Origin: Candidatus Methanomethylicia archaeon
GTDB taxonomy: Archaea; Thermoproteota; Methanomethylicia; Nezhaarchaeales; B40-G2
DNA length: 25,049 bases
Direction of reading: 5' to 3'
Assembly: GCA_029259155.1 (NCBI GenBank)
Contig: JAPDJI010000046.1
Span: 1-25,049 of the forward strand
A model generated the notes under the pieces. That model searched no databases. It was not told where the DNA came from and saw only the letters and a list, made by a program, of their open reading frames with translations. Both the position numbers and the translations under genes were made by a program. Positions within the stretch are counted from its first letter, which is position 1, and each line of letters starts with the position of its first letter. Positions 1-25,049 of this stretch are shown in pieces.

Positions 1-832
1 GATTACTTGTTGGACAGTGAACCACCTTAACCCCACGCCTAGCTAAAACCTCAACATCCCTATCACTAAGCCAAACACAGTGAGCAGCCACCACATCAGG
101 CCCAAGCACACCCAAACCATCAAGATACTCAACCTCACTCATACCCTTCTCCTCCTTAAAGGACTTGACCTCTTCGGCGGTTTCAGCCACATGCATATGG
201 ATAAGAGCACCATTCTTTCTAGCTAGTTCAACAGCCCCTACCAGCAGCTCGTCGGAGCACGTATAAGGAGCATGTGGACCAAGAGCAAGTACTATCCCCC
301 TATCTCTAAGCTCTGAAGCCTTCTCTAGGAAGCGTCTAGCTCCTTTAAGCTGCTCCTGCGCGATGGTTGGGTCCTTAAAGTCAAACATGCCATAAGAGAC
401 GACTGCTCTCAGCCCTACCGTGTTGGCGGCAGCAGCTGTAGCTTCAGGGTAGAAGTACATGTCCATGAAACACGTTGACCCGAACTTCACCATCTCTAAG
501 CACGCTAACAAGGCTCCCCAGTAGCAGTAGTCATAGGTTAACCTCCTTTCCAGCGGCCAGATTTTTTGTTCTAGCCATTGTTTTAGGGGTAGGTCGTCGG
601 CGTAGCCTCTCAGCAGTGTCATGGCGGCGTGTGTATGAGCATTAACCAAACCAGGCAAAACTAGCATGCCTTCTCCGTTAAGCTTCACCTCTGCTTCGCA
701 GGTAGCTTTACCCAGCTCCGCTATCACACCGTCCTCAACGTAGATGGAGATATCCTTTAAAACTCGGCGTTCGCTATCTTGAGTTATGACGTAAGAGCAA
801 CGCCTCACCAAAAGGCTTCTCAACTCGTCCAC
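1..832 (-). CDS. Amidohydrolase, MTA/SAH deaminase (MtaD/Atz-Trz) family; 3' end runs off the window
   Basis: Manual translation of the minus strand from GTG 832 (or TTG 823): ...VLPGLVNAHTHAAMTLLRGYADDLPLKQWLE..., later ALGPHAPYT and IHMHVAET, the metal-binding HxH and His motifs. Absent from the ORF track because it is truncated. Confidence 0.85.
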   Translation of the reverse strand, partial: MDELRSLLVRRCSYVITQDSERRVLKDISIYVEDGVIAELGKATCEAEVKLNGEGMLVLPGLVNAHTHAAMTLLRGYADDLPLKQWLEQKIWPLERRLTYDYCYWGALLACLEMVKFGSTCFMDMYFYPEATAAAANTVGLRAVVSYGMFDFKDPTIAQEQLKGARRFLEKASELRDRGIVLALGPHAPYTCSDELLVGAVELARKNGALIHMHVAETAEEVKSFKEEKGMSEVEYLDGLGVLGPDVVAAHCVWLSDRDVEVLARRGVKVVHCPTSN

Positions 833-875
833 CTGCGTGAGGGTTTTTTAAGGAAGAGCTTAGTTAACAGCTGCG

Positions 876-1295
876 GTGGAGAACGTGAGCAAGTATGACT
901 ACGAAGAGCTATTGGAGAGAGCATTATCGAAGGTGACAGCCAAGGCTAGTAAGTGGGATAGGTTTGAGATGCCCAAGAGCCAAGTGATAATTGTAGGTAG
1001 TCGCACCATCATAACCAACTTTAAGGACATAAGCGACGCCCTCAATAGAGAGCCGAAACACCTCTTCCTCTTCCTCCTACATGAACTAGGCACCGCCGGA
1101 GTTTTAGAGGAGGGGAGGGCGGTGCTTCATGGAAAGTTTGCGAAGAGCAGCATTGACAGCCTAGTGGAACGGTACACTAAAATGTATGTGCTGTGCCCCG
1201 TATGTGGTAAGGTAGATACGGAGTTAAAGAAAGAAGGGAGGATAACGCTTATAGTGTGTGGCGCTTGCGGAGCAGTATCCCCAGCTAAGGCTTAA
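876..1295 (+). CDS. eif2b: Translation initiation factor aIF2 beta subunit
   Basis: YEELLERA N-terminus, RFEMP, TIITNF, LNREPKHL, ELGTAG, C-terminal Zn ribbon CPVCGKVDT...CGACGA. Confidence 0.95.
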   Translation: MENVSKYDYEELLERALSKVTAKASKWDRFEMPKSQVIIVGSRTIITNFKDISDALNREPKHLFLFLLHELGTAGVLEEGRAVLHGKFAKSSIDSLVERYTKMYVLCPVCGKVDTELKKEGRITLIVCGACGAVSPAKA

Positions 1296-1609
1296 TGGCT
1301 GGGTTAGCATTGGACGATGTATGGGTTAAAGTGCATAAGCAGGGTAAACAGGTGCTCGTTGCCATATGCGATGCAGATCTTCTAGGTAAGGAAATTAAGC
1401 ATGGCGATGTTACGATAAGGATCACGGAGAGGTTTTATGGAGGTTTTCTGACAGACATAGAGGAGGCGCTTAGGCTCATGGAGGAGGCTACAAGCGCTAA
1501 CCTAATAGGTACCAAGATAGTTGAAGCGGCTGTTAAGAGAGGTTTTATTCACAGAGAAGCGGTCGTCGAGATAGCCTCCATCCCTCACGCTATGATGGTT
1601 AAGGTGTAA
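1295..1609 (+). CDS. DUF424 family protein
   Basis: LVAICDADLLGK, FYGG, ANLIG, IPHA motifs; usual neighbour of aIF2-beta; 1-bp stop/start overlap. Confidence 0.85.
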   Translation: MAGLALDDVWVKVHKQGKQVLVAICDADLLGKEIKHGDVTIRITERFYGGFLTDIEEALRLMEEATSANLIGTKIVEAAVKRGFIHREAVVEIASIPHAMMVKV

Positions 1610-1649
1610 GCAGAGCAAGGACTTAAATCCGCCCTGCTCTATAGTAGGC

Positions 1650-1961
1650 ATGGTGAAACAGGTGCCAGAGGAGGAAAAACAGGAGCTTCGTTTACCCTCA
1701 GAATGGGAGGTCGTAGGCGTGGTCACTAAACTCCTAGGTTATGATAGATTAGAGGTGAAATGCGCTGATGGACATACTCGTATCGCTCGTATACCTGGGA
1801 GGTTTAAGAAGAAAGTATGGTTTAGGGAAGGAGATATAGTGCTCGTAGCACCCTGGGACTTTCAAGCTAAGAGTAAAGCCGATGTGGTGTGGCGCTATAG
1901 TCGAGACGAAGTTAGAGAGTTAGATAAGATGGGGATGCTCAAGTTCTTAGAAACTAGGTGA
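1650..1961 (+). CDS. eif1a: Translation initiation factor aIF1A
   Basis: LLGYDRLEVKCADGHTRIARIPGRFKKKVWFREGDIVLVAPWDFQ...ADVVWRY. Confidence 0.95.
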   Translation: MVKQVPEEEKQELRLPSEWEVVGVVTKLLGYDRLEVKCADGHTRIARIPGRFKKKVWFREGDIVLVAPWDFQAKSKADVVWRYSRDEVRELDKMGMLKFLETR

Positions 1962-2787
1962 AGCGTAAGCCTTCAATGAAAGCCTCAAGCTCCCTCCAGT
2001 CGCCCTTAGTCATCAAGTGTAAGACCTCCTCTAAGTTAGGTAGTGCTTTAAACACGCCCTCCCTATGGAAGTAGTTTAATACATTATTTACGTCTCTCTT
2101 AAGAAAATCTAGCGCGGTAGGATGAGAGGTTAACACTGCTTGGCCGAAGTCGAAGAGGACTAGCTCCCTTCCTTTAACCATCACGTTATACTCACTTACA
2201 TCGCCGTGTACAAGCTTAGCTCTCTGGTAAAGCAGCTGCAGGTACCGCAGTAAAGTCTTCAATGCGCCTACAAGGTCTTCTACCTTGGTCTCCTTAAGCG
2301 TAGGGGCAGGGCCCTCCTCGGTCCCTATAAATTCCATGACAAGTATGTTGCGGTATACAGCTATAGGTTTAGGAACCCTCACGCCTGCCTCATGGGCTCT
2401 CTCCAAGTTCTTGAACTCCTTTTGAGCCCAAGCATATATCAGCGACCTCGTGTCCCTCTTAACGTGCATGAACCTAGGGTCACCATCAATGTACTTTACG
2501 ATACCTTTCCTAAATTCGCTCGATGTCGTCAGGTAGATCTTAACGGCTATCAGCTCCCCGTTAGGGTCTAGAGCTAAATACAACTTAGATTCCTTACCTG
2601 AAGCCACTGCGCCGTACATCACGTCTATGACGTGTCTATTGATTAAGTAGTAGAGACCCTCCAGCGTAGCTTTATCGAAAACCTCCTCCACGGTCTTAAA
2701 GAGGTCTTCATCCTTGATTCTCCTAACCCTCTTTTCCTTAGGGGTGGGTTCAAGCTCCAAGTCTTCTCCGCGAGGCATATCGGACAC
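1954..2787 (-). CDS. rio1: RIO1 family Ser/Thr kinase (SSU biogenesis)
   Basis: EEVFDKATL, SGKES P-loop, AVKIY, WAQKEFKNL, LVHGDVSEYN catalytic loop, FDFGQAV. Confidence 0.95.
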   Translation of the reverse strand: MSDMPRGEDLELEPTPKEKRVRRIKDEDLFKTVEEVFDKATLEGLYYLINRHVIDVMYGAVASGKESKLYLALDPNGELIAVKIYLTTSSEFRKGIVKYIDGDPRFMHVKRDTRSLIYAWAQKEFKNLERAHEAGVRVPKPIAVYRNILVMEFIGTEEGPAPTLKETKVEDLVGALKTLLRYLQLLYQRAKLVHGDVSEYNVMVKGRELVLFDFGQAVLTSHPTALDFLKRDVNNVLNYFHREGVFKALPNLEEVLHLMTKGDWRELEAFIEGLRFT

Positions 2788-2850
2788 GGCTAAGCGTAAA
2801 GTTAAAAGACATCGTATTTAAGTTGGGTGGTGGATTAAGGGGATAAAGTA

Positions 2851-3432
2851 TTGAGCAAGCCAGCTGACACTCCACGCTTCATCTACCGAGACTTTGTTCA
2901 AATACCTGTCGATCGAGTAGGAGTGCTCATAGGTGAAGGAGGTAAGGTCAAACGTGAAGTTGAAAAGCAGCTTGGAGTAGAACTTAAAGTGGATAGCGAG
3001 AGCGGCTTGGTCGAGGTGAAGCTTAAGGAGGGTGAAGAGCCCTCTAAGCTCTTCAAGGCTAAGGACGTGGTCACCGCCATAGCTAATGGTTTTAGCCCAG
3101 AGAGGGCGCTTAAGCTCGTCGACGAAGATGTCTCCTTGGCCCTCGTAGACCTCAGAGATTATGTGGGAGACTCAGAGAAGAGCTTGGTTAGGATCAAGGG
3201 GAGGATCATTGGCGAAGAAGGGAAGGCGAGAAGGTTTATAGAAGAGGCTACTGGTGCCTTCGTCTCGGTCTCTAGGGATAAGGTGGCTATCATAGGTGAC
3301 TATGACGCGCTCGAGATAGCTAAAAAAGCTGTGGAGATGTTGGCTTCAGGAAAACAACACAGCACAGTGTATAGGTATCTCATGAGCAAACGAAGAGAGC
3401 TGAAAAGAAGGAAGCTGTCGCTGCTATATTGA
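2851..3432 (+). CDS. KH-domain pre-rRNA processing protein Dim2/Pno1 (Krr1 family)
   Basis: IPVDRVGVLIGEGG, AIANGFSPERA, RIKGRIIGEEGKAR, GKQHSTVY. Confidence 0.92.
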   Translation: MSKPADTPRFIYRDFVQIPVDRVGVLIGEGGKVKREVEKQLGVELKVDSESGLVEVKLKEGEEPSKLFKAKDVVTAIANGFSPERALKLVDEDVSLALVDLRDYVGDSEKSLVRIKGRIIGEEGKARRFIEEATGAFVSVSRDKVAIIGDYDALEIAKKAVEMLASGKQHSTVYRYLMSKRRELKRRKLSLLY

Positions 3433-3488
3433 GGAGAAGGCTAAAGTTTATCTTTCCATAGCGTTGACATTTAAAGGGATGCATAGAC

Positions 3489-5024
3489 ATGGAGGAGCGG
3501 TTTAGAGCAATCTCAGCTGCCGACTTCTTCTACCGTAACCGTGAGATGGCTGGTTTTGATAACCCAGTTAGGAGCACCTACACCATCTGTAGAGAACTCC
3601 TCGAAAACAGTATGGATGCTTGTGAAAGTGGAGGATACCTCCCCGACATATACATGAGGCTTAGGTACGTGGATGGAGAAGCCTTAGAGATAAAGGTAGA
3701 AGACAACGGTAAAGGGGTTCCCAGAAGATACATTAAGCGAGCTTTCGGCCAAGTGCTCTTCGGGTCTAAGTATACGCTACGACAGACGCGCGGGATCTTT
3801 GGGCTAGGCGGAAAGATGGCGGTGCTCTATGGACAAATCACCACTAACAGTCCAGTACATGTAATCTCCAGCACAGGAGGTATGGAGAGGTACTCGTACA
3901 AGATAATGGTCGATATTGAGCGCAACGAGCCCATCACTAAAGGTGAGAGCATAGAGAGGAACCATGGTCAGTGGCACGGAACCGTCGTGAAGCTCAAGTT
4001 CCAAGGAGACTACGCAAGAGCTAGGGCAAAGATAGTGGACTATTTGAGGCATGTAGCGATCATAGAGCCTTACTCGCAAATAATGTTCGTGGACCCTGAC
4101 GGCGTATTCTACTTCTTTAGGAGAAAAGCTGAGCGCATGCCCAGACCCCCGTTAGAGGTCCTTCCCCACCCTCAAGGAGTAGACGTAGAGACCTTGAGGA
4201 GGCTTATCGAACGTTTCGGCCAAGGATCCCTCATCGACTTCTTGGTGGAGAGCTTCCATAGAGTAGGTAGACGCATAGCCTTGAAGTTCCTGAGGAAAAC
4301 CAAGCTAGACCCTGAAATGGATGTAAGCGAGCTAGCTAAGAAGGAAGAGCTCATACCTAAGCTGGTTAAAGCCATGAACGAGTTCGACGGCTGGCTACCT
4401 CCTGACCCATCCTGCCTCTCGCCCATAGGCTCAGACCTATTAGAGATAGGTATAAGGAAGGAGCTTAGGCCAGAGTTCGTTGCTGTAGTTCAACGCAAAC
4501 CTTCAACATATGGCGGCCACCCCTTCATAGTTGAGGTAGCCATAGCCTACGGTGGGGGCGTACATGCACCAAGCCAAGGAGAAGTCAACTTATACAGGTA
4601 CGCCAATAAGATACCTCTATTGTATGACGTTCACAACGACGTTTCGATGAAGGTGATAAGGAAGATTAAGTGGTGGCGGTATAAGATAAGCCCAGAATCG
4701 ATGCCCATAGCCTTCTTCATACACGTATGCTCCACGAAAATACCGTACAAAACGGTGGGTAAGGAGTACATAGCTGATAGGCCAGAGGTAGAGTACGAGG
4801 TAGAGTGGGGGTTAAAGGAAGCAGCTAGGAAACTTAAGCTCTACCTATCCAAGAAGAGGAGGGAAGAAAGCCTCAAGCGTAGGAGAGCGGCGTTGCTGAA
4901 ATACCTCCCTCACATAGCCAGGTTTGCCACTGAACTTTGCGGTGAAAAGAAGATACCAGACTACGAAAAGCTTGTAGCTAAGGAGGATCTGAAGGTGAAA
5001 ACTGCCCTCCAAAGACTAGCTTAA
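3489..5024 (+). CDS. top6B: DNA topoisomerase VI subunit B
   Basis: ISAADFFYRNREMAGFDNP; GHKL ATPase motifs ELLENSMDA, VEDNGKG, QTRGIFGLG; H2TH region; RYANKIPLLYD. Confidence 0.97.
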   Translation: MEERFRAISAADFFYRNREMAGFDNPVRSTYTICRELLENSMDACESGGYLPDIYMRLRYVDGEALEIKVEDNGKGVPRRYIKRAFGQVLFGSKYTLRQTRGIFGLGGKMAVLYGQITTNSPVHVISSTGGMERYSYKIMVDIERNEPITKGESIERNHGQWHGTVVKLKFQGDYARARAKIVDYLRHVAIIEPYSQIMFVDPDGVFYFFRRKAERMPRPPLEVLPHPQGVDVETLRRLIERFGQGSLIDFLVESFHRVGRRIALKFLRKTKLDPEMDVSELAKKEELIPKLVKAMNEFDGWLPPDPSCLSPIGSDLLEIGIRKELRPEFVAVVQRKPSTYGGHPFIVEVAIAYGGGVHAPSQGEVNLYRYANKIPLLYDVHNDVSMKVIRKIKWWRYKISPESMPIAFFIHVCSTKIPYKTVGKEYIADRPEVEYEVEWGLKEAARKLKLYLSKKRREESLKRRRAALLKYLPHIARFATELCGEKKIPDYEKLVAKEDLKVKTALQRLA

Positions 5025-5076
5025 CACAAAATGGTTTTAATCGACTGCTTCCTTAGCTAAAACCGGTAGGGCTAGT

Positions 5077-6162
5077 TTGACCAGGTATGATGCCGCCAGG
5101 AAGAATGTGTTGGAGAAGCTATCGGAGTTAGGTATGAACGTATACCTGCAAATGTATAGAGGAAGACTACCTAAGATCTACCTGCCTAGCCGCTCAACTT
5201 CCAACATAAAGTACGATGAGAGGCTTAAACAATACGTGTTGGGCAGCGAACACGTCGAGCGAAGCGCTGCCAACATAAGACATATCAAGTCCTTCACCCA
5301 GCTCATCTGGGTTTCATGGTTCGCCAGCCAGCTTATAAGAGAAGGCAAGTCATGTAGCTTACGAGATCTTTACTACACGAGCCTTAACTACCCTGAATTC
5401 AGGTTCAAAAACCAGAAGGAGTCGGACGACATCATCACCGACCTAGAAAGCATATTGGGTGTACCTCGCGAAGACTTCAAGATCTCTCCTGAAGAGCGAA
5501 GCTCCATCTTCGGTGACCTAACCATCGAGTACACTGTGCCCCCAAGCCATGCAGGTAGACGCGTAAACCTGCTCTCCGACCCTGACGGGAAGAACATAGG
5601 CATGTCCATAGCTACTGCCGAGTTCGTAGACTGCGGAGCCGAAATGGTCATAGTAATCGAGAAGGGAGCCATCTTCAGGAGATTCATAGAGGAAGGGGTG
5701 TACGAGAAGTTTAAGGCCATACTCATAGATAGCGCTGGACAAGCACCGCGGTTTACCCGCCTCCTCTTGAGGAGGCTTAAGGAGGAACTAGGGCTACCTA
5801 TCTACATCCTAACCGATGCAGATCCCTGGGGAATGCATATAGCTAATGTCATAATACATGGCTCAGCCAACGCCGCTCACATCAAAGGGCTCACCACCCC
5901 TGAAGCTAAATGGCTAGGCTTATGGGCCAGCGACCTCCAAAAATACCGTAAGCTACCCACGCTCCCTATGAGCGAGCGGGACCTTAAACGTCTACGCGAG
6001 CTACGTAAAGACCCTAGATACCAAGACTCCTTCTGGCAGAGCGAAATCGAAACCTTCCTCAAATTACAGCGCAAAGCAGAGCTTGAAAGCTTCAGCGCTC
6101 AAGGCCTCTCAGCCATAGTGGACAAATATCTACCAAGAAAGCTTAAGGAAGTCAGCGGCTAA
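5077..6162 (+). CDS. top6A: DNA topoisomerase VI subunit A
   Basis: SLRDLYY catalytic Tyr motif, TOPRIM IVIEK...TDADPWG, KAELESF; directly follows top6B. Confidence 0.97.
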   Translation: MTRYDAARKNVLEKLSELGMNVYLQMYRGRLPKIYLPSRSTSNIKYDERLKQYVLGSEHVERSAANIRHIKSFTQLIWVSWFASQLIREGKSCSLRDLYYTSLNYPEFRFKNQKESDDIITDLESILGVPREDFKISPEERSSIFGDLTIEYTVPPSHAGRRVNLLSDPDGKNIGMSIATAEFVDCGAEMVIVIEKGAIFRRFIEEGVYEKFKAILIDSAGQAPRFTRLLLRRLKEELGLPIYILTDADPWGMHIANVIIHGSANAAHIKGLTTPEAKWLGLWASDLQKYRKLPTLPMSERDLKRLRELRKDPRYQDSFWQSEIETFLKLQRKAELESFSAQGLSAIVDKYLPRKLKEVSG

Positions 6163-6264
6163 AAGAGAAACGAGAATGTTCATGAATCTTCCTTAAGCAA
6201 CAGCTAAAAAACATAAAGAGAGCAAAACACCACCCTCAACCATACAAGCCGAGAGCACCAACTA

Positions 6265-6351
6265 TGGGCCCGGTGGGATTTGAACCCACGACCACCCGGT
6301 CTCCCACACGGTTATGAGCCGGGCGCTCTAACCTTGCTGAGCTACGGGCCC
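6265..6351 (-). tRNA. tRNA-Ile2 (anticodon CAT) with 12-nt intron at 37/38 (6301-6312)
   Basis: GGGCCCG-TA-GCTC..GAGC-G-CCCGG-CTCATA[ACCGTGTGGGAG]A-CCGGG-TGGTC-GTGGG-TTCAAAT-CCCAC-CGGGCCC-A. The GGGCCCG acceptor matches archaeal Ile tRNAs better than Met; the Ile2 versus Met assignment is inferred. Confidence 0.9.
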
Positions 6352-6556
6352 TCATTACTTGTTTAAGGGGACCAATATAAGCCTTAATCAACATTATGAA
6401 GTTGAAGAATAGGGTAAATTACGATCATGCAGGTAAACGTGTCCTTCAAGGTTGAACGCTCCCTTAACTACCTTAGCCGTAGTTAAATGTAAAACATGTT
6501 GTAAAGGTTCCACGCAACGTGTAGCAGAAAGGAGAAGTTAAATAAAAGCAGGGGCG

Positions 6557-6913
6557 CTAACTTTTTACCCTAACCTTTACTGCTTGCTTCTCTAATTCTT
6601 GCCGCGCTATTTGAAGTGAAAGCTCCTTAACCAGTTCCTCCAGCTTTCTTACGGCCGGATGCTCCCTATTTACCTTGTAAAGCGTAGCCTTGGCTATCCT
6701 CCTAGTCGGAACTACTACTTCTAGCTCCTCTAACTCTTTAAAGTGCCTATAGAACGTTCGCTTACTCATCCCGGTTTCTTTAATAATCTCACTCTTAGTA
6801 AAATCGTTTAAAGGTAGGTAAAGCATAAAGTCTATAATCCTTAACTTTGGCGAATCGCCTAAGCACTTAATCATTAAGCTATCCTTAGCGAAGTCCCTGT
6901 ACCTCGGCTGCAT
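6557..6913 (-). CDS. Winged-helix (ArsR-like) DNA-binding protein
   Basis: GDSPKLRIIDFM...FTKSEIIKETGMSKRTFYRHFKELEELEVV..TRRIAKATLYKVN: HTH plus wing. Confidence 0.8.
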   Translation of the reverse strand: MQPRYRDFAKDSLMIKCLGDSPKLRIIDFMLYLPLNDFTKSEIIKETGMSKRTFYRHFKELEELEVVVPTRRIAKATLYKVNREHPAVRKLEELVKELSLQIARQELEKQAVKVRVKS

Positions 6914-6988
6914 ACCCGCTCAACTAAGCAAAATATGCACATGTGAAGTATTTAAACGTAACCTTCTAAAGGTACTATACGATACCTT

Positions 6989-7267
6989 ATGGTTAGAAGG
7001 GCCTACAAGGAAACAGAGCTTAAAGCGTTAATACTCGAATTCCTGAAAAGGCAAGGAAGATGGGGATCACACTACTTCCCGGTACCCACCATGACCAATT
7101 GGTTAAGCAAAGCTATCAAGAAGAACGGTACAAGGGTTAAGAAGGCAATTAGGAATTTAGCTAAAGAAGGCTACATCTTGCTACATAAAAAGGGCTCAGC
7201 TATCTCTCTAAACCCAAGGCTTGCTAAGGAAATTAACGAATACACCATAAAAGAACTACGAAAATGA
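6989..7267 (+). CDS. Small basic winged-helix-like hypothetical protein
   Basis: 92 aa; VKKAIRNLAKEGYILLHKKGSAISLNP resembles a recognition helix plus wing; TATA-like TTTAAA at 6951-6956. Confidence 0.65.
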   Translation: MVRRAYKETELKALILEFLKRQGRWGSHYFPVPTMTNWLSKAIKKNGTRVKKAIRNLAKEGYILLHKKGSAISLNPRLAKEINEYTIKELRK

Positions 7268-7344
7268 TCTTTAAACAATAACCACGCATAGCAAGGATAG
7301 ATCAGAGAATTTTAAATCTGGTAACGCTTCAAATAGGTAGCGCA

Positions 7345-7990
7345 ATGATCGTAAATAGACGATTAACGCCAAGCAAGCTACGGCTACTCTTAGCCGCGTG
7401 CATCTTCGCGGTTTTCATCGCCCTTCCGCTACCAATTGTCTACGTGGAGGAAGCAACGGGGGCAAACGCGTACCATCAAGGCGACTTGGTAATCGGGGAG
7501 GGGGCAAGAATTAATCGTACGCGGCAAAGCTCTCCTAATTAACGGTTGCCTAATAGCGGAACCAGGCTCCAAGCTAATAATTGACAACGCACGCTAATTA
7601 TCGCCGAAAGGTACAAATCAGAGCATTGGATCGAGATTCGCGGAGCAACCGTTAAAATCATTAATTCCGAGGTTAAATCCACCGAGAAAGTATTAACGGG
7701 CAAATAAGGAAGGCTCATAGGCCCTCAATTAATGCTCGACCTACTGGACGGTGCAACCCTTACCGCTGAAAAACAGCATGCTGTACTGCAGGGTTCAAGT
7801 AGGGCACGGTTCGAAAGCCGTTATTAAATCTTCAACCGTCTCCTACGTCTGCTAGGAAATAAGCGTAAAAGCCGAAATAACCGATAGCGTGCTCGGTAGC
7901 TTCGTATTCATCTTCCGAAAGGGTAGCCCGGAGAAATTAACCTTCAACGGGTTAAGAAACGTAAAGGTAAACGTCTCGTACATTAAGTTA
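7345..7990 (+). pseudogene. Decayed secreted/surface protein with beta-rich repeats
   Basis: Signal-peptide-like ORF 7345-7542 continues in shifted frames (...QELIVRGKALLINGCLIAEPGSKLIIDNAR; HWIEIRGATVKIINSEVKS; SKAVIKSSTVSYV*EISVKAEITDSVLG) with frameshifts and stops; the end is approximate. Confidence 0.5.
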
Positions 7991-8001
7991 AGGAACGATA
8001 A

Positions 8002-8550
8002 ATGGAACATGTCGCTAGGCTTCTAGGAATCCAGGACTTGCTTGATAGACCTATAGGCACTCTCAGTGGCGGGCAGCAGAAGGTATTCATAGCCCGCGCG
8101 TTAGTTCGTAGGCCTAAGCTGCTGTTTCTCGACGAGCCCTTCGCAAGCCTAGACAGGGAATCACGAGAGCCCGCAGCACGCGTAGTGAGGGAAGACATCG
8201 ACAAGAAGGGTGCGACGGTTCTCGTTGTTAGCCACGATACGTCCCCCATAGCCAGCCTCGCTGATGCTACCGTACGGATGAATGGAGGCAGGGGTAACAC
8301 GTGTCGAGGGCGAACCTACATGATACTGGCACTACTCTTCATTATAGCTCTCCTAGCGGGACCTTCTGCGGAATTCATGCTGCTCTAGCCGGTGCAGCGA
8401 TAGGAATGGTTCTCAGAATAGACTAACGCTTATGGCTGCGATACTAGCCATAGGCTTCGCCGCCATCATGAGTATAGTAGCCCCTAAAGTTGACAAAGCT
8501 AAAGAGCAAATATCCATGGCTCTCTTCTCTTTTTTTTACGCCCTCACGCT
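8002..8550 (+). pseudogene. Fragments of a metal (Zn/Mn-type) ABC transporter: ATPase C-terminal half plus permease remnants
   Basis: LSGGQ signature, LLFLDEP Walker B and SHD H-loop present, Walker A absent; followed by broken hydrophobic segments (MILALLFIIALL; MAAILAIGFAAIMSIV). Confidence 0.7.
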
Positions 8551-8907
8551 AAATCATGATATATCTCTCAAACACCATGGTTCTGGCAACCTCCTCAACT
8601 TTTCAAAAATTTTCTTTACAGCCTTGTTTAGCTTATCTTTGCTGAATTTTTAGGATTACTCGCATGGTTCCCTCTATGCTTAAAACTGTTCGAAGAAAAT
8701 CTTTTTCAATACTTTTCTGTCGAAGTTCATCTTTTTGATAGATTCAATTAATTGTATGTTCACTCTTTTCTGAGATGTTTCCCTTGTAGGATCGAAAGAG
8801 CTTTTGCCTCGTGAAGAAAATCCTTAAAGTATGTAAATAACTTTTCCCCGCCCCTAAGCGCATTAACTGTTGGGCGGCCTTTCATTCCTGGTTCACCGTT
8901 GGTAAGC

Positions 8908-9264
8908 TCAACTATCCCTCTCCTCAAAATTTCTTATTTCTTCTGAGAACCAGCCTTCACTTTTCATTACTTCCATTGAAATTTTGTTGCTTGGGCCATC
9001 TCCTCTGGCTACGAAGACTCCGACGTTCCCGCCAACTACTTCCGATATTTCCGCAACATCTTTATGTGTGAAGCCTGGGCAAAGAAGGATCGACTGAACA
9101 CCTTCCTCCCTAACCATCCTCCTACATACCTCAACTGCCTGCCTTTGATCCTTAGCCACCACTACAAAGAGCTTATAATATTTGGGTGTTTCAATAACAC
9201 ACCTATGCTTTTCCGCATCACCATCAGGAGCATGAGCAAGAAACAAAACTTTAAACGCCACCAC
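8908..9264 (-). CDS. Conserved hypothetical protein, DUF6506-like
   Basis: FKVLFLAHAPD...HR; EEGVQSILLCPGF pattern; family name from recall; GTGAG SD-like element upstream. Confidence 0.6.
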   Translation of the reverse strand: MVAFKVLFLAHAPDGDAEKHRCVIETPKYYKLFVVVAKDQRQAVEVCRRMVREEGVQSILLCPGFTHKDVAEISEVVGGNVGVFVARGDGPSNKISMEVMKSEGWFSEEIRNFEERDS

Positions 9265-9414
9265 TCACTACCCCCCACACCCTCAATACTCAAATTCGAT
9301 AGCTTCGCATATAAAACCTAAATACTTCACACATATTCGGTCTGAGGGCCTAGAATTCAGGTTCAGAATATTGTGGATTCGGCTATTTGGGCGGTAAAGT
9401 AGATTTGGTGAAGA

Positions 9415-9785
9415 CTGCCTATGCCTACGACCTCTTTGCCAAGTGGGCAGGTATGAAAGTGGGAGAGACCAGAGTATAAGGCTGCGAGAGAACTTCCCTT
9501 CATCCTCTAGGAAAGAGAAATCAACGATCTTACCGCTGGATGCAATAGGTATGTTACAACATTCCTTGAGATTGCTAAGGAAAAAGTGCAAGGGCTAGAA
9601 AAATTCAACCTAAAATAGATAGATGTAGACCTAGAGCGCAGAACTCTCAAGGTAACACCTAACCAATAAAGCTTGAAAGCGAGGAAGAATACATATGCAG
9701 GGTTGCTAAGACTGTTGAGTAGGCAGCTGAGCTGATAGAAGCTGGCTTCGAATACGTTTGCGACATCGACAATGCTGAGCTTTTA
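9415..9785 (+). pseudogene. Tyrosine recombinase/integrase remnant with internal deletion
   Basis: Manual translation: AYAYDLFAKWAGMK/WERPEYKAARELPFIL*EREINDLTAGCNRYVTTFLEIAKE/(G)ARA../NLK*IDVDLERRTLKVTP, then EEEYICRVAKTVE*AAELIEAGFEYVCDIDNAELF. Resembles TACK/Bathyarchaeia-type integrases; the HxxR and Tyr region is missing. Confidence 0.75.
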
Positions 9786-9977
9786 ATTTGCTTTGATAAG
9801 GCTAGAGTTAATTGACAGCTTTAAAGTAATTTGACTTTGAGTTTTCAACTAAAAAGACCTCAACTACTGAAAATACCTCTCTACCTAACACATTAATTTG
9901 ATACAACTTAGAAAAAATACTTGATTATTGATACTTTTGCAAACTAAGACAGCCAAAGCCTTTACCAAGGTAGATGC

Positions 9978-10058
9978 AAGGCTGTAAGGTTGTCGGCGCG
10001 AGCACACCGGCTCAGCGTTGAGTATCCGTAGCTTTTCGACCTTCCGGGATTTAGCCTT
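9978..10058 (+). ncRNA. Candidate structured RNA (extended hairpin), function unknown
   Basis: Nested stems AAGGCTG/TAGCCTT, AAGGTTG/CGACCTT, TCGGCGC/GCGTTGA, GAGC/GCTC; four G-U pairs all compatible with the + strand. Confidence 0.4.
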
Positions 10059-10064
10059 AATTTA

Positions 10065-11759
10065 CTATCCCTTCAATTCTTTTCCGAATAATTCACGAGT
10101 TTTCTGTTGAATCCATTCTTGAGGTGCTTTCCAAGGATACTCCTTCTTAATCCTATGTAGCTCCTCTACTTCATGATCTGTTAGCCTTCGCCCCCTATAA
10201 TCCTTGTAAAAATGATAGAGCTTCTCAAATACCATCGACTTCCACGTACCAGGAAGCATACCATAATAGTCGTGAACCAAGTCTACAAGATCATGCCTCC
10301 TAGTCTCAAGCCTCCACTCCACCGTTACCCTATCATCCTTCGTTTTTGATAATATATCGGGACGAGGGTGACGCCAAGGATATAGCTGTCCAGGAAACCT
10401 AAGTCTCCTGTTTAACTCAATAAACTCTGCCATTATCATCGAGGGCGGCTTCTTAACTATCAATTCTTGAACGTAATCATCAAGGTCCTTCACACTCCGA
10501 CGACCATAGTCTAGCGAATCTATAAGGCTCTTGGGCAGAATATCCGTTACATCCACGGTTCTTGAGATGGCTATCTTAGGGGACAGCCTATTATGACGTG
10601 TTAATTCGAGGGAAAAACTTCCCTCCTCAGTTAATGTTGATTGGATGTGGTACTTCCATATTTCATCGCTCAAGCGCCTAAAGTCTACAAAAGGCTGGCT
10701 AATCGACCTTGAACCGTAAGGAACCCCAATGGAATTCAATAGCCTTCCCACCCGAGAGTCAGCATAAGACACAAGAGCTTTGCGAGCTTCAAAGGGACCG
10801 CGAAAAGCCCCTCCCAACTCTTCAATTCTACATTTAAAGTAATAGTGTAAGACAGGGTCGCTATTATAATACTCGATGTCCTTGACCTTCGCTCTCATAC
10901 GGCCTTCATTAATGATGTGAGTAGCCGCCTTAAAGAGGGCAGGGTTATTAAGGTCAATAGGGTAACTGGGATTAACGAAAACCCTCCTCCTCTCAAGCTC
11001 AACATAAGGTATCTTGAAATCATCACAAAGCCCTCTTAAAGTTCCAGTTTCAATGAGTCTCACGCGACCCTCCCTCAATAGGTACACATAATAATCATAC
11101 TTTGTCTTAGGAAGGCCTTGTATCTTCAATGTGTAGCTTCTTAAGCTCCTTCCACCGAGTTCCGTAAGACGTTCGATAACAAGTTCCTTAAGTCTTCTCG
11201 TATCAACGCTGCTAGCAACATTATTCGGTTCTTGCCACCAATGGTAAAAACGGCTCAAAATATCAATTAGAGCTACTTCCTTGAAACTACTAAGTCGACG
11301 GAAACTTGGATCATTTAAAATTGTGGACAAAGTCTCCGAGAAACAACCTTTCCACTTAACTCTGATAATCCCTACCATCTCAACATCATCAAGCATCAGC
11401 TGAGTTAGAGCTTCGCTAAGTAATCTGGTCTCTGTAATTGAGAGGGCTTCCTTGACTTCATTTATGTTAACTAGTTCCTCTGTGCGCCAATCTAGTCTAT
11501 ATACGGGTTTTCCTTGACTTAAAACATGTTCAACTTCAGCAGCTACGCCAGCCGTTACAAAACCATCAAAATCGCTGCACACCACCAAGTCGCATGAATC
11601 TACTAAATTTAGAAATCCGTGTGACCACCCAGATGAATGTTGAAAGGTTGCCGGATTTACTATTTCAGCGCCCGGAAAGTTCCTCCTTATTATTTCAAGC
11701 TCCTTACGTTCACGTATTGTGCTATAGATTTCTACTGGATGGGCATAGTAGATTCTCAA
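10065..11759 (-). CDS. Fusion protein: N-terminal nucleoside 2-deoxyribosyltransferase-like domain plus C-terminal two-motif LAGLIDADG-like domain
   Basis: aa 1-90: IYYAHP, IVNP, CDLVV, TAGVAAEV, GKPVY. aa 275-286 LFKAATHIINEG followed by YYNSDPVL; aa 369-381 KYHIQSTLTEEGS. Confidence 0.65.
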   Translation of the reverse strand: MRIYYAHPVEIYSTIRERKELEIIRRNFPGAEIVNPATFQHSSGWSHGFLNLVDSCDLVVCSDFDGFVTAGVAAEVEHVLSQGKPVYRLDWRTEELVNINEVKEALSITETRLLSEALTQLMLDDVEMVGIIRVKWKGCFSETLSTILNDPSFRRLSSFKEVALIDILSRFYHWWQEPNNVASSVDTRRLKELVIERLTELGGRSLRSYTLKIQGLPKTKYDYYVYLLREGRVRLIETGTLRGLCDDFKIPYVELERRRVFVNPSYPIDLNNPALFKAATHIINEGRMRAKVKDIEYYNSDPVLHYYFKCRIEELGGAFRGPFEARKALVSYADSRVGRLLNSIGVPYGSRSISQPFVDFRRLSDEIWKYHIQSTLTEEGSFSLELTRHNRLSPKIAISRTVDVTDILPKSLIDSLDYGRRSVKDLDDYVQELIVKKPPSMIMAEFIELNRRLRFPGQLYPWRHPRPDILSKTKDDRVTVEWRLETRRHDLVDLVHDYYGMLPGTWKSMVFEKLYHFYKDYRGRRLTDHEVEELHRIKKEYPWKAPQEWIQQKTRELFGKELKG

Positions 11760-11766
11760 ACCTTTC

Positions 11767-12036
11767 TCAGCCTTCGCTTAATTCCAGTTCTTCCTCTTCT
11801 TCCGGTTTAACAATGGTAAGTTCATAGTCACCGTTAACAGGCGTGCTCGAAATGTAAACCAAACCTTTTTTATGTGCCTGAGCCCATATTCTTCGTACTT
11901 CCTCGTCGGTATATCCCTTCGCCTGTAGGTAAGGCTTAAACTCTCGTTCAAGTATCCAAGGCTTGTTAAAGTGATCAAAAAGCATATCGATAATCCTCTT
12001 TAATTCTTCATCCGTAAACCTCTTACCCATGATCAC
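11767..12036 (-). CDS. Small hypothetical protein (possible winged helix, acidic tail), likely co-transcribed with the 564-aa gene
   Basis: 89-aa ORF ending 7 bp before the next start; GGTG SD-like element; helical N-terminus plus GLVYIS..YELTIV hairpin. Confidence 0.6.
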   Translation of the reverse strand: MIMGKRFTDEELKRIIDMLFDHFNKPWILEREFKPYLQAKGYTDEEVRRIWAQAHKKGLVYISSTPVNGDYELTIVKPEEEEELELSEG

Positions 12037-12190
12037 ACCAAACTTTAGCCCTCACCGTTATCCTATCATTACTAAGCTTAAATACTTGTCTTTCCTGTCG
12101 CCATCCTAGCCAACCACCATTGACAGCACTAAGAAAACAACAGGCAACACGTCCCAACGAGCAGCGCACATAACGCAGCATAATGGTGGA

Positions 12191-12265
12191 TGCGGCCGCC
12201 GGGATTTGAACCCGGGTAAGCAGCGTGGCAGGCTGCTGTCCTAGACCAGGCTAGACCACGGCCGC
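12191..12265 (-). tRNA. tRNA-Gly(GCC), no intron
   Basis: GCGGCCG-TG-GTCT..GGAC-A-GCAGC-CTGCCAC-GCTGC-TTAC-CCGGG-TTCAAAT-CCCGG-CGGCCGC-A; TATA-like element at about 12291-12297. Confidence 0.97.
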
Positions 12266-12372
12266 GCTATGCACTCAGCGCATTATGAGGTATAAAAATC
12301 TTAAACTTAGAAGAGAGCTTCACTAAGACGCTACTTTTATAACCTTCCCTGAAGGGGACCACACGCAGTAGA

Positions 12373-12477
12373 GCCCCGGTAGCTCAGCTAGGCAGAGCAC
12401 CCGGCTGTTAACCGGGACCTCGAGGCTAACCAACCTCGAGGCGGGAATGGTCCCAGGTTCGAGGCCTGGCCGGGGCG
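12373..12477 (+). tRNA. tRNA-Asn(GTT) with 31-nt non-canonical intron (12417-12447, position about 43/44)
   Basis: GCCCCGG-TA-GCTC..GAGC-A-CCCGG-CTGTTAA-CCGGG[ACCTCGAGGCTAACCAACCTCGAGGCGGGAA]TGGTC-CCAGG-TTCGAGG-CCTGG-CCGGGGC-G; 74 nt after removal. Confidence 0.92.
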
Positions 12478-12490
12478 CTTCGTACTTATT

Positions 12491-13240
12491 TTATACCGTA
12501 CTTTCATATGCCGAGGCGTGGGGGGCTTTCGGCGAGTTGTGTTAGCGTTCTGAAGCGGTGCCATGAAGTGTCTAACACATAGACGTAGTAGATTAGTTTC
12601 TCTCCTAGTCCACGGTTTGGGTATGGTCCTTGCCTCGTAAACTCTACGTGATGCTTTCTTAGTAGTTCCTCGACTACTTCGATTAGTCGAAGGTTTGTGT
12701 TGGCAAACTTATGGCTTCGTAGGCTTCCATCTCCTAGCCATAGTCCTCTTAGAAGGCTAGTTGTACTTGGCTGGGTGCTTTTACTACGAATTCATCGTAT
12801 CGCTTTAGTAGTAGGTATGCGAGGGTGGATTTTACTTCGAGCTCGGTGTATGGTACTTGGAGTTGTGAGAGACGTTGTCTTCTCCATACCTTGTGGCCTA
12901 GGTTTTTGGCTGCTTGGCTGAACTCTATTAGTAGTGTTGGATCTGTGTTGTAGAAGTTTTCTCTGTATCCGCCGTGGCATGGGTGTTCGTCTCCGTCGCT
13001 TAGGATGAGGCCTAGTATGAGTCCTACTTCGGGTTGGCGTACGTCGAACAGTGTGATTTTTCCGAGTGGTGTGTATTTTTCTGAGCCATTCTGATAGCTC
13101 GCTTTTAGAGGGTGACCATTGGAGCTCGGCTTTAAGTATCTTTTTGATGTCGCTGTAGCTTGGGCCTTGTCTACGTAGGTCTAAGGCTTTCATGTAGGAG
13201 TATAGGCGTTTGTAGATGCTGGTCTCTACGCGGTCTTCGC
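12491..13240 (-). pseudogene. Free-standing HTH plus two-motif LAGLIDADG homing endonuclease, frameshifted
   Basis: MKALDLRRQGPSYSDIKKIL..PSKSELSEWLR (HTH); after a frameshift VGLILGLILSDG..FYNTDPTLL (about 12994-13024); after further shifts LRGLWLGDGS..FANTNLRLIEVVEELL (about 12724-12752); stop at 12491. Confidence 0.85.
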
Positions 13241-13333
13241 CTTATCTTGCCTCCTTGAACTCTGGGTAGCTCCAGTTCCTGAGCATTATTTGTAGCTTTA
13301 ACTCTAATGGTGCGTTTTTTCGGGGCTGAAACG

Positions 13334-14125
13334 CTAGTACCTATGTAGTATCCTTCCACCCTTTATGGTCATGCCTAGGCTGAAGTAATGGCCAGCTAGT
13401 ATTTCAATTGGTTTTAGCTTGTCCACCTCTTCGAAGAACGAGGGGTAGAAGTATAGTTCAGCTTCGCCCTTCCATACGTCGCTTACCCTGACGTTCTCCA
13501 CAACGCTCTGAGCCAGCTCCATAACAGCTGGCCTCGAAGGATCCTCCACGCTCGGGTAGTGTCTTAGGAGGAAGAACCTAAACTTAGGTAATTCCTCAAC
13601 GCTTGCCTTACCCGTTATCCTTAGAGAAGCCTCTGCTATCCTCTCTCCGTGTCCTTCACAAATCCCCTTTAGTTTTGTTCCCGGACCTATAGGACCCATT
13701 TTTGGGTTGAGAGGATGAGGCCTAGTCATATAGATACGGGCGAGCTTCTTGGGAAAGCCTTGGAACCATCCTCGAAGCAGAGTGAAGTCGTTATCTACCC
13801 AGATGTAGGGTACGGTGAAGCCTTCCTCACCATGGTAACGGCAGCTAACCGCCAATAAACATTCCTTATACTGGGAGCGCTCGGGGTTCAAGTAAGCCAA
13901 GTCTGGGTTGACGTCGCTAACTGAGGTCCACTCCACGAACCATATGAAAGCCAAGCCTGGGTTTGAGCCCAGCTCTAAAGGTTCAGGTAAGACCTGCTTC
14001 ACTTCCTTTGGATCAGCCTTAAACACGACCTGTATGATGTCGCCGCCGTAATGCCATGGAGGAGGGTCTACCACCTGAGCTTTGCCTTCAGGGCTTAGAG
14101 GCAGGCAATAACCCTTCAAAGGCAT
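13334..14125 (-). CDS. Acetoacetate decarboxylase-like (ADC superfamily) protein
   Basis: PPPWHY, LPEPLE, QYKEC, IWVDND..LRGW.QGFPKKLA (Schiff-base Lys motif). Confidence 0.85.
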   Translation of the reverse strand: MPLKGYCLPLSPEGKAQVVDPPPWHYGGDIIQVVFKADPKEVKQVLPEPLELGSNPGLAFIWFVEWTSVSDVNPDLAYLNPERSQYKECLLAVSCRYHGEEGFTVPYIWVDNDFTLLRGWFQGFPKKLARIYMTRPHPLNPKMGPIGPGTKLKGICEGHGERIAEASLRITGKASVEELPKFRFFLLRHYPSVEDPSRPAVMELAQSVVENVRVSDVWKGEAELYFYPSFFEEVDKLKPIEILAGHYFSLGMTIKGGRILHRY

Positions 14126-14290
14126 AACTTAACTTATTGCTAAGTATATGGATAAAAAGTTATCCGATGAACAACTTTTTTTCTCGCCACTTTTTATTGG
14201 CTTCAAGAGGAAACTTTGATGTGGATGGCTCAACATCAATCAGGTCCTTCAACAGAAACCTTTTAACGCTCAGTTTGCGTAGCTATTCAT

Positions 14291-14364
14291 GCCGGGGTAG
14301 CTCAGCCTGGGAGAGCGTCCGGCTGAAGACCGGATTGTCGAGGGTTCAAGTCCCTCCCCCGGCA
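14291..14364 (+). tRNA. tRNA-Phe(GAA), no intron
   Basis: GCCGGGG-TA-GCTC..GAGC-G-TCCGG-CTGAAGA-CCGGA-TTGTC-GAGGG-TTCAAGT-CCCTC-CCCCGGC-A; TTTTAA at 14261-14266. Confidence 0.97.
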
Positions 14365-14522
14365 TTAAACTGAAGTTAAGATAGGAAAACTCGTTGCAGC
14401 TAAGTGAAGTGTTTAATGAGTAAAATAGAGATTGATGCTAGGAAACTAGTGCACATCCATCCAGCCCCAGAATTCTCCATATATAGATGTGATGCAAAAT
14501 CCTCAATGAGAGGCTAGTAAGG

Positions 14523-15620
14523 ATGATTCCATTATTCGAACATTACCCTCGGTTGAGGGATAAGCTCCCCTACGTCTCGTTAGGTGAGTTCCCAACCCCT
14601 GTCGAGAAACTTGATCGATTAGGTAAGGATATAGGTGTAGACAATCTTTACATTAAGAGGGATGACTTAAGTGGTAGGGTCTACGGAGGAAACAAGGTAA
14701 GGAAGTTAGAGTTCCTATTGGGTTATGCCCTACGCTTAAAGGTAAAGGAGGTTTTGACTTTTGGCTGTGCGGGGTCTAACCATGCTTTAGCCACAGCCAT
14801 CTATGCGCGACAGCTAGGATTAAGAAGCATCTCCATGTTAATGCCTCAGCCTAACGCACACTATGTCCGCCGTAATCTCCTTATGAGTTATTATTGCGGA
14901 GCAGAGCTTCATCAATATCGGAACAAGCTATTCCTTGCCGCGGGAACCATCTACCAACTTCTACGTCATAGGCTGAAACATGGACGTTTTCCACAGGTAA
15001 TCCCCGCTGGTGGATCTTCGCCTCTCGGAGTGGTCGGTTTTGTCAATGCAGCGTTTGAGCTCAGAGAGCAGATAGCTAAGGGTGAAGTGCCAGAACCTGA
15101 TCGTATCTATGTTGCCTTAGGGACGATGGGAACCGCGGTTGGACTGATGCTTGGGCTTAAGGCTGCTAACCTCAGAAGCAAGGTAGTACCTGTGCGAGTA
15201 GTGGACGAGAAGATTGCTAATGTGAAAAGAATGGTTAAATTGTTCCATAAAACCAGCTCTTACCTCCACTCCCTTGATCCCTCCTTCCCCGAGTTAAAGC
15301 TTTACGAAAAGGATGTAAGCATTAGACACGAGTTTTTTGGACAACGATATGCTCTCTTCACCAAGGAAGGGATGGAGGCCGTAGCCCACATGCAGAGAAC
15401 AGAGGGAATTAAGCTGGATGGAACTTACACAGGGAAGACGCTTGCCGCCCTCATAAAGGACGCGAAAGAACAGATCTTGAGAGGTGAGGTAGTCATGTTC
15501 TGGAACACCTACAATTCTAGGGACTTTTCGGATGTTATAGCAACCATCGATTACCACCAATTACCTAGATGCTTCCACCGCTATTTTGAGGAAGAGGTGC
15601 AGCCTCTAGATAGATATTAA
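14523..15620 (+). CDS. PLP-dependent D-cysteine desulfhydrase / ACC deaminase family enzyme
   Basis: PTPV, IKRDD..YGGNKVRKLEFLL, GSNHALATA, IPAGG, GTMGT, LDGTYTGK. Confidence 0.9.
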   Translation: MIPLFEHYPRLRDKLPYVSLGEFPTPVEKLDRLGKDIGVDNLYIKRDDLSGRVYGGNKVRKLEFLLGYALRLKVKEVLTFGCAGSNHALATAIYARQLGLRSISMLMPQPNAHYVRRNLLMSYYCGAELHQYRNKLFLAAGTIYQLLRHRLKHGRFPQVIPAGGSSPLGVVGFVNAAFELREQIAKGEVPEPDRIYVALGTMGTAVGLMLGLKAANLRSKVVPVRVVDEKIANVKRMVKLFHKTSSYLHSLDPSFPELKLYEKDVSIRHEFFGQRYALFTKEGMEAVAHMQRTEGIKLDGTYTGKTLAALIKDAKEQILRGEVVMFWNTYNSRDFSDVIATIDYHQLPRCFHRYFEEEVQPLDRY

Positions 15621-15669
15621 AGGTAAAAAAGATGAGACACTCGTTAAACATGAAGTTTCCTAGTTGCCA

Positions 15670-16362
15670 CTATTTCGATTTCATAACTTTTAAGGCCACG
15701 GTAACCGCTACGGCGACAGCAGCTATGGCTATTCCGGCAGCTAATATCCAAGAGTAACCAAAGAGAGGGCTGAGCACTGTAGGGACTTCGCCTGGAACTC
15801 CACTACTAAACTGGAAGTTGGTGTCTATGAGTTCAAAGTTCATCGTTCCATAGACGTTGACCAAGAACACCTTGATGGGCCAACCAGTATCCTTCTCTAC
15901 GTAGATCTCAGCACTTGCTCCCTGCTCTGTTTTGGATGCTTTGTAGCAGTTGAAGGTACCCGCCTCCGTCGTTAAGGAAACCTCGCTAATGGCGAAGCCT
16001 CCTTGTTCTAAGCTTTGTAAAAGCTGCTCCACACCACCTACACCCATAAACGGTCCTGCCTCCTCGCTGCCGTAATTAATGGTCTGGGTACCGCCCATCT
16101 CTAAAATGAAGTCTTCCATTTCCTCAGGCGTGTAGGACTCCACCACTGTCTCTACGGTGAAAGAGGTGTCGTTGACATTTACCACCTCAATCCTTATTAC
16201 TGCCTCTCCGTTTATGGACGATGTCTGGACGGCTAAAAGGTATTTAGCGTACTTTCCCGGTGTGAGCCAGCTAGGCGCGCCTGCATAGGCTAAAGTAGGT
16301 GTTAATGAAAGGAGCAGTACTAGAAGTAAGGGGCATGCCGCTTTTTTAACTAAGTACAACAA
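15670..16362 (-). CDS. Secreted, C-terminally membrane-anchored hypothetical protein
   Basis: N-terminal signal peptide, PSWLTPGKYAKY, TTEAGTFNCYK motif, C-terminal TM helix with basic tail. Confidence 0.7.
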   Translation of the reverse strand: MLYLVKKAACPLLLVLLLSLTPTLAYAGAPSWLTPGKYAKYLLAVQTSSINGEAVIRIEVVNVNDTSFTVETVVESYTPEEMEDFILEMGGTQTINYGSEEAGPFMGVGGVEQLLQSLEQGGFAISEVSLTTEAGTFNCYKASKTEQGASAEIYVEKDTGWPIKVFLVNVYGTMNFELIDTNFQFSSGVPGEVPTVLSPLFGYSWILAAGIAIAAVAVAVTVALKVMKSK

Positions 16363-16424
16363 TTATTTGTCCTCCACGTTGGTGGCGTAGTAAATAGTAT
16401 ATAAAGGTTATGAGGGAGGGAGCT

Positions 16425-17333
16425 TCAGAGGGATGCAGCTAAAAGCACGCCAGTAATAATCAAGCAGGCTCCCGCAGCTTGTCTCCAAGATACCTCTTCT
16501 TTGAGAAAAAGAAAGGCTAGGAGGATCGATATTAACGGAGAAGATGTGGTCAACGTAGCTGCCCTAGCTGCTCCTATTGCTGCTAAACTGACATATAAGA
16601 GCCAATCACCTATTCCAAGCCCAAAGAGGCCTCCCAGTAAGGCATAGGCCAAATATTCCTTGATGAGCTTAACCTTTAAACGTACGATGAAAGGCGACAT
16701 GATGAGTAATAGGTAGATGAGCTTGATAACGTTGACGATCAGTGGATCAACATTAATGACAGCTACCTTAAACACTACGGACCCTAAACCCCAAGACAAA
16801 CCAGCTAGTACCGCCGCCATCACACCTATGAACACTCTTCGCCTATCACCCAGCCGACTCGGAGGTTTAAATGAAGATAACCATATACCTGTAAGGGAGA
16901 GAGCTAAACCAGCTACTAGACCAACAGTTAAGGTCTCGCCTAACAACAATACAGCGAAGAGAGTAGCATAGACAGGATACACGTAACCCACAGGGTATCC
17001 TATGGAGACCCCTGCATTCCGTAGCGCTACCATGTACAGCGTGTCTCCTATGATTATAGCTATGGTGGTGGCTAGAAGCACCCAGAATAAGGCTTCCCAG
17101 CTGACCAAGAGAAATGCGAGGCTACCTCCTTTCTCTAGGAAAAGGGATAGGGTGGCCATGAAAGCCAGCGCTAATGGAACCCTCAACCCACTCGTAGCTA
17201 AAGGGTCGTTTAACCCAGATACAGCCCTCCTATAGAGCACGGCTGCTATGGACCAGCAGAAGGAAGCCAGTACAGCTGCTATCGCTCCAGCTACATACTG
17301 TTCCATTAACACTAACGAGAAGGTGAAATGCAT
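16425..17333 (-). CDS. DMT/EamA family transporter (true start may be ATG 17306)
   Basis: About 10 TM helices in two repeats ending LLGETLT and FLKEEVS. Confidence 0.9.
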   Translation of the reverse strand: MHFTFSLVLMEQYVAGAIAAVLASFCWSIAAVLYRRAVSGLNDPLATSGLRVPLALAFMATLSLFLEKGGSLAFLLVSWEALFWVLLATTIAIIIGDTLYMVALRNAGVSIGYPVGYVYPVYATLFAVLLLGETLTVGLVAGLALSLTGIWLSSFKPPSRLGDRRRVFIGVMAAVLAGLSWGLGSVVFKVAVINVDPLIVNVIKLIYLLLIMSPFIVRLKVKLIKEYLAYALLGGLFGLGIGDWLLYVSLAAIGAARAATLTTSSPLISILLAFLFLKEEVSWRQAAGACLIITGVLLAASL

Positions 17334-17385
17334 TTAAGCGTTCGGTTTAAGCTTAGACAATTACCATTCAAGTTAAGTGAAGATT

Positions 17386-17453
17386 TAGGCTCGACCCTAA
17401 TGCCTTTTAATCATCGCGTATACTCATCTTAACTCTGAGAGTCTCATCGCCTA
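17386..17453 (-). ncRNA. Candidate tandem K-turn small RNA or 5' leader
   Basis: TAGGC-GAT-GA-GACTCT ... AGGGTC-GA-GCCTA (K-turn 1) enclosing TTAA-GAT-GA-GT..AT-GA-TTAA (K-turn 2); TTTTAA box about 25 nt upstream. Confidence 0.5.
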
Positions 17454-17525
17454 GGTAGAGGTTTACTTCGCCTTCTTAAAAACTTTATAGGTCCTAGCCA
17501 CCTGCTCCTAGAACGGTGCTGAGTT

Positions 17526-18173
17526 ATGCGACTAATAATCTTCGGCCCACCAGGAGCAGGCAAAGGTACACAGGCTCAGCTCCTCGCAAATAAGTTCGGG
17601 ATACCTCAGATAGCCACTGGAGATATCTTGAGGGAAGCAGTTAAGGAAGGGACGGATTTAGGAAAGATGGCTAAGACCTACATGGATCGAGGACAGCTCG
17701 TACCCGACGAAGTAGTTATAGGTATCGTGGAGGAGCGGCTACGACGGCCTGACTGTGCTAAAGGCTTCATACTTGATGGTTTTCCACGAACCGTCAAACA
17801 GGCCGAAGCCTTAGAAAACATGCTTAAGAAACTTGGGGTCAAGCTAGATGCCGTAGTTAACCTAGAGGTTGATGAAGAGGAGGTTGTTAAACGTATCACG
17901 CTTAGAAGAACTTGTCGAAACTGCGGTGCCGTGTATCATTTAGTCTTCAACCCCCCAAAGAAGGAAGACGTATGCGACCGCTGTGGAGGACCGTTATACC
18001 AGAGAGAGGACGACCGCGAGGAGACCGTGAGAAACAGGTTAAAAGTCTACAGAGAACAGACAGAGCCTGTCTTAAAGTTCTATGAGGCACGTGGGCTTCT
18101 ACGCAACATTAACGGGAACCTATCCATAGACCAAGTATTCCAAGAGGTGCTTAAGGCGTTAGGTGTACAGTGA
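17526..18173 (+). CDS. adk: Adenylate kinase, bacterial-type with Zn-binding LID
   Basis: GPPGAGKGTQA, TGDILR, GFILDGFPRT, CRNC...CDRC LID, QREDD. Confidence 0.95.
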   Translation: MRLIIFGPPGAGKGTQAQLLANKFGIPQIATGDILREAVKEGTDLGKMAKTYMDRGQLVPDEVVIGIVEERLRRPDCAKGFILDGFPRTVKQAEALENMLKKLGVKLDAVVNLEVDEEEVVKRITLRRTCRNCGAVYHLVFNPPKKEDVCDRCGGPLYQREDDREETVRNRLKVYREQTEPVLKFYEARGLLRNINGNLSIDQVFQEVLKALGVQ

Positions 18174-18179
18174 AAGAGG

Positions 18180-18632
18180 TTGACGGTGCTTTCTGACGTT
18201 GAAATCAAGAGGAGGGTTGAGGAGCGTAGCTTAGTTATAGAACCCTTTGAACCCTGGTGTCTTAACCCAGCGGGCTATGATGCCCGGTCTATCATCGACT
18301 TAGAGGTCAAGCCCCTAAGCTATGAGCTGATAGCAACCTTAGAACGATTCGAGCTGCCCTTGGATATAGTAGGTTTTATTTACTTGAGGTCTTCGCTAGC
18401 TCGTGAGGGACTTATAGGTAGCTTCGCAGTCATTGACCCTGGGTTCAAGGGAAACCTCACATTAGCTGTCTTTAACGCAAGCAAATCCACCATACAGGTG
18501 AAGCAGGGGGAAAGGATAGTGCAGGTGGTGTTTCATGAACTTACGGGGAGAGCAAGCAAGGGGTATGCAGGTAAATACCAAGACAGCGTAGGAATAGTGC
18601 CTAGTAAGAGAGTAAAAAGCGAGGGAGCTTAA
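18180..18632 (+). CDS. Trimeric dUTPase of the archaeal dCTP-deaminase-like type
   Basis: LNPAGYD, LRSSLAREG, IDPGFKGNLTL, GERIVQ, YAGKYQ; short (150 aa), and LTLA lacks the Glu of the deaminase LTLE motif. Confidence 0.8.
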   Translation: MTVLSDVEIKRRVEERSLVIEPFEPWCLNPAGYDARSIIDLEVKPLSYELIATLERFELPLDIVGFIYLRSSLAREGLIGSFAVIDPGFKGNLTLAVFNASKSTIQVKQGERIVQVVFHELTGRASKGYAGKYQDSVGIVPSKRVKSEGA

Positions 18633-18919
18633 CGCTTCACACCTATAACTGCTTGAGTACGGTCTACATACCACCGAGTAATATCTCTAAATGCTTCCCA
18701 GAACTCCTGGAAAGCGTCCATTGAACGAGCCTCCACGAGTAGGAAACCATTCCAGTCGGTGCCATGAGCGTGATCATACTCAGCTATGATCTTTACTCCT
18801 TTAGGTAGCCCCTTCTTGAAATCCTCCCACTCATTCTTTGCTTTATTTACCTCAGCATCAGTCATTGTCCTGTACTTGAAGAAAATCACAGCCCCCCAAA
18901 CCATGTACTTCACCTTCAA
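18629..18919 (-). CDS. Small ferredoxin-like alpha/beta protein (GYD/DUF3303-like); start probably ATG 18904
   Basis: GVKIIAEY...GFLLVEARSMDAF pattern; GGTGA SD upstream of ATG 18904. Confidence 0.55.
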   Translation of the reverse strand: MKVKYMVWGAVIFFKYRTMTDAEVNKAKNEWEDFKKGLPKGVKIIAEYDHAHGTDWNGFLLVEARSMDAFQEFWEAFRDITRWYVDRTQAVIGVKR

Positions 18920-18977
18920 TAACTTATCGACAAATTAAGTATATATATTTTACGTATCTTACGAAGCTTACCTTAAA

Positions 18978-19748
18978 CTAGTGTTGACAGCGTTCACATA
19001 CAAAGGTCTTCCTCTTAATAGGTTCCTGGAGATAGAACTTAACCGGGCCGCCGCAATTAATACATGCTTGGCGGAAACGGTTATAGATCATTAGTATGGG
19101 GCCTATACGCTCCCCTTTAATCTTACGTTTTAAGAACATATCAGTGAGCCGTTTAGCTTCCTCAACTATACGGTTAACCTCCTCCATGTTTAAGTCGTCC
19201 ACGTGCCTTTCAGGATGAATGCCCGCTCTGAACAATATCTCGTTTCGCAGGATGTTTCCTATACCAGCTATAACTCGCTGGTCAAGTAAAGCAATACCTA
19301 CCTTAGTCCCTGACGCTTTAAGCCTCCTAGCAGCCTCCTCTGGATTCCATTCAGACCTCAAAGGGTCTGGACCAAGCTCTACTCTAAGCCTCGACATCAG
19401 CCTTTCATAGCTATCTAGCTCCACTATAGGAGCATTGTAGGCCACCAGCCTAAGCCTATCTCCTTCAAGCCATAACCTAACCATCCTTTCAGGCTTTAAG
19501 AGAGGCTCATCAAGGCGATATAGGTGGATGGTGCCATACATCATCAGGTGAAGCCTAATCGCTAACTCCTCCAACTTTAAGATAATGTTTTTACCGAAAG
19601 ATTCGGCGCGGTCAACACGTTTACCTATAACCGCTTTAGGTGAAACAAACAGCCTCCTTGATCTAGCCCAGAAAAGCCTAACCACCTCACCTTTAAGCTT
19701 AGCATCTATCCTCATAGCATATGCTCTAGCGCTAGGTCCCTCAACCAC
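18978..19748 (-). CDS. Fpg/Nei family DNA glycosylase/AP lyase (Nei-like)
   Basis: N-terminal MVEGP, GKNI, HLMMYG, LGPDPL, H2TH LLDQRVIAGIGNILRNEILFRAGIHP, Zn finger CINC...CERCQ. Confidence 0.9.
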   Translation of the reverse strand: MVEGPSARAYAMRIDAKLKGEVVRLFWARSRRLFVSPKAVIGKRVDRAESFGKNIILKLEELAIRLHLMMYGTIHLYRLDEPLLKPERMVRLWLEGDRLRLVAYNAPIVELDSYERLMSRLRVELGPDPLRSEWNPEEAARRLKASGTKVGIALLDQRVIAGIGNILRNEILFRAGIHPERHVDDLNMEEVNRIVEEAKRLTDMFLKRKIKGERIGPILMIYNRFRQACINCGGPVKFYLQEPIKRKTFVCERCQH

Positions 19749-19789
19749 GATACCCTGATAAGGAGACCTTCTTTTAATACGTAATCCTC

Positions 19790-19940
19790 AACCAGGTTTT
19801 TGCTCCTAAGCCACTTAACAAAACCCTCCTTCAACTCCTCGTAGCTAACCCTGTTTGTACAAACCATCACTTGATTACAAAACGCCTCGTTAAATTCACA
19901 TGCGGGGGGTGGGATTTGAACCCACGAACCCCTACGGGAC
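19790..19940 (-). pseudogene. Possible remnant of a tRNA-overlapping (split) integrase fragment
   Basis: Frame runs through the tRNA-Leu T-arm (GSWVQIPPPA) into SYEELKEGFVKWLRSKNLVEDYV, resembling the first helices of an integrase core-binding domain, then breaks off. Confidence 0.4.
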
Positions 19941-19985
19941 AAGGTCCTAAGCCTTGCGCCTTTGACCTGGCTTGGCTACCCCCGC
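19901..19985 (-). tRNA. tRNA-Leu(TAG), no intron
   Basis: GCGGGGG-TA-GCC..GGC-G-CAAGG-CTTAGGA-CCTTG-long variable arm-GTGGG-TTCAAAT-CCCAC-CCCCCGC-A. Confidence 0.97.
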
Positions 19986-20130
19986 ACGTGATGATGGCTT
20001 ACCACTAGCTCTAATAGTAGAAGGGCTTAAACCTTACTTTTCAAGCGAACGTAAATAGTAAGTTCGTTTCGTAAAGAAACAACTCAACGCCTTGCTGTCT
20101 TGTTAAGAGAAAAGGTTAGTATTGATTAAA

Positions 20131-20505
20131 GGGGCGGTGGTGCCCCAGGAAGGTGGGTCGCCTCCCGCTAAGCTGTTTTAGTCAAGCGTTCTCAGCTCCG
20201 TAAACCCGTGAACGCTGACACCCAGCCTTAAGGCCGCTCCTTCGAGGACGCTGTTCAGCGCCTCTCCCGGGCCTAACCTGGTTCGACTGGTTCGGAGGCT
20301 TGGACCCCTCCTTCGAGGGGCTTGGCCTCCTATGCCAGCCCCACGGGGCGAAGCTTCATAGACGCTTCGACCGCACAGCTTAGCGTTCAGCTGACCGCCC
20401 TTCCCGGTTACTGGCCCCGCCATGACGACCGTTTGCGGCTCAAGGAGGCTTAAGCCTTCCTTGAGAGGGCAGGCCGAACTCCCCAGCCCTTACCACCACC
20501 GCCCC
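20131..20505 (-). ncRNA. ffs: Archaeal SRP (7S) RNA with a putative 23-nt BHB intron in helix 8 (20241-20263) and an extra Alu-domain hairpin (20439-20465)
   Basis: Helix 1 GGGGCGGTGGTG/CACCACCGCCCC; complementary helix 3 and 4 loops CGGCC/GGTCG; long helix 5 (e.g. CGCTAAGCTGT/ACAGCTTAGCG); helix 6 GCCCCTC-GAAG-GAGGGGT; helix 8 GGTT-AGG-CCC-GGGA-G[insert]GG-AGC-GGCC. Confidence 0.9.
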
Positions 20506-20720
20506 CGTTATTAAGGAGGTTGAGGGAAAGAAAAGCTTTTCTATGATGGAGCGCTGAGGGTTCAAGGCGAGCCACTCTTCCTACTTCTATGAAAGCCTCC
20601 TGATCTTAAGGGAGAGTTGCCGTTTTATGGTTAATGAAGTTTTCGTTGAGGTTTAAGATCCCCGAAAAGGGGGCGTGGAAGCCTATAAAGCTGTGAGGAA
20701 AACTCTCCTTCTAGGTTGCG

Positions 20721-21854
20721 TTGAGTTTAGAGGAGTTCCTGCTCGCTTTAATGGTGTTCTGGCTGGCATTATCCTTAGCGTTTAGTGTGGTTAAGGTTAG
20801 AGGGGTTGATTTTAAGCCGTTCCTGCTGGTGGTTAAGGTCAAGCCTAGGAAGCTGTCAAGGCTATTGACTTGGCTCTCGTCTAAGTGGGCTAAGGTTTGG
20901 ATTGCGCTGTTTGACGTAGGTGTGGCGATGGGGTTCGGTATGATGGGGTTTGCACTCTACTTCTTGGCTTCTAATCTCGTGAAACATTTCTTAGCCCCTC
21001 GCCAATTCGTGGCGGTGATGCCTCCTATACCAGGCGTGCTCTTCCCTCTTGAAGTACTCCCTCACTTTGTGGTGGCGTTGTCGCTAGCAGTACTTATCCA
21101 TGAAGCAGCGCACGCAATTGCTTCGAAGGTGCTTGGAGTCAGGGTTAGGAACGTGGGGGCAGCGCTTTTTGTGGTGTTGGTGGCGGCCTTCGTGGAGCTG
21201 GAGGAGGATGACGTTAAGAAAGCTGGGGTGAGAGATAAGCTTAGGATCTTTGCAGCGGGCTCTTTCTTTAACATGCTTTTCTTCTTGGCGCTAGTTTTGG
21301 CCCTCATAGGGCTCTTTCAGCCCGGAGGGGTAGTTATTCAAAGAGTAGAGCCAGGTACGCCAGCGGATGAAGCTGGCTTAATGAGGTATGGAGTCATAAA
21401 AACGTTGAACGATACTACGGTGCTCAGTGTAGGCGACCTCCATGACTTCATGGGGAGGACAAGGCCTAGTCAAACCATAATAGTGGGCTTAATCACCCCG
21501 AGCGGAGAGCAGGTGGAAATGGTTGTTAGGGCAACCAGCCATCCTTTCAATGCTAGTAAAGGGTTTATGGGAATTTTACCAGCGGACTACTACGAGCTTA
21601 GGCTTGGAGAGTTACCTCCGTGCGTTCTCATCCATGTCCACGTCTTACTGTTCTGGTCTCAGGTAATCCTGTTTAGCTTAGCGGTGTTTAACATGTTGCC
21701 GATAGCCATAGCTGATGGCAGCCGCATGTTTAACACCTTAGCAGAAAAGCTGCTCAAGGGAGATACGGTTAAGGTAAGGAAGCTGTCCTTAGTTCTCAAC
21801 GCGATCTCCATAACCCTCATAGCTGCTAATGTGGTGGTCACACTAGCCATGTAG
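20721..21854 (+). CDS. Site-2 protease (M50) with PDZ domain
   Basis: HEAAH, AAFVE, FAAGSFFN, PDZ VEPGTPADEAGL, FNMLPIAIADG. Confidence 0.92.
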   Translation: MSLEEFLLALMVFWLALSLAFSVVKVRGVDFKPFLLVVKVKPRKLSRLLTWLSSKWAKVWIALFDVGVAMGFGMMGFALYFLASNLVKHFLAPRQFVAVMPPIPGVLFPLEVLPHFVVALSLAVLIHEAAHAIASKVLGVRVRNVGAALFVVLVAAFVELEEDDVKKAGVRDKLRIFAAGSFFNMLFFLALVLALIGLFQPGGVVIQRVEPGTPADEAGLMRYGVIKTLNDTTVLSVGDLHDFMGRTRPSQTIIVGLITPSGEQVEMVVRATSHPFNASKGFMGILPADYYELRLGELPPCVLIHVHVLLFWSQVILFSLAVFNMLPIAIADGSRMFNTLAEKLLKGDTVKVRKLSLVLNAISITLIAANVVVTLAM

Positions 21855-21912
21855 CTCTACGCTTAAAACCAGGCAGAAAAAAATGATTGCAGGGCTCTGA
21901 AAGGTGTGAAAA

Positions 21913-22842
21913 GTGCTGTGTTCCTTCTGTTCTAATCAGGCAGTGTACAGATCTCCTTATTCAGGCCAAGCCTTCTGTGCTAGGTGTTTTAAGAGGAACC
22001 TTGAGGAGAGAGTTAGAACCGTCATAAATAGACATAAGCTCTTTGAGCCCCATGACCATATCTTAGTAGCGGTGTCGGGAGGCAAAGATAGCCTCGTACT
22101 GTTAAACGTGCTACATAAGATAGAGTCTAGGTATACAGGGGTTAAGTTGACGGCGCTCACCGTAGATGAAGGGGTAAAAGGGTATAGAGTCAGCGGAGTG
22201 GAGATAGCTAAGGAAGCCTCTGAGAAGCTTGGAGTAGAACACCACATAGTTTCCTTCAAGGAAATATATGGCTACACCCTCGACGAGATATACGCTAAGG
22301 CTCTAGAGAAAGGGTCTCAGCTCCACGCTTGTACTTTCTGTGGAGTGCTTAGGAGGAAAGCCCTTAACCTTAAAGCAAAGGAGCTAGGAGCTACGAAGCT
22401 TGCGACGGGCCATAACCTTGACGATGAAGCCCAAACCGGGCTCATCAATCTGCTCAGGGGAAGCGTCGTTAGGCTAGCTAGGCTTGGAGTAAAACCGCCA
22501 AGGCTCTGGGAAGGCTTCGTGCCAAGAGTGAAACCTTTACGCTACATCCCTGAAAGGGAGGTAGCGTTATATGCTTACCTAAGCGGCTTCAAGCTATACG
22601 AGGAAGAATGCCGCTACGTGAGGTTGTCGATGAGAGACGAGGTTAGATGGATGTTAAATAGGCTAGAGGCTAAGCATCCCGGAATGAAGTACGCTGTGGT
22701 TGGAGCCATAGACAGGTTAGCTCCTTTAATCGATAAGGAGGTTGAAGTAGAGGTTAAGCCTTGCCGCCACTGCGGTGAACCCACTGCCAGAGATATCTGT
22801 AGGCCTTGTGAAGTTTTAGAAGAGGTCGGCGTGTTATCTTAA
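21913..22842 (+). CDS. tRNA 2-thiolation enzyme, Ncs6/TtuA/NcsA family (TIGR00269-like)
   Basis: N- and C-terminal Zn fingers, PP-loop SGGKDS, CTFCGVLRR, ATGHNLDDEAQT, PRVKPL. Confidence 0.9.
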   Translation: MLCSFCSNQAVYRSPYSGQAFCARCFKRNLEERVRTVINRHKLFEPHDHILVAVSGGKDSLVLLNVLHKIESRYTGVKLTALTVDEGVKGYRVSGVEIAKEASEKLGVEHHIVSFKEIYGYTLDEIYAKALEKGSQLHACTFCGVLRRKALNLKAKELGATKLATGHNLDDEAQTGLINLLRGSVVRLARLGVKPPRLWEGFVPRVKPLRYIPEREVALYAYLSGFKLYEEECRYVRLSMRDEVRWMLNRLEAKHPGMKYAVVGAIDRLAPLIDKEVEVEVKPCRHCGEPTARDICRPCEVLEEVGVLS

Positions 22843-22894
22843 AACAAGGTGGAGAGCTACGCCAGCCGTCAAGCCGATTCTACGAGGAGATGCT

Positions 22895-23581
22895 GTGGAG
22901 GTTACCTATAGCGAGCAGCGCTGGTCACTGTTGAAGGAAAAGAGGAATAGGGCCTTAGAGGTAATGGAAGCTTTAAGGAGAGGAGGAATGGAGGCCATAG
23001 TACATGGAAGCTTAGCTAGAGGAGATGTGACTTCTAAAAGCGATATTGATGTAGTGATCCCGCTACCTATACCTTCCTTTAAGGTGGAGATGGCCTTAGA
23101 GGTGGCAGGCTTCCAAGCGATGTATAGGGAGATGGTTATGGCTACACCCTCCCACGTAGTGAAAGCTCACCTTCACCTTGACGAGGAAACTACCGTGACC
23201 TTCCCCCTCGTTGAGATGACGAAGCTAGAAAGAGAATTCTATAAGTTTGGTGGAGAGCTTGGCCTAGATGACATCAAGAAAGGTGTCAGGGTAGCTGGCG
23301 TAGATAAGAGGCTCATGTTCATCCAACCTACACCTAAAGGACACATAGAGGAGCCTGTGAAGGGTAGAGAGGTAGAGGTGGCTGAGAGGTTAGGGGTAAG
23401 CGTTGACATAGTTTTAGAGCGTGTTTACGTGTTGACGAGGAGAGATGAAATAGGAAGGACCGGTGTGTACTTGAAAAGAGCATTAGCTCCAGGAGAGAGC
23501 TTCGAGGAAGTCTTAAGGAAACTCAAGGATGAGGACCCAGCCACAAGGAGACTGCTTTCAACTAGGAAAAGCCTCATTTAG
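22895..23581 (+). CDS. Archaeal Pol-beta-type nucleotidyltransferase (COG2413-like)
   Basis: HGSLARGDV..SDIDV, EREFYKFGG, RVAGVDKRL, RRDEIGRTGV. Confidence 0.85.
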   Translation: MEVTYSEQRWSLLKEKRNRALEVMEALRRGGMEAIVHGSLARGDVTSKSDIDVVIPLPIPSFKVEMALEVAGFQAMYREMVMATPSHVVKAHLHLDEETTVTFPLVEMTKLEREFYKFGGELGLDDIKKGVRVAGVDKRLMFIQPTPKGHIEEPVKGREVEVAERLGVSVDIVLERVYVLTRRDEIGRTGVYLKRALAPGESFEEVLRKLKDEDPATRRLLSTRKSLI

Positions 23582-24657
23582 ATGGGCAGGTAGGAAGAAA
23601 GCCTCCTATCGTAAGTGGGATACTCTTCAACTATGAAAGCATCCACCCCTTTAAGTCGACCCAGCTTCTTAGCTATCTTTAATACCTCTACGGGAAGTTC
23701 AAGGACGCCTCTTGAGGGGTCGAGGGATATCATGTTCGTAGCTAAGCCTAGACTTTCCGTTAAGCTATGCTTTAGACCTTGAAGAAACTTGAAGTCTCCC
23801 ACCACCACTCCTTTCCTCAACAATCCATCATCGGTAACCTCTTCGTAAGGCTTAGCGACCCGTATGGCTTTACGTTTAAGCCTATTTCGATACTGGTAAG
23901 CATCCTTTATGAAAGCTGGACAGTAGTGAGCACTTAGTGAAAGCTCCTCCTCTATCCATTCCATCAACCTTAAAGCTAAGTCCTCACTCCCCTCAACGCC
24001 AGACATGGAGCTTGGCTTTATCTTAAAGCCTCTAGCTCTGAGCTGGAAAGCATTTTCCTCGTTCATCTCAAGCTCGTTTATGTTTATGAAGGTAGCCCCA
24101 AGCTCCTCAGCAACCATTGCGAGCTCCCTTAACCTCTCTTCCATCCCAGGCACAGCTGGCACCTCTAGGCCCACGGTTAAGCCTTCATCGCTAGCTACCC
24201 TAATGCAGCTCAGCCAAGGATCCTCGGCGTCGAGAAGTGGATGAAACCTCATCTCATCCAGCCCTAGTTTAACGAGCTCCTTTATCACTTTCCTATCCAC
24301 GTGAGGGCCAGTGGTCGTGTAAAGATGTATATGGAAGGCTTCTCCAAATTTTTCTTTCAGCATCTTCACATAGTGGAGGGTGCGTTGAGGTTTAAGGAGA
24401 GGGTCTCCACCGGTCAGACCTGCCCCTTTAGCGTCCATGAGCTCAGCCTCCTCCAATAAGTCACCGTCCCTCTCGACAGGCCTCTCATTGGCATAAACCA
24501 CATCCCTCCCCCTCCTCTGCCTCGAAAGCGGACAGTAGAAGCAGCCTCTCCTACATAGCCCAGTGACGAAGAGGACGAGCTTCTCCCCCTTCATACACAT
24601 AGAGCAGCCTTCAGGAAGAGAGTTTACCACCAGCGACCCTGCCCACGTCTTCTTCAT
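23578..24657 (-). CDS. Radical SAM protein (COG2108-like)
   Basis: GC..C..GEKLVLFVTGLCRRGCFYCP, TGGDP, HIHLYT, LDEMRFHP. Confidence 0.9.
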   Translation of the reverse strand: MKKTWAGSLVVNSLPEGCSMCMKGEKLVLFVTGLCRRGCFYCPLSRQRRGRDVVYANERPVERDGDLLEEAELMDAKGAGLTGGDPLLKPQRTLHYVKMLKEKFGEAFHIHLYTTTGPHVDRKVIKELVKLGLDEMRFHPLLDAEDPWLSCIRVASDEGLTVGLEVPAVPGMEERLRELAMVAEELGATFININELEMNEENAFQLRARGFKIKPSSMSGVEGSEDLALRLMEWIEEELSLSAHYCPAFIKDAYQYRNRLKRKAIRVAKPYEEVTDDGLLRKGVVVGDFKFLQGLKHSLTESLGLATNMISLDPSRGVLELPVEVLKIAKKLGRLKGVDAFIVEEYPTYDRRLSSYLPI

Positions 24658-24718
24658 TAAACCTCATCCTTCAAGGCTGAGAGCAGCTTAAAAACTAGGC
24701 GCTCAATCCTCGGTCAGA

Positions 24719-25049
24719 ATGCCACCTATCTTAAAGGTGCCTGACGACGTTGAAACGCCTCTATTAGGATGCATCGCCTTCGGAGTGATAGATAGAGGTA
24801 CAAATCTGCTTCAAGTAAGGCCTACCACACTCTGTCCTCTGTCCTGCATCTTCTGTTCAGTAGATTCTGGCCCCAAGACGAGTAGACGTCAAGCTGAGTT
24901 CTTGGTAGACTTGAACTACCTGCTGGAGACCTTCAAAGAAGTGGTTAAGGTGAAAGGCGCTCATAACATAGAGGCTCATATCGATACCGTAGGAGACCCT
25001 CTCACCTACCCTCACATAGTCGATTTAGTTCAAGGCTTAGCTGACACCC
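24719..25049 (+). CDS. Radical SAM protein (COG2100-like); runs off the window
   Basis: Manual translation MPPILKVPDDVETPLLGCIAFGVIDRGTNLLQVRPTTLCPLSCIFCSVD...EAHIDTVGDPLTYP; CxxxCxxC motif. Confidence 0.85.
   Translation, partial: MPPILKVPDDVETPLLGCIAFGVIDRGTNLLQVRPTTLCPLSCIFCSVDSGPKTSRRQAEFLVDLNYLLETFKEVVKVKGAHNIEAHIDTVGDPLTYPHIVDLVQGLADT

What the first reader, a model, noticed from the sequence alone, without database searches (positions are those of the whole stretch)
20241..20263. SRP RNA gene interrupted by a bulge-helix-bulge intron in the SRP54-binding helix 8
Seen (minus strand): ...GGTT AGG CC CGGG AG|A GGCGCT GAAC AGCGTC CTCG AA|G GAGC GGCC... This has full BHB geometry: central 4-bp helix CGGG/CTCG, 3-nt bulges AG|A and AA|G, a 6-bp inner hairpin, and a short outer helix. 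Cutting after the second bulge nucleotide, the endonuclease rule, removes 23 nt (AGGCGCTGAACAGCGTCCTCGAA) and regenerates AGG-CCC-GGGA-GGG-AGC, the conserved helix 8 with a GNRA tetraloop. Unspliced, this hairpin cannot form. Known: archaeal BHB introns occur in tRNA, rRNA and a few mRNAs (cbf5), and Thermoproteus has permuted SRP RNA circularised via a terminal BHB. I know of no report of an internal intron in a colinear SRP RNA gene. Inference: protein targeting here depends on tRNA-type splicing (EndA/RtcB), and such genes may be missed or mis-scored by Rfam models.
Basis: partly seen in the sequence, partly recalled or inferred. Interest (0 to 1): 0.93.

Follow-up and report, generated by a model that had tools for sequence, protein, structure and literature searches.

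The report
Splicing-type intron inside archaeal SRP RNA
The only signal-recognition-particle RNA gene of this uncultured archaeon is interrupted, at the tip of the helix that binds the SRP proteins, by a 23-base tRNA-type intron, and the same site carries such an intron in other uncultured archaeal lineages.

Summary
Observation confirmed; interpretation supported by comparison of genomes, but not by any RNA data.

- **The gene.** Window 20135-20498 (-) is the genome's only archaeal SRP RNA gene. Bases 20241-20263 are a 23-nt insert at the helix 8 tip.
- **The fold.** The insert has a 4-bp central helix, two staggered 3-nt bulges and a 6-bp inner hairpin. The outer helix is only 1-2 bp.
- **Empty site.** The closest relative lacks the insert and reads exactly the predicted joint. 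The same full/empty contrast holds in two other families.
- **Distribution.** I found 18 SRP RNA genes with a 15-60 nt insert at this same bond: 7 of 401 sampled genomes of the window's phylum, 10 of 400 of a second phylum whose record titles name Asgard lineages, and one more.
- **Conservation.** The central helix and bulges are kept, while the inner helix covaries.
- **Control.** None of 113 chance matches to the same search pattern shows this fold.
- **Machinery.** The genome encodes two EndA paralogues, RtcB, SRP19 and SRP54.
- **Link to Thermoproteus.** The site coincides with the break point of permuted SRP RNA genes that fit the published Thermoproteus description. That paper proposed an ancestor with a simple intron.
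- **Not shown.** No RNA run holds the gene, so excision in the cell is inferred.
- **Prior reports.** Seven full-text searches found no report of an internal SRP RNA intron.

The parts
20135..20498 (-). SRP RNA gene (precursor, 364 nt as matched by Rfam). Helix 1 complementarity suggests that the transcript extends a few bases further on each side.
   Evidence: RF01857, 125 bits, model 1-317. It is the only match in the genome. The downstream tRNA arrangement is shared with G002 and G003.
20264..20498 (-). 5' exon. It ends with the helix 8 5' strand, the loop letters GGGA and the first G of the 3' strand.
20241..20263 (-). 23-nt bulge-helix-bulge intron (AGGCGCTGAACAGCGTCCTCGAA on the minus strand).
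   Evidence: The site is empty in G001.
20135..20240 (-). 3' exon. It starts with GGAGC, the 3' strand of the helix 8 tip and the conserved AGC of the SRP54 site.
20266..20269 (-). Central helix, 5' strand (CGGG, exon).
   Evidence: It pairs with 20243-20246. Of 17 distinct genes, 15 have all four pairs and two miss one pair each.
20243..20246 (-). Central helix, 3' strand (CUCG, intron).
   Evidence: Relatives have CCCG or CUUG here, i.e. G-C changes to G.U.
20247..20262 (-). Inner hairpin h' of the intron (6 bp plus loop GAAC).
   Evidence: Strain variants keep it: + strand C>T at 20261 turns a G.U into A-U, and T>C at 20254 lies in the loop.
20439..20465 (-). Extra covarying hairpin between helix 3 and helix 4. 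It stands where relatives have a 4-nt linker. It has no bulge-helix-bulge features and is probably kept in the mature RNA.
   Evidence: sequences of G000-G004.

Best explanation
The SRP RNA gene is transcribed as a colinear precursor. The tip of helix 8 is interrupted by a 23-nt archaeal bulge-helix-bulge intron.

Proposed mechanism:
1. The exon letters CGGG pair with the intron letters CUCG to form the 4-bp central helix.
2. The two splice sites lie in 3-nt bulges on opposite strands, four base pairs apart.
3. The heterotetramer-type splicing endonuclease (one catalytic and one structural EndA paralogue) cuts after the second nucleotide of each bulge.
4. RtcB joins the exons.

The product carries a 3-bp stem capped by a GGGA tetraloop next to the SRP54-binding loops. 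This is the form that SRP19 and SRP54 can bind.

Shown: the anatomy, the empty-site match, the conservation and covariation, and the presence of the enzymes.

Inferred: cleavage and ligation in the cell.
For: 1. **Gene identity.** Full-length SRP RNA match with a 25-nt stretch where the model has a 2-nt loop position. It is the only SRP RNA gene in a 94% complete genome.

2. **Empty sites.** Three intron-less relatives read AGGCCCGGGAGGGAGC, which is the predicted joint:
   - G001, same family, 85.9% identical over the exons and the closest of four;
   - G100, same genus as intron-bearing G149;
   - G086, same family as G161 and G063.

3. **Repeated occurrence.** There are 18 SRP RNA genes (17 distinct introns) with inserts of 15-60 nt at the same bond.
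   - Six were found by gene length alone, without assuming a motif.
   - All lie in full-length RF01857 matches.

4. **Structure counts on the 17-row alignment**:
   - 95.5% of cells are paired, against 72.6% in shuffles (0 of 500 shuffles reach it) and 36-52% when partners are slid.
   - All 4 inner-helix pairs change on both sides; the first pair is G-C, U-A, C-G or A-U.
   - The central helix changes only between G-C and G.U.

5. **Control.** None of 113 chance matches to the search pattern has a central helix plus an inner helix of at least 4 bp.

6. **Strain variants.** Independent metagenome contigs keep the fold, with one G.U to A-U change and one loop change.

7. **Enzymes and partners.**
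   - Two EndA ORFs carry both EndA domains. The 183-aa one matches solved tRNA-splicing endonuclease chains at E = 2.6e-53.
   - RtcB is present, as are SRP19 and SRP54.

8. **Splicing at odd sites in the same window.** A tRNA has a ~32-nt insert in the variable region.

9. **Precedent.** Recombinant Thermoproteus tenax endonuclease cleaves a bulge-helix-bulge at the helix 8 tip of its permuted SRP RNA (PMC4731332, passages seen). Genomes that fit that description have almost the same exon letters at the junction.
Against: - **No RNA evidence.** No listed run holding the gene is on record as RNA.
- **Folding energy.** The bulge-helix-bulge is not the minimum-energy fold of the G000 precursor at 37 C. 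The best structure containing it is -26.0 kcal/mol, against -30.7 for an alternative that pairs GAG with CUC.
- **Weak outer helix.** It has only 1-2 Watson-Crick pairs before the non-canonical SRP54-binding loop, so the motif is relaxed rather than strict.
- **Imperfect central helices.** Two of the 18 genes have one mismatch there (G063, G520).
- **Ascertainment.** Twelve of the 18 genes were found with patterns that fix the exon letters and some of the bulge letters (the first intron base, the last intron bases). Conservation of those letters is partly built into the search.
- **Cut rule.** The rule 'cut after the second bulge nucleotide' is inferred, not read as a stated rule. It follows from the canonical tRNA geometry described in PMC4090602, from recall, and from the empty-site match.
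Confidence: 0.85

Rival explanations
1. The insert is a retained expansion of helix 8. The mature SRP RNA keeps the 23 nt as a longer, bulged helix 8 with a new apical loop.
For: No RNA data exclude it. The unspliced region folds into a stable extended hairpin at -30.7 kcal/mol. The same gene has another lineage-specific hairpin that is probably retained.
Against: The length varies from 15 to 60 nt between close relatives while only the splice-site geometry is kept. Sister species lack the insert entirely. The apical loops are not conserved, and the GNRA-type loop next to the SRP54 site would be moved away. The exact 3-4-3 bulge-helix-bulge spacing has no known role other than endonuclease recognition (PMC4090602).
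Confidence: 0.07
2. The bulge-helix-bulge is cut but the exons are not rejoined. The SRP RNA works as two pieces held together by helix 5, or the cut serves turnover.
For: The long helix 5 could hold two halves together. Cleavage and ligation are separate steps.
Against: RtcB is encoded. An unjoined tip would lack the closed tetraloop. In Thermoproteus the ends at this site are ligated, and the authors call unligated termini here problematic for function (PMC4731332). Intron-less relatives have a continuous tip.
Confidence: 0.05
3. The insert is an artefact or sits in a dead gene: an assembly error, contamination, or a silent copy beside a functional one that was not assembled.
For: The genome is a 47-contig assembly, 94% complete.
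Against: The same insert stands in contigs of four other runs from four studies, one of which spans the whole gene. The gene is syntenic with a downstream tRNA in relatives. Each of the five other intron-bearing genomes checked also has a single SRP RNA gene. The exons remain well matched to the model.
Confidence: 0.03

Closest known systems
Permuted, circularised SRP RNA of Thermoproteus (Plagens et al. 2015, PMC4731332; passages read)
   Same: Both use a bulge-helix-bulge at the tip of helix 8, processed by the tRNA splicing endonuclease with ligation attributed to RtcB.

In three genomes that fit the published description, the conserved gene ends at ...CCGGGAG and starts at GGAGC, preceded by CCCCGAA (CCCCGAC in L165). 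The fit rests on a TTAATA box 26 nt upstream of a 23-nt leader. This is the same bond and nearly the same flanks as here.

The paper itself proposed an ancestor 'with simple BHB introns'.
   Different: Here the gene is colinear: the model is matched 1-317 in order. The motif forms in cis around a short intron, and the product would be linear unless circularised separately at helix 1. In Thermoproteus the motif forms between leader and trailer, and the product is a circle.
Non-canonical bulge-helix-bulge introns of archaeal tRNA genes (review PMC4090602, passages read)
   Same: A 4-bp helix flanked by two 3-nt bulges. The length lies within 11-129 nt. The motif is 'transplantable' and tolerated at many positions where the lenient two-subunit endonuclease exists. 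The same window holds a tRNA with an insert in the variable region.
   Different: The host RNA is SRP RNA, not tRNA. All 18 introns sit at one single position, whereas tRNA introns occupy many.
Bulge-helix-bulge introns and processing sites in rRNA and in cbf5 pre-mRNA (abstract of PMC2738675 in the listing; rRNA processing stems in the abstracts of the and 24 listings)
   Same: These are non-tRNA substrates of the same endonuclease and ligase.
   Different: Different host genes. I saw none described for a colinear SRP RNA in the searches.

Membership tests
Archaeal SRP RNA (Rfam RF01857) | Full-length match to the covariance model above the gathering score | tested here: met
   125 bits against a cut-off of 96.5, model positions 1-317, E = 2.1e-28.
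Archaeal SRP RNA (Rfam RF01857) | Helix 8 with the conserved AGG / AGC internal loop and a closed tetraloop at its tip | tested here: inconclusive
   The AGG and AGC letters are present. The tetraloop exists only after removal of 20241-20263. The spliced region folds into the canonical tip at -19.4 kcal/mol.
Archaeal SRP RNA (Rfam RF01857) | Partner proteins SRP19 and SRP54 encoded in the genome | tested here: met
   PF01922 at 81.5 bits and PF02978 at 114.5 bits, in open frames of 101 and 447 aa.
Archaeal bulge-helix-bulge intron | Central helix of 4 bp | tested here: met
   CGGG with CUCG in G000. All four pairs form in 16 of 18 genes, and 97.1% of cells are paired.
Archaeal bulge-helix-bulge intron | Two 3-nt bulges on opposite strands flanking the central helix | tested here: met
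   AGA and AAG by sequence. In the best constrained fold the last G of the 3' bulge can pair, which leaves 2 nt.
Archaeal bulge-helix-bulge intron | Flanking helices h (exon side) and h' (intron side) | tested here: inconclusive
   h' is 6 bp here and 2-10 bp in the 18 genes, and it covaries. h is only 1-2 Watson-Crick pairs before the non-canonical loop. This is therefore a relaxed motif of the kind that two-subunit endonucleases accept (PMC4090602).
Archaeal bulge-helix-bulge intron | Excision restores the functional RNA sequence | tested here: met
   The joint equals the natural sequence of intron-less G001, G100 and G086.
Archaeal bulge-helix-bulge intron | Splicing endonuclease and RtcB ligase present | tested here: met
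   Two EndA ORFs of 183 and 209 aa with PF01974 and PF02778, and RtcB in a 490-aa open frame.
Archaeal bulge-helix-bulge intron | Cleavage and ligation observed (spliced RNA, excised circle, or in vitro cut) | not testable with these tools
   No RNA run holds the gene. Precedent exists only in Thermoproteus (PMC4731332).
Permuted SRP RNA gene (Thermoproteus type) | The 3' part of the RNA is encoded upstream of the 5' part, with termini at the helix 8 tip | tested here: not met
   The gene is colinear with the model, 1-317. By contrast, five of five genomes of genus g58 gave no colinear match. Three of them show the permuted layout.

The most novel reading that the evidence does not exclude
The helix 8 tip intron is an old feature tied to one site of archaeal SRP RNA. 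It is inherited and repeatedly lost across the window's phylum and the Asgard-titled lineages, rather than inserted many times.

It would then be the direct precursor of the permuted Thermoproteus gene, which would have arisen from an intron-bearing gene by tandem duplication and trimming.

Hints for this:
- The identical bond is used in all 18 genes.
- The leaders of the permuted genes look like a relic of the 5' exon tip plus an intron. One of them has nine bases that match the exon tip plus the first intron base of all 18 introns.
- One permuted genome has a 9-nt direct repeat spanning the cut in both leader and trailer.
- One genome has two tandem SRP RNA genes.

A corollary is that SRP assembly in these lineages is gated by the tRNA splicing machinery.
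Probability: 0.35. Interest if true: 0.85.

Novelty: new variant of a known kind. Interest (0 to 1): 0.78.

Why it matters
SRP RNA is universal and essential. Until now the only known link to tRNA-type splicing was the permuted, circularised gene of two Thermoproteus species.

A simple intron in a colinear gene, at the same bond, supplies the ancestral state that the 2015 paper proposed. It also shows that SRP biogenesis probably depends on EndA and RtcB in several uncultured lineages, including ones whose records are titled Asgard archaea.

Practical consequences:
- It adds a class of non-tRNA substrates for the endonuclease.
- It gives a short natural substrate for testing relaxed bulge-helix-bulge recognition.
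- It warns annotators that SRP RNA genes can carry inserts. One intron-bearing relative falls below Rfam's gathering score.

Tried and rejected
- **RNA evidence.** The look-up of sequencing runs listed no RNA holder, so no test of expression or splicing was possible.
- **DNA polymorphism.** Contigs of four DNA runs laid on the gene showed no intron-less allele and no joints. This says nothing on splicing.
- **Score with and without the insert.** Natural comparisons show no consistent score effect.
- **First public-genome scan.** The pattern was too loose. I reused the chance matches as a control.
- **Phylum pattern scan.** The pattern gave 38 false matches among 45:
  - 35 are intron-less genes of family f10, where the 3' part of the pattern matches a downstream GGAGCATCC.
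  - G080's match lies away from its SRP gene.
  - G251 and G348 were not examined further.
- **Minimum-energy folding.** It did not recover the bulge-helix-bulge in G000.
- **K-turn reading of the bulges.** Considered and rejected, because the pairs next to the bulge are Watson-Crick and covary.
- **Second intron.** The helix 3/4 hairpin as a second intron was considered and rejected, because it has no 3-nt bulges or 4-bp central helix.
- **GGGA loop as a marker of former introns.** Rejected: 13 of the 23 intron-less genes that could be parsed have GGGA. These 13 include the three empty-site relatives; most of the others are in the sister family f3.
- **Typed-flank search.** A search for the spliced joint with G000-specific flanks in metagenome or metatranscriptome contigs was not made.

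Full report
**The observation.**
Rfam finds one full-length archaeal SRP RNA at 20135-20498 (-), at 125 bits with model positions 1-317. There is a 25-nt stretch where the model has a 2-nt loop position at the tip of helix 8.

In coordinates:
- CGGG (20269-20266) pairs with CUCG (20246-20243).
- The 5' bulge is A20265, G20264, A20263.
- The 3' bulge is A20242, A20241, G20240.
- The inner hairpin is 20262-20257 with 20252-20247, closed by GAAC.

One correction is needed. The outer helix has only one Watson-Crick pair if the 3' bulge is three nucleotides, or two pairs (CC/GG) if it shrinks to two. The motif is therefore relaxed on the exon side.

**One gene, real DNA.**
A search of the whole assembly (47 contigs, 94% complete) finds no second SRP RNA gene. 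Contigs of four other public DNA runs from four studies carry the same gene with the insert, and one of them spans it whole. Two variants inside the intron keep the fold: one turns a G.U into A-U in the inner helix, and one lies in the loop. The gene is followed by a tRNA gene here (tRNA-Leu by ARAGORN) and in relatives G002 and G003.

**Empty and filled sites.**
The order holds 15 species genomes and the class 62. Only the window's family (f1, four species) has SRP RNA genes longer than 335 nt.

Within f1:
- G002 and G003 carry 15-nt inserts at the same bond.
- G001 has none and reads AGGCCCGGGAGGGAGC, which is exactly the sequence predicted for the spliced G000 RNA.
- Over the exons, G001 is the closest relative of G000 (85.9% identity), and G002 pairs with G003 (85.7%).

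A length screen of 151 genomes of the phylum found three more long genes, G161, G063 and G149. Their inserts of 30, 29 and 60 nt sit at the same bond. Their intron-less relatives again read the predicted joint: G086 is in the same family as G161 and G063, and G100 is in the same genus as G149.

**Wider distribution.**
Pattern scans added more cases.
- In a sample of 401 genomes of the window's phylum, 7 carry such an insert. These are G000, G002, G003, G063, G161, G149 and G357, from four families. The other 38 pattern matches are false or unexamined.
- A contig of G161 is titled Bathyarchaeia in the public record.
- In 400 genomes of the phylum that holds MAGs titled Jordarchaeum and Baldrarchaeota, 10 carry one.
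- One further 'uncultured archaeon' (G406) has one.

All 18 lie inside full-length RF01857 matches. The five extra genomes checked each have a single SRP RNA gene.

**Structure conservation.**
Across the 18 genes (17 distinct introns of 15-60 nt):
- The 5' bulge is always A, G, then A.
- The 3' bulge is AA or AC, then G.
- The central helix has four of four pairs in 16 genes and three of four in two.
- The inner helix is 2-10 bp, with unrelated sequences.

On a 17-row alignment:
- 95.5% of cells pair, against 72.6% in shuffles (0 of 500 shuffles reach it) and 36-52% when partners are slid.
- All four inner-helix pairs change on both sides.
- The central helix changes only between G-C and G.U, as expected when one strand is a fixed exon.

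Two caveats apply. The structure was derived from these sequences, and the pattern scans fix the exon letters and part of the bulges. The six genes found by length alone show the same anatomy.

As a control I used the 113 chance matches to the pattern. Thirteen have a complementary central helix, which is about the random expectation. One adds an inner helix of at least 2 bp, and none adds at least 4 bp. All six SRP-context matches have both.

**Machinery and partners.**
- The genome encodes two EndA paralogues of 183 and 209 aa, each with both endonuclease domains.
- The 183-aa protein matches solved tRNA-splicing endonuclease chains at E = 2.6e-53.
- From recall, the top entries are crenarchaeal two-subunit enzymes. 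From reading the sequence, the 209-aa paralogue appears to lack the catalytic histidine. Neither point was tested.
- RtcB, SRP19 and SRP54 are present.
- The window also holds a tRNA with a ~32-nt insert in the variable region, which ARAGORN missed. A tRNA-Met has 13 extra bases in the anticodon loop.

The review PMC4090602 (passages) describes the motif as a 4-bp helix flanked by two 3-nt bulges. It gives intron lengths of 11-129 nt and notes relaxed variants accepted by the two-subunit enzymes.

**What is not shown.**
No RNA run holds the gene, so excision is inferred. In G000 the bulge-helix-bulge is not the minimum-energy fold at 37 C: -26.0 kcal/mol for the best structure containing it, against -30.7. 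The alternative pairing is not available in the relatives' sequences. After removal of the intron the region folds into the canonical tip.

**Link to the permuted gene.**
Plagens et al. 2015 (PMC4731332; passages) reported several points:
- Thermoproteus SRP RNA genes are permuted.
- Leader and trailer form a bulge-helix-bulge.
- The recombinant endonuclease cleaves it.

In the phylum sample, five of five genomes of one genus (g58) gave no colinear match. Three of them show a locus that fits the paper's description: a TTAATA box 26 nt upstream of a 23-nt leader. The conserved RNA ends at ...CCGGGAG and begins at GGAGC, preceded by CCCCGAA (CCCCGAC in one genome). This is the same bond and nearly the same flanks as the intron here.

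Their leaders also resemble a relic of the 5' exon tip plus an intron. One genome has a 9-nt direct repeat across the cut in leader and trailer. This is a hint of origin by tandem duplication, and it is inference only.

**Literature.**
Seven full-text searches and passages of six papers gave no report of an internal intron in a colinear SRP RNA gene. They describe the permuted gene and circular SRP RNA forms. The library lacks most subscription journals, and supplements were closed, so an earlier mention cannot be excluded.

**Verdict.**
This is a bulge-helix-bulge intron in a colinear SRP RNA gene. It is well supported by comparison and not yet by RNA. It is a new variant of a known kind, recurrent at one site in at least two archaeal phyla, and it matches the predicted ancestor of the permuted Thermoproteus gene.

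Noticed in passing
window 20439-20465 (-): All four species of family f1 have an extra hairpin of 7-11 bp between helix 3 and helix 4, where relatives have a 4-nt linker. It shows compensatory changes and has no bulge-helix-bulge features. G149 and G162 have other small hairpins at the same place. Rfam reports it as a 24-nt insert.
   Followed up: partly
window 12373-12477 (+): A 105-nt tRNA gene with a ~32-nt insert in the variable region, probably a non-canonical intron. Rfam found it and ARAGORN missed it.
   Followed up: partly
window 6265-6351 (-): tRNA-Met with 13 bases where the model has one, in the anticodon loop. This is probably a canonical intron.
   Followed up: no
L164, L165, L166 (genomes G105, G171, G177): Permuted SRP RNA loci. 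The leaders look like a relic of the helix 8 5' tip plus an intron. L164 has a 9-nt direct repeat across the cut in leader and trailer. The L165 trailer has C and D box-like motifs, as the paper reports for an adjacent sRNA.
   Followed up: partly
G179:C44:3279-3591 and 4913-5230 (+): Two SRP RNA matches (165.9 and 119.5 bits) lie in tandem on one contig. This is the kind of duplication from which a permuted gene could arise.
   Followed up: no
G028 and G038 (same class, genus g10, 95% and 93% complete): No SRP RNA match, although three congeners scored in the same call have one. The gene may be unassembled, divergent or rearranged.
   Followed up: no
L033:501-855 (G002): This intron-bearing SRP RNA gene scores 90.6 bits, below Rfam's gathering score of 96.5. 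Standard annotation would miss it.
   Followed up: yes
genus g37 of the phylum sample (e.g. G091, G119, G126): Seven of the eight genomes sampled match only model positions about 99-273 (the S domain) at 70-81 bits, so the rest of the RNA is divergent or absent; the eighth (G070) matches full-length at 83 bits.
   Followed up: no
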